Positions 1 through 64,000 of a stretch of DNA of 64,000 nucleotides are shown here, piece after piece. Source of the DNA: an uncultured bacterium (GTDB taxonomy: Bacteria > Zixibacteria > MSB-5A5 > UBA10806); NCBI GenBank assembly GCA_965541585.1, contig CBEUCH010000006.1, positions 32,001 to 96,000 on the forward strand, read 5' to 3'. Each line of letters starts with the position of its first letter. The first letter of the stretch is position 1. Below the pieces are notes generated by a model. It saw nothing but the letters and a program-made list of their open reading frames with translations. It was not told where the DNA came from and searched no databases. Made by a program: the position numbers and the translations under genes.

Positions 1-9
1 AGCTGCTAT

Positions 10-612
10 ATGAACATGATAAGCCAAATAGGCACATCACTTATTGCCGGGGCTGTTCTGCTGGGCCAGGGCGGGGATCCTCGCGGCAGGCAGGTCGATT
101 TTTTCAAAGAAGAAATAACCATGACCGTAACCGATTCGACGTCATCCATTTCGGGCGTCTATTATTTCCGGAACAACACCGAAAAGGATAAGCCGTTTGC
201 TGTAGCTTTTCCTTTCTATGTCGATGGTGTCTCGCATTACCCGCATGAAATAAGGGCCTATACCGTAGTTGACGGCGATACCGTCATTATTGAATCGGAT
301 TGCCTCGAGGGCCGCAACGTCATTCGCATGCGTATTCCCATGAGGCCGGAGGAGGTGACCGTCTGGCATCTGGACTATTCTCAGCGGATCGAATCGGATT
401 ATGCCCGCTACATCCTGACATCCACAAGCGCCTGGGGCAAGCCGCTGGAGGAGGCAACCTACCGGTTTATAATACCTGTGGATTACAGAATTATTGAAGT
501 CTGGCCCAGGGCGGATAAAGCCAGGAGGATTAAATCGACCATTGAAATGTGGTGTGAGAAGATCGATTTCATGCCCGATCAGGATATGAGGATTTTCTGG
601 GATCGAGAGTAG
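10..612 (+). CDS. secreted hypothetical protein (DUF4424-like)
   Basis: 200-aa ORF with N-terminal hydrophobic segment; 'F..E.I...V' start and 'RYILTSTSAWGKPL' motif resemble DUF4424-type proteins. Confidence 0.55.
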   Translation: MNMISQIGTSLIAGAVLLGQGGDPRGRQVDFFKEEITMTVTDSTSSISGVYYFRNNTEKDKPFAVAFPFYVDGVSHYPHEIRAYTVVDGDTVIIESDCLEGRNVIRMRIPMRPEEVTVWHLDYSQRIESDYARYILTSTSAWGKPLEEATYRFIIPVDYRIIEVWPRADKARRIKSTIEMWCEKIDFMPDQDMRIFWDRE

Positions 613-650
613 TGGCTTTGTTCAAAAATAAAAAATGGGGGTGAGAAGCT

Positions 651-2141
651 ATGAGAAGGATTACTGCTTTTGCGGTTATAATGAGCGTGGTTGCAGCGAT
701 GCCGTCCGCATTCGCGAATCCATTACCGGTCGTTAGTATTGAAGTTGTGAAGGCTTTTCCTCCGGAAATAACCGTAGAGTTCAATATTCCATTCGATATC
801 TCAGGAGACACGATTCATACGTCCGGCGGTTATGCTGTCATCGATTCCGGCGTGTTTGGCGATTACCATGATGTCATTATTCTGGATTCTTTAAATACCT
901 CCGGATTCATTCTTAATCCCGAAGGTGATGCTGTTATGCTGACGTCAGAGGAAGAATTCATTGATATGATGAATTATGGCACGCTTGGCCACGCGCCCCC
1001 GCCTATTCTGGGACATTACATTCTTACCGACCTCTATCTTCCTCCCGACGACTGGGAATATATGAATGTTTGGATTTTTGATTTTGCCGACCCCGGTTGG
1101 GGCAGGACAGAAATATTCATAAATGAGATTTCCGCCCACGCTTCATGGGAGGTCGGTTCGGGATTTATCGAACTTTACAATAGTTCGGATACAGCAATAA
1201 GTTTATCGGGATGGTCTATTGTCTGCGATACTATATGCACCATTTCCGCTGACGCCATAGTGTTTCCAGGGGGATTATACGTTTTGGACGAACCAGCCTT
1301 TCCCTCCGGGTTTGATATGGACTGGGATGCAGACAACATCTATCTTATAAGCGCTGATTCTCAGCTGGTAGATCAGGTTGGCTGGTCATCCGACCACGGA
1401 GAGAATGTATCTTTTATGCGCTATCCCGATGGTGATGTCGATGCAACGTATTGGTACTATAGTTTTTGGGGATATAATGATGGAACCTCATCCCACACCT
1501 TCGAAAACGGCTTCCCCAGCCGTGGCGCCCCCAACCGGCATGATTCTCCCGGCTTTGTAGTCATCGGGACCAGGGCTATAGGCGGCGAGGCCTGGGTCGA
1601 TCTGCACTGGACCAACCCGATCTGGGAACCACAATTTGATATCTCGGTAGCGGTTCGCAGTGAAACGGGATTTCCGGAGACGCCGGATGATGGCATCATG
1701 ATCTACGAAGGCGACGCACAGCACGTGACCGATACTGAGGATCTCTTTCCCGGTATATGGTATTATTACACGGTTTTTGCCAGGAATGATGGCGGCGAGT
1801 ATTCTGTTCCTACGTATGAATCGAGAGACAGCGTCATGCTAAGTGGCGTAAGAGTCACGGAAGATGTGGAGTTGCCCCAGCGGATTTCCTATCTGAAAAG
1901 CTATCCCAATCCGTTTAATGCACTTACTACGCTGCAATACGACCTGCTTCAATCCTCCGGTATAACAATCGAGATCTGCAATATAGTCGGCCAGCGGGTA
2001 GCTACCCTGTTCGAAGGCATCCAGCAGGCAGGTGAGCACACCCTCACCTGGGACGCCTCAGGTTTCCCCTCCGGCGTTTATTTTGCGAGGTTGGAGGCGG
2101 GGAAAGATTCTGAAAGTATAAAAGTAGTGCTATTGAAATAG
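651..2141 (+). CDS. secreted lamin-tail-domain/FN3-like protein with T9SS type A-like C-terminal sorting domain
   Basis: Signal peptide; 'IFINEI...FIELYN...SLSGWSI' lamin-tail motif; C-terminal 'YPNPFNA...SGVYFARL...KVVLLK'. Confidence 0.8.
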   Translation: MRRITAFAVIMSVVAAMPSAFANPLPVVSIEVVKAFPPEITVEFNIPFDISGDTIHTSGGYAVIDSGVFGDYHDVIILDSLNTSGFILNPEGDAVMLTSEEEFIDMMNYGTLGHAPPPILGHYILTDLYLPPDDWEYMNVWIFDFADPGWGRTEIFINEISAHASWEVGSGFIELYNSSDTAISLSGWSIVCDTICTISADAIVFPGGLYVLDEPAFPSGFDMDWDADNIYLISADSQLVDQVGWSSDHGENVSFMRYPDGDVDATYWYYSFWGYNDGTSSHTFENGFPSRGAPNRHDSPGFVVIGTRAIGGEAWVDLHWTNPIWEPQFDISVAVRSETGFPETPDDGIMIYEGDAQHVTDTEDLFPGIWYYYTVFARNDGGEYSVPTYESRDSVMLSGVRVTEDVELPQRISYLKSYPNPFNALTTLQYDLLQSSGITIEICNIVGQRVATLFEGIQQAGEHTLTWDASGFPSGVYFARLEAGKDSESIKVVLLK

Positions 2142-2196
2142 ATGGATTGTAATGTGGCCAAATACAGGTCAATCGTTTGAACAAGGAGAGAATACT

Positions 2197-4008
2197 ATGA
2201 GAAAAATCCGGTTTGCGGTTATACTCGGGGTTTTTATTATTTCAAACAGCATTTCTGCTGAATCAATACCCCATTTCACAGACTTCTTAGAATATAATGT
2301 GGCGGCATTGAGCGGAGAGAATTGTCTTCTTACATCAAAGTCGGACGTGCCTTCTATTAAGTGCGGTACTCCCGTAACAGTCGCGCTGAATGCTCTGAGG
2401 TCATGGAATAAAAATATTGAATTAAGCACGCTTTTAAATCGCCCGGATTATTTACCCGATACCCTGGGTGGAGAAAACATTCTCGTTCATTACACGACTT
2501 CGGGAATCCATGCCCCCTACCAGGTTGACGTGGACGTCGATCCCGCCGACGGTATTCCGGATTACATAAACAGAGTTGCTGAGGTTTTTGAATATGTCCG
2601 GGATTACCAGATAGTCACTCTGGAGTATAGCATACCCCCTGTCGATTTTGGGCGTGGCGGCGATGACAGGTATGACGTATATGTTGAAAACCTCGGAGCA
2701 GGGTTTTATGGATTTACAACTCCCGAAGATCTTATAGATGAGTACCGTGCGAACAGTTACATCAGCATAGAAAACGATTTTGCCGGAACGTATTACAGTA
2801 ATAACCCGGTGGACGGTATGAAGGTAACGGCCGCTCATGGATTTTTCCACGCGGTTCAATTTGGCTATGATGTTTTTGAATACGATTTTGAGGACCCGAA
2901 TGATCCCTTTACATATAAGCCATGGTGGATGGAAGCCTCGGCTGTTTGGATGGAAGATATTATTTACGATGAAATCAACGACTATATTTCTTACCTGCCG
3001 TTCTTTTATGGATATCCCTGGATGGGGCTGGGAACCTTCTCGTATAATTATGGCGATCCTCCTCGTGTATTTCACCCCTATGCGTCCTGTGTATGGCCGA
3101 TATACTTGACGGAAAGATTCCATACGGGAATTATCAGGGAGATCTGGGAAGGATGTGGTTCAATCGAAGGGTATAATACTCTCACCGCCACGGAGGAGGC
3201 CCTGCAGCCGGTTACATCGCTTTCGAAAAGTTTTCTGGAATTCTCCGTCTGGAATTTTCATACCGGCTCGTTTGCCGATACGACCGCCTTTTTCAGTGAA
3301 GGACACTTATTCCCTGAGATGGACACTACCTTTTATATTCATGAATTGACTGCGGAACCTGTGGTAATAGGAAATTCCCTCAACCCGCCCGAGCATCTTG
3401 CGGCAAATTATATAGTAATCCGCGCCGGACAGGACTCAGGAGGAGTGGCGTTGAGTTTTGACGGACAGGACACGGATGACTCTGAATGGCACGTGGCAAT
3501 GCTCGGCTATGCGCCCGCGCAAAGCGAATGGATCGACATTCTCGTTGAGCCGAATACGGGCGAAGGTATGGGAGAATGGCATAACTGGAATCTCTACGAT
3601 GATATAGTGGTTATTCCGACCGTCTCGGGAGTTTCACCATTGTACGAACCATATTCATATCAGGGTTGGGTGGCATATGATCCAAGCCTTGTCGGCGACT
3701 CAACCGTTTCAATATGGCCTGACGATTCTAAAGATATTACGCCAGGAGAATTCTTGATGCTTTCGAGCTACCCCAATCCATTTAATACAACTATAACGCT
3801 GCAATATAATCTGCTTCAATCCTCCGGTGTGAGAATCGAGATCTACAATATAGCAGGCCAGAGGGTGGCCACTCTATTCGAGGGCATCCAGCAGGCAGGT
3901 GCGCATAGTATCAGCTGGGATGCGTCTAATTTCCCCTCCGGCGTTTACTTTGCCCGGCTGGAGGCGGGGAATCATTCTAAAAGTATGAAGATGGTGTTGT
4001 TAAAATAA
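2197..4008 (+). CDS. MXAN_6640-like zinc metalloprotease homologue with T9SS-like CTD (HExxH reads HGFFH)
   Basis: AAGGAG RBS before ATG 2197; 'TAAHGFFHAVQFGY...WWMEASAVWMED' zincin-like motif; CTD 'YPNPFN...KMVLLK'. Confidence 0.75.
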   Translation: MRKIRFAVILGVFIISNSISAESIPHFTDFLEYNVAALSGENCLLTSKSDVPSIKCGTPVTVALNALRSWNKNIELSTLLNRPDYLPDTLGGENILVHYTTSGIHAPYQVDVDVDPADGIPDYINRVAEVFEYVRDYQIVTLEYSIPPVDFGRGGDDRYDVYVENLGAGFYGFTTPEDLIDEYRANSYISIENDFAGTYYSNNPVDGMKVTAAHGFFHAVQFGYDVFEYDFEDPNDPFTYKPWWMEASAVWMEDIIYDEINDYISYLPFFYGYPWMGLGTFSYNYGDPPRVFHPYASCVWPIYLTERFHTGIIREIWEGCGSIEGYNTLTATEEALQPVTSLSKSFLEFSVWNFHTGSFADTTAFFSEGHLFPEMDTTFYIHELTAEPVVIGNSLNPPEHLAANYIVIRAGQDSGGVALSFDGQDTDDSEWHVAMLGYAPAQSEWIDILVEPNTGEGMGEWHNWNLYDDIVVIPTVSGVSPLYEPYSYQGWVAYDPSLVGDSTVSIWPDDSKDITPGEFLMLSSYPNPFNTTITLQYNLLQSSGVRIEIYNIAGQRVATLFEGIQQAGAHSISWDASNFPSGVYFARLEAGNHSKSMKMVLLK

Positions 4009-4045
4009 AAATTATCAGATTATTCCTCTGGACCTGGAGGTAAAG

Positions 4046-4951
4046 ATGAAAAGAGCATTATTGATTGCGTTAATTGTCAGTCTATTCGGGTACGCGGCCT
4101 TCGCACAGGACTTAAACAAGATCGTCTTCGGGCCGCTGGAGGGCGACGATGCCGGCGTATTGACCGTGCGCAACGGCAATGATATAGAGATCGAGATGTG
4201 GGTGCGGACAGATCCCGGCAATCCTGCGGAGGTTGTAGGTATATCCCATGGTCTCTTGTCCGAGGATGCCATTATTGCCGTGCGTAACGGCGTAGAAATC
4301 AATCCGGATTATGATGTGCCCAACTGGGAGATGGTCGGGGTCGAAGGCCCGTACATATACAATCCCGCCGACAACTATCCGATCCCGCAAGGGTACACAT
4401 GTGAAATGCAGTATGCTATCTGGTGCGTATTCGGGATTTGCTACAATCCCTTAGACACCCAGGGGGAATGGGAATATTATGGCGCTTTTCTGATGACCTG
4501 CAATACGGACGTCACCGTTGAGGATACATACTATCCGTTCTCGATCGGTTGGTATCCTCATAATAACAACCAGAGTACCCTTTGGGCATTTGCAGCCCCC
4601 CCGGGCGGCAGTGTTATCCCGGAGCAGGATTACTGCGGGCTTTATTTTGAGTCCGAGGTAGGCATCGATGATGATACAAATATCCCCGTAGAATTTTCTC
4701 TTTTTCAAAATTACCCCAATCCGTTCAACGCTCAAACCACCATTGAGTACGGTTTACCGATCGCATCACATGTTGTTATTGAAATCTATGACCTCCTCGG
4801 CAACAGGATAATAGCCCTTATCGACGAGAGTCAGGAAGCTGGACATCATCAGGTTACCTGGAATGCTGAGAGCCAATCTTCAGGAATGTATTTCTACAGG
4901 GTTCAGGCTGGGAAATATGTTGAGACAAGGAAGATGTTGCTATTGAAATAA
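4046..4951 (+). CDS. secreted protein, beta-rich N-terminal domain + T9SS-like CTD
   Basis: GGAGG RBS, signal peptide, CTD 'NYPNPFNAQT...KMLLLK'; N-domain paralogous to next gene. Confidence 0.8.
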   Translation: MKRALLIALIVSLFGYAAFAQDLNKIVFGPLEGDDAGVLTVRNGNDIEIEMWVRTDPGNPAEVVGISHGLLSEDAIIAVRNGVEINPDYDVPNWEMVGVEGPYIYNPADNYPIPQGYTCEMQYAIWCVFGICYNPLDTQGEWEYYGAFLMTCNTDVTVEDTYYPFSIGWYPHNNNQSTLWAFAAPPGGSVIPEQDYCGLYFESEVGIDDDTNIPVEFSLFQNYPNPFNAQTTIEYGLPIASHVVIEIYDLLGNRIIALIDESQEAGHHQVTWNAESQSSGMYFYRVQAGKYVETRKMLLLK

Positions 4952-4969
4952 ATCGTTAAGAGGGAAGCG

Positions 4970-5845
4970 ATGAAAAGAGTATTGCTTATATCGTTGATTG
5001 CTTTGTTTGCAGCAACTGTAGCCTTCGCCCAATCCAACAGAATCGTCTTCGGGCCGCTGGAGGGAGATGATGCCGGCGTATTGACCGTGCGCAATGGCGA
5101 GGAAATAGAGATTGAGGTGTGGGTGCGGACTGACCCCGATAATCCGGCTCCCGTCGTCGGTCTTGCGCATGGTCTTTTGTCCGAGGATGCGATTATAGCT
5201 GTCCGTAACGGATTTGAGATTGATCCGTATTATGATGGGTGGGAGTTAATTGTCGTCGACGGACCATTCTTTTACAATCCAGCCGATAACTATCCCATCT
5301 TCCCGGGGTACACATGTGAAATGCAGGTCGCGATCTATTGCGTTTTCTGTCCACCTCCACTTCCTAATCCACTCGATACCGACGGTGAATGGGATTATTA
5401 CGGCTCATTTCTGATGACCTGCAATACTGATGTTCCTTCAGATGATACATACCACCCATTTTCGATGGGTTGGTATCCGCAAAACAACAATAGTACCAAG
5501 TGGGCATTTGACGGGGGCGGCAGCGTTGTCCCGGAGCAGGATTACTGCGGGCTTTATTTCGAAGCCGGTGCCTGTGTCTATCTTCCGGGGGATGTCAACC
5601 ACAACGGCTCCCCGCTTGAGATTGTGGATATCTTTGCTATGATTTCAAGCTATAGAGGTACGGTGGAGCCGTATTACGAATGCGAATGCGACCTGGATCC
5701 CGTGAATCATAATTTCGCCGCCACGGCCGACCCCAACGGCAATTGTATACCCAACGAGATTATTGATGTCGTGACCGAGTTGAATGCTTATCGGGGAACC
5801 ATGACAGTTTCCGGGTGCCCGGATTGCCCGGGTTCGGGGAGGTGA
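4970..5845 (+). CDS. secreted protein, same N-terminal domain + Cys-rich dockerin-like C-terminal domain
   Basis: Shares 'IVFGPLEGDDAGVLTVRNG...EQDYCGLYFE' with 4046-4951, then 'GDVNHNG...D' and 'ADPNGNC...DVV' duplicated Ca-loop-like motifs. Confidence 0.75.
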   Translation: MKRVLLISLIALFAATVAFAQSNRIVFGPLEGDDAGVLTVRNGEEIEIEVWVRTDPDNPAPVVGLAHGLLSEDAIIAVRNGFEIDPYYDGWELIVVDGPFFYNPADNYPIFPGYTCEMQVAIYCVFCPPPLPNPLDTDGEWDYYGSFLMTCNTDVPSDDTYHPFSMGWYPQNNNSTKWAFDGGGSVVPEQDYCGLYFEAGACVYLPGDVNHNGSPLEIVDIFAMISSYRGTVEPYYECECDLDPVNHNFAATADPNGNCIPNEIIDVVTELNAYRGTMTVSGCPDCPGSGR

Positions 5846-5847
5846 AA

Positions 5848-8028
5848 ATGAGCCGCGTAATTTCAAAAAAGATCGTCAGAAGGCTCTTAGCCGCCAGTTT
5901 TGTCCTTCTTTTGGTTGAAGAAGCAAAAGCCCAGGAGATCGAATATGTGGGTTCTAATTATCTCGGTGGACGAATCAGGGGATTGCACGTAAATGAACCG
6001 TACGCCATTTGTGGTATGAAAAACGGTTTCCAGATTCTTGACGTATCCAACCCTGAGGCAATTTCGAAAATGGGGGGCAATCCGTTTGTCGGCAGCGTAC
6101 GTGGGTTCGCAGTTTCCGGTACATACGCATATGCTACGACCTTTGAATATGAATCTGGAAGATTCTTCATATTGGATATACAGGACGTTCAAAATCCTGT
6201 GATCACTGGAGTTCTTGATCCTGTCGGCAGAGGGCAGCTGGATGTTTCAGGCGACTACGCCTATATCCTCGATTATAACCGGACAATTGATATTGTTGAT
6301 ATATCCGATCCATTCAATCCCGAGTTGGTAGGGGAGTATGTAAGTTCGAATACTATCAACGATATATTTATTTCCGGCACGTATGCATATCTTGGAGTAG
6401 AGGGTGGATGGCTTGAAATAGTCGATATTTCGAATCCGGTGGAGCCCGTTCTTATTACGCGATATTTTAGCGCTTTAAGTGATCACTTCAGAGAAGTATT
6501 CATATCCGGCGCATATGCATATTGCGCGGTCCTTTCATCCAGCGGAATCGAGATTGTGGATATTTCAGACCCCTTGAGCCCGGCATACGTTGGTCACCTT
6601 GAAGCCGGATGGGGCGTCGGGGATATCTTCGTCGAGGGAAATTACCTGTATGCAATTCAAGAATGGATATTCGATGAGGCGCTCTTCATAATTGTTAATG
6701 TAGAAGATCGTGAGAATCCATACTTAGAATGGAGCAACAATATTGGTAGCATTATGACTGATTTAAACGTATTCGTTTCTGATGATCGGGCATATCTTAC
6801 AATTAGTTCTTATCTGGCCATTATGGATGTCAGTACGCCTTCGTCTCCTGTCCTTCTTGGTGAATACAGATCATGGTACACTTTGGATAGGATATCGACG
6901 ACGGGGGCTCACGCCTTTGGGCTCCTATCCCATTTTCTCTACGTATTTAATATAGCAGATAATACTAGTCCTGAAGTTGTTGCGGCCTATGATCACGGAA
7001 TCGGGCGCAGTGTCTGTGATATAGCCGTTGCTGGAAATTTCGCATATGTTACTATTTTTACGGGCGGATTTGACATAGTTGATGTTTCAATACCCGAATC
7101 CCCCACCCTCGTCGGAGAGTATGAAGCTTCATCCGCCAGGGGTATAGACATTCAGGGAGATTATGTGTACTTATCGGCCAACCTGAACGAGTTGCACATA
7201 GTCGACATCAGTGATCCCTCTGATCCAACCCTGATAGGGGAATGCGGCGTAGAATGGATCGAAGATGTTATGGTGCAGGATGATCTGGCTTTTATCGCCC
7301 GAAAACCACGCCAGGATGACAATTATGGCTTCATGATAGCGGATATTTCAGATCCGACAGCGCCTGTCCTTATAGGGGGCTGTGAGATTCCTGATGCAGT
7401 AAGTGTATTTGTTCAGGGGCAATATGCTTATTTGGCCCTTTGGAGTTATGGGATCGTGATTATAGACGTCAGCGATCCTTACAATCCACTCGTGGCATCT
7501 TACTATGATACTGGCTGGGTGTCGATTCATGTTTATACCTAGGGAAATTATGCTTACATAACTGATTCTTGGGGTGGTCTGATTATTATCGACATTTCAG
7601 ATCCCTTCGATCCCGCATTCGTAACAGCGTATGACACACCTGGGGAGGCATGGACCAGTCACGTTGAGAGCGGGTACATTTATGTCGCCGATTACTATTC
7701 TCTAATGATTCTCAGATTCATTGGCGGTTCCTGCGATTATACTCCCGGCGATTGTGACCATGACGGCTTCCCGCTGGAGCTCAATGATGTGCTGACTATG
7801 ATCGGGAATTACAGGGGCACGGTAGCGCCCTATTATATATGTGATTGCGGAGTCGATCCACCGGGGTCTTATTTCGCAGCCACGGCCGATCCCAACGGCA
7901 ACTGCGTGGCCAACGAGCTCACCGATGTTGTCATCGAGATAGGGGCATATCGGGGGTTGGCTGAAGTATCCGGCTGCCCGGATTGCCCGGGCTCAGGATT
8001 ACTTCTTCGGGGTGGTGGAATTAGATGA
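5848..8028 (+). pseudogene. LVIVD-repeat beta-propeller protein with dockerin-like tail, interrupted by in-frame TAG at 7540-7542
   Basis: Many 'GxYAY...IVDISDP' repeats; the frame continues after TAG (GNYAYITDSWGGLIIIDISDP...) straight into ORF 7705-8028. Confidence 0.75.
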
Positions 8029-8118
8029 TATTTAGTATCTTTTAGTAAGGGATTTGATTAATCAGATCCTAATCTGACTTCAAACTGCTGTAAATTCTCA
8101 AAGCGACGGGAGACAATA

Positions 8119-9786
8119 ATGAAAAGGGGTCTAACACTTTTATCCGGGGCGTTACTGATTAGTATTAATGCTAACGCACACGCTGGAATTGGCCCTCTCG
8201 GTGCGCAGCAAGAACAAATGGTCATGACAAACCTCTCGTCTATGCCTTTGGCCTTTGCAGAGAACAGAGGCCAGTGGGATGAGAAAGTGCTTTACAGGGC
8301 TGAAGCAGGAGGGGCGACGTTCTATTTTTGTCGCGACGAGGTGGCCTATCTGTTTGTGCGGGACACCGACGAGCTGCATGAGGAGCAGGTCTGGAGTTTT
8401 CCTGATATGCTTGACATGCCTGGGATGCCTGAGAGGTTTGAGCGCCCGCGTTATAAGGAAGAGGCCATGCTCATCAAGGCTCAATTCATAGGCGCCAATC
8501 TCAACCCCGAAATCATCCCTGACGACCGCCTGTCACACAACTGCAATTATTTCTATGGCAATGATCCCGCCAAATGGCGCACCGACGTGGCTAACTATTC
8601 AGCCATAACTTATAAAGACATCTGGCCAGGCATAGATTTGCGTTATTATGGCAATGGCCGAGGGATGAAATACGATTTCATCGTCAATCCCGGAGCCAAC
8701 ATATCCCAAATAGAAGTCCGCTACGATGGCGTGGATAATCTCGCTATCACGTCAAACGGCGACCTGCAGGCAGATACGAGGTTTGGCTTTATCTATGAGA
8801 ATATACCCTCAGTTTACCAGGAGATGGGGAGAACCAGGCATAATATTACAGGCCGGTATCGGATAGTAGAGCCCGGCGCCTTTGGATTTGAAATTGAAGG
8901 CTACAATCCATCTGTTGCCCTTGTGATAGACCCCGAGCTTGTTTACAGCACCTACCTCGGCGGCAGCAGCGATGAAGAATGCTATGGAATTGCGGTTGAC
9001 GGCTCAGGCTCGGCCTATGTGACGGGCCAAACCTCGTCTCCCGACTTTCCCACCGTCAATCCCCATGACGGAAATCACAACGGCTCTGCGGACGTTTTCG
9101 TGACCAAGCTGTCGGCTGCGGGAAGCTCCCTTATCTACAGCACCTACCTGGGCGGTAGCGACTTTGATGGCAGTACTGCCATTGCGGTTGACGACTCAGG
9201 CTGGGCCTATGTGACAGGCAGCACCTCCTCTTCCGACTTTCCCACAGTCAATCCGCACGATGGAAGTTACAACGACTTTTGGGACGGTTTCGTGACCGGG
9301 CTGTCGGCCTCGGGAACCTCCCTTGTCTACAGCACCTACCTGGGCGGTAATGACATGGATATCGGCTACGGCATTGCAGTTGACGGCTCAGGCTCGGCCT
9401 ATGTGACGGGCATGACCTTATCTTCCGACTTTCCCTTAGTCAATCCCTACGATGGACGCTTAAACGGCCATGATGATAGCTTCGTATCGAAGTTTGGGCC
9501 GGAGGCTGCGCCCTGCGAGTACGTTCCCGGCGATGTCGACCACAACGACGTGCCGCTGGAGCTCGTTGATGTGGTCACCATGATCGGCAATTACTGGGGC
9601 AGTTTAGCTCCGGCTTACATCTGCAATTGCGGAGTTGATCCCCCGGGGCCTGAGTTTGCCGCCACTGCCGATCCCAACGGCAACTGCGTGGCCAACGAAC
9701 TCACAGACGTTGTCACCGAGATAGCCGCCTACCGTGGATCGGCGGATGTTTCCGGCTGCCCGGATTGCCCGGGCTCGGGGAGATAA
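8119..9786 (+). CDS. SBBP-repeat (beta-propeller) secreted protein with dockerin-like tail
   Basis: 'F.ENRGQW', 'LVIDPELVYSTYLGG', three 'GIAVDGSGSAYVTG.T.S.DFP' repeats; same Cys-rich tail ending 'SGCPDCPGSGR'. Confidence 0.85.
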   Translation: MKRGLTLLSGALLISINANAHAGIGPLGAQQEQMVMTNLSSMPLAFAENRGQWDEKVLYRAEAGGATFYFCRDEVAYLFVRDTDELHEEQVWSFPDMLDMPGMPERFERPRYKEEAMLIKAQFIGANLNPEIIPDDRLSHNCNYFYGNDPAKWRTDVANYSAITYKDIWPGIDLRYYGNGRGMKYDFIVNPGANISQIEVRYDGVDNLAITSNGDLQADTRFGFIYENIPSVYQEMGRTRHNITGRYRIVEPGAFGFEIEGYNPSVALVIDPELVYSTYLGGSSDEECYGIAVDGSGSAYVTGQTSSPDFPTVNPHDGNHNGSADVFVTKLSAAGSSLIYSTYLGGSDFDGSTAIAVDDSGWAYVTGSTSSSDFPTVNPHDGSYNDFWDGFVTGLSASGTSLVYSTYLGGNDMDIGYGIAVDGSGSAYVTGMTLSSDFPLVNPYDGRLNGHDDSFVSKFGPEAAPCEYVPGDVDHNDVPLELVDVVTMIGNYWGSLAPAYICNCGVDPPGPEFAATADPNGNCVANELTDVVTEIAAYRGSADVSGCPDCPGSGR

Positions 9787-9820
9787 CGCATAGACGCAAT
9801 AAGTTTTAATCCAAACGCGC

Positions 9821-10713
9821 TTACGGGCCCGCTAAAAGTAATATGGCCACACCAACTACGGCTATGACGGTTCCCAGAATTGCATTTATCGTTATCCTGT
9901 CTTTGAAGATCCAGTAGGTAATTGGAATAAGAAATATCGGCGTGGTTGAGATCAGTGTCGATGCTATACCGATCCTGGCGTACTTGATCGCCACCAGCGA
10001 TAACCAGACCCCGACGAAAGGCCCAAAAATGAACCGGCTACAAGGGCTCCAAAGGCCTTCTTGTCTTTCAGGCTGATAAACGTCTGCTTGACCCTTCCTC
10101 TGACTATTGTGAAAAGCCAGATAACTACAACTCCGCATAATACGCGGATCAGATTTCCAGACAGCGTCGAGAATCCGCCCTCCAATCCCTTTTTGGAAAG
10201 AATCAGACCGAATGTTTGACCGAGCGCACCTCCCACGCCCAGCGTCATGCCCCAGAAGAGCCTCTTTCCCTTGACCCAGTTCTTATCTTTTTGTTTGTCG
10301 GCGACTACCCATATGATACCGCTGACCGTCAGCGTGATGGCGGTAACTTCCAGAACATTCAAAACCTCGCCTAAGAATATCCAGGCGAAGAGGGCACTCA
10401 TTATGGGGACCAGCGACATTAAAAGCATCGATACTCTGGTTCCCACTACAACAAAGGCCTCGAATAGCATGGCATCGCCGATAACGAATCCCACCAACCC
10501 GGAAATCCCCAGCCAGAACCAGCGCTCGGGGCCTGCATCTACAGGCATGAGGTTTCCCGTCGTAAGAAAATGAGTGAATAATAAAAATATTGCGGCTATC
10601 AAGAGCCTGATCCTGTTCACTATAGCCGAACCTACACGGATTCCGGCGATGGTGAAGAAGACTGAGGTGAACGCCCAGCAAAGCGCCGTAACCAGCCCCG
10701 CTATTTCTCCCAA
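9821..10713 (-). pseudogene. EamA/DMT family transporter, frameshifted near 10020
   Basis: Two overlapping hydrophobic ORFs; one added base in TTGGGCCTTTC restores 'GSFLGPFVGVWLSLVAIKY...STTPIF'. Confidence 0.75.
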
Positions 10714-10825
10714 GAATCCGTCCAGAGTAACTCCCTACGCCAGTATATTAAGGCGCAATGATAAATAATCTAAATTGAAACGCAAGAGAAATGAAGGAAA
10801 TGGTTCAGCAGGGATAAGTCTGATA

Positions 10826-12211
10826 CTATTTATCCAGTGTCATGAATAGACTATTGAGCGATTCACCCATTGTGGGGTGGGCGAATATTGCATCTCTTAA
10901 AGTTGTATAGGACAGTTTTCCCATCATGGCGATCTGCAGCATGTTCATCACCTCGCCACCCTCGTAACCGAGAACAGCGCAACCCAGGATCTGTCCGGTC
11001 TTATTTTCCACAATGGCTTTCATAAACCCATTGGTTTCCTCGATCTCCAGGGCGCGCGCAATATAATTCATGGGAAGTCTGGCAACACGGAATTCATAGC
11101 CCCGCTCTTTAGCTTCCCTTTCCGACAGGCCGATCCGTCCGAGTTGGGGATCGATAAAGATAGTAGATGGTATCAGCCGGCCATCTATGCCGACGTTCCC
11201 TCCATTGAGCAGGTTTGCCCGGATGATCCTGTAATCATCGTATGAAATATGTGTGAACGCCGGTCCCCCTTTAACATCGCCTAACGCATAAACACCTTCG
11301 ATGTTGGTCTCAAGGCGGTTGCTTACTTTAATATATCCTTTGTCGTCGGTCTCTATGCCAGCGCTATCCAGGTTGAGATTTTCCGAGTTGGGCCTTCTGC
11401 CGGTGGCAATCAAAAGATGAGAACAGGTAATCGTCTTTTCAGCGTCAGGATTTTCAAGAGTTATATCTGTCTTTTTGTTACCTGATCCCTTTATATGTTT
11501 GGGAATTGTATTGAGCAGTATTTTTATCCCTTCGCCGCCCAGGATTGTTGCGACTTCCTCGGAAACATCAGTATCCTCTCCGGTCAACAATCTCCCTGAA
11601 CGCTGGACGATCGTCACCTTGCTGCCGAATCGGCGAAACATCTGGCCGAACTCCAGGCCGATATAGCCTCCGCCCAGAACAACCAGGTGTTCGGGTATCG
11701 TTCCCAGCTCCATGATCGATGTTGAATCCAGGAAAGGAACGTTATCCAGGCCATCTATGGCTGGGATTGTTGGTCTGGCGCCGGTATTTATAAAGATCTT
11801 TTTGGCCTTTAACTGGCTAACTCCGCCTTCGTTGCGCTGCACCTGAACAGTTTTCGCCCCTGTGAAGCTGGCCAGTCCGAAGATCAAATCCAGGTTTTCT
11901 GCATCCTCGAGTCGTTTCCGGGATCCATTTCGCCAGCTCTCGACAATGTCTCCTTTCCGCTGACGAATCTTTTTCATATCGATTTTTATTTCGCCGGTTT
12001 CGATACCGTAATCGGATGATCGCCGGGCTGTATAGGCTGCTCTGGCGCTGGCCATCATAGTCTTGGTTGGTGTACAGCCGACGTTTATACAGGTCCCTCC
12101 TACATGCGTGCTCTCCACCAGAGCGGTTTTCCAACCGGCGGCCGCCAGAGCAAGGGCCAGGGGATTACCGCCTTGCCCCGATCCTATTATGATACCATCA
12201 TATTGATCCAT
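10826..12211 (-). CDS. pyridine nucleotide-disulfide oxidoreductase (MerA/RclA/lipoamide dehydrogenase-like)
   Basis: GSGQGG FAD motif, 'GGTCINVGCTPTK' redox disulfide, GGGYIGLE NAD(P) motif, C-terminal HPTxxE; no MerA C-terminal Cys-Cys. Confidence 0.9.
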   Translation of the reverse strand: MDQYDGIIIGSGQGGNPLALALAAAGWKTALVESTHVGGTCINVGCTPTKTMMASARAAYTARRSSDYGIETGEIKIDMKKIRQRKGDIVESWRNGSRKRLEDAENLDLIFGLASFTGAKTVQVQRNEGGVSQLKAKKIFINTGARPTIPAIDGLDNVPFLDSTSIMELGTIPEHLVVLGGGYIGLEFGQMFRRFGSKVTIVQRSGRLLTGEDTDVSEEVATILGGEGIKILLNTIPKHIKGSGNKKTDITLENPDAEKTITCSHLLIATGRRPNSENLNLDSAGIETDDKGYIKVSNRLETNIEGVYALGDVKGGPAFTHISYDDYRIIRANLLNGGNVGIDGRLIPSTIFIDPQLGRIGLSEREAKERGYEFRVARLPMNYIARALEIEETNGFMKAIVENKTGQILGCAVLGYEGGEVMNMLQIAMMGKLSYTTLRDAIFAHPTMGESLNSLFMTLDK

Positions 12212-12253
12212 GTTGCGGTCGGTCCTTTCTAGATTTGGGCGATTCCTGTATCA

Positions 12254-13264
12254 TTACTTCGGCCCCGGTTTATTGACGCGCCAGACGGAGTCCATGAAAT
12301 AGCCACGGGAGTCAAAAAAGTTTTCTTCGAGAATAAATCCGGTTTCGTTTGCCAGCAACTCAACATCGGAAAGCAAATACTTATATGAATATTCGATATG
12401 AATCGGTTCCCAGGCCTTGAATTGGAAGGAGCGCCCGATCTGCTCTATGTAAACCTCCTGGTCCTCCAGGCTGACGAGATAGCTTTGCATAGCCCCCTGG
12501 AAAACATCATACGTGCCAAAATGGCGAAACTTTGAAAGATCAAAATTCCCCTTCAATTCTTTATTGATACGTCGAAGCATATTCAGATTGAATTCCCTGG
12601 TTACTCCTTTGGAATCGTTATAGGCGCAGAGCAGAAGCTCGATATCTTTTTTCAGATCGAATCCTATCAGTATCAGATCATCGTGGTTAAGGCAGTTCCA
12701 GACATTTCGCAGGAAGATTCTTGATTGAGCGTGATTGAAATTACCTATTGTCGATCCCAGAAACAATATGAAATCTCTTCGGTTGAATCTGTTGTTCAAC
12801 CACTTAAGGCCGGTGAAATAATCCGATACCAGGCCGTTTGTTTCCAGTTCTGGAAAGCGTTTGTCCATTGATTTAACGAGTTCACGCATGGCCGGTTCTG
12901 AAATGTCTATCGGTACATATTGAAATTGCAGGTTTGAAAGAATATAGTGCTGGAGCAAACTTTCCGTCTTACGTGCCTCGCCGGGGCCGAGCTCCACCAG
13001 GTTGAAAGGCTGATCGGCGACGAATTGAGCTATGTCTTCTTTGTATTTTTCGAGAATCTCCAGCTCGCAGTTGGTCAGATAATATTCCGGCAGGCGCGTG
13101 ATAGCCTTGAATAGCTCGCTGCCATGTTCATCGTAGAGGTATTTAGATGAGATCGATTTAGGCGTTTCGGAAAGTCCCACAAGCACATCGAGGGCAAAGG
13201 AGTCCTTCTCTTTGAATGAGTCGGCGTAATCTTTTTGATCGATTATTTTGTAGGTTGCTGACAT
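12254..13264 (-). CDS. egtD: L-histidine N-alpha-methyltransferase (hercynine synthase)
   Basis: 'K.I.SKYLYD..GS.LF..IT.LPEYYLT..E', 'VELGPG', 'FLGSTIGNF', 'AYND..GVT..FNLN', 'E.IHIEYSYKY' EgtD motifs. Confidence 0.9.
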   Translation of the reverse strand: MSATYKIIDQKDYADSFKEKDSFALDVLVGLSETPKSISSKYLYDEHGSELFKAITRLPEYYLTNCELEILEKYKEDIAQFVADQPFNLVELGPGEARKTESLLQHYILSNLQFQYVPIDISEPAMRELVKSMDKRFPELETNGLVSDYFTGLKWLNNRFNRRDFILFLGSTIGNFNHAQSRIFLRNVWNCLNHDDLILIGFDLKKDIELLLCAYNDSKGVTREFNLNMLRRINKELKGNFDLSKFRHFGTYDVFQGAMQSYLVSLEDQEVYIEQIGRSFQFKAWEPIHIEYSYKYLLSDVELLANETGFILEENFFDSRGYFMDSVWRVNKPGPK

Positions 13265-13485
13265 CTGATAATTTATCCTATTGTGAAATTTAGGCCTTTC
13301 GAATCCAGCCCATGGATCGGTTCACGGTTTCCATGCCTGAAAACGTCTCTGCGAAACCAGCCGGAATCAAGAGGGAGAATTTTAGCAGCTTCGCACAGCC
13401 TATAATAATTAAGTTTTCTCATCATGACAACAAAAGAAACTTAAAAGGCAATCGGACAGGTTCCCGATACCCCTTCAGCTGACTT

Positions 13486-15006
13486 TTACTCCCGGCTAAA
13501 CATGAACGAATGCAGGTAATCGGCTGCATCGCTGACGGAAACGTTTTCGGAATCAACCATATTATTGGCTCGCCGCATCTGGTCGTCGTCGATGGCATCG
13601 ATTAATGAGTGAAGAGCAGGAGCCAGCCCCGGTTTTTCCGAAGCATCTGGCGATAAAAGCAGGACGGCGTCGTACGGAGGTAATGCCTGCAGGGGATCGT
13701 CGAGAACTGTAAGATCGTAGGCGACTATACGGCCGTCGGTGGAATAGGCGGAGATAACATCCACCTGGCCCTGGTTCACCGCCGAGTACATGAGAGTCGG
13801 ATCCAAAGTCAACTTTTCTCCGAACTGCAGGTTGTATTTGCTCTCCAGGGCGGCCCACTCGGGGCGGCTGAAGAACTCATAGTCGCTGCCTATCGTGATC
13901 GTTTTTGAGTGCAGAGCCAGATCGACAATGGTTTTGACACCAAGGATTTCGGCCTGCGTCCGGGGCATGGCCAGGGCGTATGTATTCTCGAATCCCAGGG
14001 GCCCGAGACAGACGATACCATGCTTATCTTTAAGCCAGCGTGTCATTTCGCTAAGAACCACATCCGCAGCAGGGTTGTCCTTCCGCTTCATATGGTTGGC
14101 CCATACAGTGCCGCTGTAGTCGACATAGCAATCGATATTGCCGTTAGATAGCGCATCAAAAAGGATGGTCGATCCCATGCTGGTCTTGGTTTCAGTCTCG
14201 AAACCGGCATCCTCAAGTATCCTCCCCATCAGTTCAGCGAGTATATATTGTTCGGTGAATGGTTTGGCTCCTATGACTACCTCAGAGGCACCATCACCGG
14301 TTCTATCATGAGATAAAACGGGATATAATCCTCCGCTCAATACCATAAGAAGTAATAATGCGGCGATGGATCCCAGTATACGGCTGCGTTTGGTGATGGC
14401 TATTTCAACTAAGCGAATTAATTGATCCAGGATGATAGCCAGACCGGCCGCCGCGACGCATCCCACGATCACCGCGGTCGGGTTCTGGGTTTGCAACCCG
14501 CTGAAGATGTAGTTGCCGAGGCTGGTGGCTCCAACCGGTGTCGAGAGTGTGGCAGTTCCGACCACCCAGACGGTGGCCGTGCGTATGCCGGCTATTATTA
14601 CCGGGGTGGCCAGTGGGATTTCGACTTTGAATAAGATCTGGCTCGATGTCATCCCGATACCGCGGGCGGCCTCGGTGAGGGCGGGATCGACACCAAGTAT
14701 GCCGGTGACAGTATTGCGGATTATCGGCAGCATGCTGTAAAGGACCAGGGCGATGAGCGCCGGTAGAAAACCAATCCGCCCTAAAATCGGGACCATAAGC
14801 GCCAGAAGGGCAATGCCGGGTATGGTCTGCATAACGCCGGCAAAGGTCAGAGTCGGCCACTGAAGCGGTTTGATACGTGTAATCAAAAAAGCCGTAGGCA
14901 GGCAGACGGCGATCCCTATGGTAAGAGCGACGATGGTCAAAAGCAGGTGGCCACCGAGATAATCGGGGAGCAGAGCCAGTTGTTCTACTAAAGCATCAGA
15001 CATCAT
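13486..15006 (-). CDS. fused permease + substrate-binding subunit of quaternary-amine ABC importer (OpuB/EgtU-type)
   Basis: 'QTIPGIAL', 'EAARGIGM' EAA loop, then SBP motifs 'KPFTEQ', 'DYSGT', 'GFENTYALA', 'YSTDGRI', 'PPYDA'; start overlaps ATPase stop. Confidence 0.9.
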   Translation of the reverse strand: MMSDALVEQLALLPDYLGGHLLLTIVALTIGIAVCLPTAFLITRIKPLQWPTLTFAGVMQTIPGIALLALMVPILGRIGFLPALIALVLYSMLPIIRNTVTGILGVDPALTEAARGIGMTSSQILFKVEIPLATPVIIAGIRTATVWVVGTATLSTPVGATSLGNYIFSGLQTQNPTAVIVGCVAAAGLAIILDQLIRLVEIAITKRSRILGSIAALLLLMVLSGGLYPVLSHDRTGDGASEVVIGAKPFTEQYILAELMGRILEDAGFETETKTSMGSTILFDALSNGNIDCYVDYSGTVWANHMKRKDNPAADVVLSEMTRWLKDKHGIVCLGPLGFENTYALAMPRTQAEILGVKTIVDLALHSKTITIGSDYEFFSRPEWAALESKYNLQFGEKLTLDPTLMYSAVNQGQVDVISAYSTDGRIVAYDLTVLDDPLQALPPYDAVLLLSPDASEKPGLAPALHSLIDAIDDDQMRRANNMVDSENVSVSDAADYLHSFMFSRE

Positions 15007-15778
15007 CGGCCTCTTTCTCACCGATTATCTTCTCCATCCGCAAGGTCTGTTTTCTGGGGGTCTCCATCAGAGAAGATACATACGGATGTCCCGGATCGGT
15101 TAGAATCATACGCGGCGTGTCGATCCGAACGATACGCCCGGCCTCCATCACCGCTATTCTATCCGCCAGTAGCAGAGCTTCGGTAACATCATGCGTGACC
15201 ATGACGACAGTCAGGCCGAGATTTTTCTGCAATTGCTCGAATTCGCTTTGCAGGGCGCTGCGGGTGATGGGATCGAGGGCGCCGAACGGTTCATCCATGA
15301 GCATGACGCTCGGCTCTGCCGCTAACGCCCGGGCCACGCCGACACGCTGCCTCTGCCCGCCCGACAGTTCTGATGGATTGCGATCCCTGAACCGATCCGC
15401 CGGCAAACCGACCATTTCCAGAAGCTCATCGCCCCGCTTGTCAATATCCGCTTTCCCCCATCCGAGCAGCTTCGGCACGGCGGCGACGTTCTCGGCCACG
15501 CTCATATGGGGAAAAAGCCCGATCTCCTGGAAGACATATCCGATCCCTCGACGCAGCATGACGGGATCGACCGTTGAGACGTCCTTGCCGTCGACTAATA
15601 TCCTGCCCGATGACGGTTCTATGAGACGGTTTATCATCTTTAAGGTTGTGGTTTTGCCGCAGCCGGATTCACCCAATAGAACCAGGAATTCACCCTCGGC
15701 AACCTCGAGGTCTATGTCTCTGACGGCAAGAGTGGCTCCTTTATGGTATGTTTTGGAGACTTTTTCGAGCTTGATCAA
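14996..15778 (-). CDS. ABC transporter ATP-binding subunit (OpuBA/EgtV-type)
   Basis: Walker A GESGCGKTT, LSGGQRQR signature, 'MDEPFGALDP'. Confidence 0.92.
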   Translation of the reverse strand: MIKLEKVSKTYHKGATLAVRDIDLEVAEGEFLVLLGESGCGKTTTLKMINRLIEPSSGRILVDGKDVSTVDPVMLRRGIGYVFQEIGLFPHMSVAENVAAVPKLLGWGKADIDKRGDELLEMVGLPADRFRDRNPSELSGGQRQRVGVARALAAEPSVMLMDEPFGALDPITRSALQSEFEQLQKNLGLTVVMVTHDVTEALLLADRIAVMEAGRIVRIDTPRMILTDPGHPYVSSLMETPRKQTLRMEKIIGEKEADDV

Positions 15779-15889
15779 AATCGCCTTTCCGATATCCTCT
15801 TATCGATTGTTTTCCAAGATAATGTTTATATACCCAAACTCAAGGATATAAATAAATATGTCATTCCCGCGCGAACAGAATCCAGCTTA

Positions 15890-17353
15890 TTATTTCAACA
15901 ACACCATCTTTACATTCTCAGATCGTCCCCCCGCCTCCAACCGTACGAAATAGACGCCGGAAGGTTTTTCCCTGCCATCCCATATTACCTGATGATAGCC
16001 TGCTGGCTGTTGCTTTCTGATCAACGTTTCCACCCTGCGCCCAAGGATGTCGTAGATTTTGATGGTTACATCTGCGGCTTCAGGTAGACTATATAGAATA
16101 ATTGTAGAAACGTTGAAGGGATTCGGATGATTCTGATGCAAGGAGAAAATAATTGGCAGAGCATTACTGTCTTCCATATCTGTTTGGTCAGCGGTTAATC
16201 TTATTAGATAAACATCGTAATTACCTTGGCCGAACGAGCGTGTAGCTCCTGCGACGAGATATCCACCGTCGGCGGTTTGCGTCACTGAATAGCCTTGATC
16301 AGTTTCGGCTCCGCCATACATCTTAGTCCAGAGAGTATCACCGTCTGCATCGATCTTTATAACATAAATATCATAATTCACTTCGTTGTGCGAATTGGTA
16401 AATCCAGTAATAATGAATCTGCCGTTGGAGGTTTGCCGAATTGATAGGCCAACGTCATAACCAATTCCTCCATAAGTTCTCGTCCAGAGGCTGTCGCCGC
16501 CGGCATCTGTCTTTATAAGGTAGACATCTGTTTCATCTACACCGAACGATCGAGTAATTCCCGCAATAAGATATCCATCTTCAGCGGTTTGCGTTATTGA
16601 GTAGGCTCGATCAGCCTCAGCCCCGCCAAATGTTTTTGTCCATAGAGTATCTCCGTTAGCGTCAGTCTTCAAAAGGTAAACGTCGAGATCACCCTCCCCA
16701 AACGAGTGTGTAGTTCCCGCAATTACATATCCGCCATCTGAGGTTTCCTGAACCGACCATCCGATTTCCCAATCCCAACCTCCGTATGCCTTTGTCCAGA
16801 GTGTATCACCGCTGGAATCCGTCTTTATAAGGTAAACATCGTGGTAACCTTCACCATACGATGATGTAGATCCGGTAATTATGTATCCGCCATCAGACGT
16901 CTCTTGAACGGAAAGGCCAGATTCCCCACCTGCTCCTCCATATGTTCTTGTCCAGAGAGTATCTCCGCTGGCATCGACCTTTAAAAGGTAAATGTTTACT
17001 TCGCCTTCTCCAAACGAGTGTGTAGATCCCGCAATGATGTATCCGCCATCGCCAGTTTGCACAACCGAATTACTATAATCAGATTCAGTTCCTCCATATG
17101 TCCTAGTCCAGAGAGTGTCGCCACCACTATCCGTCTTTATAAGGTAGATATCCGCATCACCTTCGCCAAACGACTCTGAATGCCCAGTAACGACAAATCC
17201 GCCGTCGATGGTCTGCACAACTGATTTGCCAACATCATATTCATTCCCCCCGTAAGTCCTCGTCCACATTGTATCGGGAGCTTGAGCAAACAAGCTTGCC
17301 GCATGCAGCGATATAATCAATGAAAGCAATATGATATTCTGCCGCACGAACAT
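15890..17353 (-). CDS. secreted beta-propeller repeat protein with T9SS-like CTD
   Basis: About 7 'WTRTYGG...SV.QT.DGGY..AG.T.SFG...DVYL.KTD..GD' repeats; CTD. Confidence 0.85.
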   Translation of the reverse strand: MFVRQNIILLSLIISLHAASLFAQAPDTMWTRTYGGNEYDVGKSVVQTIDGGFVVTGHSESFGEGDADIYLIKTDSGGDTLWTRTYGGTESDYSNSVVQTGDGGYIIAGSTHSFGEGEVNIYLLKVDASGDTLWTRTYGGAGGESGLSVQETSDGGYIITGSTSSYGEGYHDVYLIKTDSSGDTLWTKAYGGWDWEIGWSVQETSDGGYVIAGTTHSFGEGDLDVYLLKTDANGDTLWTKTFGGAEADRAYSITQTAEDGYLIAGITRSFGVDETDVYLIKTDAGGDSLWTRTYGGIGYDVGLSIRQTSNGRFIITGFTNSHNEVNYDIYVIKIDADGDTLWTKMYGGAETDQGYSVTQTADGGYLVAGATRSFGQGNYDVYLIRLTADQTDMEDSNALPIIFSLHQNHPNPFNVSTIILYSLPEAADVTIKIYDILGRRVETLIRKQQPAGYHQVIWDGREKPSGVYFVRLEAGGRSENVKMVLLK

Positions 17354-17364
17354 ATCTCTCCTCT

Positions 17365-19884
17365 CTATTTCAGCAAAACCATTCTAATGGTCTTCGATTG
17401 CTCCTGTATCTCCAGCCGTGCGAAATAGACGCCGGAAGGGTAGTTCGCGGCATCCCAAATGAAGGCGTGTTCACCGGCCTGCTGAAATCCCTCGAACGGA
17501 ATTGCGATCCGCTGGCCTATAATGTTGTAAATCGTTAGAGCAACATTATCAGCTTGATCGAGGTTGTATCTCAACGTGGTTGCGGCATTAAACGGATTAG
17601 GATAGTTCTGTGTTAACGTGAACTGATTTGGAACTCGGGGGTCTTGACCATCTATACTCACCAGCGCCGAATCCCCACCGCCGTAAGCGCCCATATCGCT
17701 GAGGACTGTCCCCAGTCCCCATGAACAATCCAGGAGGCCGTCTAAGATGGCCGGGCTACCGGAGTCGATGCAGGGAGAGTCATATGGATCGCCGCAAGCG
17801 GTGGACATGAGATGAAAATCCCCGTTTTCCGGGTCCCTGAATAGAGGATCGACATCGATATTCCCATCGCCTTCCCAGCCGCCCTGGATATTGCAATAGG
17901 TGAATTCGGGATAAGAGTAGGATGAAACAATTTCCTGAGGATAGTCATTCCACAGGATTGTGTTTATAAAATCAGGTGATGAACTTCTGCAAAAGATCCC
18001 GCCGCCATATACCGCTGAATTTCCGCTGATGGTGAAATTTATAATTTTTAACCCATTAGGGGAAAATAATCCTATTCCACCTCCCTTTTCATCGGCCGAA
18101 TTATTTGTAACAATATTGTTATTGGTGGTCAGGTCGTAGGCAATTGCGCCGTGAAACGATATTCCTCCCCCATCACGCGCAGAATTAGAGTCGATCACGT
18201 TATCTCTTATTACAAACATCATTTCATCTCTAGAATAGTATAAGCCGCCTCCCGATCCTCGGACCTCATTTGCTGAAATATGATTATTGACAATTACCGG
18301 AATGGACCTACGGCAAAAAATCCCTCCCCCGTTTCCGGCCGTGTTTTGCCTGATCACATTGCCATAGATCTCCGGGTTGGAGTCGAGGCAGCATATGCCA
18401 CCGCCATAGTGATCAGCTATGTTTTCGCTGATTATATTATTGCGAATCCCGGGATCGGATCCATTGCAGTTGATGCCGCCGCCGTTTTCAGCATTTCCGT
18501 TAACAATAGTGAAGCCGGTAACCGATGTGGTACTGTCGCAGAAATCGATCGATATAACGGATGAAACCGATCCACCGTCGATAATCGTCATCTCTATATC
18601 AATTGGATCGTATGAAAATATGTAATTTGACGCGAGTGTTATGTTCTTGTAATTAATGGCGACATTCTCGATGTAGCTTCCGTTCAGAACAAGAACCGTA
18701 TCCTGATGATAAGAGACATTTACCGCGTGCTGGATCGTTCTGAATGGATTTTCCCGGGAACCGTCTCCGGTATTGTCATCGCCGTCAACGGATACAAACG
18801 AGATATTACCAGAGTCGCAATCCGGGTGGTCGGGGAAGAACTTACCGATATCTGATCGGGTACCGTCAGGATCTTCCGTTTCCGGATCTCCGGTATCTAT
18901 ACAGGGTGATTCAGAACAGATATTAAAATTCCAGTTGAGAGGATCTATGAACAGGGGATCGAGGTCGATATTGCCTTCGCCCTCCCAACCACCTTCAATG
19001 TCGCAATAAGTTATATCAGGGGAACCGCGGCTTGTATCTATTGCGGATGGAGTATTACTCCATATGATGGTGTTTCTTATTAGTGGATTACAATCCCAGA
19101 TATCAACACTTGGGCCGCCCGTGTTTCCGCTTATAGTATTGTTAACGATCACGGCATTTGACTCACGGCATTGGATGGCGGCACCACTTCCATAGGGCGA
19201 ATGATTACGCGCAATCATATTGCCAATTATTTCGGGTTCCGAATGAAAGAGGTAGATTCCCCCGCCGTGCCCGTCAATAAAGCCGTATGCGTAATTTTCC
19301 ATAATGAGGTTATCGGAGATTAATGGGTTGGAATAGTAACAGAAGATACCGCCGCCCAATCCGGGTTCTCCTCTCACTACGTTTTGCATAACCAAGTTGT
19401 TTAAAATCCATGGATCGGAAAACCAACAGCAGATTCCACCGCCTTTTCCAAACTGACCGGGGGCTTTGTTCTCTGTTATTATATTGAAACTTATAATGGG
19501 ATTTGAACCATCGAAGCAGTAAATTCCTCCGCCGCGGTCGCTGAATCCGTTTCTTATGGTAAGACCGGAGATTATGGCCGTGCTATCCTCCCCGCTTTCA
19601 AATGTCACCACCGATCCCGAGGAATCCCCATCAATAATAGTCTCGGCGATATACGTCGTATCTCCCGTGGTCAAAAAGAGCGAGCCCAGGACAATATTAT
19701 GCCCGTTGAAATTGATATTTTCGACGTAAGTACCCGGATGCACGAGCACCGTGTCGCCATCAGTGGAGGCATCAATGCCCTCTTGGATCGTCGGGTAATC
19801 GTCGGGGATGTTGATGATTGTTGCGGATGCATTTAGCCAGACCAGAGCGATGGGAATCGTCAAAATCAGCCAGTGCCTTTTCAT
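17365..19884 (-). CDS. right-handed parallel beta-helix protein (two modules) with T9SS-like CTD
   Basis: 'DYPTIQEGID...GDTVLV.PGTY.ENI', many 'GGGI.C' repeats; GAGGAGG RBS before ATG 19884. Confidence 0.85.
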   Translation of the reverse strand: MKRHWLILTIPIALVWLNASATIINIPDDYPTIQEGIDASTDGDTVLVHPGTYVENINFNGHNIVLGSLFLTTGDTTYIAETIIDGDSSGSVVTFESGEDSTAIISGLTIRNGFSDRGGGIYCFDGSNPIISFNIITENKAPGQFGKGGGICCWFSDPWILNNLVMQNVVRGEPGLGGGIFCYYSNPLISDNLIMENYAYGFIDGHGGGIYLFHSEPEIIGNMIARNHSPYGSGAAIQCRESNAVIVNNTISGNTGGPSVDIWDCNPLIRNTIIWSNTPSAIDTSRGSPDITYCDIEGGWEGEGNIDLDPLFIDPLNWNFNICSESPCIDTGDPETEDPDGTRSDIGKFFPDHPDCDSGNISFVSVDGDDNTGDGSRENPFRTIQHAVNVSYHQDTVLVLNGSYIENVAINYKNITLASNYIFSYDPIDIEMTIIDGGSVSSVISIDFCDSTTSVTGFTIVNGNAENGGGINCNGSDPGIRNNIISENIADHYGGGICCLDSNPEIYGNVIRQNTAGNGGGIFCRRSIPVIVNNHISANEVRGSGGGLYYSRDEMMFVIRDNVIDSNSARDGGGISFHGAIAYDLTTNNNIVTNNSADEKGGGIGLFSPNGLKIINFTISGNSAVYGGGIFCRSSSPDFINTILWNDYPQEIVSSYSYPEFTYCNIQGGWEGDGNIDVDPLFRDPENGDFHLMSTACGDPYDSPCIDSGSPAILDGLLDCSWGLGTVLSDMGAYGGGDSALVSIDGQDPRVPNQFTLTQNYPNPFNAATTLRYNLDQADNVALTIYNIIGQRIAIPFEGFQQAGEHAFIWDAANYPSGVYFARLEIQEQSKTIRMVLLK

Positions 19885-20009
19885 TAATCCCTCCTCTTTA
19901 TGAGTAGAAACAATCATCCTCAGATGTCGGCAAGCAAATGCTGCGATAATATATACAGTGAAGCCGCCGTTTTATTTCCCTTCGTCTCGGATTTTTTCTA
20001 TAAATCGTG

Positions 20010-21416
20010 CTATTTCAACAACACCATCTTCACGTTCTCCGATCGCTGCCCTGCCTCCAGCCGGACGAAATAGACGCCGGAGGGATAATCCGGGGCATCC
20101 CAGACGACGGCATGTTCGCCTGCCTGCTGAAAACCCTCGAACAGTATCGTGACCCGCTCGCCGAGAATGTTGTAGATCGTTAGAGCAACATTATCAGCTT
20201 GATCGAGGCTGTATTTCAGCGAGGTTGTGGCATTAAATGGATTGGGGTAGTTTTGCTTCAATAAGAGCCGATCTGGCAGGTAAACGTCGTCATCGTAGAT
20301 ACCGACAGTGGTCGAATCCCCACCGCCGTGAGCGCCCATATCGCTGAGGACTGTCCCCAGTCCCCATGAACAATCCAGGAGGCTGTCTAAGATGGCCGGG
20401 CTGCCGGAGTCGATGCAGGGTGAATCATACGGATCGCCGCATTCGGTGGACATAAGATGGAAATCGCCGTTTTGGGGATCTCGGAAGAGGGGGTCGATGT
20501 CGATATTCCCATCGCCTTCCCAGCCGCCCTGAATGTTGGAGAAAGATATTTGGGGTTCTCCGTTATATAATACATAAATCTCATTACTTTCTGCTAATGC
20601 AGTATCAGCCCAAAATATATTATTGGTAATTATAGGATGTGAATTAGATGAACAGCAGATTCCGCCTCCATAGAGAGCTGTATTTTTAGAAATTGTATTA
20701 TTGATTATCGTGGGATTGGCCTGCCAGAAATATAAACCACCGCCCTCCCGTTCTGCATAGTTTCCGATAATTATATTATCGGTTATTATTGGATTGGGAC
20801 AGTAATGACCATAAATGCCTCCTCCATACCATTGGATAGAATTGCCGTAAATAATATTATTGCTGATAGTTGAATTGGTGCCTTCTAAACATATTCCACC
20901 ACCCCAATAATGGGCAGTATTTGCAAGTATCATATTATAAATAATCTTAGGAGTATGATCATTGCCTCGGCAAATTATTCCGCCGCCATCATCGCGGGCG
21001 ATATTTCCGATAATGATGTTGTTTGTAATGATCGGATCGCAAAAATATACATAAATCCCACCCCCCACGGTAGCATAACCATTCTGTATAGTAAACCCCG
21101 TGAGGACGGCAGTGCTGTCCTCATCATTAGCAAAATTAATAACATGCCCCGACGAATCTCCATCTATCACCGTCATTGAAATATAGCTCGTATCCCCCGT
21201 AGTCAAAAATAAGGACCCCAGAACAATATTATGCCCATTGAAATTGATGTTTTCCACATAAGTTCCGGGCTGGACCAATACCGTGTCGCCGTCGGTAGAG
21301 GCGTCTATCCCCTGCTGGATGGTCGGATAATCGCCGGGGATGTTGATAATCGTCGCCGAAGCGGTCAGAAAGAGGCCAACACCCAAAATCCCTGTCAATA
21401 TGAAATTTTGTTTCAT
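20010..21416 (-). CDS. right-handed parallel beta-helix protein with T9SS-like CTD (paralogue of 17365-19884)
   Basis: Same N-terminal and 'SPCIDSG..DCSWGLG...SDMGA.GG' segments; CTD. Confidence 0.85.
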   Translation of the reverse strand: MKQNFILTGILGVGLFLTASATIINIPGDYPTIQQGIDASTDGDTVLVQPGTYVENINFNGHNIVLGSLFLTTGDTSYISMTVIDGDSSGHVINFANDEDSTAVLTGFTIQNGYATVGGGIYVYFCDPIITNNIIIGNIARDDGGGIICRGNDHTPKIIYNMILANTAHYWGGGICLEGTNSTISNNIIYGNSIQWYGGGIYGHYCPNPIITDNIIIGNYAEREGGGLYFWQANPTIINNTISKNTALYGGGICCSSNSHPIITNNIFWADTALAESNEIYVLYNGEPQISFSNIQGGWEGDGNIDIDPLFRDPQNGDFHLMSTECGDPYDSPCIDSGSPAILDSLLDCSWGLGTVLSDMGAHGGGDSTTVGIYDDDVYLPDRLLLKQNYPNPFNATTSLKYSLDQADNVALTIYNILGERVTILFEGFQQAGEHAVVWDAPDYPSGVYFVRLEAGQRSENVKMVLLK

Positions 21417-21598
21417 GATAGTCCCCCGGTTATAACTACTGAAACGAACTGCCCCAGGATCTCCTGAGTTATCATAAAAAATATAGGTAATAATCTATTA
21501 TAGTCAAGATGTTTCAGGGTCCGGGGCGGTCACGATCCTACAGATCCGTCCATACGGACGCCCGTATGGGCGTATGGATAAAGGTGACACGCGGGGAT

Positions 21599-21631
21599 AA
21601 AAGAAAGAGGGCCGTATATCGATACGCCCTT
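21599..21631 (-). terminator. putative intrinsic terminator after carboxypeptidase gene
   Basis: Minus strand GGGCGTAT-CGAT-ATACGGCCC followed by TCTTTCTTTT. Confidence 0.5.
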
Positions 21632-21654
21632 ACAAAGACTATTTAATTGGAAGG

Positions 21655-23172
21655 CTAAATTCCATAGAGTTCGCTGAATTTGGTGTGGAGGTATTCCATC
21701 AATGGTTGATGCGAGAGCGGTTTGCCGGTAACCTTCTTAACCAGATCCTCGGCGCGGTAACGTTGCCCATGATGATGGATATTCTTCCTCAGCCAGCCGA
21801 GCAACTGCGAGAAATCACCTTTAGCAAACTGAGAATCGAGATCGCCGAGATCCTCCGAGGCCTTGGCAAAGAATTGCGCCGCGTAGAGGTTCCCCAGCGT
21901 GTAGGTGGGGAAATAGCCGATCAATCCGGCAGACCAATGAACATCCTGCAAACAACCTTCCCTATCGTTGGAAGGCTTTATGCCAAAGTATTTTTCGAAT
22001 TTCTCATTCCAGATCACTGGAACATCCTCGACCTTTATATCACCGTTGAAAAAGGCGCTCTCCATCTCGAACCGCAGCAGTATATGGAGATTATAGGTCG
22101 CCTCGTCGGCCTCCACCCTGATATACGATGGTCGAACATCATTGACAGCAGAATGGAACTGATCGATCGTGACATCCTTCAGAGCTTTCGGGAATGCAGA
22201 CTGTGCCTTCGAGAAAAAATGCTCCCAGAATGATTTGCTGCGGGCGACCATGTTCTCCCACATCCTGGATTGCGACTCATGAATTCCCAGTGACGTTGAT
22301 TCGCCGCAGGGGGTTCCGTAGAACTTATCCGGTAACCCCTGCTCGTAAATCCCGTGCCCGGCTTCATGCATTATGCCGAAAAAGGCCCCGGGGAAATGGT
22401 TTTTGTTGTAGCGGGTAGTTATGCGAATGTCTCCGGGGCCAAAACCGGTACAGAAAGGATGGACGGTTAAATCCAGCCGCCCGGCTTCGAAATCAAAACC
22501 GATGACGGCGGCGGCATCGATGCCGAATTTCTCCTGTCGGTCGATAGGATAATCGCGGGTAATTATAGAGCCGTCCGGGCCATTGCCGGACGATTTTATC
22601 CTTGCAATAAGATCCACCAGCTCATCGCGCAAACCTGCAAAGACCTTTGTAATCTGCTTCGTGGTCGCTCCCGGCTCGAAATCGTCGAGCATGGCATTGT
22701 AGGGAGTGCCGTTGTAGCCGACAGCCTCGGCCTCCTGTTGCTTAAGCTTGACAATTTTCTCCATCCAGGGTTTGAAGGCCGTGAAATCCGATTTTTCGCG
22801 AGCGTCCTGCCATGCCCGCTGCGATAACGTGATGGTTCTGCTCAGTTCCTCCACCAGAGATTTCGGGACCTTGACTGCCCTGTCGTAGGCGCGTTTTATC
22901 TCCCTTAAATTGGCCGAATCAATGTCATCATCGGTGGGATTCAAGCCATTGTAGACCAACTCGTTTATGATCTCGCCTATTCTGGATGATGTCAACCTGT
23001 CGTGCACCATCCCCGCTAAAAGAGCTACCTGATTGGCCCTGTTTTCAGAGCCGTTAGGCGGCATATATGTCCTCTCGTCCCAGTCAAGAACTGCCATGCA
23101 GGAGCTAAGCGTGGTGATCTCCCTGGTTAGTCCATATAGTTCTTCAGTCAGGTCTTTTCTTTTTTCAGACAT
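21655..23172 (-). CDS. carboxypeptidase Taq family (M32)
   Basis: 'HPF', 'DIRITT', HEAGH, 'HESQSR', 'IRVEADE', 'GCLQDVHW', 'GYFPTY'. Confidence 0.95.
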   Translation of the reverse strand: MSEKRKDLTEELYGLTREITTLSSCMAVLDWDERTYMPPNGSENRANQVALLAGMVHDRLTSSRIGEIINELVYNGLNPTDDDIDSANLREIKRAYDRAVKVPKSLVEELSRTITLSQRAWQDAREKSDFTAFKPWMEKIVKLKQQEAEAVGYNGTPYNAMLDDFEPGATTKQITKVFAGLRDELVDLIARIKSSGNGPDGSIITRDYPIDRQEKFGIDAAAVIGFDFEAGRLDLTVHPFCTGFGPGDIRITTRYNKNHFPGAFFGIMHEAGHGIYEQGLPDKFYGTPCGESTSLGIHESQSRMWENMVARSKSFWEHFFSKAQSAFPKALKDVTIDQFHSAVNDVRPSYIRVEADEATYNLHILLRFEMESAFFNGDIKVEDVPVIWNEKFEKYFGIKPSNDREGCLQDVHWSAGLIGYFPTYTLGNLYAAQFFAKASEDLGDLDSQFAKGDFSQLLGWLRKNIHHHGQRYRAEDLVKKVTGKPLSHQPLMEYLHTKFSELYGI

Positions 23173-23396
23173 TCGACGGCCTTTCCTTCTTCGAAACGAA
23201 TTGCACTTTTAACGAGTAGGCATTATATATGATTCATTATCGGAATCCAAATGAAAAAGCTGACGCTATCACTAAATATATCACGAACAATGATGGCAGT
23301 TGAATCGCTGCCGGCGGGAGACGTTACGCGGGCTTGTTCAGTTTCAAATATTGACATATTCGCTGAAGAAAGGCAGCTTTTCAGGCGTTATCGCTT

Positions 23397-24590
23397 ATGA
23401 GTAGACTTTTCCCTCTGATATTCGCTGTTGTTGTCTTTTCCGTTGTTGCCGGAATTGACATATTGCTTTTGAAATACCTCCATCCTGACTGGTGGAGGAG
23501 ACGAGCAATTCGCTATCCGGCGCTTTTTGTAATGCCGGTGGGCGTACTATTCGTCGGCATCTGGATAATAGGGGTCTACGCTGGCGTGACCGGTCTGTCG
23601 CGTTTCGGGGCGTTTATGGCAGCGTCAATATTTCTTTTGCTGTTGGCGATTCTGGTATCGATGCCGTTTTCAGGAATTGTTCATATTGGAACAAGGTTAT
23701 TCGTATTCCTGCAGCGTAAGGCGAGCGAACCCGATACCGACGTTTCTACCGGCAGGCGAAGGTTTTTGAGGGATGCGGCCGCCGTATTCCCGGCGGCTGC
23801 CCTGACATCAAGTGTTGCCGGCATTGCGGATTCGTTCAGCAAGATCAGGGTGCCGGTCAGGAAAATCCCGATAGCCAATTTGCCCGACACGCTCATTGGT
23901 CTCAAGATAGCTCATTTGTCCGATTCGCATCTCGGAATCTATGTGGGCTTGAGCGATATGGAACAGGCGGTCGAGCTTGTCAAGCCGCACCAGCCGGATC
24001 TCGCACTGGTGACGGGCGATATCTCCGATCATCTCGACATTTTAGGCGATGCTATTGAAATCATAAGCAGCCTGAAGCCGCGCTATGGCATATACGCATC
24101 GGTGGGAAACCATGAGTATTATCGCGGTATAAATAGGGTGCGGCAGATATTCGAGACCGCTCCTTTTCCGATGCTGATCAATGAAAACAGGCTTATCGAG
24201 ATCGGGGATACCCCGGTTGTCATCGGTGGTGCAGACGATCCCCGGTTTATGCGAGGAGATTCATCGCAATTCCTGCACGACACCATAGAAACCACCATGG
24301 GATCGGCGCCGTCGCAATCCTTCAAGATCCTGATGAGCCATCGTCCCCCCGGTTTCAATCATGCGGCCGAAATGGGGATCGACCTGGTTCTGGCGGGTCA
24401 CACGCACGGCGGCCAACTGGGCATGTTCGGGCAGAGCCTGTTCGAAGGAGTTATACCTGACACTTATCTTTGGGGCATATACCGTCGCGACAGGACGACA
24501 CTGCATACCTCCGGCGGCATGGGGCACTGGCTGCCGTTCAGGCTGGGCTGCCCCGCCGAAGCGCCGATTTTGATATTGGAAAAAGGATAG
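23397..24590 (+). CDS. membrane-anchored metallophosphoesterase (YkuE-like)
   Basis: N-terminal TM helices; DSH, GD, GNHE, SH, GHTHGGQ motifs. Confidence 0.9.
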   Translation: MSRLFPLIFAVVVFSVVAGIDILLLKYLHPDWWRRRAIRYPALFVMPVGVLFVGIWIIGVYAGVTGLSRFGAFMAASIFLLLLAILVSMPFSGIVHIGTRLFVFLQRKASEPDTDVSTGRRRFLRDAAAVFPAAALTSSVAGIADSFSKIRVPVRKIPIANLPDTLIGLKIAHLSDSHLGIYVGLSDMEQAVELVKPHQPDLALVTGDISDHLDILGDAIEIISSLKPRYGIYASVGNHEYYRGINRVRQIFETAPFPMLINENRLIEIGDTPVVIGGADDPRFMRGDSSQFLHDTIETTMGSAPSQSFKILMSHRPPGFNHAAEMGIDLVLAGHTHGGQLGMFGQSLFEGVIPDTYLWGIYRRDRTTLHTSGGMGHWLPFRLGCPAEAPILILEKG

Positions 24591-24603
24591 ACTCAATCTA
24601 AAT

Positions 24604-24640
24604 AAGGGCTGGTGCACACCGTTGTACACCAGCCCCTATC
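24604..24640. terminator. hairpin between convergent genes (probable bidirectional terminator)
   Basis: GGGCTGGTGCAC...GTACACCAGCCC inverted repeat. Confidence 0.55.
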
Positions 24641-24683
24641 TTATCGTGCGTATGCGCTGATCAGAAATTAAGACTATCGCCTG

Positions 24684-25313
24684 TCAGAAACTTTCGCGTT
24701 TCCGCATCTCCTGGATTTGCCGTTCCATTTTCTCCTCGATCATCTCCAGTTTGCAGGCCATTTGCTCTATCTTCTCGGCTCTGGCCTCAAGCTTCTCGGC
24801 ACAGACCTCTATTTCTGCTGCCTTCTGTTCTATCTCTCGTTCCAGGTCATCGGTGTCGTAATCCGATCGTAGAAGTTTAAAGACCGACGCCAACGCGTCA
24901 ATGCCGAGCCTGGCCCCCGCCACGCCGATTCTTGCGCCCTCTTTACCTATCTTTCTGGCGTCCTCCTGGATTTGCATGGTCAGATCGTGAAACTCCATCA
25001 CCAGTTCCTTCTGCTCGTCGTCGAGCTCAACCTTGCGGCCGTTGACATAAATCCTGTAGTCGTCGGTTATCTTGACCTTTGCATAGCGGCGGGACCTGGG
25101 TGATAGAATAATCGTACCATCGTCTATTTCCATATCGTAATTCCCGATATCGCATCGAGGGACGCAATCCCAGGGACGACAGTCAAAATCATAACTCATA
25201 ACACGGCAATCAAATTTACTGGTGAATGAATATTCGCCGCAGTCGTTATCCGCCGCTGCGGCCGGTGAGAAGGCCATTAAAGATAAGCCCAAAATAACAA
25301 TAAAACTTCTCAT
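24684..25313 (-). CDS. secreted DUF2884/YggN-like protein
   Basis: Signal peptide; 'I..D..IYVNG..V.L...Q' then long coiled helical region. Confidence 0.6.
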   Translation of the reverse strand: MRSFIVILGLSLMAFSPAAAADNDCGEYSFTSKFDCRVMSYDFDCRPWDCVPRCDIGNYDMEIDDGTIILSPRSRRYAKVKITDDYRIYVNGRKVELDDEQKELVMEFHDLTMQIQEDARKIGKEGARIGVAGARLGIDALASVFKLLRSDYDTDDLEREIEQKAAEIEVCAEKLEARAEKIEQMACKLEMIEEKMERQIQEMRKRESF

Positions 25314-25468
25314 TTGATCACCTCCGTCTGATAAAGATCATTTATATTATGTACGGATTTCCGGGCAATCGGTTTCCAATTAAATGTTTCCACAGAACCC
25401 GTACGATGAGTATATTTATGGCCTGGAAGCGATACGGCCGGGCAGGCATCCGGGAAAAGGAGCGAAAT

Positions 25469-26200
25469 ATGGAAAATGCCGACTGCATATCTCAAAGCTG
25501 GAATGGTAAATGTCTGGCTGTTAAGATTTTATTCTCCCGTGCCGGAATCGCGCAGCAAATCCGGGTGGCCGCCGAAACCGGTGCAGTCCTTATCGATACC
25601 GGGGACGGCATAATCCGGGATATCAGGGCGCACGGCCTGAGCCGCGATAGAATCGATGGGATATTCTTCACCCACGGACATTTTGACCATATGGGAGGAC
25701 TGCATTCGCTTCTGGGATTTATGAGAATGATCGGCAGGCGGGATGATCTCCCGGTTATCGTGCCGGAGGGGTGCGTGGAGGTGATGACAATCGTAAAGAA
25801 TTTTATCAAAATATATGGCGACAGTATCCCCTTCAAAATTCTTTTGAAAGAAGCCCGGCCTCGCGAGACTTTTGAGATCGGCGGCATGAATATCGAGGCT
25901 TATCCGGTGGTTCATTGCGGGAGCATCGAGGGCGAGCCGGTGCTGGATCGGATTCCTGCTTTTGGATACCGGATCTCGCATAACGGTGAGTCAGTTGCCA
26001 TAAGCGGCGATACCGGCGATTGCCAATCGCTGCGGGAGATGGTCAAAGATGCCGATTTCGCTATCCTGGAGGCCACATTCGAGAAAAGCTCCGAGGCTAC
26101 CGATGAGGAGTTGGCGAAGGTGCATCTCTCCGAGGAGAGCGCCGCCGAGATCGGCGCGCTGGCTAAAGAGTTTATACTGGTTCATAAGGGGAGACGGTAA
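25469..26200 (+). CDS. metallo-beta-lactamase-fold hydrolase, RNase Z-like
   Basis: AAGGAG RBS; LIDTGDG, THGHFDH, SGDT, EAT, H motifs. Confidence 0.8.
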   Translation: MENADCISQSWNGKCLAVKILFSRAGIAQQIRVAAETGAVLIDTGDGIIRDIRAHGLSRDRIDGIFFTHGHFDHMGGLHSLLGFMRMIGRRDDLPVIVPEGCVEVMTIVKNFIKIYGDSIPFKILLKEARPRETFEIGGMNIEAYPVVHCGSIEGEPVLDRIPAFGYRISHNGESVAISGDTGDCQSLREMVKDADFAILEATFEKSSEATDEELAKVHLSEESAAEIGALAKEFILVHKGRR

Positions 26201-26227
26201 TAGTACTTTAGCCTGGATAGTTTTTAC

Positions 26228-26252
26228 GGGGACAGAACACTGTTCTGTCCCC
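26228..26252. repeat. perfect palindrome between convergent genes (REP-like or terminator)
   Basis: GGGGACAGAAC-ACT-GTTCTGTCCCC. Confidence 0.55.
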
Positions 26253-26269
26253 GCATTACTTCGTTAACT

Positions 26270-27061
26270 TTAGTCAACCCGTCTCGCCCTTACACCGAAA
26301 TCGATATTATCGGTTACCCAATGGAAAAAACGGGTCTGTTCTGCGAAAGCGGTATTCGGCAGGAAGATCTTAGGATCCTTCCATGATACGAGCACGTCGG
26401 CGTCCTGGGTCCAGATCTTGACCCTGCTTCTTTTGACCTTTGTCTGCCAATTCCTTCCCACTATCGGGCTTGTGTAGAGCAGTCGTATTGTCACGCTTCT
26501 CGCCAGCTTCTCTAGAGGTTTAACCACCAAGCTCCCGAAATCGGTCTTACCGTTACGCTTAACGTCCGGTATACCATCACTGATCATCACGATGGAGATG
26601 GGTCGCAGTACCAGGTTTTTATTCTTGATTGTCAGAGCGACCTGTTCGAAAAAAGCGTTGTAATCGGTGAAAGGATTCGATTGGTCTTTGGGAAAAATCT
26701 CCTTTAGTTTAGCGGCGATTTCCTCCACCGATTTGTTCTGAAACGATTGTATCGGATAGAATGTCTTAGGTTCGTTTGCCCTGGCGCCCCCTATGGAGCT
26801 GACAAACAGTACGCGGGGGATCTCCAGCCCGCCAAAACCGTTAAGATGGCCGTAGATATAATTGGCGAGAAAATCGATTGAATCGTCGAAATGCCCGCCG
26901 TTGATAAACGATCCGCTGATATCCACACCGATAAACATCGAAAGCCGTGGATTAGGACCATCGCTCGAAAAACTGCATCCGCACAATGCCAGCGATATGC
27001 AGCACAACATCAATATCGGTGCTTTGAGCCTAAGCATTTTGATATTCCTCGACCTTTTCAT
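26270..27061 (-). CDS. putative lipoprotein with vWA-like (MIDAS) domain
   Basis: Lipobox-like 'LALCGC'; 'GVDISGS' DxSxS, 'TD', 'MISDG'. Confidence 0.6.
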   Translation of the reverse strand: MKRSRNIKMLRLKAPILMLCCISLALCGCSFSSDGPNPRLSMFIGVDISGSFINGGHFDDSIDFLANYIYGHLNGFGGLEIPRVLFVSSIGGARANEPKTFYPIQSFQNKSVEEIAAKLKEIFPKDQSNPFTDYNAFFEQVALTIKNKNLVLRPISIVMISDGIPDVKRNGKTDFGSLVVKPLEKLARSVTIRLLYTSPIVGRNWQTKVKRSRVKIWTQDADVLVSWKDPKIFLPNTAFAEQTRFFHWVTDNIDFGVRARRVD

Positions 27062-28283
27062 GTATTTTCGCCTCCGGTTTGGCTCTTCTTTTAGTTCTCC
27101 CTGATATATCGTCTATCAGATCCCTGGAGTTCTTGATGGACTTGAGATTTGTGAAGGGAAGATCGAAAAGGTGATTCGACGATAAAAGAAGGGTTCCGAA
27201 ATTTATGGCAGCGGCAATAACCTGCAGCGGCGGGAGAATAAACGACGCCAGAAGCTCCTCGCCTTTCATCTGGATCCATTGGGTTTCGCTTTTGATCCTG
27301 CTTACGAACTCCGAGGAGACACCGAGCAGACGGCTCTTGCCGTTCTCATTGGTGCTGAACATGACCACTCCCTTACCCTGAATCATATGCATGATCGTGG
27401 GAGTACCATGGGCGGCGAATAGGAACCATGACAGCGATCTTATACCGAACCAGACAAAGCATGAAATACCAAGGATCCCCAATATACCCAGCTCGAAATT
27501 CTCCGTGTACTGCGCGAACCACGGCACCAGCGAATCGACGAATTCCCTGTAAAGAAACACGACTTCTACGAAGAGTACAACCGTCTCGATTACACCGATA
27601 CCGATTATCGACGATACGTTTTTACCCTTAACCGATTCCACGAAGGTCGACAGCACGGCGTAACTTCCCAGAATCATAAAGAGCAGGAATAGAAACAACG
27701 GTATACGGATGAAATTTAGCGGTAGATTCTCGCCGGTAATATTGGAAAACGTATCGACAACCAGCGGCGTCATTACATAGGTGAATATGAAGGCCTCTAT
27801 CAGGCACCAGAAGACTGTCATAAACACGGCCACCCAGGGAACGGGCGAGCTGAGCACGTTTTGGCTGAGTCCTTTGATCAGCCTGAACGGCGTATAGATG
27901 ATCTCCTGCACCACCGACCAGATCCCGAATATGGCGACTTTGAAAAGCCCCACCAATGCGATCACCAGGTTGAAGAAAAATCTTATAATACCGCCCCAGA
28001 AATAAATGATCGATTTTCCCAGGTCCCACCAGGTTACGAGTAAGACGGTCAAAAACGCCACTCGTCGTTGCCTCATTAATACGGTCAGGATGCAGGCCAT
28101 AGTAATCCAGCATCCCAGAATTACCGCGAGCACTGGTAAAAGAAAGAACAGCCTTTTGCCCATACTGATCCAGAATTGATCATTTGCCCCCCAGGCGAAC
28201 GTCAGAAACGTGCTCTGGAAAAAGAGGGGAAAGAACAGTATGGAAAGGGCAACCTTAACAATACCATTAGGTTCGTTAAACAT
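27030..28283 (-). CDS. polytopic membrane protein of unknown function
   Basis: 417 aa, many hydrophobic segments, GGAGG RBS; overlaps vWA gene. Confidence 0.75.
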   Translation of the reverse strand: MFNEPNGIVKVALSILFFPLFFQSTFLTFAWGANDQFWISMGKRLFFLLPVLAVILGCWITMACILTVLMRQRRVAFLTVLLVTWWDLGKSIIYFWGGIIRFFFNLVIALVGLFKVAIFGIWSVVQEIIYTPFRLIKGLSQNVLSSPVPWVAVFMTVFWCLIEAFIFTYVMTPLVVDTFSNITGENLPLNFIRIPLFLFLLFMILGSYAVLSTFVESVKGKNVSSIIGIGVIETVVLFVEVVFLYREFVDSLVPWFAQYTENFELGILGILGISCFVWFGIRSLSWFLFAAHGTPTIMHMIQGKGVVMFSTNENGKSRLLGVSSEFVSRIKSETQWIQMKGEELLASFILPPLQVIAAAINFGTLLLSSNHLFDLPFTNLKSIKNSRDLIDDISGRTKRRAKPEAKIHEKVEEYQNA

Positions 28284-28568
28284 GAATAGACCTCCCGGTA
28301 TTAGTATTTCGTTTTTACCAAATTTAATATCATTATAATATCGGCAAATTTCAGGCCGTTATAATATTTTTGTTTAGAGGGGTAGTTTTGTTGACAAGAA
28401 TAGTAATAGGTGAGAAGTTTATCGTCCATAAGCGTTTGCGGGAGTTGGAAACCTGTTTCGGCCTGGTCATCACGGAGATAGAGGTTATCTGCGCCCGAAG
28501 CAGCCGTGGGTCGGGAGCCCCGCGCTCCCGACACCCGATTTCGATAAATCAAAACAGGGAGACCCAAA

Positions 28569-29333
28569 ATGAAACAAAATCCGATAATCGATTCTATGCT
28601 CAACCGCAAATCGATACGCAAATTCACAGAGGAGATGCCGTCCGACGAGGTGTTAGAGTCAATCGTCCGGGCGGGACAGCAGGCGCCGTTTGGCGGCCAG
28701 CTTTACAGTATCCTCCTGTCGCGCCAACGCAAGCACAACGCCTTCCACGCGCCGCTTCTGTTCACGTTTTGTGTCGATCTGAACAGGATGGAGATCATAA
28801 TGAAGAAGCGGGGCTGGAAGATGATCACCAACGATCTTTTTATGTTCATATTCGGTATCCAGGACGCCACGCTGGCGGGCCAGAATATGGTCATGGCGGC
28901 CGAGAGCCTGGGGATGGGTTCGGTTTACTTAGGCGAGGTGCCGTACTGGACCACGAAGATCAGGAAAAAATACAAGCTTCCGAAACGCGTATTCCCGTTT
29001 GTGCAGCTGGCCATGGGCTACCCCGCCGAGGACGAGCCGACGCGCCCCAGGTACCCGATGGATTTCACGCTGTTTGAGAACGAGTATCCGAAATTCACCG
29101 ACCAGATGGTGGAGCGGGCCATGAAGGTTATGGACGACGGCTACATGGGGCAGGATTATTATAAGAAAGCAAAACGCATGATCTCCCTTAAGGACGGCCG
29201 CGAGGAGACTTATACATACGATAACTACGGCTGGACCGAGCATATCTCCCGCAAGTGGGGCCAGTGGCATCCCGATATCGATAGACTTTTAGATAATTTC
29301 AAAGAATGCGGTTTGGAGCTGGAGAGGAAATGA
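28569..29333 (+). CDS. nitroreductase family protein (NfsA/Frp-like)
   Basis: 'RKSIRKF', 'DATLAGQN...AAESLGMGSVYLG', 'GYP....RPRYP'. Confidence 0.9.
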   Translation: MKQNPIIDSMLNRKSIRKFTEEMPSDEVLESIVRAGQQAPFGGQLYSILLSRQRKHNAFHAPLLFTFCVDLNRMEIIMKKRGWKMITNDLFMFIFGIQDATLAGQNMVMAAESLGMGSVYLGEVPYWTTKIRKKYKLPKRVFPFVQLAMGYPAEDEPTRPRYPMDFTLFENEYPKFTDQMVERAMKVMDDGYMGQDYYKKAKRMISLKDGREETYTYDNYGWTEHISRKWGQWHPDIDRLLDNFKECGLELERK

Positions 29334-29758
29334 GGATTAGGAAAGTAGGACAGGAGTTTGCTCCCGAGACCCGTCTTTAAAAAAAAATAATACACAATCA
29401 GATAATCGATCCCTAAATGGCAAGGTTCTCAGCATCGCTCCGGGCGAATTATTGGTAGTTTCTACTAGTTACGGTTTCCGTTAAGCGGGGATTAACGGAA
29501 ATGGCCTTCAGAGAATTGACCCAACCTCGAAGAAACTTGACTTTTGATATTGCAGGACTAACGTAAAATGTCGTACAATAATTGGGGGTAGGTCATATGT
29601 GAGAGGCCATTACAGATCTAAGTAATTAAGAACAATCAGATGAAGAAGAATAATAAGAGAATCATTGAACCACTCATACCAATATTGAACGTGGACCTGG
29701 ACCAACGTCTCCGACTAAAACTCCTGCCCCAATTCTTCCTTAACTATTCGGTCTAAAA

Positions 29759-30184
29759 ATGCTCAAAGAGAAAGTGTTTGTCAGCTTTGATTATAAAAAA
29801 GACAAGAAGTATAAGTCTATGCTCGAAGCTTGGAATAATAATCCTCACTTCCAATTCGTTTTCCCCGATGCCACTCCTCGAGAGATCAATAGCAAAAATG
29901 CAGGACGTGTTAAAGCAGCATTAACGTCAAAAATAGCATCAGCAAGTCATACGCTCGTTATTGTTGGAGAGGAGGCGAATAAATTGCATAAAGACAATAG
30001 GCTTATTGGGTCTAGGAATTGGATGAATTTTGAAATCAGTAAAAGTAAGGAACTTGGAAAAAAACTCGTTGCCGTTAAACTTAATCGCCTAAATAGATCA
30101 CCACTTGCATTGTTTGGTGCCAATGCCTCATGGGCTATGAGCTTTACTCAGCCTGCGATAATGATGGCCTTGATTGAAGCCTGA
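29759..30184 (+). CDS. stand-alone TIR-like domain protein (DUF1863/MTH538, ThsB-like)
   Basis: 'KVFVSFDY..D', 'TLVIVG', 'WMNFEI' with putative catalytic Glu, 'LVAV'. Confidence 0.8.
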   Translation: MLKEKVFVSFDYKKDKKYKSMLEAWNNNPHFQFVFPDATPREINSKNAGRVKAALTSKIASASHTLVIVGEEANKLHKDNRLIGSRNWMNFEISKSKELGKKLVAVKLNRLNRSPLALFGANASWAMSFTQPAIMMALIEA

Positions 30185-30227
30185 TTCTCTTAACAGGACT
30201 TGCCATGCCTGGTGTGTCCTGCCATAC

Positions 30228-30337
30228 ACTTATACTGGACCGACCATATCTCCCGTAAGTAGGGCCAGTGGCATCCCGATATCGATGAGCTTCTGGATAA
30301 TTTCAAAGAATGCGGGTTGGAGATGGAGAGAGGATAG
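30228..30337 (+). pseudogene. decayed copy of nitroreductase 3' end
   Basis: Matches 29208-29336 (ctggaccga.catatctcccg.aagt.gggccagtggcatcccgatatcgat...gataatttcaaagaatgcgg); has an internal deletion and TGG>TAG. Confidence 0.85.
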
Positions 30338-30341
30338 AATC

Positions 30342-30562
30342 TTCAATGCGTCGTCAGGAACCCATTCCTGACGATTTCCGGGTTTCTGTAAGGAAAGGGT
30401 TCCTTACAGCGCCTAAAAATCGACGAACTTCTGGATAATTTCAAAGAATGCGGTTTGGATTTGGAGAGGGAGTGAGGATTGGCAGTTTCAATGCGTCGTC
30501 AGGAACCCATTCCTGACGATTTCCGGGTTTCTGTAAGGAAAGGGTTCCTTACAGCGCCTAAA
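30342..30562. repeat. two identical 76-bp REPIN-like palindrome doublets (30342-30417, 30487-30562)
   Basis: Each has GTCAGGAA-CCCA-TTCCTGAC and an inverted relative GTAAGGAA-AGGG-TTCCTTAC; 145-bp period. Confidence 0.85.
30419..30482 (+). pseudogene. second, shorter copy of nitroreductase 3' end
   Basis: atcga...gataatttcaaagaatgcggtttgga.ttggagagg..tgaggatt matches about 29277-29340. Confidence 0.8.
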
Positions 30563-30679
30563 GAGATACCAACTAAAAGACTGAATGGCCTATGATGTTA
30601 AGCAAACCCTTATTAGGGTTAAGGTTAACTAAAGAATAGGGGAGAGTCATCGATACCCTAAATAGGTAAATAAATCAAT

Positions 30680-30708
30680 TTGACAATTGAGACGCCGATA
30701 ATTATAAT
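30680..30708 (+). promoter_or_regulatory. perfect sigma70 consensus promoter upstream of HD-NTase pair
   Basis: TTGACA-17 nt-TATAAT. Confidence 0.85.
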
Positions 30709-30922
30709 AGTATCTTAGTGTTATGGGTAGAACGGATGAGTTGTTCCTATGGCCAACATCAATACTGAAAATGTTAATACGAAAATTAAATTATTACGCT
30801 TGCACTTAAAGTATTTATTATCTAAAATAAGATAGAGTAAAAACTGTGTCCAGAGCCAACAAAAAGATCACTGTTTTGAGAAACAAATCAAGATCCTATT
30901 GCGTAGATAATAATGAAGGGCA

Positions 30923-32029
30923 GTGTTGATTATGCAATATAACGGGAAAGATGCATTGCTTCAGACCAGTCTTTTCGCGAAGACTACAGCATCTGCTTAC
31001 AACAGAATTGGGATTTTCAATGAAAGCATGAATAAAGAGTTGTGCTCTTTTGCCGAGCCAATCTTAGAATCTCCTGTCTTCCAACGGCTTTCGAGAATCG
31101 CTTTTTTGGGTATTCTTTCGCCTCGTTTTGCAAAAGAGATCAAATCACCATTATTTTCTCGAAAAAAGGTAATTCAAACACACGAAGGATCTCGTTTGGA
31201 TCATAGCTTGGGAGTGGCGTCGATTGCTCTAAGTATGGCCAAAAATCTCGGTTTTTCAAGAGAAATCCAGCGTTATTCTGTAGTTTGGGGTTTGACACAC
31301 GATATTGCAAGTTGGCCATTATCTCACACAGGTGAAAGTGCCTTTGCAGGTCTTACGAAAATTTCAATGAGGAGACTAAGGCGGCGGATTATTTTGGGTG
31401 ATTCCCTTCTTCCATCTGAATTTAGTCTTAGAAGACATCTACTGAAAATTAGAATAGACCCGAATAAACTTCTTGGTCTATTTTCGTCTTCTTCTTATAA
31501 GATATCCCACGATCTCACAGAGATAAAGATGCTTTTTGGTTCTCCTGTTTCCCCGGATACCATAGAAGGAATTTGGCGAAGTGGAAGGATATTTTCGGTT
31601 TCTATTCCTGGTCCACATGTTCTTCTGAAGTCAATTAACAAGGACCTCTTCGATATAGTCGTCTGTAAGGAGCATTCTAAGCGCATATTTGACTTTTGGA
31701 GGGGGAAAGCGAATATTTATAAAAAATATATCAATCGTCCAGACGTAATAGCCTGGGAATCAGCTTGGTCTAAATCAATAAAGCAGGTATTTCCTGGAAT
31801 AGGATTAATAGACTCACTCAATCTACCAGAAAATGAAATCGTTAATAGCGTTAAAGAGGCCGGCGTATTACCAGTTTCAGCGATATTTAGATATAAGTTT
31901 CCAATGGAATATGTCGTTTATCCAACAAGGAAACGCTCCTTTTCAAAAAGCCTATCGCTAAAGCACATTCACCGTACTTTTAAGTGCAGAAAGCTGAAAT
32001 TAGAAAAAAGCGTATGCAACACGACTTGA
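30923..32029 (+). CDS. HD-domain phosphohydrolase, dNTP triphosphohydrolase/SAMHD1-like (start uncertain)
   Basis: 'SPVFQRL..I..LG', 'SRLDHSLGV', 'THDI...PLSHTGE', 'PDTIEG'. Confidence 0.75.
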   Translation: MLIMQYNGKDALLQTSLFAKTTASAYNRIGIFNESMNKELCSFAEPILESPVFQRLSRIAFLGILSPRFAKEIKSPLFSRKKVIQTHEGSRLDHSLGVASIALSMAKNLGFSREIQRYSVVWGLTHDIASWPLSHTGESAFAGLTKISMRRLRRRIILGDSLLPSEFSLRRHLLKIRIDPNKLLGLFSSSSYKISHDLTEIKMLFGSPVSPDTIEGIWRSGRIFSVSIPGPHVLLKSINKDLFDIVVCKEHSKRIFDFWRGKANIYKKYINRPDVIAWESAWSKSIKQVFPGIGLIDSLNLPENEIVNSVKEAGVLPVSAIFRYKFPMEYVVYPTRKRSFSKSLSLKHIHRTFKCRKLKLEKSVCNTT

Positions 32030-33051
32030 CATGTCTTCGTGGTTACGTAGCCGAAAATACATACAAAATTCTTATCGAAGCAACCAAGAAATCTGAAAAC
32101 CTTTTAATAAATTCCAGAAAGATAATTGAAATTTTCTTAATAGAGGAAGACTTAAAGAGTGATGCTTTCTGTTTTGTGGCAGTTGGATCTATAGGCAGAT
32201 ACGAGGCATTAGACGCCTCAGATTTTGACCTTGTTCCGATAGTGTTAGAACAAGAGTCATATGATAAATATCAAGGCTTAGATAATAAATTAAGGAAAAT
32301 TTTATCTTCTGAACTTGAATTAAAAGTGTCTCAGGGTAAAGAATTAACAAAACCTGTTTTACTTGATGATTTATCTTCCCCTGATAATATAGGGGGGGAA
32401 GATGATAGTCGAGAGAAATTGACACAGCGAATCCTTATCTTGACAGAATCTGCCCACGCTGGCGGAGGGATAATGTTGAATTCTATCATGAATAATATTC
32501 TTCATGCGTATGCGACCCATGAACGGACAAGTGGGCGACATCCTTTAGCATTCTGTAATGACGTGGCAAGGTATTATCGTCAAGTTTGTATTGACTATAA
32601 ATTCAAAGTTGATGCTAAAGATCTTGATTGGTGTACTCGAAATATTAAACTCCGGCATTCACGTAAGTTTTGGTATTTTGCCACATTGTTAGCGATTTCG
32701 GCAATAACAAGAAATACGCGATCCGATCACGGCGAATTTTCTGACGAGATTCTTGTTATCCTGGCAAAGCCTCCAATAATACGACTCCTTGATGCTGCTA
32801 CAAGTTATAGACGGCACGCAGTTGGCCGATCACTTGATCATTACGCAATATATTTGGAATTTATGTCTGAGCCATCGAGGCGGAAAGCATTATCGAAAAT
32901 TAAATTTGATAGGCGTTATGACGCTCAAATTAACAATCCATATCCACGTATGCAATCGAACTCTAAATTAATGCACATTGAACTACTACGTTTGCTTGAC
33001 TTTATGGAAAGAGATATTCAAGAACGTGTCTTGGCTTGGTTCTTATTATAA
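32014..33051 (+). CDS. Pol-beta superfamily nucleotidyltransferase with helical C-terminal domain (DUF294/GlnD-like)
   Basis: 'VAVGSIGRYEALDASDFDLV' GS..DxD motif; ATG 32014 overlaps HD stop. Confidence 0.8.
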   Translation: MQHDLTCLRGYVAENTYKILIEATKKSENLLINSRKIIEIFLIEEDLKSDAFCFVAVGSIGRYEALDASDFDLVPIVLEQESYDKYQGLDNKLRKILSSELELKVSQGKELTKPVLLDDLSSPDNIGGEDDSREKLTQRILILTESAHAGGGIMLNSIMNNILHAYATHERTSGRHPLAFCNDVARYYRQVCIDYKFKVDAKDLDWCTRNIKLRHSRKFWYFATLLAISAITRNTRSDHGEFSDEILVILAKPPIIRLLDAATSYRRHAVGRSLDHYAIYLEFMSEPSRRKALSKIKFDRRYDAQINNPYPRMQSNSKLMHIELLRLLDFMERDIQERVLAWFLL

Positions 33052-33253
33052 ACAAAGCAACAAGCTATATCCCAAGAAAATGAGCATAAAATAGGATTGA
33101 AAGGCTCATTATAAACATCAGTGTACATTGTTCTGATAGCTTAAGACCGGATTTAATCATTCGTAAATTATAAATCTGGCGTTATTCAAGAACAAAATAT
33201 ATTCTAAAGGTTCTGTGTTTTGTGAAGTCAACCCAGTTCAAGCAACATTCCGT

Positions 33254-33345
33254 ATGATCCAGCTGGTGAAATCGTCTCGTAGCTCCTCCCTACTTCGGCC
33301 TGTAGAACTGGCCGCCGGGCATGGAGATGAGCAAAATCGGCGGCC
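33254..33345 (-). pseudogene. decayed copy of transglutaminase gene 3' end and downstream flank
   Basis: gtagctcc..ctacttcggcc...agaactggccgccgggcatggagatg matches about 34582-34675. Confidence 0.8.
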
Positions 33346-33505
33346 ATGAAACCGTCAAAAACCCATCTCCCGCCTATTTCGACAAAACCCGCTAAAGTAC
33401 TTTATCGGTGCGCCGAATCAGATAGTGAGATAAAGCCGAGATTATAGAGAAACTGGCGGAAAAGCTGATCTAAGGATTTTATCTTTCCGGGGAGAAAAGA
33501 TAATA

Positions 33506-34402
33506 ATGCAAACTGCCGATGAAATAACCGAAAAGAAACTCAAAATCATTGCGGATAAAATTCATAATCTCCCTACCCCGCCAATAGTGTTCACCCAGAT
33601 TATTAAAGTTATCAATAATCCGAATAGCTCGGCTTATGAAATCGGTGCCATAATTGCCGAAGATCCTGCACTGACCACTAAAGTATTAAAGCTCATAAAT
33701 TCCTCATATTACGGTATGTCGAGCATGATTACCAACGTGAAACAGGCAATATTAATTCTTGGATTGGATGTCATAAAAACCTTGGTTATTTCGACATCGG
33801 TTTTTGGCTCTTTTTCAAAGAATAGCGCCCTCGACAAGGAATACCTGGAAAATTTCTGGCGTCATTCTCTTTTAGTGGCGTTTATGGCGAAAATCGTGGC
33901 CAGGTTCGTAAAAAGAGGTTTTCTCTATGAATCTGAATTTGCATTTTCGGGCGGGCTATTACATGATGTCGGAAAATTAATAGTAATATCCCATCTGCCA
34001 GAAGAGTATTCGAAAATTAAAACAATATCCGAAAAGGAACCATCGTTATCAGAAATCGATATCGAATCCAGTGTTTTGCAGTTTAACCATTCAGATCTTG
34101 GAAGTTATATGGCCGCGAGATGGAATCTGCCCGCGGAAATTTCCTTCGCTATATTATCTCATCACTCTCAGGAGGCAATTTCCGTTGACAGTTTCGCGGC
34201 AGTAATTCATCTGGCCGATCAACTTGCTCACAAAAACGAAATTTCGGATGGCCAGGTTATTGAAAATAATAATCCATTTCATGAGGAAGTTTGGGAAATT
34301 CTCGACTTGGATCAATCTTCCGAGGAGCAGATGCTGGAACATCTAAGAAAAGATTACACCAAAGCCGAAACGTTTATGAAAATGGCCCAGGGAATAACCT
34401 GA
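33506..34402 (+). CDS. HDOD domain protein
   Basis: 'LPTPP', 'DPALTTKVLKLINS', 'FWRHS', 'GLLHDVGK', 'W.LP..I..AI..HH'. Confidence 0.9.
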   Translation: MQTADEITEKKLKIIADKIHNLPTPPIVFTQIIKVINNPNSSAYEIGAIIAEDPALTTKVLKLINSSYYGMSSMITNVKQAILILGLDVIKTLVISTSVFGSFSKNSALDKEYLENFWRHSLLVAFMAKIVARFVKRGFLYESEFAFSGGLLHDVGKLIVISHLPEEYSKIKTISEKEPSLSEIDIESSVLQFNHSDLGSYMAARWNLPAEISFAILSHHSQEAISVDSFAAVIHLADQLAHKNEISDGQVIENNNPFHEEVWEILDLDQSSEEQMLEHLRKDYTKAETFMKMAQGIT

Positions 34403-34618
34403 TCGAGAGTCTCCACCGCTTGAAAACCTCCATATTTTATACGGCCCGTCATGATGCCGCACAACCTATCGTTTTCCAGCGAGTTCCATTGACCATTTTA
34501 AAGCTCGTTGAAATCTCGAATTCAAAGCTCACAAAAGTTTGCTGGGAGTGAGGAGTGGGCAGTTAAGCTGCGTTATTTTCAATAATCCAGTTGCGGAACT
34601 CATCTTGTAGCTCCCCCT

Positions 34619-36256
34619 CTACTTCGGCCGGCAGAACTGGCCGCCGGGCATGGAGATGGTCGTCGCTTCGGCGGCGGTGTCTGCGGGAGTCCATTCGCCG
34701 ATATTCTCGGCAAATATCTTGCATTTGCCCACCGATTCCCATTTCTCCCCGGAGTTGTAACGCCAGCCGATATACTCCGAGCCGGCGCCGGTGGTGGTCA
34801 CCAGCAGGCCGTTGCCTATCTGTCCGAAGCTGGTGGCCTGTTTTTCCGGCGAATCGGAATCGCCGCGTGAGGGGTCCACCGGTATCCAGCCGTACGGCGG
34901 CAGGTAGATCTCGCACCAGCGATGGAAAACGTCGTCCTCTGAAGCGCGGTCGCCGCGGATGGCGATGGAGCCGGTATACCGCGCCGGTATCCCCGCCGCC
35001 CGGCACATGGATATGAATACAAATGTATATTCCGAACAGCTACCGTTGCCGCGCTCGATAATGGCCGGGGCCACGTTCCAGCCGCCCGCCAGCTCGTAGT
35101 AGAGGGTATCCAGTATCCATGTATAGATCCTGCGGGCTTGCCAGTAGAGATTAGTCTCATCGCCGATGGCTTCTTTCAAGGCGTTTTGAATCACCGGGCT
35201 TTTGATATCGAATTTGGTATCGTCGCCGAGGAATTTTTTTAAGATCTCTTTGGGGATATCCTTCAAGCTGCCCACCTTTTCAGGACGAACGAAATAACGT
35301 GTCTGATACAGATCGGCAGTCGCCATATAGGCAGCGCTGACCTTTTCCCCCATCGGTATATCCTCGAAATGGAAAGCGGCAAACGGCTGACCCCAGCTAT
35401 CCGTTACATATTCCGGGGAGACATCGGAGAAATAAACCGGCTCGCTGATCAATGTTTGATGATCGGAATTTTCGGGGATTGCCAGGTAGATATCGAGGCT
35501 CTTCAGGATGCCGGGGCCGTAGTTTCTGACCTCGTGAGTGAAGCTCATGTTCTGACGTTGTCTCTTGTCCTGAGAGAAGAAGCTATCATCTTCGGTTACC
35601 ACCTGGTAAAGCGAATCGGTCTGATAATCGACGTTGTAGAGCTGGCCGTCGCCGAACGCCAGGCCCCAGGCGTAGGGAGCCGGGGAATCGAGTACCATGA
35701 TGACCTCGCCGGTCTGCGGATAGATCATATAGATGCTGTTTCTACTCCTGTCGGCTGACCAGAGATATTTGCCGTCGAATGCCAGCCCCGTGGTGTTCCC
35801 TGACGGCGCCTTGAACGTCTTTATAATGGTCCCATCCTCGGACGAGATTTTCTGAATAGTCGTCTTATCCGAGAGCCAGAGAAATTCGCCATCCCAGCAA
35901 AGCCCCTTGGGAGCCTCAACCGGCGATGCGATTGTCTTGATGTTGACTCCGGATTCGATATCGAACTGGATAATACTGTTCTCCTCGCCATCGACAACCC
36001 ATAGGTAGGAACCATCCCAAGCCAGGCCATACGGCCGGTACGACGGTGCCTCCAGGATGGCGGTCACTTCGCCGCTATAGGGATTTATGGCATACAGGGA
36101 ATCCGTCTTGAAATCGGCAATCCAGACATTCATACCGTCATAAGCCAGCCCGGAAGGGCAGGGGGATGGCGTCCCGTACGAAAAAGCCACGTCGCCAGGG
36201 GTGGCGCTGGATACGCCCACCGTTATTAACAAAATCGCGATAACTCTTGAAAACAT
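34619..36256 (-). CDS. secreted transglutaminase-like protein with N-terminal beta-propeller repeats
   Basis: 'GLA.DG..LW' repeats; catalytic triad motifs 'GSCSEY', 'HRW.E', 'W.PVDP'. Confidence 0.85.
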   Translation of the reverse strand: MFSRVIAILLITVGVSSATPGDVAFSYGTPSPCPSGLAYDGMNVWIADFKTDSLYAINPYSGEVTAILEAPSYRPYGLAWDGSYLWVVDGEENSIIQFDIESGVNIKTIASPVEAPKGLCWDGEFLWLSDKTTIQKISSEDGTIIKTFKAPSGNTTGLAFDGKYLWSADRSRNSIYMIYPQTGEVIMVLDSPAPYAWGLAFGDGQLYNVDYQTDSLYQVVTEDDSFFSQDKRQRQNMSFTHEVRNYGPGILKSLDIYLAIPENSDHQTLISEPVYFSDVSPEYVTDSWGQPFAAFHFEDIPMGEKVSAAYMATADLYQTRYFVRPEKVGSLKDIPKEILKKFLGDDTKFDIKSPVIQNALKEAIGDETNLYWQARRIYTWILDTLYYELAGGWNVAPAIIERGNGSCSEYTFVFISMCRAAGIPARYTGSIAIRGDRASEDDVFHRWCEIYLPPYGWIPVDPSRGDSDSPEKQATSFGQIGNGLLVTTTGAGSEYIGWRYNSGEKWESVGKCKIFAENIGEWTPADTAAEATTISMPGGQFCRPK

Positions 36257-36458
36257 CTCTGCCTCCGATTAAGGGTTTCCAATCCACCTGTTTGCGTAAT
36301 GAATATATGGTTTTTTTTGTCGTTTTTCAATCACAGGGAGCGCATTCAACTGCCGATAATTAAATTTGAGGGGGGAATAATTCAAAAGTCATGGCTTTTT
36401 GTCAGGGAAACCGATATAATGACCAATATGTGAATTGAGAATATAAGGAGCGAAAGTT

Positions 36459-37829
36459 ATGCAATATTTAGAAAATATTCTTCATGCGATCGGCAGCACA
36501 CCGCTTATAAGGCTCAGTAAGCTGGCTCCGCCGGATGGCCCCAAAATTCTTGTGAAACCGGAGTTCTTAAATCCCGCCGGGTCTATAAAGGATAGGATGG
36601 CCATCTATATTATAGAAAAGGCTGAAAAAGAGGGCTTATTGAAACCAGGCGGGACCATAGTCGAGAATACTTCGGGGAATACCGGCGCAGCCGTGGCTAT
36701 GGTGGCCGCAATCAAAGGTTACAGGGCAGTTTTCACCATGCCGGATAAGATGTCCAGCGAAAAAGTCGATCTTTTGAAAGCATTTGGTGCCCGTGTAGTT
36801 GTTACACCCACGGAGGTTCCAGCGGATTCGCCCCTAAGTTATTACGAAACTGCAAAGAGAATCGCCCGGGAAACCCCTAATTCGTTCTATTTGAATCAAT
36901 ATCACAACCTGGATAATATCGAAGCCCATTATTGTACCACAGGCCCGGAATTATTCGAGCAGACTGATGGCAAGATTGACTATCTGGTGGCGGGAATCGG
37001 CACCGGCGGGACTCTCTCGGGTGCCGGCAAGTTTCTTAAGGAAAAGATACCCGGCATAAAGATTATTGCAGTTGATCCGGTCGGCTCGGTCTTTTACGAT
37101 TATTTTAAGACGGGCAAGCTGCCGGAGCCGCATGTATATAAGGTCGAGGGGATCGGAGAGGACATGCTGACCGAGGCCATGGATTTCTCCGTGGTTGACG
37201 ATATGCTCCAGGTCAGCGATCAGGATTGTTTTTTAACCACCCGCGATCTTGTCAGAAAGGAAGGGATGTTCGCCGGTGGATCATCCGGCGGCGCGGTCTG
37301 GGCGGCACTGGAGGTGGCGAAGCAGGCCAAGCCGGATAACGTCATAATCGTAATTCTGCCGGATTCAGGCAGCCGGTATCTCTCGAAGATCTTCAATGAC
37401 GGCTGGATGGAGGATAACGGGTATATGATCGATGAGTCATTGCCGGGCAAGGTTTCGGATCTTTTGAATTTCGGTCGGTTGAAACCGGTGATCGTATCGG
37501 CTGATAGCCCCGTCCGTGAGGCTGTCTCTCTAATGAAAAAACATGACATCTCGCAGTTGCCCGTCACCGATAACAACAGCATTGTCGGTATGGTTTACGA
37601 GATCGACGTATTGCGATCGCTGGCAGCCAGATCGGGCGGGCTCGACGATCCGGTCAGGGAAGTAGCAGAACGGGATTTTTCACTTATCTCCGCGGACGAA
37701 CCGGTCTCACACCTTGCCAGGGTTTTCTCAGATACCGGCAGCGCTGTTTTAGTGATGAAAGATGACGAGCTTCTCGCAGTATTGACTCGCATCGATCTGA
37801 TATCATATCTGGCGAGGAGCAAGGGTTGA
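36459..37829 (+). CDS. cbs: cystathionine beta-synthase with C-terminal CBS pair
   Basis: 'NPAGSIKDR' PLP lysine, TSGNTG, GTGGT, CBS domains 'ISQLPV'. Confidence 0.88.
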   Translation: MQYLENILHAIGSTPLIRLSKLAPPDGPKILVKPEFLNPAGSIKDRMAIYIIEKAEKEGLLKPGGTIVENTSGNTGAAVAMVAAIKGYRAVFTMPDKMSSEKVDLLKAFGARVVVTPTEVPADSPLSYYETAKRIARETPNSFYLNQYHNLDNIEAHYCTTGPELFEQTDGKIDYLVAGIGTGGTLSGAGKFLKEKIPGIKIIAVDPVGSVFYDYFKTGKLPEPHVYKVEGIGEDMLTEAMDFSVVDDMLQVSDQDCFLTTRDLVRKEGMFAGGSSGGAVWAALEVAKQAKPDNVIIVILPDSGSRYLSKIFNDGWMEDNGYMIDESLPGKVSDLLNFGRLKPVIVSADSPVREAVSLMKKHDISQLPVTDNNSIVGMVYEIDVLRSLAARSGGLDDPVREVAERDFSLISADEPVSHLARVFSDTGSAVLVMKDDELLAVLTRIDLISYLARSKG

Positions 37830-38986
37830 AAAAAGATAAAGATCTTCGATTCGGAACACGCGCCGTACATGGAGGGCAGAAACCAGATCCTACCACCGGC
37901 GCAGTAATGACCCCCATCTACCAGACGTCCACGTATGCCCAATCGGCACCGGGCGTTCATAAGGGATATGAATACTCACGCACGGCCAACCCCACCCGGG
38001 AGGCGATGGAAAGATCGATGGCCTCTCTGGAAAAAGGCGAGCATGGTATCGCCTTCTCATCCGGCATGGCGGCAACATCATCGATCGTGAAGCTTCTGAA
38101 GGCGGGAGATCACCTGGTCTGCTCCGATGACGTTTACGGGGGTACATTCAGGCTGTTTGATAAGATCTATAAGAATTTCGATTTAGGATTCGGCTTCGTC
38201 GATACCTCTGATACAAAAAACATCAAACAGGCGATAACGGATAAGACCAGGATAATCTGGATCGAGACCCCCACCAATCCCACCTTGAAGATTACTGATA
38301 TCGCAGCCGCCGCCGAGATCGCCAGGGCAAATGATATAAAGCTGGTAGTGGATAACACATTCATGTCGCCGTATTTCCAGAACCCGCTCAATCTGGGGGC
38401 CGATATGGTACTCCATTCAACCACCAAATATATCGCCGGCCATTCGGATCTTGTGGGTGGAGCGGTGGTGTTGAACGATTCAGACCTGGCCGAGAAACTG
38501 CGCTTTATTCAGAATGCCGCCGGCGCCGTCCCCGGGCCGATGGACTGTTTTTTAACATTGCGGGGTATAAAAACGCTTCACCTGCGGATGGAACGTCACG
38601 AATATAATGCTAAAAAGATTTTTGAATATCTAAAGACTCAGGCAGCTTTGAAGAAGTTGTATTATCCCGGTGATCCGAATCATCCGGGGCATGAGACACA
38701 GAAAAGGCAGGCCGGCGGATTCGGGGCGATTATCTCGTTCGATATCGGCGGTCTCGATGAGGCCAGGAAATTTATGTCAGCGCTGGAAACCTTCACACTT
38801 GCGGAATCGCTCGGAGGGGTCGAATCGTTGATAGAGCATCCGGCGATCATGACCCACGCATCCGTTCCCCCCGAAAACCGCGCCAGGTTGGGTATCACCG
38901 ATGGTTTCATACGGCTGTCGGTCGGCATCGAGGATGCTGAGGATCTGATAGAGGATTTACAGAGCGGGTTCGATTCTATTAGATAA
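37826..38986 (+). CDS. cystathionine gamma-lyase/synthase
   Basis: 'YEYSRTANPT', 'SSGMAA', 'ETPTNP', 'HSTTKY', 'AESLGGVESL'; overlaps cbs stop. Confidence 0.92.
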   Translation: MKKDKDLRFGTRAVHGGQKPDPTTGAVMTPIYQTSTYAQSAPGVHKGYEYSRTANPTREAMERSMASLEKGEHGIAFSSGMAATSSIVKLLKAGDHLVCSDDVYGGTFRLFDKIYKNFDLGFGFVDTSDTKNIKQAITDKTRIIWIETPTNPTLKITDIAAAAEIARANDIKLVVDNTFMSPYFQNPLNLGADMVLHSTTKYIAGHSDLVGGAVVLNDSDLAEKLRFIQNAAGAVPGPMDCFLTLRGIKTLHLRMERHEYNAKKIFEYLKTQAALKKLYYPGDPNHPGHETQKRQAGGFGAIISFDIGGLDEARKFMSALETFTLAESLGGVESLIEHPAIMTHASVPPENRARLGITDGFIRLSVGIEDAEDLIEDLQSGFDSIR

Positions 38987-39005
38987 TAGAATCCCCGGTT
39001 ATAAC

Positions 39006-41306
39006 TTATCTGTATTTCACCTTACAAAGCACAGCGTCATAGGTATTGAATACGATCTTCTTCGGCTTGAAGGGGATCAGAGGCAGATCGATATCGGTTT
39101 CCGGCTGGTCAATCCAGATTTTTAGATGAATATAACGATCATCCTCAAATAGTACGGTAATCGGAACCATCATCTGGAAATTTTCAGGTACTTTCTCCTG
39201 CTTTACGTGGCACACAACCTGATATTTACCGTCGTCGGTCTTTTCGGAGTCATAAGTGAACCTGTATTCGGGGATGGCGGTACCGTAAATCCACTGATCG
39301 AAAAACCAACTCATATCGGCGCCAATATATTCTGAAAGAAACTTTTGAAGCCCACTGGTCGTGATGACCTTCCCGCGGAAGGTATCCACGATACCCTTTA
39401 GAAATGCAGCGAAAGCATCATCCGAGCCGGTCTTGTAATCATGAAGTAGATAGCGGATCATGTGGAAGACGTAACCGCCTTTTTTATAAACGAGATTGGA
39501 ATAATCGGATGATTTTGACGAGGACAGCCGCGAGCCTATTATTATGGGGCCGGCCTTGCTCCCCACCGATTTGACACCCGCCCCTGAAATGATAGATTGT
39601 CTCCAATACTTGAGCATATTTTTGACTGCTTTTTTATCCTTTACGGAAAGTTCATAGAACCACAGACCGGAATAATTAGCGAGGCCTTCTGTGATCCAGA
39701 CATCGCGGTAAGATTCCTTATCCACCAGGTGACCCCACCATTGATGGGCAACTTCATGTGCCCTGAACATTTCTGAATAACCTTGAATGTCATCCGACTG
39801 GAACGTACTCCATGTCAGATGTATAAGGCCGGGTGAACCTTGACCTTCTCCTGTAAACGGTATCTCCGTCGCCTTTAAAGTGTCGAAGGGACAGGGCCCG
39901 AAAATGCTGGTAAAAAAAGCGAGGCTGTTGGTCACGTCCGCGGACACCTGTCCGATCATATCGGCGGCCGAGAGTTCTCCGAAATACGCCATATACAATG
40001 CCAGCGCTTGGTGATCTATCTGTTCTGACATGAAGACTTTCACTGGAGGAAGATTCTCGACAATTATCTCCTTGGATTCGAAAACACCAAGATTGAATGA
40101 TACATACTCCACCGGCAGATCGATTTTCCAATGCGATATGGATCGATCATCCTCCTGCCTTGATTCCATGTTTTTCCCGCAGGAAACGAGCTGGTAGGTT
40201 TTGGGAAAGCTATATTCTAAATCAAAAGTGGCGCAATCCCGGATGCTGTTCGACGGGAACCAGCTCGTTTTGCCGTATATATAAAACAACCCGTAAACAC
40301 TGAAGAGACTTTTACATTCATATGCTATATCAATAAAATCGGCTTTTCCCAGTTCGAGGGTGTTATTCAACAGGACCCCGAAACCGTGCTCATGCTTCCT
40401 ATGGATTACTGTAAGTGTGTCGCCGTTCGAATCGACTGCCGAAATGTCCTTGTTCTCGTAATACCAATCGAAATACAGAAAAGAGCAACCCCATCGAAGG
40501 GGCGTATACTCGATGCGGCAATCCACCATCATCTTACCGTTACTCGCAATCTTTGAATTAATTATATAATTTGTTATGTCTATTGGGTTAATACCGCGCT
40601 GCGACGGTAGTCCGTTATCACTGCAGTATCCGGCAAAGACATTAGCGGTTTCTCTACCGGCTGATCTGATAAGTTTATAAATACGATACTGATCGGGGTG
40701 TGTAGGATCGTCACAAAATACCAGATGCCCCGTGTCTTTGGTTTTAAAATCAGAATAAAAGTAGAATCCTGGTGAATCGCTTGAAAGATCAGCCAGTATC
40801 TTATTGGGCATGTGAATCCCGAGATGATCGAAGGCATCCTCGACCGCGTCAGCTAATATGTTCCATGCCTTTTTGGTAGCTTTCTCCCTTACGAAGTCAG
40901 AAGTATCGGGGAAATCATCCAGTTCAATCGTAAATAAGAGAGCTATCTTCTCGAATTCCTCATCGAGGCTCTCTTTTTTGGTAAATTTGACAAGCTGGCC
41001 GAGCTCTACTTCATCAGGAGGCGTATAAAGGAAGCGGCCTTTACCCTTATAGACCATAGCCGACGGGCGCGTTGCGCCGAAATCAAATATGGTCAGTTCG
41101 CCCGGCCCAAGATGAAATTCGACCTGAGGGCGAATGATGACCAGGCTGTCGATAGTCCCCGTTAGAACAGTCTGATCGTTTCGATCCTTCATATTGGAGA
41201 CGAATCGGTCAATGTCGAATGCGGAGGCAAACGAGCTAAATAAGAATATCCCCAGAAGGATTTCCCAGTAAATGCAAATTGCCCGATATTTTTTCATACT
41301 CGTCAC
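39006..41306 (-). CDS. M1 family aminopeptidase-like metallopeptidase
   Basis: HEVAHQWWG-x-'WITEGLA', 'YKKG', 'FFDQW'. Confidence 0.85.
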   Translation of the reverse strand: MTSMKKYRAICIYWEILLGIFLFSSFASAFDIDRFVSNMKDRNDQTVLTGTIDSLVIIRPQVEFHLGPGELTIFDFGATRPSAMVYKGKGRFLYTPPDEVELGQLVKFTKKESLDEEFEKIALLFTIELDDFPDTSDFVREKATKKAWNILADAVEDAFDHLGIHMPNKILADLSSDSPGFYFYSDFKTKDTGHLVFCDDPTHPDQYRIYKLIRSAGRETANVFAGYCSDNGLPSQRGINPIDITNYIINSKIASNGKMMVDCRIEYTPLRWGCSFLYFDWYYENKDISAVDSNGDTLTVIHRKHEHGFGVLLNNTLELGKADFIDIAYECKSLFSVYGLFYIYGKTSWFPSNSIRDCATFDLEYSFPKTYQLVSCGKNMESRQEDDRSISHWKIDLPVEYVSFNLGVFESKEIIVENLPPVKVFMSEQIDHQALALYMAYFGELSAADMIGQVSADVTNSLAFFTSIFGPCPFDTLKATEIPFTGEGQGSPGLIHLTWSTFQSDDIQGYSEMFRAHEVAHQWWGHLVDKESYRDVWITEGLANYSGLWFYELSVKDKKAVKNMLKYWRQSIISGAGVKSVGSKAGPIIIGSRLSSSKSSDYSNLVYKKGGYVFHMIRYLLHDYKTGSDDAFAAFLKGIVDTFRGKVITTSGLQKFLSEYIGADMSWFFDQWIYGTAIPEYRFTYDSEKTDDGKYQVVCHVKQEKVPENFQMMVPITVLFEDDRYIHLKIWIDQPETDIDLPLIPFKPKKIVFNTYDAVLCKVKYR

Positions 41307-41445
41307 TCCGATCCTACGATTAGAGGGGAATAGTCACCTCTTGCCAATCAAAGCTGCCGATTCGATGATGTGTTGCTAAAAACGAAAGTACTACCTATAT
41401 ATGATCAAGTCAAGGAAAATAGGTTATCTTAATATCTGTTCGATT

Positions 41446-42423
41446 TCATCTGATAGAAGCTAATATTCTCTTGATAGTCTGATAGAGTGGTTTCGGCCTG
41501 TAGCCGAGCTCCTGTCGGGCTTTTTCATTCGTGTAGAAGAATTTATACCGCGCTAATTTCGCCAACCCCCTGTGAAATTTGGGACGTTTCCTGCGGATGC
41601 GGGCAACAAGTTCCATGATAAACGCAACTGGATATAATAAACCGATTGGAACCTTTATAAAGGGCTTTCTGATTCCAAGAATTTTCAGTGCCAGGTCGAA
41701 GGCCTTCTGCGGATTTACGTTTTCTCCGGTTAATAGATACCTTTCGCCGGGTCTGCCTTTCTCGATACAGGAAGTTATCCCCGAAACGACATCGTCGGTA
41801 TCGACTAAGTTCAGGCCAAAATCGAAATAGCATGGAATCGATCTCGGGATCTTTTTCAATTCCTTTTCGCTGAGTTTCCGATCCGGTGGCGATATCATTA
41901 TGGATGGGTTAAGCACTATGGTTTCGAGATGGGGTCCATTTGCCTCCAGCACGGAGTTTTCCGCCTCTTTTTTGGTACCGATATAAGGGATATTGAAGCC
42001 GGATAGATTGAACTCAGCGGTTTCATCAAGCGGCCGTCCCGTTTCGGATGCCCCGACTGTGACGATCGATGAGATGTAGATCAATCTAGTAACATTGTTC
42101 TTCAGGCATGCGGATATGACCGCCTGTGTCCCCTCGACATTTATCCGGTGCATTGTTTCGTCAGGCCCCGGGCGAAGGCTAACCATGGCAGCGCAATGTA
42201 TGACAATGTTGCAGCCTTTAGCAGCCTGATCCAGCCAACCGGGATCGATCAGATCTCCAATTATCGGTGTTGCATCGGGGGGGCAATTTCTGTCTGCCTT
42301 TTCCCCGGATCTATAATGCGCTCTGACATCGTATCCCGCTTCTAATAAGCGAGGAACGAGGCGTCGCCCGAGCTGGCCGCTGGCTCCGGTGACCAAAATC
42401 GTCTTCGGCTCTGAATCCGGCAT
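41446..42423 (-). CDS. NAD-dependent epimerase/dehydratase (extended SDR)
   Basis: TGASGQLG, HCAA, YxxxK 'YIGTK', 'GERYLL'. Confidence 0.9.
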   Translation of the reverse strand: MPDSEPKTILVTGASGQLGRRLVPRLLEAGYDVRAHYRSGEKADRNCPPDATPIIGDLIDPGWLDQAAKGCNIVIHCAAMVSLRPGPDETMHRINVEGTQAVISACLKNNVTRLIYISSIVTVGASETGRPLDETAEFNLSGFNIPYIGTKKEAENSVLEANGPHLETIVLNPSIMISPPDRKLSEKELKKIPRSIPCYFDFGLNLVDTDDVVSGITSCIEKGRPGERYLLTGENVNPQKAFDLALKILGIRKPFIKVPIGLLYPVAFIMELVARIRRKRPKFHRGLAKLARYKFFYTNEKARQELGYRPKPLYQTIKRILASIR

Positions 42424-42493
42424 GGACGCAAAATTAGACTTAAAATATCATATGTCAAGAAGCATGATTGCAACTCGGGTCAATGAGATGATA

Positions 42494-42523
42494 AAAAACC
42501 CCCGCCGGCTTTGTAGCCGACGG
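42494..42523 (-). terminator. intrinsic terminator of the sRNA
   Basis: Minus strand CCCGTCGGCT-ACAA-AGCCGGCGGG-GGTTTTTT. Confidence 0.75.
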
Positions 42524-42533
42524 GATTAAAATT

Positions 42534-42714
42534 CGACCGGCCGAAGGGAATTCGAAAAACACACATTTTCTGCTACGATAAAGGATTTTACAGCCACCGG
42601 CCATATTTCGCATCCGCTCACCCCGGAACTCGGGGGTCATGGCGTTAGCTCAACGACCGGGTGCCTCCTTCATTGGTAAGGTGTTAGCTTTTCAAATTAA
42701 CCTTCAACCGGCAC
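42534..42714 (-). ncRNA. ssrS: probable 6S RNA
   Basis: About 180-nt rod: GCCGGTTGAAGG pairs CCTTCGGCCGGT, AATTTGAAAAG pairs TTTTTCGAATT, central bubble, ATGAAGGA pairs TCCTTTAT; TTGCGT-16-TAATTT promoter upstream and terminator downstream. Confidence 0.65.
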
Positions 42715-42765
42715 ATAATTAAATTACTATAAAAACACAAAAACGCAAGGCCTTTTGGATTACAA

Positions 42766-43133
42766 TCAGCGAGCCCAGATCGGGATTTCGATGGAGGCTC
42801 CCCATATCGGTAATACGAAGAAATATACGATCAGAGTAATAATTATCACTCCCAACATATTTAATATGATCCCACCTCTAATCATCTTGGATATAGGCAC
42901 ATAGCCCGAGCCAAAAACGATGGCGTTGGGAGGCGTCGCCACAGGCAGCATGAAGGCGACCGCCGCCACGCCTGCCGCTTTGGGGGCAGACCGAAAGGAT
43001 TGGCCAGGAAGAGGATGAACAGGAGAACCCCGATAATAAGGCCGATCGCCTTACTGGTTGGGAGACGGCTGTCGGTTAAATTGGGACGCACGTTAATCTT
43101 GTAGCGGATAAGAGATTGACCGTCGATGTGCAT
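42766..43133 (-). pseudogene. DASS/SLC13 anion symporter remnant with large internal deletion and frameshift
   Basis: First TM ('IGLIIGVLLFILF...GVAAVA') joined directly to the C-terminal hallmark 'AFMLPVATPPNAIVFGSG'. Confidence 0.8.
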
Positions 43134-43169
43134 GTTTGTCGAAATAGTTGCCGACGCTAAAAAAAGATC

Positions 43170-43197
43170 TTGACATCTGCTGAAATCATGCTAAATT
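43170..43197 (+). promoter_or_regulatory. sigma70 promoter for AsnRS-like gene
   Basis: TTGACA-16 nt-TAAATT with extended -10 TG. Confidence 0.6.
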
Positions 43198-43321
43198 TGC
43201 GGAAATTTTGTGTGTCGTTTTTCAGAGAAACGCGGGCAGGGGAGATTTGAGCCAAATAAAGATGGGATTGAGAATCAAACTACGAATTCCAAAAGCCGAT
43301 TACAAAGGCAGTGGAAGTTCT

Positions 43322-43454
43322 TCCCCGGCGCAGGTGTCGGGATTTTTTTTGCCCGCAAGGTTTGGTACGATGGATTCTCCGAACACCCGGCTGGCCTTTC
43401 ATGGGCATAGCCCTGCGTTCCCGACCTTGATGTCGGGATTTTTTTTGCCTGCAA
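43322..43454 (+). promoter_or_regulatory. two tandem terminator-like hairpins in 5' leader
   Basis: CCCGGCGC-AG-GTGTCGGG-A-T8 and TCCCGAC-CTTGAT-GTCGGGA-T8; 24-bp direct repeat 43335-43358 / 43431-43454. Confidence 0.65.
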
Positions 43455-43490
43455 TGAAAAAGCGATTATTAATATCAAGAAGGAGGAAGT

Positions 43491-44525
43491 ATGAGACACC
43501 TGGACGTTCTCCAGGGGAGGATGAAAGATCTGACTCTCATCCGGGCCACCGTGTTGGCAGCCATGAGACGGTGGTTTGAAGAAAACGAATATATCGAGGT
43601 GGTCCCGCCGACATTGACCGGCCCCACCGGTTCCTGCGAGTGGTTTCCCAACGCCATCAGTGTCGAGATGGCTGATGAGCTTGGCAATCCCCGTCGGATA
43701 TTCTTAAGGCAGACCGCACAACTCCACCTGGAACCGCTGACGCTGGTTCATAACAGAGTCTATACTATCGGAAAATCGTTTCGCTACGAAAAACAGGTAA
43801 CCTCCAGGCATCTCTGGGAATTCACGCTAGTGGAGTTCGAGGGCCGGGATTTCGGCCTGGACGGCCTTATGGATCAACTGGAATCGCTTTTTAAGGCCTC
43901 TTTTCAGGCTGTGCTGAGTAAAAACGGCAATGGTTATCGGGAAAATCTGGCCGGTTATGTCGACATGCCGTTTTCGAGGTTGACATATCAGCAGGGCATC
44001 GACGTATTGCGGGATCACGGCGTTACCATTCGTTATGGCGAGGATTTCACAAGCCACGATGAGCAGATACTCGTCACTCTGACCGGAGGGGCGCCGCTGT
44101 TTCTCACAAGCTATCCTTCTGATCCTCGTCCCAAACAAGGTGGAGTAATAAAATTCTTCTCAATGGCGCGAAAGAAGAACGGCAATGGCGGTTCCGATTG
44201 TCAAACGGCCGAAGAGGAAGTGACCGATTGCTGCGATCTTCTGCTGCCCGGGGTCGGTGAAACCGTCGGCGGCGCCGTGCGGGTAGGTAACCCCGTCACC
44301 ATAAAAAAGCAGTTCAAAGAATCGCTGATGTATGAGCATATAAAACAGACAGGCCTGGAGCCGGAAGCCGAATTCGAATGGTATTTTGATACTATCCTGG
44401 ACGATGATACCCGGTCGTCGGGATGCGGCATTGGATTCGAGCGGTTGATACAGTTCATCGTGCAGGCACAGTCGATAAAAGAATGCGTTGAGTTTCCCCG
44501 CAGCCCCGATTTTATAATGCCGTAG
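43491..44525 (+). CDS. class IIb aaRS catalytic-domain-only paralogue (AsnRS-like; archaeal-type asparagine synthetase A-like)
   Basis: Motif 2 'FRYE...RHLWEF', 'GETVGG', motif 3 'GIGFERL'; no N-terminal anticodon OB-fold. Confidence 0.8.
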   Translation: MRHLDVLQGRMKDLTLIRATVLAAMRRWFEENEYIEVVPPTLTGPTGSCEWFPNAISVEMADELGNPRRIFLRQTAQLHLEPLTLVHNRVYTIGKSFRYEKQVTSRHLWEFTLVEFEGRDFGLDGLMDQLESLFKASFQAVLSKNGNGYRENLAGYVDMPFSRLTYQQGIDVLRDHGVTIRYGEDFTSHDEQILVTLTGGAPLFLTSYPSDPRPKQGGVIKFFSMARKKNGNGGSDCQTAEEEVTDCCDLLLPGVGETVGGAVRVGNPVTIKKQFKESLMYEHIKQTGLEPEAEFEWYFDTILDDDTRSSGCGIGFERLIQFIVQAQSIKECVEFPRSPDFIMP

Positions 44526-44560
44526 GTTTATCGCAGGAGAGTTAGTCCATTAGTAACCAC

Positions 44561-44595
44561 AAGGGCGTTGGCAGGGTTGTCAACGCCCTTTTTAT
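44561..44595 (+). terminator. intrinsic terminator
   Basis: AAGGGCGTTGGCA-GGGT-TGTCAACGCCCTT-TTT. Confidence 0.8.
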
Positions 44596-44673
44596 TGATT
44601 CAATTTCCGTCGAGAGGCTTAAGCTACTGCCGCGAGCAATTATCTTCAGGAGGATTAGTCTCTGTATCGGCGT

Positions 44674-45993
44674 TTACAATGCTTCTGAGGTTTCCTCGCA
44701 CTTGATGCCCAGCGTTTCGAGTTCATCGAGCATGGGATTGTAGAGTTCGGGGATAACCGGAACCCATACGCCGGGCTTCGTGAACTTGCCCTCCAGAATC
44801 AAGCGTGCGCCCACCGCGGCGGGGAGACTGACAGTACGCGACATCGAACTGTCTCCATTAGGAATACCGTAGTCAATCAAGGTAGAGGTTATTGCCTCTT
44901 TCTTACCGGTGGGATATTCGGCGACGAAGTGGTGGCACAGAATGATCATATCCCGTTCCCCGGGTTCATAAGGCATCTTCTCCTCCATGCGAGCGGCGAG
45001 GACGTCTATGTTGCCGCCCTTTTCCACCGGCAGGGGATCGCCGGAAAATAGACCCAGCCATTCGAAATTATTCAGGATGAAAGAATCGGATGGAATGTTC
45101 AACTTTTCAGAAAAAGCTGCTCTAAGGTCTCCGGAGCGTTCTTTACCCGCAAGCCCCCAGCTTAGATCTGTAAAGGTCTTGCCGGTCCAGTCCTTTTCGG
45201 TTGTATCAAGGTAGCCCAGATCGGCAATGGCTTTCAGAGTGTCGCACCAGCCCTTGTAACGCAATGTTCCACGGAACATGGTGGGGATGCCCTGTAGTCC
45301 ATAGGTATCAATATAGCCCAGTGAGTCGCGATTGGGATAAGCCTCCAACTCGCCAATAGTAGGGATATCGATGTGCCAGAAATGGGAGAAAAGATTTTCT
45401 CCCGGAATGGAAATCTCCTCCCCGTCTTTACGGTATCTACCGTCGTTCTTCCCGGCCAGGAGAACACCTTTTGGGCTCCATGAAAATTTATAGCCATAAG
45501 GGTTGGTGTTGGCCTCGGGGGCGGGCAGTCCACCGCAGTAAGACATAAAACTTGTGACCTTGCCGCCGTCTCCCTCGACCTGGTGAATGATTCTCATAGC
45601 GGACATGTGGTCGATACCGGGATCGACGCCACTTTCGTTCAGGATCACGACACCGGCCTTTTTGGCGGGTTCGTCGAGAGCCTTCATAGCCGGGCTGACG
45701 TAAGAAGTTGTAGCCATATTCTTGCCAAGCTCGATACACAGTTCTGCCACCACCGCATGATAAGCGGCCGGCAGGAGGCTGACCGTCAGATCGGCTTCCC
45801 CGATCATTTTCCTTAATTCATCTTTCTTATCGACGGTCCATTGTATGGCCTCGCCGTCGGGGTGGCCGCCGATCAGTTTCTCTGCTTTACTGACGGTGCG
45901 GCTGGCTACGCGCACCCGGAAATTATGCTTCAAAAGATATTGAACCAGGGGCCTGGCTACCAGACCCGCTCCCAGAACCAAAACCGATTTCAT
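44674..45993 (-). CDS. saccharopine dehydrogenase (glutamate-forming, Lys9/SDH-like)
   Basis: GAGLVA, 'VSLLP', 'GVDPGIDH', 'SYCGGLP', 'YKFSWSP', 'RGTLRY'. Confidence 0.92.
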   Translation of the reverse strand: MKSVLVLGAGLVARPLVQYLLKHNFRVRVASRTVSKAEKLIGGHPDGEAIQWTVDKKDELRKMIGEADLTVSLLPAAYHAVVAELCIELGKNMATTSYVSPAMKALDEPAKKAGVVILNESGVDPGIDHMSAMRIIHQVEGDGGKVTSFMSYCGGLPAPEANTNPYGYKFSWSPKGVLLAGKNDGRYRKDGEEISIPGENLFSHFWHIDIPTIGELEAYPNRDSLGYIDTYGLQGIPTMFRGTLRYKGWCDTLKAIADLGYLDTTEKDWTGKTFTDLSWGLAGKERSGDLRAAFSEKLNIPSDSFILNNFEWLGLFSGDPLPVEKGGNIDVLAARMEEKMPYEPGERDMIILCHHFVAEYPTGKKEAITSTLIDYGIPNGDSSMSRTVSLPAAVGARLILEGKFTKPGVWVPVIPELYNPMLDELETLGIKCEETSEAL

Positions 45994-46026
45994 CTTATCT
46001 CCTCATAATTGTTACACAAACGATCT

Positions 46027-47328
46027 CTATAAATATCTACGTAAATGCTCATATCCCGGCGTTAGTTCTCCCTTATGCAGAATAGCAGCCCGGCGGAATT
46101 CGTCCGGGAGATCCAGATTCTCGAAGGGGACATCGAATACCGTCGACGCCAATCGGGGGATGAAAGGAGTCAGCGTCCGGCCGAAAAACTCGGAGGCTTC
46201 TTTCGGCAATTCGCATGGCAGGTTATCCACCGCCATCAACACCGGCCCGATTCCCTCCACGCCATCGGTGACGGCGGAATCGAGAGGGTTGTAAACATAC
46301 ACAGGGTTACCGGGATCGGTGACCTTAACCGTACACTGGATTGAACCCTCGATATCGCAACTGATATCGCCGATGATTCTCAGCGATGGAGCATCAGAAT
46401 CGGAATACGCTCGCTTGAGATAGTCAAGTGTTACCAGCCGGGGGTAACGCGGGTCCCAGTATATACAGTTCACCAGGATGGTCAGGTAGGGAAGATAGCT
46501 TTCGAAGCGGGAACGGTAATTCTGAGGATTGGTGTAGTAATCCTGTAAATCGAAAGTTCCGGCGGGATCGACCGGTTCGACCATGTCCCCCTCTTTGAAG
46601 ACCACTTTGAATAACCTGTCCTTCACTTCTTTTTTTGCTGAGGCCATCTTATCGATTTCCGAGGGCGTGATCTCTTCATACGGCAAAAGATCGAAGATTT
46701 CCTGGGCGCCCTGTGAAACATTGCCATATCCAGCGAACCCGCATATCAGTGGCGATAGAGTAGATGGCAGATATTCTCTTTTAATCCTGTCTGCGACATC
46801 TGCGATACGGGATATGGCATCCTCGAGGCTCTCATATTCGTGCGCCATTTTGATCTCGCTGAAAGCGGTGGGGATACCTTCCCAGGCCAGCCTCTTACCG
46901 AGGGCCCGGAATGTATCGATCATCCCCGCCAGTCCGGCGTGCCTTCCGAAAAATATCAAACGTCGGCCCTTATCATCGGTGATCAACTCATAATCGATGA
47001 GCTGGCACTTGAGGTCCATCATCTTTTTCAGCATCGGTATATTTTGCTCCTGGCCTTTGATGGTGTGGGAGAAGAAAACATAGGTCTTACCGGGTTCAAA
47101 AAAGCCGATGGGGATTTCCTTGACGGCGAGGATAACGGGACACGAAGACAGATCCTCGCTGATGACGGCGCCGGCATCCCGGTATTTATCATCGGGGAAG
47201 ATCCTGATGGATGAGGGTTGCAGCCAGATCTCGATTCTTTTTTTTACGAGTGCCGAGACATCTCCAGGCGTGAGCGGAGTCCTTCTCTCCCACTCGTTCT
47301 TATCTTCCCGTCTGATCCCGATCCGCAT
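46027..47328 (-). CDS. lysine-ketoglutarate reductase (LKR/LOR domain)
   Basis: 'IRREDKN.WERR.PL', 'FFSHTIKGQ', 'GYGNVSQGA', 'IYW', 'DISCD..GS', 'DNLPCELP'. Confidence 0.9.
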   Translation of the reverse strand: MRIGIRREDKNEWERRTPLTPGDVSALVKKRIEIWLQPSSIRIFPDDKYRDAGAVISEDLSSCPVILAVKEIPIGFFEPGKTYVFFSHTIKGQEQNIPMLKKMMDLKCQLIDYELITDDKGRRLIFFGRHAGLAGMIDTFRALGKRLAWEGIPTAFSEIKMAHEYESLEDAISRIADVADRIKREYLPSTLSPLICGFAGYGNVSQGAQEIFDLLPYEEITPSEIDKMASAKKEVKDRLFKVVFKEGDMVEPVDPAGTFDLQDYYTNPQNYRSRFESYLPYLTILVNCIYWDPRYPRLVTLDYLKRAYSDSDAPSLRIIGDISCDIEGSIQCTVKVTDPGNPVYVYNPLDSAVTDGVEGIGPVLMAVDNLPCELPKEASEFFGRTLTPFIPRLASTVFDVPFENLDLPDEFRRAAILHKGELTPGYEHLRRYL

Positions 47329-47629
47329 TCGTCCCCGTCGCTTCCCCGATTTCGCCGCAGTTGCTAATCCCTATATAACCTTAGCCATCGGGGCGGAAAG
47401 TAAAAGACTCTCGCCCGTTTAGCAAGATAATTAATAGCAAAGGAATTCTTTCCAATAATTGTGTCGGTAAACTTTTAATTCATAAGATAATTATACTTTG
47501 CTGCCATTGATGAAACTCGATGGACGATAATGGAATATAAATCTTATTATCAACTTGACAGTCTGTCGTGAACTACCTTATCATCTCTCGAGGCTTTTTA
47601 GAACTTTAATCGCAGCCTGGAGTTTTTTT

Positions 47630-49096
47630 ATGCGGACAAGATCTCTCAGTACGGTGTGTCTGATCTTCTTCTGGCTTTGTCTGGCATTATCTCCCCCCAC
47701 TTTTTCTGCCGATTTTGGCTGCTATTCCGTAGTGGTCGGCAAGGATGCCTCCGGTGATGGTTATGTGATTATGGCGCATAACGAAGACGACGGTCCGCCG
47801 TGTATCGTTAATCATCACAAAGTCCCCCGGAAAGAGCATTCTCCGGATGAAAAATTCACGCTCCTAAAGGGCGGGCAAATCGATGAAGTTAAAGAGACCT
47901 ATTCTTATATCTGGTCGGAAATGCCGGGTTTCCGTTTTTCCGATAGTTATATCAACGAATTCGGAGTCAGTGTTGCATCTAACGCCTGTCCCTCGCGGGA
48001 AGATGAACCTGAATTGATCGACGGGGGAATTAGCTATAATCTCAGAAAACTGGTTGTTCAAAGATGCAGGACCGCCCGGGAGGGCGTCTTGTTGGCAGGG
48101 AAATTAGTCGAACAATTTGGATATGATGCCTCAGGGCGTACGTTGATAATCAGCGATCCCGATGAAGGCTGGCTGCTTGCCGCCGTTAACGGCAAACGCT
48201 GGGTAGCGCAACGGGTCCCGGATAACCATGTCGCCGTGATTGCCAATACTTATAGCATAAATAAAATAGATTTATCAGATAAGGTGAATTTCCTGAGCTC
48301 ACCGGATATCATCGAGTACGCTATCTCCCGCAGATGGTATGATCCTGAAAAAGACGGCCCCTTTGATTTCGCAGCCGTTTATGCCGATCCCGGAGCGGCC
48401 GCTCATCCCACCAATACCGGTCGCCATTGGGCCGGGTTGAGACTTCTGGCCACCGATCAGTATGGTTTCGAAGATCATTTACCTTTCTCGTTTACGCCGG
48501 AATCTAAAGTAGATGTTGCGACGATAATGACCGTACTGCGCGACCATTATGAGGGAACGGATATTTATGAGCCTGAAACACAAAATGAATGCTCTCATAA
48601 TCGCAGTTTTCGGCCGATCTGTCGTCCCGATACCCGAACATCGTTTATCGTTCAGCTGCGAAAGAACCTGCCGCTTGATATAGGCATAAATTACTGGATG
48701 TGTCTGGGATCGCCATGCGTTTCTGCGTATATACCTTTCTATTTTGGCATGGATTCCTTCCCCGACGGCTACGCCGGTTTCGAAGATCCCGACGAGGAAT
48801 ACTATAATCATAAGATTAATACACCTTTTGCTGCCAATATCGATGAGGCCTTCTGGACTTTCAGCAATTTCCTCCAGAAAATTGACGGTGAATCTCACGA
48901 CTTGCTTCCGGGACTGAGAGCAAGAATGAAATTAATTGAAAGTAAGGCCTTAGAGGAACAGCGGGAATTTGAAAAAGAAGTCATCGCCCTATATATCGGA
49001 GACATCAAAAGCGCCAGGGAGATGTTAGTTTTGCATTCCAATGATATATACCGATCGACAATAGAGACCATGGAAGAGGTTTTCGGCGCCAGGTAG
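47630..49096 (+). CDS. C69 family dipeptidase (secernin-like Ntn hydrolase)
   Basis: Signal peptide then 'CYSVVVGKDAS.DG...AHNED', 'INEFGV', 'LRDHYEGT'. Confidence 0.85.
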   Translation: MRTRSLSTVCLIFFWLCLALSPPTFSADFGCYSVVVGKDASGDGYVIMAHNEDDGPPCIVNHHKVPRKEHSPDEKFTLLKGGQIDEVKETYSYIWSEMPGFRFSDSYINEFGVSVASNACPSREDEPELIDGGISYNLRKLVVQRCRTAREGVLLAGKLVEQFGYDASGRTLIISDPDEGWLLAAVNGKRWVAQRVPDNHVAVIANTYSINKIDLSDKVNFLSSPDIIEYAISRRWYDPEKDGPFDFAAVYADPGAAAHPTNTGRHWAGLRLLATDQYGFEDHLPFSFTPESKVDVATIMTVLRDHYEGTDIYEPETQNECSHNRSFRPICRPDTRTSFIVQLRKNLPLDIGINYWMCLGSPCVSAYIPFYFGMDSFPDGYAGFEDPDEEYYNHKINTPFAANIDEAFWTFSNFLQKIDGESHDLLPGLRARMKLIESKALEEQREFEKEVIALYIGDIKSAREMLVLHSNDIYRSTIETMEEVFGAR

Positions 49097-49521
49097 ATAG
49101 CAACATTATCGTCAGAGATGCAGCCCTACGCTGACTTTGTCTTTTCCAGGTATTCGGAATCGACGTAAGATTCTATATATCTGCAATTCGTGCAAACATA
49201 AGTTCTGCAATTGCCTCCTGAAAAGGGATATCTTTGCCCGTCTGCTTACCGTATTTCGCAATTAATGCAAACTCTTCATCAATATAAATCTGTGACCAGG
49301 CGAAATATTCAACTCCTTAGCAGACGTTACATCGGTTAATAAACAACTTGATAGGCTTGCCGAGCCCTGTCATAGGTCTGCAGTCCGTTGAGGTTATCTC
49401 TACAGATTTGACGATCTCGGGTGGCCGGGAATCAAACCATGGGTAATAAAAACGGCTATGGATGCCGATAGTCTTATTAGGGACGTAAACGAATTATATC
49501 AGCATTTCCAGGGGGAGATTC

Positions 49522-50406
49522 TTGAGTACGCAGTGTCGGCTGGAAGAGAAAACAATCGAAAGCCATCGGGGGATCGACCAGGAGCGCTTAAAAAGTGAGA
49601 TCGAGGCTTTCGATGATATAGACGCTTATGTGGAGCTGATGGCACGTCCTTATACCCGTCGGCTCAAGGCCGAGGTTGACGGGTATCTCTCATCAGTAAA
49701 ACTCAAGGGCGCCACGATACTTGAACTCGGCTGCGGCATAAGCGAACATGCCCACTATTTCAATAAAGATAATACCATGATACTGACCGATATAAACTGG
49801 GCTCTCCTTGAGAAGAATAATCCTCCGTCTAAGCTTATGCTTTGCGATGCGCAGGATCTCAGACCTTTCGATGATAATTCGATAGATTTCATCATGTACA
49901 TAGGCATCCTGCACCACCTTCAGGATCAGAGCAAGGCATTGAGAGAAGCCAGGCGCGTATTAAAACCAGGCGGCAGGATTTTCATCTGCGAACCTCATAG
50001 TAAGAGCATAAACTTCTTCTATTACCGTCTCCGACTGCTGACAATTAAATTATTCGGCGTAGAGGCATTAAGAAGATTGATCGGATGTGTTTCTCCCGAC
50101 GAAAAGCAGCTCGATGTCAGAGCGGTCGAAAGCATATTCGGTAACGGACACAGTCTGAGAAAGTGGACCATTCTGTCATTCCGGTTGCCGCCTTTGAGGC
50201 TTTTCAGACGATTAAATATCGACGTCGTTCTGTCTGATATATTCGACAAGCTGCCCCTGTTCCGCTCCATCGGTACTACTATACTGTACGAGATCAAATG
50301 CCTTGAAAAGGCGAAGATAGAGAAGAGAGACGTTAAGATAATCTCAGAGCCTTCTCAACTAGCTGAAGTAAAAAGGATAAGGCAAAAAGCCCTAGTGAAG
50401 GCATAA
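49522..50406 (+). CDS. class I SAM-dependent methyltransferase
   Basis: 'LELGCG', 'DAQDL.PF.D.S.D', 'LHHL', 'RVLKPGG'. Confidence 0.85.
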   Translation: MSTQCRLEEKTIESHRGIDQERLKSEIEAFDDIDAYVELMARPYTRRLKAEVDGYLSSVKLKGATILELGCGISEHAHYFNKDNTMILTDINWALLEKNNPPSKLMLCDAQDLRPFDDNSIDFIMYIGILHHLQDQSKALREARRVLKPGGRIFICEPHSKSINFFYYRLRLLTIKLFGVEALRRLIGCVSPDEKQLDVRAVESIFGNGHSLRKWTILSFRLPPLRLFRRLNIDVVLSDIFDKLPLFRSIGTTILYEIKCLEKAKIEKRDVKIISEPSQLAEVKRIRQKALVKA

Positions 50407-50583
50407 ACGCGAAGTTACAGGACGATCCTGAGACCGATATCCGGATCATTCGCGATTTCCTGGCTGGATCAGAGAATAGATAAAACAAAACGGGGCCGGT
50501 ATCACTCTCCCCACATTCTTAAGTTACGGTTTCTTGTTAAAACCGGAAGGTTCAAAGTTGAAGAAAACCATAGGTCTTGACAT

Positions 50584-51306
50584 TCAACATTTGGCCAATA
50601 CGTAAATCACCCAGGGAGCTATCCGGGTTTCATTCACCCAATCAAACGGCTCATCAGGTTTGGCCAGAGGTTTATAAACTTCTGCTATTATCAGACCCGT
50701 CTGATTGTAAATCTCACAATAAGCATCGTCTGACCATAGTATATCTTCAACCGGCCTTTGATCCTCGACATCGGTCATCACGATTCTTACCTTATCCCCG
50801 CTTTTGGCTCTGCGGTTTTCAGGAAATGCCTTGGTTGAAAACGATGCCCATTCGTGTATGTATATATCCGGGGATGATACAAGATTTATTATTTTCCCTT
50901 CAGGCCTTAAGAGTCTTTCGAGTTCCCTGAGATTTTCTATCTTTTTGTCTTTTGACGGAATATTATCAAATGTGAAAGCCGACAATACTAGATCAACAGT
51001 TTCGTTATCAAATCGACTTAAATCACCGTCATTGACTTTATGATACTTTCCGGTGCGATCTTTCAAACGTGCCTGTTTTAGCATATCCTCGGATATATCA
51101 ACACCGGTAGTGTTAAATCCCAGTTTCTTTAAGAATCTGGTAGAACGGCCGGTACCGCAACCGAAATCGAATGCATTTATCCCGTGTATATGTTCGGATA
51201 TGATTTCCGGCAGATCCCGATAAGCCAGGTAATACGTTCCCGGGAACTCTAATCTGGCATACGCTTCAGCGCGGCGCAGATCATCGTAAACATTCTCAAA
51301 TTCCAT
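50584..51306 (-). CDS. class I SAM-dependent methyltransferase
   Basis: 'DFGCGTGRS', 'GVDIS..ML', 'LLRPEG'. Confidence 0.85.
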   Translation of the reverse strand: MEFENVYDDLRRAEAYARLEFPGTYYLAYRDLPEIISEHIHGINAFDFGCGTGRSTRFLKKLGFNTTGVDISEDMLKQARLKDRTGKYHKVNDGDLSRFDNETVDLVLSAFTFDNIPSKDKKIENLRELERLLRPEGKIINLVSSPDIYIHEWASFSTKAFPENRRAKSGDKVRIVMTDVEDQRPVEDILWSDDAYCEIYNQTGLIIAEVYKPLAKPDEPFDWVNETRIAPWVIYVLAKC

Positions 51307-51308
51307 GA

Positions 51309-51677
51309 TTAATCGAGCCGATCAAAGCTTTCCTTCGTTATCTCCGCTTTCACTTTGCCGGTGTGCGAAATACTCTCAGGCTCGAACAACATGAGCCTGA
51401 CATGGCCATGAGGGACGACGCGATGCTCTATGCCGCGGCGGACAATGCAAAATTCGCTGGCATGCAAAACAACGGCTTTGTCTCTTTCCATTACTTCGAG
51501 TGTTCCATCTATCACCAAAAACATCTCATCCTCGTTATCATGTGTGTGCCACGGAACCTTATCCCCCTCGCACCTTACGAGCATGATATGCTGACCATTT
51601 AACTCCCCGACTATCTTTGGAGAAAAGGTATCATTGAACTTCTCGAAAGATTTTGCGATATTAACTACACTGGTCAT
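51309..51677 (-). CDS. cupin domain protein
   Basis: 'WHTHDNEDEMF', 'V.RG.EH'. Confidence 0.85.
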   Translation of the reverse strand: MTSVVNIAKSFEKFNDTFSPKIVGELNGQHIMLVRCEGDKVPWHTHDNEDEMFLVIDGTLEVMERDKAVVLHASEFCIVRRGIEHRVVPHGHVRLMLFEPESISHTGKVKAEITKESFDRLD

Positions 51678-51877
51678 ATCTATCTCTCCATGCATAACTT
51701 AAGACCATTCAACACCATCATATAGCAATGTAGCCCTTCACATAATCGATGTCAACAGGAGCAGATCGGGGCCTATATCACTGGCAGCGGACTTTCTTAA
51801 GCCCTGGAATTGCGATGAGGGTACATTATAAGATGATTAATGGAACTCGTTGCAAGATTATCAATGACCCATAGGTT

Positions 51878-52402
51878 TTAGCTTTTCAGAAAATAGGTTC
51901 GTATTAAATTACCTTCACCTTTGGTGGTCCAAACAGAATATCCTTTCGACTTCATTATATCGATTCCCGGGGCTGGCAGGAATGTAGTTATCAGCTCAAT
52001 GATTTCTCCTTTTTTAACGTTTTTCGCCTCCTTAAGAATAGCTGCTAATGTCATCTTGTTTTCGTCATCCAGTTTATCCTCATTGATCGAAACCGATATC
52101 TTATCTGCATAGAACCAGTCGGGTTTTACCTGAAAGTATTCTTCATCTTCGTAAGACTCACCTATGTCCGTCTGGCCTACAGCTTTTCGGAGCGTATTGA
52201 TTAATTCAAGGAGCGGCACCTTACCGACAGAAGAGATATGTTTTATCGTAGCGACTTTTGCAACGGATCTTCTTAAGAGTGGGTTTTTCAGTATTTTGAA
52301 TGGTGGCGCTATGGCAATCAGTACAGCTTCGAGTTCCGGATATGCTTCAAGCAATTTGTGGACCGTTACAGATGGAGTGATATTAAGAATATCCTTTGCC
52401 AT
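51878..52402 (-). CDS. DUF1858 domain protein
   Basis: 'V..LLEAYPEL..VL....P.F..LKNP.LR'; C-terminal 'F.PAP.ID'. Confidence 0.75.
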   Translation of the reverse strand: MAKDILNITPSVTVHKLLEAYPELEAVLIAIAPPFKILKNPLLRRSVAKVATIKHISSVGKVPLLELINTLRKAVGQTDIGESYEDEEYFQVKPDWFYADKISVSINEDKLDDENKMTLAAILKEAKNVKKGEIIELITTFLPAPGIDIMKSKGYSVWTTKGEGNLIRTYFLKS

Positions 52403-52465
52403 TGGTACCTCCTCAGGATCAAGTGTAAACTGGCGCTCGTCTGGTGGGCTTACGAGGATGCCGCT

Positions 52466-53935
52466 CTATTCAATATCTGCCGGATACATGTAATTCTCAC
52501 CAAACTTTATTCGCACGACTTGATTTTTATCATCCAGTTCAAAAACAACCAGTTCCCCGTTTCCGTTTTCTCCAGTCATCCGGAATGTATTATCACTCTC
52601 CGGGGTCAGGTCGACAATATTATCCTCAGGATGATCCTCGGGCGGAGAATAGTGATCGTATGCAACCAGTTTATTGTTCAGGAGCATTATCTCAGTTACG
52701 TAAAAGAAGAGGGAATCCGTGTAGCTGCCGGTATATTTAAGCCACGCTTTGTCTGGCTCAGGCTCTTCTATCTCTGGCGTCACTGCATCGAGAATTACAG
52801 GCGTTACCTGTTTTAAAATTTCCTTAGCAAAAAAAGCCGATCTGGCATCATCAGCATTTATAAGAACGACAACTCCGATTTTATCCGTTGGAACGAAATA
52901 AATTCTGGTTCTATTTCCCGCCACCCATCCGCCATGACCGACCAGGGTTTTACCATTCCACCGTGAAATTCCAAATCCCAGGCCCCATCCCCATGTCCAG
53001 TCTTCGGCCAGCCATTGAATCCTTTGCATTTCACGAAGCGTGCTGCCCTTCAGAACAGTATTTGTATCAGTACTATCAACTCGAAACTGAAAAGAGATAT
53101 ACTTCGCCAGATCCGATACTGTTGACGCCATATTCGCGGCCGGTGCAATCCCTTTGGAATCGGTAAACGGCATTATCTTACGAGATCCATCGGAAAACAG
53201 GCGTGTGTATGGAGTTGCAAGCCTCTTTTCGTTGTCTGTGATGAAAATACTGGTACTTTTCATTTCCAGCGGTTTTAATATGTTTTCCTCAATAAACTGT
53301 TCATATGGTTGACCGGACACTGCCGCTACGATTTCACCCGTTAAAGACAGGGCGAGATTGGAGTATTTGAATTTGTGTTCGGGTGGGTAGATTGTCTCCT
53401 GTCCGGGAAGTGCATCGATCATTTCCTCTCGTGTCGGGAACACATTATCGGTCCAGTACGGAAATGCCGCCTCACGGGGAAGTCCGGAGGTATGCGTTAG
53501 TAAATGCCAGATAGTTATATCGGGAGCGCCGGGGAAGCGGTTTTGTATTTCAAACCAGTCAAGATGTTTACTTATGGGGTCGTTCAGTTCAAGTTTGAAT
53601 TGGTCGCGCAATTGCATAATTGCAGTGGCGGTGAATGTTTTGGTAATCGATGCTATACGGTAAATGGTTTCGGGCGTTGCCGGTGTCTTGTTTTCAATGT
53701 CACTGTAGCCAAAACTTTTAGCATAGACCAGATCCTGATCGTATACGATTCCTATAGACATGCCGGGAATCTTATGATACTCCATATGCTCATTGAGCCA
53801 GGATTCGATCATCTTCAGTGTCGACGTCAACTCGGGATTATCCTTCAGGGAGTTATCCTGCGATTGCACAGGAATCACCAGGAACAACAAACAGGATATC
53901 AGACCGATACAGGTCGTAAAGCTCCGATAATTCAT
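52466..53935 (-). CDS. serine hydrolase, beta-lactamase/AmpC-like family
   Basis: SxxK 'SITK', 'LLTHTSG', YSN, HGG. Confidence 0.9.
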   Translation of the reverse strand: MNYRSFTTCIGLISCLLFLVIPVQSQDNSLKDNPELTSTLKMIESWLNEHMEYHKIPGMSIGIVYDQDLVYAKSFGYSDIENKTPATPETIYRIASITKTFTATAIMQLRDQFKLELNDPISKHLDWFEIQNRFPGAPDITIWHLLTHTSGLPREAAFPYWTDNVFPTREEMIDALPGQETIYPPEHKFKYSNLALSLTGEIVAAVSGQPYEQFIEENILKPLEMKSTSIFITDNEKRLATPYTRLFSDGSRKIMPFTDSKGIAPAANMASTVSDLAKYISFQFRVDSTDTNTVLKGSTLREMQRIQWLAEDWTWGWGLGFGISRWNGKTLVGHGGWVAGNRTRIYFVPTDKIGVVVLINADDARSAFFAKEILKQVTPVILDAVTPEIEEPEPDKAWLKYTGSYTDSLFFYVTEIMLLNNKLVAYDHYSPPEDHPEDNIVDLTPESDNTFRMTGENGNGELVVFELDDKNQVVRIKFGENYMYPADIE

Positions 53936-54289
53936 GTTCTCGTCCTCCTTAGAAACTGATTTGCTCTTTCAGGTTAACGATAAGGACAGTCCGGTCAAAT
54001 CCGTTTGCAGCCATAGGCAGATTAGCTCATTGGTTTCTCAGCGCCATAATATCCTGTCAACTGGCTGCAAGATAGGTTTTTCAAAGCATGAAAGCAAACT
54101 TAAAAATTCGGCGATAGCTGCCCTAGACTAACAAGTATCCTGAGTTTGAGGTGTCGAAATCGACATCCTATCAGAGGAGAAGAGCTTTTGCAGAGGCGGG
54201 TGAAGCGGGTTTAATCGTCAAGAAGCACCTCGTTGTATGTTATAATAATGGGAGAAATGTCTCGAGAGGTACGGCATATCACACAAGCA

Positions 54290-56473
54290 TTACTCATTAC
54301 GCTCTACTTCATAGGAGATGATACCATTCAGGTTTCTTACCTGGAAATCAGTTATTTTCCCATTACCGTTTATTAAGACTTTTCTGAAGTAGGGAGGTTT
54401 ATTATCTATTTTCCCTGCCAATCCGCATGCGGCTGTCTGTACGATGACTGGCATATGTCTTTTCCACCATTCCTCCGGATTATTTCGATCCAACAACTCA
54501 CTGTAAACATCGGAGTATATCCTTACATTGTCGCGCTTCATGGCTATCCTGAACTCGGCGTTTCTATGGGTATGACCCGAAAAAACAAGATCAACTTTCT
54601 TAACGTTACCGGCGGCCGAGCTCGTAGACGGCCCGTTCTCTTTAAGCCCCATGCATAGATAAAAAAACTGGCTCAGGTAATGATTAATGCTGCCGTAAGT
54701 AAGATTACATTTGCTTTTTGGTATCCATTTTGGCTCTTTGCTATTTCTCTCCCACAGGCTGCTCAATTTAAAATCACTGCCTTCTGCGGGATTGATCGGG
54801 GGAGCATGCAGAAAAACCATCAGGGAACCCTCGTCATTTCCCTTATCTCGAATGGATGCCAGAGTTTTTTCGAACCAGACAATCTGGCTCCAGTTATAAT
54901 AATTCTGCTCAGAATCAAAAGCTCTTGAATCAGGGCTCCCTCCAAGAATGTTATCCTCCACACTCATCTTTTTAATGTCATTGACTGTTTTGCCATCCAT
55001 AAACAGACCTGTAAAAACGTCGGAACCAGTATCCATAACGATGAACGAATGATCCCCAAACCGAAAGGCAAAGTCGAGGTACGGATTTATGTGTTTCAAG
55101 TAGTAGTGCAGAGCCTTGGCTTCTGCATGAAGCGGATTATCAATGATAAAGTCTACCTGTTCGCGAACGAACCGCTCCAGGTATTTCTTCGCGCCCCATA
55201 CTAATACTCCCAATAATACTCCCAAAAAGGCAAGAATTCCGTATTCAATATAGGTTAAGTTATTCAAATAGCCTGCTACATCTGCGCCCTTCACACCTGC
55301 GCCGCTCAGACCCGCACCGCCTATTACCGGAATAATCCACTTTGAAATCTTACCGGAGAGGAACTTTGCAAGTTTCACCTTCCCGCTATCAGCAAAAGCG
55401 TCAAGGTTTAACTTCTTAAATGCCTTTCCGGTTATCTTTCTGGAGAGCTTAGCTCTTTCATCCTCCGGATACTCCGCGGAGTCAAAAGATTTGTAATTAT
55501 AGTTTTTAAGCTCCTCCTTCCTCAGGCCGAAACTCTTATTTTGACGCCCCGTTGTGGGGCTATAAGGATGCAAGCGCCAATCATGGTTCCCTGTAGACGT
55601 ATATACAGCTACCTTGAATCCGGGATTGCCATTCAGCGTTTCTTTGCCAGCTCCGGTACAGATGTTAATGAAAGTCTTCCAGTTATTTTCGTCCGGATTC
55701 GATTCATCCTCCCAGCCATGGAAAGCAAAATCAACGAGATCGCCTGTAATTACGACGAAATCGAGTTTGCCGATCTCGTACAATTCGTTGGCCTTGCGAA
55801 TAGACTCTCTGAAATTTGTATTGAAGTTTACGTAGGATTCTATAATCAGGCTACGGCTTCTCGTATTCCTTGTTTTCAGCACCTCTCCGAGTATCTCGTC
55901 GTTTCTGGTTGCCACATGAGGATCAGTAAGGTGGATAAAATTACATACTCCTCTAATACTATTTACAAACTGTACACTGTGATAGTTAACCTTTTCGCAT
56001 TTACCCTTCTCATCCTTCAGAATTAAGTCGTAAAGTCGGGGAAGATGCTTCCCGTCCCCTTCTTTGAGTAAGCATTTGTAATCGTCCCCATCGATCTTGA
56101 CTGATACATCTAACTTCCAGTAACGGGTGTTTTCTCCAAGGACATTATAGTGGAGCTCACTGATGATGAGATCTCTCGTGTCCTCTAAATCAGAAAAGCC
56201 GTGAAGCACATTCCAGGCCGTAATCTCTTCAGGGTCATGAACCGGATCAAGGGGGATACGTTTGTTCTTAACGCCGTCGCGGTAGGAAGAGCGCAAGAAC
56301 AATATGTTTCTAAAGGGATCTTTTAAAGGCGAAGAGAATTCCCCATACTGCCCGGCGATTATCAAGGAAATTGTTTTTCCTGCTTTCAGGTTTTCAACCG
56401 AGACAATATGGGGACAGCCAAGGTTGGGGCTGATGACTAAAGGAAAATCCTTTGGCTTTAAATTCGTTTCCAT
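54290..56473 (-). CDS. large metallophosphoesterase with internal membrane segment
   Basis: DPH, TGDLVD, GNHD, H, SGHTH motifs; hydrophobic insert mid-protein. Confidence 0.8.
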   Translation of the reverse strand: METNLKPKDFPLVISPNLGCPHIVSVENLKAGKTISLIIAGQYGEFSSPLKDPFRNILFLRSSYRDGVKNKRIPLDPVHDPEEITAWNVLHGFSDLEDTRDLIISELHYNVLGENTRYWKLDVSVKIDGDDYKCLLKEGDGKHLPRLYDLILKDEKGKCEKVNYHSVQFVNSIRGVCNFIHLTDPHVATRNDEILGEVLKTRNTRSRSLIIESYVNFNTNFRESIRKANELYEIGKLDFVVITGDLVDFAFHGWEDESNPDENNWKTFINICTGAGKETLNGNPGFKVAVYTSTGNHDWRLHPYSPTTGRQNKSFGLRKEELKNYNYKSFDSAEYPEDERAKLSRKITGKAFKKLNLDAFADSGKVKLAKFLSGKISKWIIPVIGGAGLSGAGVKGADVAGYLNNLTYIEYGILAFLGVLLGVLVWGAKKYLERFVREQVDFIIDNPLHAEAKALHYYLKHINPYLDFAFRFGDHSFIVMDTGSDVFTGLFMDGKTVNDIKKMSVEDNILGGSPDSRAFDSEQNYYNWSQIVWFEKTLASIRDKGNDEGSLMVFLHAPPINPAEGSDFKLSSLWERNSKEPKWIPKSKCNLTYGSINHYLSQFFYLCMGLKENGPSTSSAAGNVKKVDLVFSGHTHRNAEFRIAMKRDNVRIYSDVYSELLDRNNPEEWWKRHMPVIVQTAACGLAGKIDNKPPYFRKVLINGNGKITDFQVRNLNGIISYEVERNE

Positions 56474-56502
56474 CTCACTATTTTCTCCAGCAGGTCAGGT
56501 AA

Positions 56503-56934
56503 TTACCAGATCCAATTTAGATTCATTCTCCTGAGATATCGGGCCGTGATGTAAGCAATTATGCAATTCATAAATACAAAAAATATCAACAAGTAATGAA
56601 AGTGATAAAAGGGTCTTCCCAGGAGAAAGGAAACCTCACATAAATCTATTATGGCGGCCGACAAGCGGAAGATGATCGATAGCTGAATAGCCACCAGGTA
56701 TTTTTCAGGATTCTTAAAACCGAGAAATTGGAAGTAAGCCGCAAAAAGCCAGTACATACCCACGCCTCTTATAAAAAGGGGTTCTGGACGAGGAATAAAA
56801 TTGACGACCTGCTGGAAATGACCTGCGAAAACAACGGCATAAACTCCTATCCCCAAATCCCATAAAGCCAACAGAAGCAAGATTAGACGGAGCCGTTTTC
56901 GAGCAATATCCTTTTCTTCCATTTTACCCTCCAT
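56503..56934 (-). CDS. small four-helix membrane protein
   Basis: Four hydrophobic segments; co-oriented in tight operon. Confidence 0.7.
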   Translation of the reverse strand: MEGKMEEKDIARKRLRLILLLLALWDLGIGVYAVVFAGHFQQVVNFIPRPEPLFIRGVGMYWLFAAYFQFLGFKNPEKYLVAIQLSIIFRLSAAIIDLCEVSFLLGRPFYHFHYLLIFFVFMNCIIAYITARYLRRMNLNWIW

Positions 56935-56949
56935 ATTTCGAATTCCATC

Positions 56950-58488
56950 TTATAGATAATCATACTTGAAAACAAGGCGTTTGAGCGGCGCCAGGATCTT
57001 CCTCAGGATGTATATGGGCAGAGCCTTTTTCTTGAAAGAGAAATACTTGTCCATAGCCGTAAGGCCCGAGAACCACCAGTCGCTGAATGCGTACGCTTCC
57101 TCTATGATATCCAGAGACTTGATGATAAGCTCGCTGACGTTTTGCCACGGCTCATATACCGATTTGTCTCCGACCCACGTAATCTCGGGCTTTCCAAATG
57201 CTTCCACAGCAAGAGGGAGAAAACGTCCCACTTTGGGATCGTCGGGGTCGAGACCCATCTTTTTGGCCCCCACCCAATCCACCGCCATCAGGTTTTCGCC
57301 CCCGATCATAGTCTTTGTATGAACAGGCGTGGGGTCGACTATTACGCCGAACTGTCCATCGGCGCTGTAGATGCCGTCAATAAGGCCGAAATGTACTGGA
57401 AAATGTTTCAAGCTCTCTATGGTGGGCCAATCGTATTCCCTCTTCGAGTGATATTCCTTCAATTTATTCTGCATGGGAAGAGTACCGTAGATGTTTTTTA
57501 AAGTAAGCGTGTAGTGGCAGAATACATGCGTTTTGTTTTTTGCGAAGGATAATCTGAAATCAGCATCCCTCCAGGTAGGCCCTACAAAGTGTTTTCCAAA
57601 CCTGCCACCATAGTCGTAGGGGACCATCTCCTCGGTAAGATCGATAATCCTATAATTCTTGTCAGTAGAATATCCAAGATATTCGGCTACCTTAACAACC
57701 TCTCTGTTGTTATAGTAATTTCCCAGTGTACTCTGGGCCTCAACAATTGTAATATTGGGATATCCCCTCTCCGCAATCTTATCGATAAGGGCTTCCACAA
57801 GCTTCGGATCGGTATAAGTGGAGATATCCTTTTTATGGTGGCTATACATAAAATTGGGTTTGATTACGACCGAAAAGCTCTCTTTGGTTTTCCTTGTCTT
57901 TGTAAACCGTTTCTCCAGAATCTCAAAAAAACCCGTCTCTCCCAACACTCTATTCAGAAGGTCGAACTTATCCTCGCCTTTTAACGCCACCACAGAAGTG
58001 GGCCCCGTATTCTTGGGAGCAACAGGTTTCTTCCTGAGATACGATGTATGGGCTATAAAAAATGCTTTGTTTGCCCTTAGATAAAAGAAGAGAGTTAACC
58101 AGAAGATGGAACCGTCAACTATGAGTATAATCAGATAGGCAAGGTATTTAACCGAGAAAACGAAAAAACAGAGTGCCGATATGGCGGACGCAGACTTCGA
58201 AATTAGCAGCGGTATAATGTATCCCTTGTTTTTTCTTACGTTGTGCTGGGCGATAAGAGATAAAACTGCAATAGTCATCATCATGGAAAACGTCATAGAT
58301 AGCCAGAACTTCTCTGTTGAGGGAGGAATATCGTCAAGACCGAGCGTTAAGGCGTGAGATAGCTTATTAGTTAAATCAAGAATAAGCTCAGGCATAACGG
58401 CAAAGGCAATCCCCACCAAAAAATAAGTTATCGCACTTATAAACATAAATACTTTCAATTGTTTTTCTTCCCGTGTCATGTTTGTCAT
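56950..58488 (-). CDS. DUF362 domain protein with N-terminal membrane domain
   Basis: 'VVIKPN', 'TDP.LV.AL', 'K.KTH', 'TLTLKN.YG', 'DG', 'AVD' DUF362 motifs. Confidence 0.8.
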   Translation of the reverse strand: MTNMTREEKQLKVFMFISAITYFLVGIAFAVMPELILDLTNKLSHALTLGLDDIPPSTEKFWLSMTFSMMMTIAVLSLIAQHNVRKNKGYIIPLLISKSASAISALCFFVFSVKYLAYLIILIVDGSIFWLTLFFYLRANKAFFIAHTSYLRKKPVAPKNTGPTSVVALKGEDKFDLLNRVLGETGFFEILEKRFTKTRKTKESFSVVIKPNFMYSHHKKDISTYTDPKLVEALIDKIAERGYPNITIVEAQSTLGNYYNNREVVKVAEYLGYSTDKNYRIIDLTEEMVPYDYGGRFGKHFVGPTWRDADFRLSFAKNKTHVFCHYTLTLKNIYGTLPMQNKLKEYHSKREYDWPTIESLKHFPVHFGLIDGIYSADGQFGVIVDPTPVHTKTMIGGENLMAVDWVGAKKMGLDPDDPKVGRFLPLAVEAFGKPEITWVGDKSVYEPWQNVSELIIKSLDIIEEAYAFSDWWFSGLTAMDKYFSFKKKALPIYILRKILAPLKRLVFKYDYL

Positions 58489-58506
58489 GATTCGCCCTCC
58501 CGAATA

Positions 58507-59247
58507 TTAAAAGGTATCCTTATCTAATGGTTCATTGGCAAGATAAGCCGACAATGAATATATGCCGAGTATCTCCAGCGGCCAGCATCCGAAGAGGAGA
58601 AAGATGGGCGGATAATTCGGATTAAAGGTGAATGTCCACACGCCACTGGCGGCGGAGCCCATATATTCACTGGGATTGCCGACAATCCATGATGTAATTA
58701 CAATACCGATAAAAACGGAAAAGCCCATTTTGACTGACGCGTAAATGCATGTAACAAAAAGTGCAGCATAAAACAGATAGAACAAAGGCCCCGCTCCATC
58801 CCGGTACTTCCCGAGTAATAATAGAATTAACAGGAATAAAATTGCCAGAATAATCTGATTTAACCACCTCGGCGGCGACGGCTTCAATTTCTTTATCTGT
58901 CTTATCACTATCCTGGTAGAAAGGGTATAAGCTGTTAATCCGCCGAGGACCCATGCCCAGACGCCAAAATTGTATCGACCGTCAATCCCATGATACGACC
59001 ACAGCCCGGACCTTATACCTATAGTCTCCTTGACATATTCAATTACGAAGATTGTGAAAATGAGCGAAAGCAGACGCTTAGTCGAGATATGCAGGGCAAG
59101 CCATACCGTTATTGAAAAACCTGCGAGAAGCGAAAGCAAGAAGGGAATTGAGATTAGAGGAATATATCCCTCATGAAATGCCGTGAATGCAGTAATAACG
59201 ACGAGCCATGCGACAATAACGAGGTTTTGCTGTTTTTCCTTATCCAT
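58507..59247 (-). CDS. polytopic membrane protein (two 'E..G...G.W.Y/F' half-repeats)
   Basis: 'ETIGIRSGLWSY' and 'EYMGSAASGVWTF' internal repeats among TM helices. Confidence 0.7.
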   Translation of the reverse strand: MDKEKQQNLVIVAWLVVITAFTAFHEGYIPLISIPFLLSLLAGFSITVWLALHISTKRLLSLIFTIFVIEYVKETIGIRSGLWSYHGIDGRYNFGVWAWVLGGLTAYTLSTRIVIRQIKKLKPSPPRWLNQIILAILFLLILLLLGKYRDGAGPLFYLFYAALFVTCIYASVKMGFSVFIGIVITSWIVGNPSEYMGSAASGVWTFTFNPNYPPIFLLFGCWPLEILGIYSLSAYLANEPLDKDTF

Positions 59248-59464
59248 TTGTTTAGCCCTGATCCTTACTGTAAAAAGTATTTATGAGAAAATTATGGCGC
59301 CTTCCTGCGGTTCTTAATTTTCGAAACTTCTATTATCTCCATAAATTCACGTGCTCCTTGAATGCTTCCCGCTATTTTCTCAAGCTCTTTATTCATCTGG
59401 ATTATTTACGAAATTATAGATGGATTATAAAACAATCCCTTTCGGCCAGCCTAACAAAGGCCGG

Positions 59465-59544
59465 TATTTCTAAAACATTCCCGGGGGGATGGGAAAACTT
59501 ATTCTTTAACAAGAGCCTATCGTCCAGTTTTGTCAAGGATTTTT
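59465..59544. repeat. about 80-bp upstream element, copy 1 (copy 2 at 62789-62868)
   Basis: tatttctaaaacattcccggggggatgggaaaactt...aagagcctat.gtccagt.ttgtcaagga shared. Confidence 0.85.
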
Positions 59545-59772
59545 CTATTCGAATCTTAACCCAAATCCCTCATCCGTCCAAATTCATCTGACGTCAAACA
59601 CTCAGACCCCCTCCGAACGATGTAGCACAGTTCGCTTTATAACAGCGCAAGTTTGCGGAGGTGCTCTCCCAAATACTCAGTCATCTTGTGACCCTTTGTT
59701 TTTGTCGCTCGATTGTTGTTGAAATACATCTATAATTCGGGTAGCTTGATTCTAACTGAGGGACATCCATTC

Positions 59773-61965
59773 TTATGATCCTCCAAAGCTGTCATTAGCC
59801 TCGGAACCACCTGCAATTCCAGCTGTATTCTGATGCCAGATTTGGTCGCTAGTTGAGTTCAATCCCGAAGGCGTGCCGTAAATGACATTGACCGCTCCGG
59901 CTCCGGCAATCGCTCCTATACTCTCGTTTCTTACACCGATGGCCAGGTCAGCGCGTCCGTTACCGTTAAAGTCTCCAGAAGTCAGAGACGAGCTAAATTG
60001 ATCATCAGCCTCGGCACCACCGTTAATTCCAGCTGTATTCTGATGCCAGATTTGATCGCTGGTTGCAGTCAATCCTGAGGACGAGCCGTAGATAACGTTG
60101 ACCGCTCCGGCTCCGAGAATAGAGCCGATACTCTCAATCGGTTCGCCGATTGCCAGGTCGGTGCGCCTATCGCCATTGAAGTCACCTGCGGCCAGAGCAG
60201 ATCCGAAGCTGTCGTTGGCCTCGGCTCCACCTTTGATTCCCGCGGTGTTTTGATGCCAGATTTGATCGCCGGTTGCAGTTAATCCCGAGGAGGAGCCGCA
60301 GAGAATGTTCACTGCTCCAGCTCCGGCAATCGTCCCGATACTCTCATTCCTTACACCAATAGCCAGGTCGGCGCGTCCATCGCCATTGAAGTCACCTGCT
60401 GCCAGAGCGGATCCGAAGCTGTCATTGGTTTCGGAGCCACCTTTGATTCCCGCGGTGTTTTGATGCCATATTTGATCGCCGGTTGCAGTCAATCCCGAGG
60501 AGGAGCCGCAGAGAATGTTCACTGCTCCAGCTCCGGCAATCGTCCCGATACTCTCATTCCTTACACCAATAGCCAGGTCGGCGCGTCCATCGCCGTTGAA
60601 GTCACCTGCAGCCAGAGCGGATCCGAAGTTGTCATTGGTTTCGGAGCCACCTTTGATTCCCGAGGTGTTTTGATGCCATATTTGATCGCCGGTTGCAGTC
60701 AATCCCGAGGACGAACCGTAGATGATGTTCACTGCTCCAGCTCCGGCAATAGTTCCTATGCTTTCATTCATTACCGCAATAGCCAGATCGTCACGCCCAT
60801 CGCCATTGAAGTCACCTGCGGCCAGAGCGGATCCGAAGTTGTCATTGGTTTCGGAGCCACCTTTGATTCCCGCGGTGTTTTGATGCCAGATTTGATCGCC
60901 GGTTGCAGTCAATCCCGAGGACGAACCGTAGATGATGTTCACTGCTCCAGCTCCGGCAATAGTTCCTATGCTTTCATTCATTACCGCAATAGCCAGATCG
61001 TCACGCCCATCGCCATTGAAGTCACCTGCGGCCAGAGCGGATCCGAAGTTGTCATTGGTTTCGGAGCCACCTTTGATTCCCGCGGTGTTTTGATGCCAGA
61101 TTTGATCGCCGGTTGAAGTCAATCCCGAGGACGAACCGTAAATGACATTCACTGCTCCTGCTCCAAGAATAGCTCCGATACTTTCATTTCCCACACCAAT
61201 AGCCAGATCGTCACGCCCGTCGCCGTTAAAGTCACCCGTTACTTTACCAGTGAAATTAGAATACAGATAACAAGTGGCATTCCTATCATCCACTTCGAGA
61301 GTTCTGAATGCGATGCTGCCCGCCGCACTTGCTGAAGTCATTGTTGGAAGAGGGGCAGAAGTTAACTCAGTATGGTGAAAACCGATCATGTGCCCGATTT
61401 CATGTGTCGCCGTTTGCTGAATATCACGGACGACTCCGGCGTTTCCTACCGTCCATACGAAGTCGCGGCCATTAAAAGCAACATCCACATCGAGCAATGT
61501 CTGGTTATTTCGTATAGTTATAATTGTTACCGCCAGGACTCCAGCATTTAATATCGGCGCCAGGCCTCCAAATTCAGGCGCGCCGGCTTCTGCCCAGTAT
61601 GTAACGTTGTTTAGATCGGCAGCGTTTCTGGTGGCGGCAGTACCTCCTCCGTAGACAAAAATCAAGTTTGCGCACGATACATTTTGCCAAGCGTTGTATG
61701 CTGCTGTAACCGCATTTTGAGTTTGGTTAAACGTCAACGCATCACCAGCACCGTTGTTATTTACCTGATAACCAACCGTCCGCTCTATCCAACGAACTGT
61801 CACGCCTGAGCCCGGGGGTACAGCTGCTCCGGCCGTATATGTTCCTACTCCCCCGGTTTGTTGAATCAGCCGGTATGCGTAGGCGTTATTACCAACCAAA
61901 AGCAACAAGAACCCGAGAACAAAAGGTGCACAGATCTTTACAATGATTGTGATTCGAATTTTCAT
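59773..61965 (-). CDS. matrixin (M10-like) metalloprotease with about 7 FG-GAP/integrin-alpha repeats
   Basis: HEIGHMIGFHH zinc motif with Met-turn; 70-aa 'GDFNGDGRxDLAI...AGAV' repeats (210-bp period). Confidence 0.9.
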   Translation of the reverse strand: MKIRITIIVKICAPFVLGFLLLLVGNNAYAYRLIQQTGGVGTYTAGAAVPPGSGVTVRWIERTVGYQVNNNGAGDALTFNQTQNAVTAAYNAWQNVSCANLIFVYGGGTAATRNAADLNNVTYWAEAGAPEFGGLAPILNAGVLAVTIITIRNNQTLLDVDVAFNGRDFVWTVGNAGVVRDIQQTATHEIGHMIGFHHTELTSAPLPTMTSASAAGSIAFRTLEVDDRNATCYLYSNFTGKVTGDFNGDGRDDLAIGVGNESIGAILGAGAVNVIYGSSSGLTSTGDQIWHQNTAGIKGGSETNDNFGSALAAGDFNGDGRDDLAIAVMNESIGTIAGAGAVNIIYGSSSGLTATGDQIWHQNTAGIKGGSETNDNFGSALAAGDFNGDGRDDLAIAVMNESIGTIAGAGAVNIIYGSSSGLTATGDQIWHQNTSGIKGGSETNDNFGSALAAGDFNGDGRADLAIGVRNESIGTIAGAGAVNILCGSSSGLTATGDQIWHQNTAGIKGGSETNDSFGSALAAGDFNGDGRADLAIGVRNESIGTIAGAGAVNILCGSSSGLTATGDQIWHQNTAGIKGGAEANDSFGSALAAGDFNGDRRTDLAIGEPIESIGSILGAGAVNVIYGSSSGLTATSDQIWHQNTAGINGGAEADDQFSSSLTSGDFNGNGRADLAIGVRNESIGAIAGAGAVNVIYGTPSGLNSTSDQIWHQNTAGIAGGSEANDSFGGS

Positions 61966-62585
61966 TTTCCCTCCTCCCTTAACTGCTTCTTTTGTATTTC
62001 CCTAACTCTGTCGAAGAATTCGTCTAAGGGTAAACCTTCCTTCCCGCCGGGTGGCAAATCTTCGAGATTCACCTCTGGCTTGAGAAAGAACTTCAAGGCA
62101 TGACTTATAGCTATCATTTTGTTTGTAGTGGAATCCAGCCTGACGTCGAATTTGCCTTGAGACAAAGCGACTATATTGAAGGGTTCTTCATCAGCTTGAA
62201 TAGTCACTTCATGTTGTGAAGCATCCACTCTCTGAAGCATAAGTACCGTCTCTTCATCGATGCTGATCTCTGGTGTACCGATGACAATCATTGATTTGTC
62301 GCCTACAGCCCCACCAGGTAGATAAATGGATATCTCCTCCTTCGTAAAACTGCCCTTCAGAGTGTCCTGCACCTGGAATACGGCCTTAGTATAAATTGCT
62401 GTCCCTTCCCTATTCCAGAAGCTCTCGATCTTAACAAACTTCCCCTTTACTACATGCGAGCTCGAACTAGTTAGCTCTTCAAGCGATAGTCGCACAAATT
62501 CAGTGGCTGTTGCTGTGGTTAGGAATCCCATAAGAAAGATAATCAGCAACATGGTTCGTTGTAGTGTTACATTTTGCTTTTTCAT
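61962..62585 (-). CDS. secreted hypothetical protein translationally coupled to the matrixin gene
   Basis: GAGAGGAG RBS, signal peptide, 'PGG.VG' motif; ATGA-type overlap with the matrixin start. Confidence 0.7.
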   Translation of the reverse strand: MKKQNVTLQRTMLLIIFLMGFLTTATATEFVRLSLEELTSSSSHVVKGKFVKIESFWNREGTAIYTKAVFQVQDTLKGSFTKEEISIYLPGGAVGDKSMIVIGTPEISIDEETVLMLQRVDASQHEVTIQADEEPFNIVALSQGKFDVRLDSTTNKMIAISHALKFFLKPEVNLEDLPPGGKEGLPLDEFFDRVREIQKKQLREEGK

Positions 62586-62788
62586 AATTCTCTCCTCTCT
62601 TTTTCTATTAAGAGAAAACAAAGGCCTAATATCCTCAAAACAATAAATTTGGTACCTTGAATTCTTTAATGGTTGGACCGGACTGCTCCCCATCTTTGGG
62701 CCGGTTTGAATGAAGATTTGCGATGAGATCGTTATGAATCTTTTAAAGTTCACCTGTACCTCCTCATAGCAAACCCAATGATGGGCGA

Positions 62789-62868
62789 TATTTCTAAAAC
62801 ATTCCCGGGGGGATGGGAAAACTTGTTTTTCAAAAAGAGCCTATTGTCCAGTATTGTCAAGGACTTTT
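62789..62868. repeat. about 80-bp upstream element, copy 2
   Basis: Near-identical to 59465-59544. Confidence 0.85.
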
Positions 62869-63070
62869 TTGCGGAATTTCAGTTACTGTCGCTTTAACCG
62901 CATACTCATCCCCCATTGGTCAGCCTCAAAAAGGTCAGACATGATGAATGGAGGGTTTGCGGAAACAAATAGGTCTCTGCGGAAAATTATCAATCAGGCC
63001 CTGATTGGTACGGAGGGTATTGATGGTGAACACAACAAAAAAATCCGACTTTCGTCAGGCTTGAAATCAA

Positions 63071-63114
63071 TGGCGGGGCCGAATCCCGCTTTTAGGGGGA
63101 GAACTTTCGACCTC
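63071..63114 (-). pseudogene. tRNA-Asp 3'-half remnant ending CCA with a palindrome in the T-arm
   Basis: Minus: GAGGTCGAAAGTTC-[TCCCCCTAAAAGCGGGA]-TTCGGCCCCGCCA versus intact GAGGTCGAGAGTTC-GAGTCTC-TTCGGCCCCG. Confidence 0.8.
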
Positions 63115-63130
63115 AAAAGCCTAAAAAAAG

Positions 63131-63205
63131 CGGGGCCGAAGAGACTCGAACTCTCGACCTCCTGCGTGACAGGCAGGCGTTCTAACCAAACTGAACTACG
63201 ACCCC
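63131..63205 (-). tRNA. tRNA-Asp(GTC), CCA not encoded
   Basis: GGGGTCGTAGTTCAGTTTGGTTAGAACGCCTGCCTGTCACGCAGGAGGTCGAGAGTTCGAGTCTCTTCGGCCCCG cloverleaf. Confidence 0.95.
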
Positions 63206-63215
63206 GTAAATTATT

Positions 63216-63479
63216 CTATTTTAAACGATCAACTTTTCTATCTATTAATCCCTTTATCCTATCTTTATTCTTCCATTTTTTTAACTTTTTTTCTCGGACC
63301 GTTGCTTCGGATCGACTCCCGAACTCTTCAACATATACTATTTCCCACGGTCTACAATATCTCGTCGATTTTGAACGTCCCTCATTATGCCGTCTGATTC
63401 GATCCTCAAGATCAGCCGTTGTACCGACGTAAAACCGTTCATTAATCTTACTCTTTAGAATATAAAGGTAACAAGCCAA
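63216..63479 (-). CDS. small GIY-YIG nuclease (UPF0213-like), copy 1
   Basis: 'YLYILKS....FYVGTT.DL..R...HN...S..T....PW..VY.E......A..RE..LK'; probable TTG start after GAGGAGG/AAAGG. Confidence 0.88.
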   Translation of the reverse strand: MACYLYILKSKINERFYVGTTADLEDRIRRHNEGRSKSTRYCRPWEIVYVEEFGSRSEATVREKKLKKWKNKDRIKGLIDRKVDRLK

Positions 63480-63503
63480 TTTACCTTTGTTATCCTCCTC
63501 AAT

Positions 63504-63564
63504 AACTCGCGACCTTCCCGACCTTTTAGGTCGGGACGTTCTAACCAAACTGAACTACGACCCC
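63504..63564 (-). pseudogene. pseudo-tRNA-Asp, anticodon arm replaced by 21-nt palindrome, truncated in T-loop
   Basis: GGGGTCGTAGTTCAGTTTGGTTAGAACG-[TCCCGACCTAAAAGGTCGGGA]-AGGTCGCGAGTT. Confidence 0.85.
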
Positions 63565-63574
63565 GTAAATTATT

Positions 63575-63838
63575 CTATTTTAAACGATCAACTTTTCTAT
63601 CTATTAATCCCTTTATCCTATCTTTATTCTTCCATTTTTTTAACTTTTTTTCTCGGACCGTTGCTTCGGATCGACTCCCGAACTCTTCAACATATACTAT
63701 TTCCCACGGTCTACAATATCTCGTCGATTTTGAACGTCCCTCATTATGCCGTCTGATTCGATCCTCAAGATCAGCCGTTGTACCGACGTAAAACCGTTCA
63801 TTAATCTTACTCTTTAGAATATAAAGGTAACAAGCCAA
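63575..63838 (-). CDS. small GIY-YIG nuclease, copy 2 (identical)
   Basis: Identical to 63216-63479. Confidence 0.88.
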   Translation of the reverse strand: MACYLYILKSKINERFYVGTTADLEDRIRRHNEGRSKSTRYCRPWEIVYVEEFGSRSEATVREKKLKKWKNKDRIKGLIDRKVDRLK

Positions 63839-63862
63839 TTTACCTTTGTTATCCTCCTCAAT

Positions 63863-63923
63863 AACTCGCGACCTTCCCGACCTTTTAGGTCGGGACGTTC
63901 TAACCAAACTGAACTACGACCCC
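63863..63923 (-). pseudogene. second pseudo-tRNA-Asp with palindrome
   Basis: Identical to 63504-63564. Confidence 0.85.
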
Positions 63924-63950
63924 GTAAAAAAATCTATTCTGTTTTCAATC

Positions 63951-64000
63951 TGGGCAGTGCTGGATTCGAACCAGCGACCTTCTGCGTGTAAAGCAGACGT
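63951..64000 (-). tRNA. tRNA-Val(TAC), 3' part (5' end outside window)
   Basis: TCTGC-TTTACAC-GCAGA anticodon arm, AGGTC, GCTGGTTCGAATCCAGC T-arm, ACTGCCCA. Confidence 0.88.

Follow-up and report, generated by a model that had tools for sequence, protein, structure and literature searches.

A hairpin-plugged tRNA copy and a small GIY-YIG nuclease gene form a recurrent, probably selfish element at bacterial tRNA genes

The window analysed here, a 64,000-nucleotide stretch of DNA from an uncultured bacterium of the Zixibacteria, carries two tandem copies of a small unit between a tRNA-Val gene and an intact tRNA-Asp gene. Each unit joins a partial tRNA-Asp copy, plugged by a perfect hairpin, to the gene of a predicted GIY-YIG nuclease. 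The element is real and recurrent, and it is probably selfish. In our preferred reading, to which we assign a probability of roughly 0.55, it is a selfish, integrase-free unit: its nuclease would nick single-stranded DNA at a distance of about 10 nt from the hairpin of the unit, and the recombination machinery of the host, working through homology to the tRNA, would then integrate the unit and raise its copy number. The layout is not a product of chance, because relatives carry the same plug at the same site and a unit of about 95% identity is present in contigs of three out of four sequencing runs.

All features of the locus lie on the minus strand, where the order is tRNA-Val(TAC), unit 1, unit 2 and the intact tRNA-Asp(GTC). 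The tRNA-Val (63951..64000) is truncated by the window edge, the whole gene occupying 95951-96025 of its contig, C6. Units 1 (63537-63895) and 2 (63178-63536) measure 359 bp each, are 100% identical, letter for letter, and consist of a 21-nt hairpin, 12 nt of tRNA remnant, an 87-codon GIY-YIG ORF, a 10-nt spacer and tRNA positions 1-28. The hairpin, hereafter the plug, lies at 63875..63895 and, in identical form, at 63516..63536. It has an 8-bp stem and a 5-nt TAAAA loop, and it exactly replaces the 17-nt anticodon arm behind the first 28 nt of the tRNA. The 12 nt that follow (63863..63874 and 63504..63515) correspond to the variable loop and the 5′ T-stem, differ from the host tRNA by one mismatch (GCGAG versus GAGAG) and mark the end of the tRNA likeness; by analogy with the nuclease SsnA, 63863..63874 is the predicted cut zone. 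The GIY-YIG genes (63575..63838 and 63216..63479) are identical, and the second is separated by 10 nt from the intact tRNA-Asp (63130..63205). The bounding direct repeat comprises a 5-nt leader and tRNA-Asp positions 1-28, first at 63896..63928 (tRNA portion 63896-63923) and again at 63537..63569 (63537-63564), its third copy being the first 28 nt of the intact tRNA-Asp. The first-pass annotation had described the doubled identical units between the two tRNAs, the exact replacement of the anticodon arm, the retention of an intact tRNA and a 33-bp bounding repeat. All of these are borne out, and the repeat extends to 43 nt at 93-100% identity.

A feature absent from that description is a third, gene-less fragment downstream of tRNA-Asp (63071..63113), a 3′-half copy of the tRNA in which a decayed 17-nt hairpin (63084-63100) with the same TAAAA loop replaces 7 nt of the T-arm. 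It probably represents what is left of a second cassette, of the mirror (downstream) type, since in a congener (genome G002, locus L093) the perfect form of this hairpin occurs in plugged copies that flank a GIY-YIG gene on both sides. An Rfam search of the locus matched only tRNA, and the counts of internal promoters and terminators were near the shuffle level (5 versus 2.6 and 5 versus 2.4).

The ORF encodes a GIY-YIG protein (PF01541, E 3.5e-19), with a weak match to T5orf172 as its only other Pfam match. The protein is a single domain of 87 aa if the TTG at 63838 or 63479 is the start, as appears likely. A ribosome-binding site of the nuclease had been placed in the T-loop; the purine run taken for it, GAGGAGG, is 14 nt away from the likely TTG and is not conserved in the homologous loci L001-L003, which leaves that assignment weak. 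A 110-aa product made by reading through the plug was also considered; this frame is open here, but in genome G011 the open frame spans only 89 aa, and the candidate was rejected as a general one. The nuclease gene is under purifying selection and its catalytic residues are intact: dN/dS is 0.07-0.19 for the six pairs among four close homologues, with synonymous sites near saturation, and 133-136 of 136 tRNA-linked proteins retain the catalytic or conserved residues Y6, Y17, G19, R27, H31 and E63. The domain and its Tyr, Tyr, Arg, His and Glu active-site residues place the protein in the GIY-YIG superfamily. The structure model predicts a compact GIY-YIG domain (pLDDT 85), whose closest matches in sequence and fold are UPF0213 (PDB 1zg2, 1ywl) and Slx1 (7cq2, 6seh), at a TM-score of about 0.6 and about 30% identity; the fold also matches the domains of Slx1, UvrC and I-TevI. 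Literature listings for UPF0213 and Slx1 gave no link to tRNA copies.

Our survey revealed that such genes recur beside tRNA genes. The pool comprised 254 loci and five stretches of the window's own genome (G000), with a gene match in 226; 33 were dropped as empty alleles or broken genes, and collapse at 90% protein identity left 202 loci, a sample biased toward the window's own lineage. A tRNA gene on the same strand lies within 400 nt in 136 of these 202 non-redundant loci, and one on the opposite strand in a single locus; this asymmetry makes expression from the tRNA-operon transcript plausible. Hairpin-plugged tRNA copies occur at 83 of the 136 tRNA-linked loci, with 134 plugs in 15 tRNA types. 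The detector requires a perfect stem and an intact tRNA in view, and by it the other 53 tRNA-linked loci have no plug. Among proteins outside the Ssn clade described below, 40 of 176 have no tRNA called within 400 nt, some of them on short contigs. The plugged copies are 5′ halves in 53 cases and lack the 5′ end in another 53, and the plugs sit in D, anticodon and T arms; the earlier idea that the element targets the 5′ half of the tRNA is thus abandoned.

The element is also polymorphic. We inspected by eye 29 tRNA-Asp/Val loci of other genomes, about 19 of which are empty in the stretch viewed, several with a 22-49-nt Val-Asp spacer. In three the gene lies upstream, preceded by a plugged copy, and one has a broken gene downstream; gene-less plugged copies stand upstream in four and downstream in one, and one locus is at a contig edge. 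In the closest named homologues, L001, L003 and L009 (labelled Zixibacteria) and L002 (labelled Ignavibacteria), the gene lies between tRNA-Val and tRNA-Asp with the same plug as in the window, the loops differing. The small, integrase-free, recurrent and polymorphic element proposed in the first-pass annotation is upheld by the homologue survey, by the empty alleles and by tandem arrays, and the two comparisons that it had suggested, with homologues beside palindrome-plugged tRNA fragments and with empty alleles in relatives, both came out in its favour. The arrays were seen among 11 multi-gene loci picked for having neighbouring gene matches: in seven, 2-4 gene-bearing units of 316-430 bp repeat periodically and almost without change (98-100% gene identity), and the other four are stacks of unlike cassettes. 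Among the multi-gene loci, the window's polarity is matched by L116 only. As for vehicles, the search for viral carriers yielded five weak loci (30-44% identity) and that for plasmid carriers one weak match, and none was identified as a vehicle.

Several of the inspected loci have layouts of their own. L080 (genome G009) shows a lone plug-type hairpin in an otherwise empty Val-Asp spacer, with neither tRNA copy nor gene. In L059, L060, L066, L070, L073, L074 and L083, from several genomes of the same order, tRNA-Asp directly follows the upstream gene of a small membrane protein and no tRNA-Val is called in the stretch, possibly after deletion between similar tRNA 5′ ends. In L088 and L095, the GIY-YIG gene precedes a tRNA-Asp copy that is almost complete and has its anticodon arm plugged, with no intact tRNA called nearby, a layout that resembles the far end of an island.

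The plugs themselves point to a sequence-specific DNA hairpin under selection, rather than an RNA fold or a neutral scar, on the grounds of a conserved core, free loops, compensatory stems and the lack of a G-U excess. When inserts were picked by their tRNA anchors only, with no hairpin required, 60 of 76 formed at least five Watson-Crick pairs from their ends (shuffle mean 1.7, maximum 7), and 53 of the 76 contained a CCG..CGG core while the loops varied freely. The plug stems comprise 461 Watson-Crick pairs, with 3 G-T, 7 A-C and 2 other mismatches, and their changes are compensatory across loci. The stretch replaced by the plug is itself usually self-complementary, 46 of 60 distinct stretches pairing at three or more terminal bases (null mean 2.1, maximum 9).

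The nearest parallel is the Ssn family. According to the sections of PMC11893778 drawn on here, SsnA is a 94-aa GIY-YIG enzyme that binds a TCCCG..CGGGA hairpin on single-stranded DNA only, ignoring the loop and needing the stem sequence, and leaves double-stranded DNA and RNA untouched. It releases a 20-nt fragment from the substrate NTS75, and we count the cut, from the oligonucleotide table of the same paper, as 10 nt 5′ of the hairpin. SsnA also lowers the integration of transforming DNA that bears NTS, and Chenal et al. 2025 likened the arrangement NTS-ssnA-NTS to an insertion sequence (PMC11893778). The present system shares with Ssn (SsnA, CDD cd10448) a single-domain GIY-YIG protein (87 aa versus about 90-100 aa), flanking hairpins with a TCCCG..CGGGA core and a free loop, the catalytic spacing (Y6, Y17 and E63 here versus E64) and a median breakpoint distance close to the 10-nt cut offset of SsnA. 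Unlike in Ssn, the hairpins here lie inside tRNA-gene copies, where they replace an arm, the lineages are tied to particular tRNAs, and gene-bearing units form head-to-tail arrays; a term search of the main text of PMC11893778 did not find the word tRNA. The CGTCAT/ATGAC tag is likewise missing: the antisense flank matches it at 4 of 6 positions, and locus L055 has 0 SRM-pattern matches. A universal SRM-like flank was considered and set aside, as this 4-of-6 likeness to the NTS tag is limited to Asp/Ala/Val/Pro-type plugs, the flanks of the Asn, Met, Ser and Gly types being different.

The window protein also belongs to a clade separate from Ssn. We used a quick tree of 87 columns, in which 110 of 199 forks stay open and the Ssn clade is represented through SRM-flanked proteins as a proxy, SsnA itself not being among the rows. 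The SRM-flanked Ssn-type proteins, including two from the window's genome (contigs C3 and C7), form a group of 26 rows (SH-aLRT 99), outside which the window protein falls. The SRM-flank label changes once on the tree, compared with 16.5 times when shuffled, and a tRNA is nearby in 0 of the 26 rows of this group versus 136 of the 176 others; a loose SRM pattern also matched once in each of six tRNA-linked rows. Among the other labels, tRNA type changes 40 times (89.5 shuffled) and hairpin class 19 times (40.4 shuffled), and the paralogues of the window's genome group with same-tRNA cassettes of other genomes, not with each other. This clustering shows site fidelity and stops short of proving co-evolution, because kin share labels, which inflates it. 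Given the position of the protein outside the Ssn clade, nearest to UPF0213 and Slx1, its specificity for single-stranded hairpins is borrowed from Ssn by analogy and should be read as putative.

A clue to the putative cut site comes from the breakpoints of the tRNA copies. In 45 loci, the tRNA likeness ends at a median of 11 nt past the plug (IQR 7-13), and in 33 of the 45 it ends within 6-14 nt, compared with 13.7 under a uniform null and with 0 of 10,000 draws as high. This breakpoint peak is wide and varies by tRNA type. In mirror-type copies, the likeness starts at a median of 12 nt before the plug. A sharp cut exactly 10 nt from the plug, suggested by the kin loci L001, L002, L003 and L009, was rejected, only 5 of the 45 loci ending at exactly 10 nt, and a broad match was kept. 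Since this distance is near the cut offset of SsnA, the plug and about 10 nt of flank may be the enzyme's own site. Another possibility is that the peak could reflect retention of a needed flank instead of a cut.

The proposed course of events is as follows. The hairpin would serve as the binding site of the nuclease, as the NTS/SRM hairpin does for SsnA. Native tRNA arms, which do not contain the core, would escape cutting and leave the host a working tRNA, which would explain why an intact tRNA is tolerated 10 nt from the gene. Nicks beside the plug would yield recombinogenic ends bearing tRNA sequence; if the crossover fell 5′ of the plug, the layout seen in the window would result, with a plugged 5′ half ahead of the gene and the intact tRNA behind it, and a crossover 3′ of the plug would produce the mirror layout, in which the intact tRNA comes first and the plugged 3′ half last. 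The direct repeats of 33-43 bp would then allow units to be gained and lost, giving tandem arrays and gene-less relics. The plugs may arise by the overwriting of a self-complementary stretch, the route of which is the least certain step. A bolder form of this proposal, which we hold tentatively and at somewhat less than even odds, is that the unit, at about 360 bp and with neither integrase nor transposase, ranks among the smallest autonomous mobile elements. It would encode a hairpin-specific single-strand GIY-YIG nuclease that writes its own hairpin over stem-loops in duplicated tRNA genes and nicks next to it, and it would colonise and amplify at tRNA loci through host recombination, each lineage being a new small single-strand enzyme with a hairpin-plus-flank specificity of its own.

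Nuclease lineages that track the tRNA type, together with empty cognate alleles (about 19 of 29), would also fit a SegB-like homing endonuclease that cleaves the intact tRNA-Asp in alleles lacking the unit and enters them during repair, with the plug as an immunity scar. Free-standing homing GIY-YIG enzymes, however, generally have an extra C-terminal DNA-binding domain, whereas the window protein has 87 aa with no separate domain of this kind, and it scores 23.8 bits against a cut-off of 56 in the NCBIfam intron-endonuclease model TIGR01453, matching profile positions 4-39 of 215. Moreover, a gap of 10 nt separates the intact tRNA from the gene here, and the two are neighbours in 136 of 202 loci, an objection that counts only if the tRNA arm is the target. 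For immunity the loss of a site would be enough, yet the same core is found in 15 tRNA types and three arms, and the plug is sometimes doubled in a single tRNA copy (L067, L179). The first-pass annotation had left open whether the palindrome is a recognition or an immunity site; the former role is likely, and the latter is disfavoured by the nearby intact tRNA and by a core conservation that mere target loss does not demand. The precedent for homing is phage T4 SegB, a free-standing GIY-YIG enzyme that, in the abstract of PMC2330249, cuts at a T-arm motif in a tRNA cluster, acting on double-stranded DNA with a 27-bp site, between competing phages. Both cases combine a GIY-YIG gene in a tRNA cluster, conserved tRNA sequence and spread by host or phage recombination, but that abstract does not mention plugged tRNA copies, and the element here is chromosomal, with no close viral relative among the viral matches. 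We regard homing as quite unlikely. The purifying selection on the nuclease could alternatively reflect a domesticated, Ssn-like gatekeeper that cuts incoming or integrating plug-bearing single-stranded DNA and limits recombination at tRNA hot spots, with the repeats as by-products. The lowered integration seen with SsnA speaks for such a role, and so does the fact that tRNA genes are common targets of islands. The two readings are compatible, but the patchy presence among close relatives, the decayed relics and broken genes, the coexistence in one genome of four or more distinct lineages at different tRNAs, and the identical tandem arrays fit a selfish element better, and the gatekeeper appears unlikely.

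The position of the gene, almost always on the tRNA strand, makes co-transcription likely, and the plug folds as RNA too, both of which would suit an RNA-level system in which the protein is bound by the plugged copy, acting as a tRNA-like decoy or as a partner RNA in the manner of an antitoxin or a guide. The pseudo-copy, however, has no acceptor stem and no cloverleaf fold (z -2.3, driven by the plug); the 5′-half, 3′-half, D-, anticodon- and T-arm forms have only the plug in common; the stems lack a G-U excess; and SsnA binds no RNA in the data drawn on from PMC11893778. The tRNA mimic or RNA partner of the first-pass annotation thus finds little room, and we consider an RNA-level system very improbable. 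A different kind of doubt concerns the assembly, in which a real element, present as one unit in the cell, could have been falsely doubled. The two-copy state stands as assembled, from the assembly sequence alone. The units are 100% identical, L001, L002 and L009, which are the closest relatives, carry a single one, and the related units in contigs of runs X1-X3 are single, none spanning two units; a search for sequencing runs with this strain gave a best share of 0.11. Arrays occur nevertheless in other assemblies, including the single-contig genome G110 (3 x 344 bp), and the array genes in G017, G117 and G167 differ by 0.5-1.8%. Short-read assemblers tend more to collapse repeats than to expand them, and in this genome contigs break off at three other cassette loci. 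False doubling therefore seems rather improbable.

The probably selfish, integrase-free unit can also be set against other mobile DNA. REP/RAYT and IS200/IS605 enzymes are HUH tyrosine transposases, which perform strand transfer, whereas the GIY-YIG gene is the only ORF of the unit, which has neither an integrase nor an HUH (Y1) transposase. It differs from tRNA-targeting integrative elements in lacking an integrase and in that its repeat is the 5′ half of the tRNA, not a 3′-end att duplication. What the unit has in common with REP/RAYT and IS200/IS605 is the pairing of small palindromes with the gene of a nuclease believed to bind such palindromes on single-stranded DNA, as described in PMC11893778. 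In a term search of the text available from PMC3733652, on CGTC-tagged REPs, GIY-YIG went unmentioned and the matches to tRNA concerned enzymes. The literature searched, mostly open-access, yielded no description of tRNA-lodged plugged copies.

The genome of the window holds eight GIY-YIG ORFs, as detected with a profile of 15 close homologues, including the two in the window. Four of the other six lie beside tRNA-Gly, tRNA-Asn, a tRNA-Ser-like fragment and tmRNA (one each), and the remaining two amid repeats bearing the CGTCAT tag. The Gly, Asn and Ser loci, all three at contig ends, have tRNA copies with similar hairpin plugs. At the Ser locus (C23:37990-38435), a tRNA-Ser-like 5′ fragment into which two hairpins are inserted precedes the gene, whose 3′ end also occurs upstream; no tRNA-Ser(CGA) is called in the assembly, and an intact tRNA-Ser may sit in the contig gap. 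Elsewhere (C2:278100-278420), three gene-less 5′ copies of tRNA-Met with a plugged D arm, at a period of about 77 bp, precede the intact gene. The two Ssn-type genes (C3:160400-161000 and C7:98200-98950) lie among SRM repeats, some of which are split by a second small palindrome. Genome-wide, TCCCG hairpins number 50, second among 40 matched 5-mers, and 11 of them have Ssn-type flanks, a modest enrichment. The most enriched of the 40 matched 5-mer stems is GCGAG..CTCGC (24 hairpins, ratio 10.8), which is probably another repeat family.

Further along the window, 59773-61965 (minus strand) encodes a predicted secreted protein of 730 aa with a matrixin-like M10 metallopeptidase domain and about six 70-aa FG-GAP repeats (210-bp period). 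It is preceded by an ORF with no Pfam match (61962-62753, minus strand), whose stop overlaps its start. Upstream of that ORF, within 62865-62970, a stretch of about 55 nt recurs at 87-88% identity in C35:4634-4691 and C24:25181-25235, possibly as a shared promoter or regulatory element.

To conclude, the locus adds a doubled gene-bearing unit, a probable mirror-layout relic and a breakpoint match to the SsnA cut distance. With empty, single-unit, doubled and gene-less alleles all represented among its relatives, it lends itself well to testing. Two questions left open for Ssn, the possible origin of nuclease-hairpin pairs as mobile elements and the way in which their hairpins were dispersed, become testable here. 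If our reading is true, these cassettes would form a widespread kind of minimal selfish DNA, capable of reshaping tRNA operons, and would account for pseudo-tRNA arrays and for contig breaks at tRNA genes. They would also provide a lead to the function of a large group of unstudied 80-90-aa GIY-YIG proteins, and add a second family of very small, likely sequence-specific single-stranded DNA nucleases.
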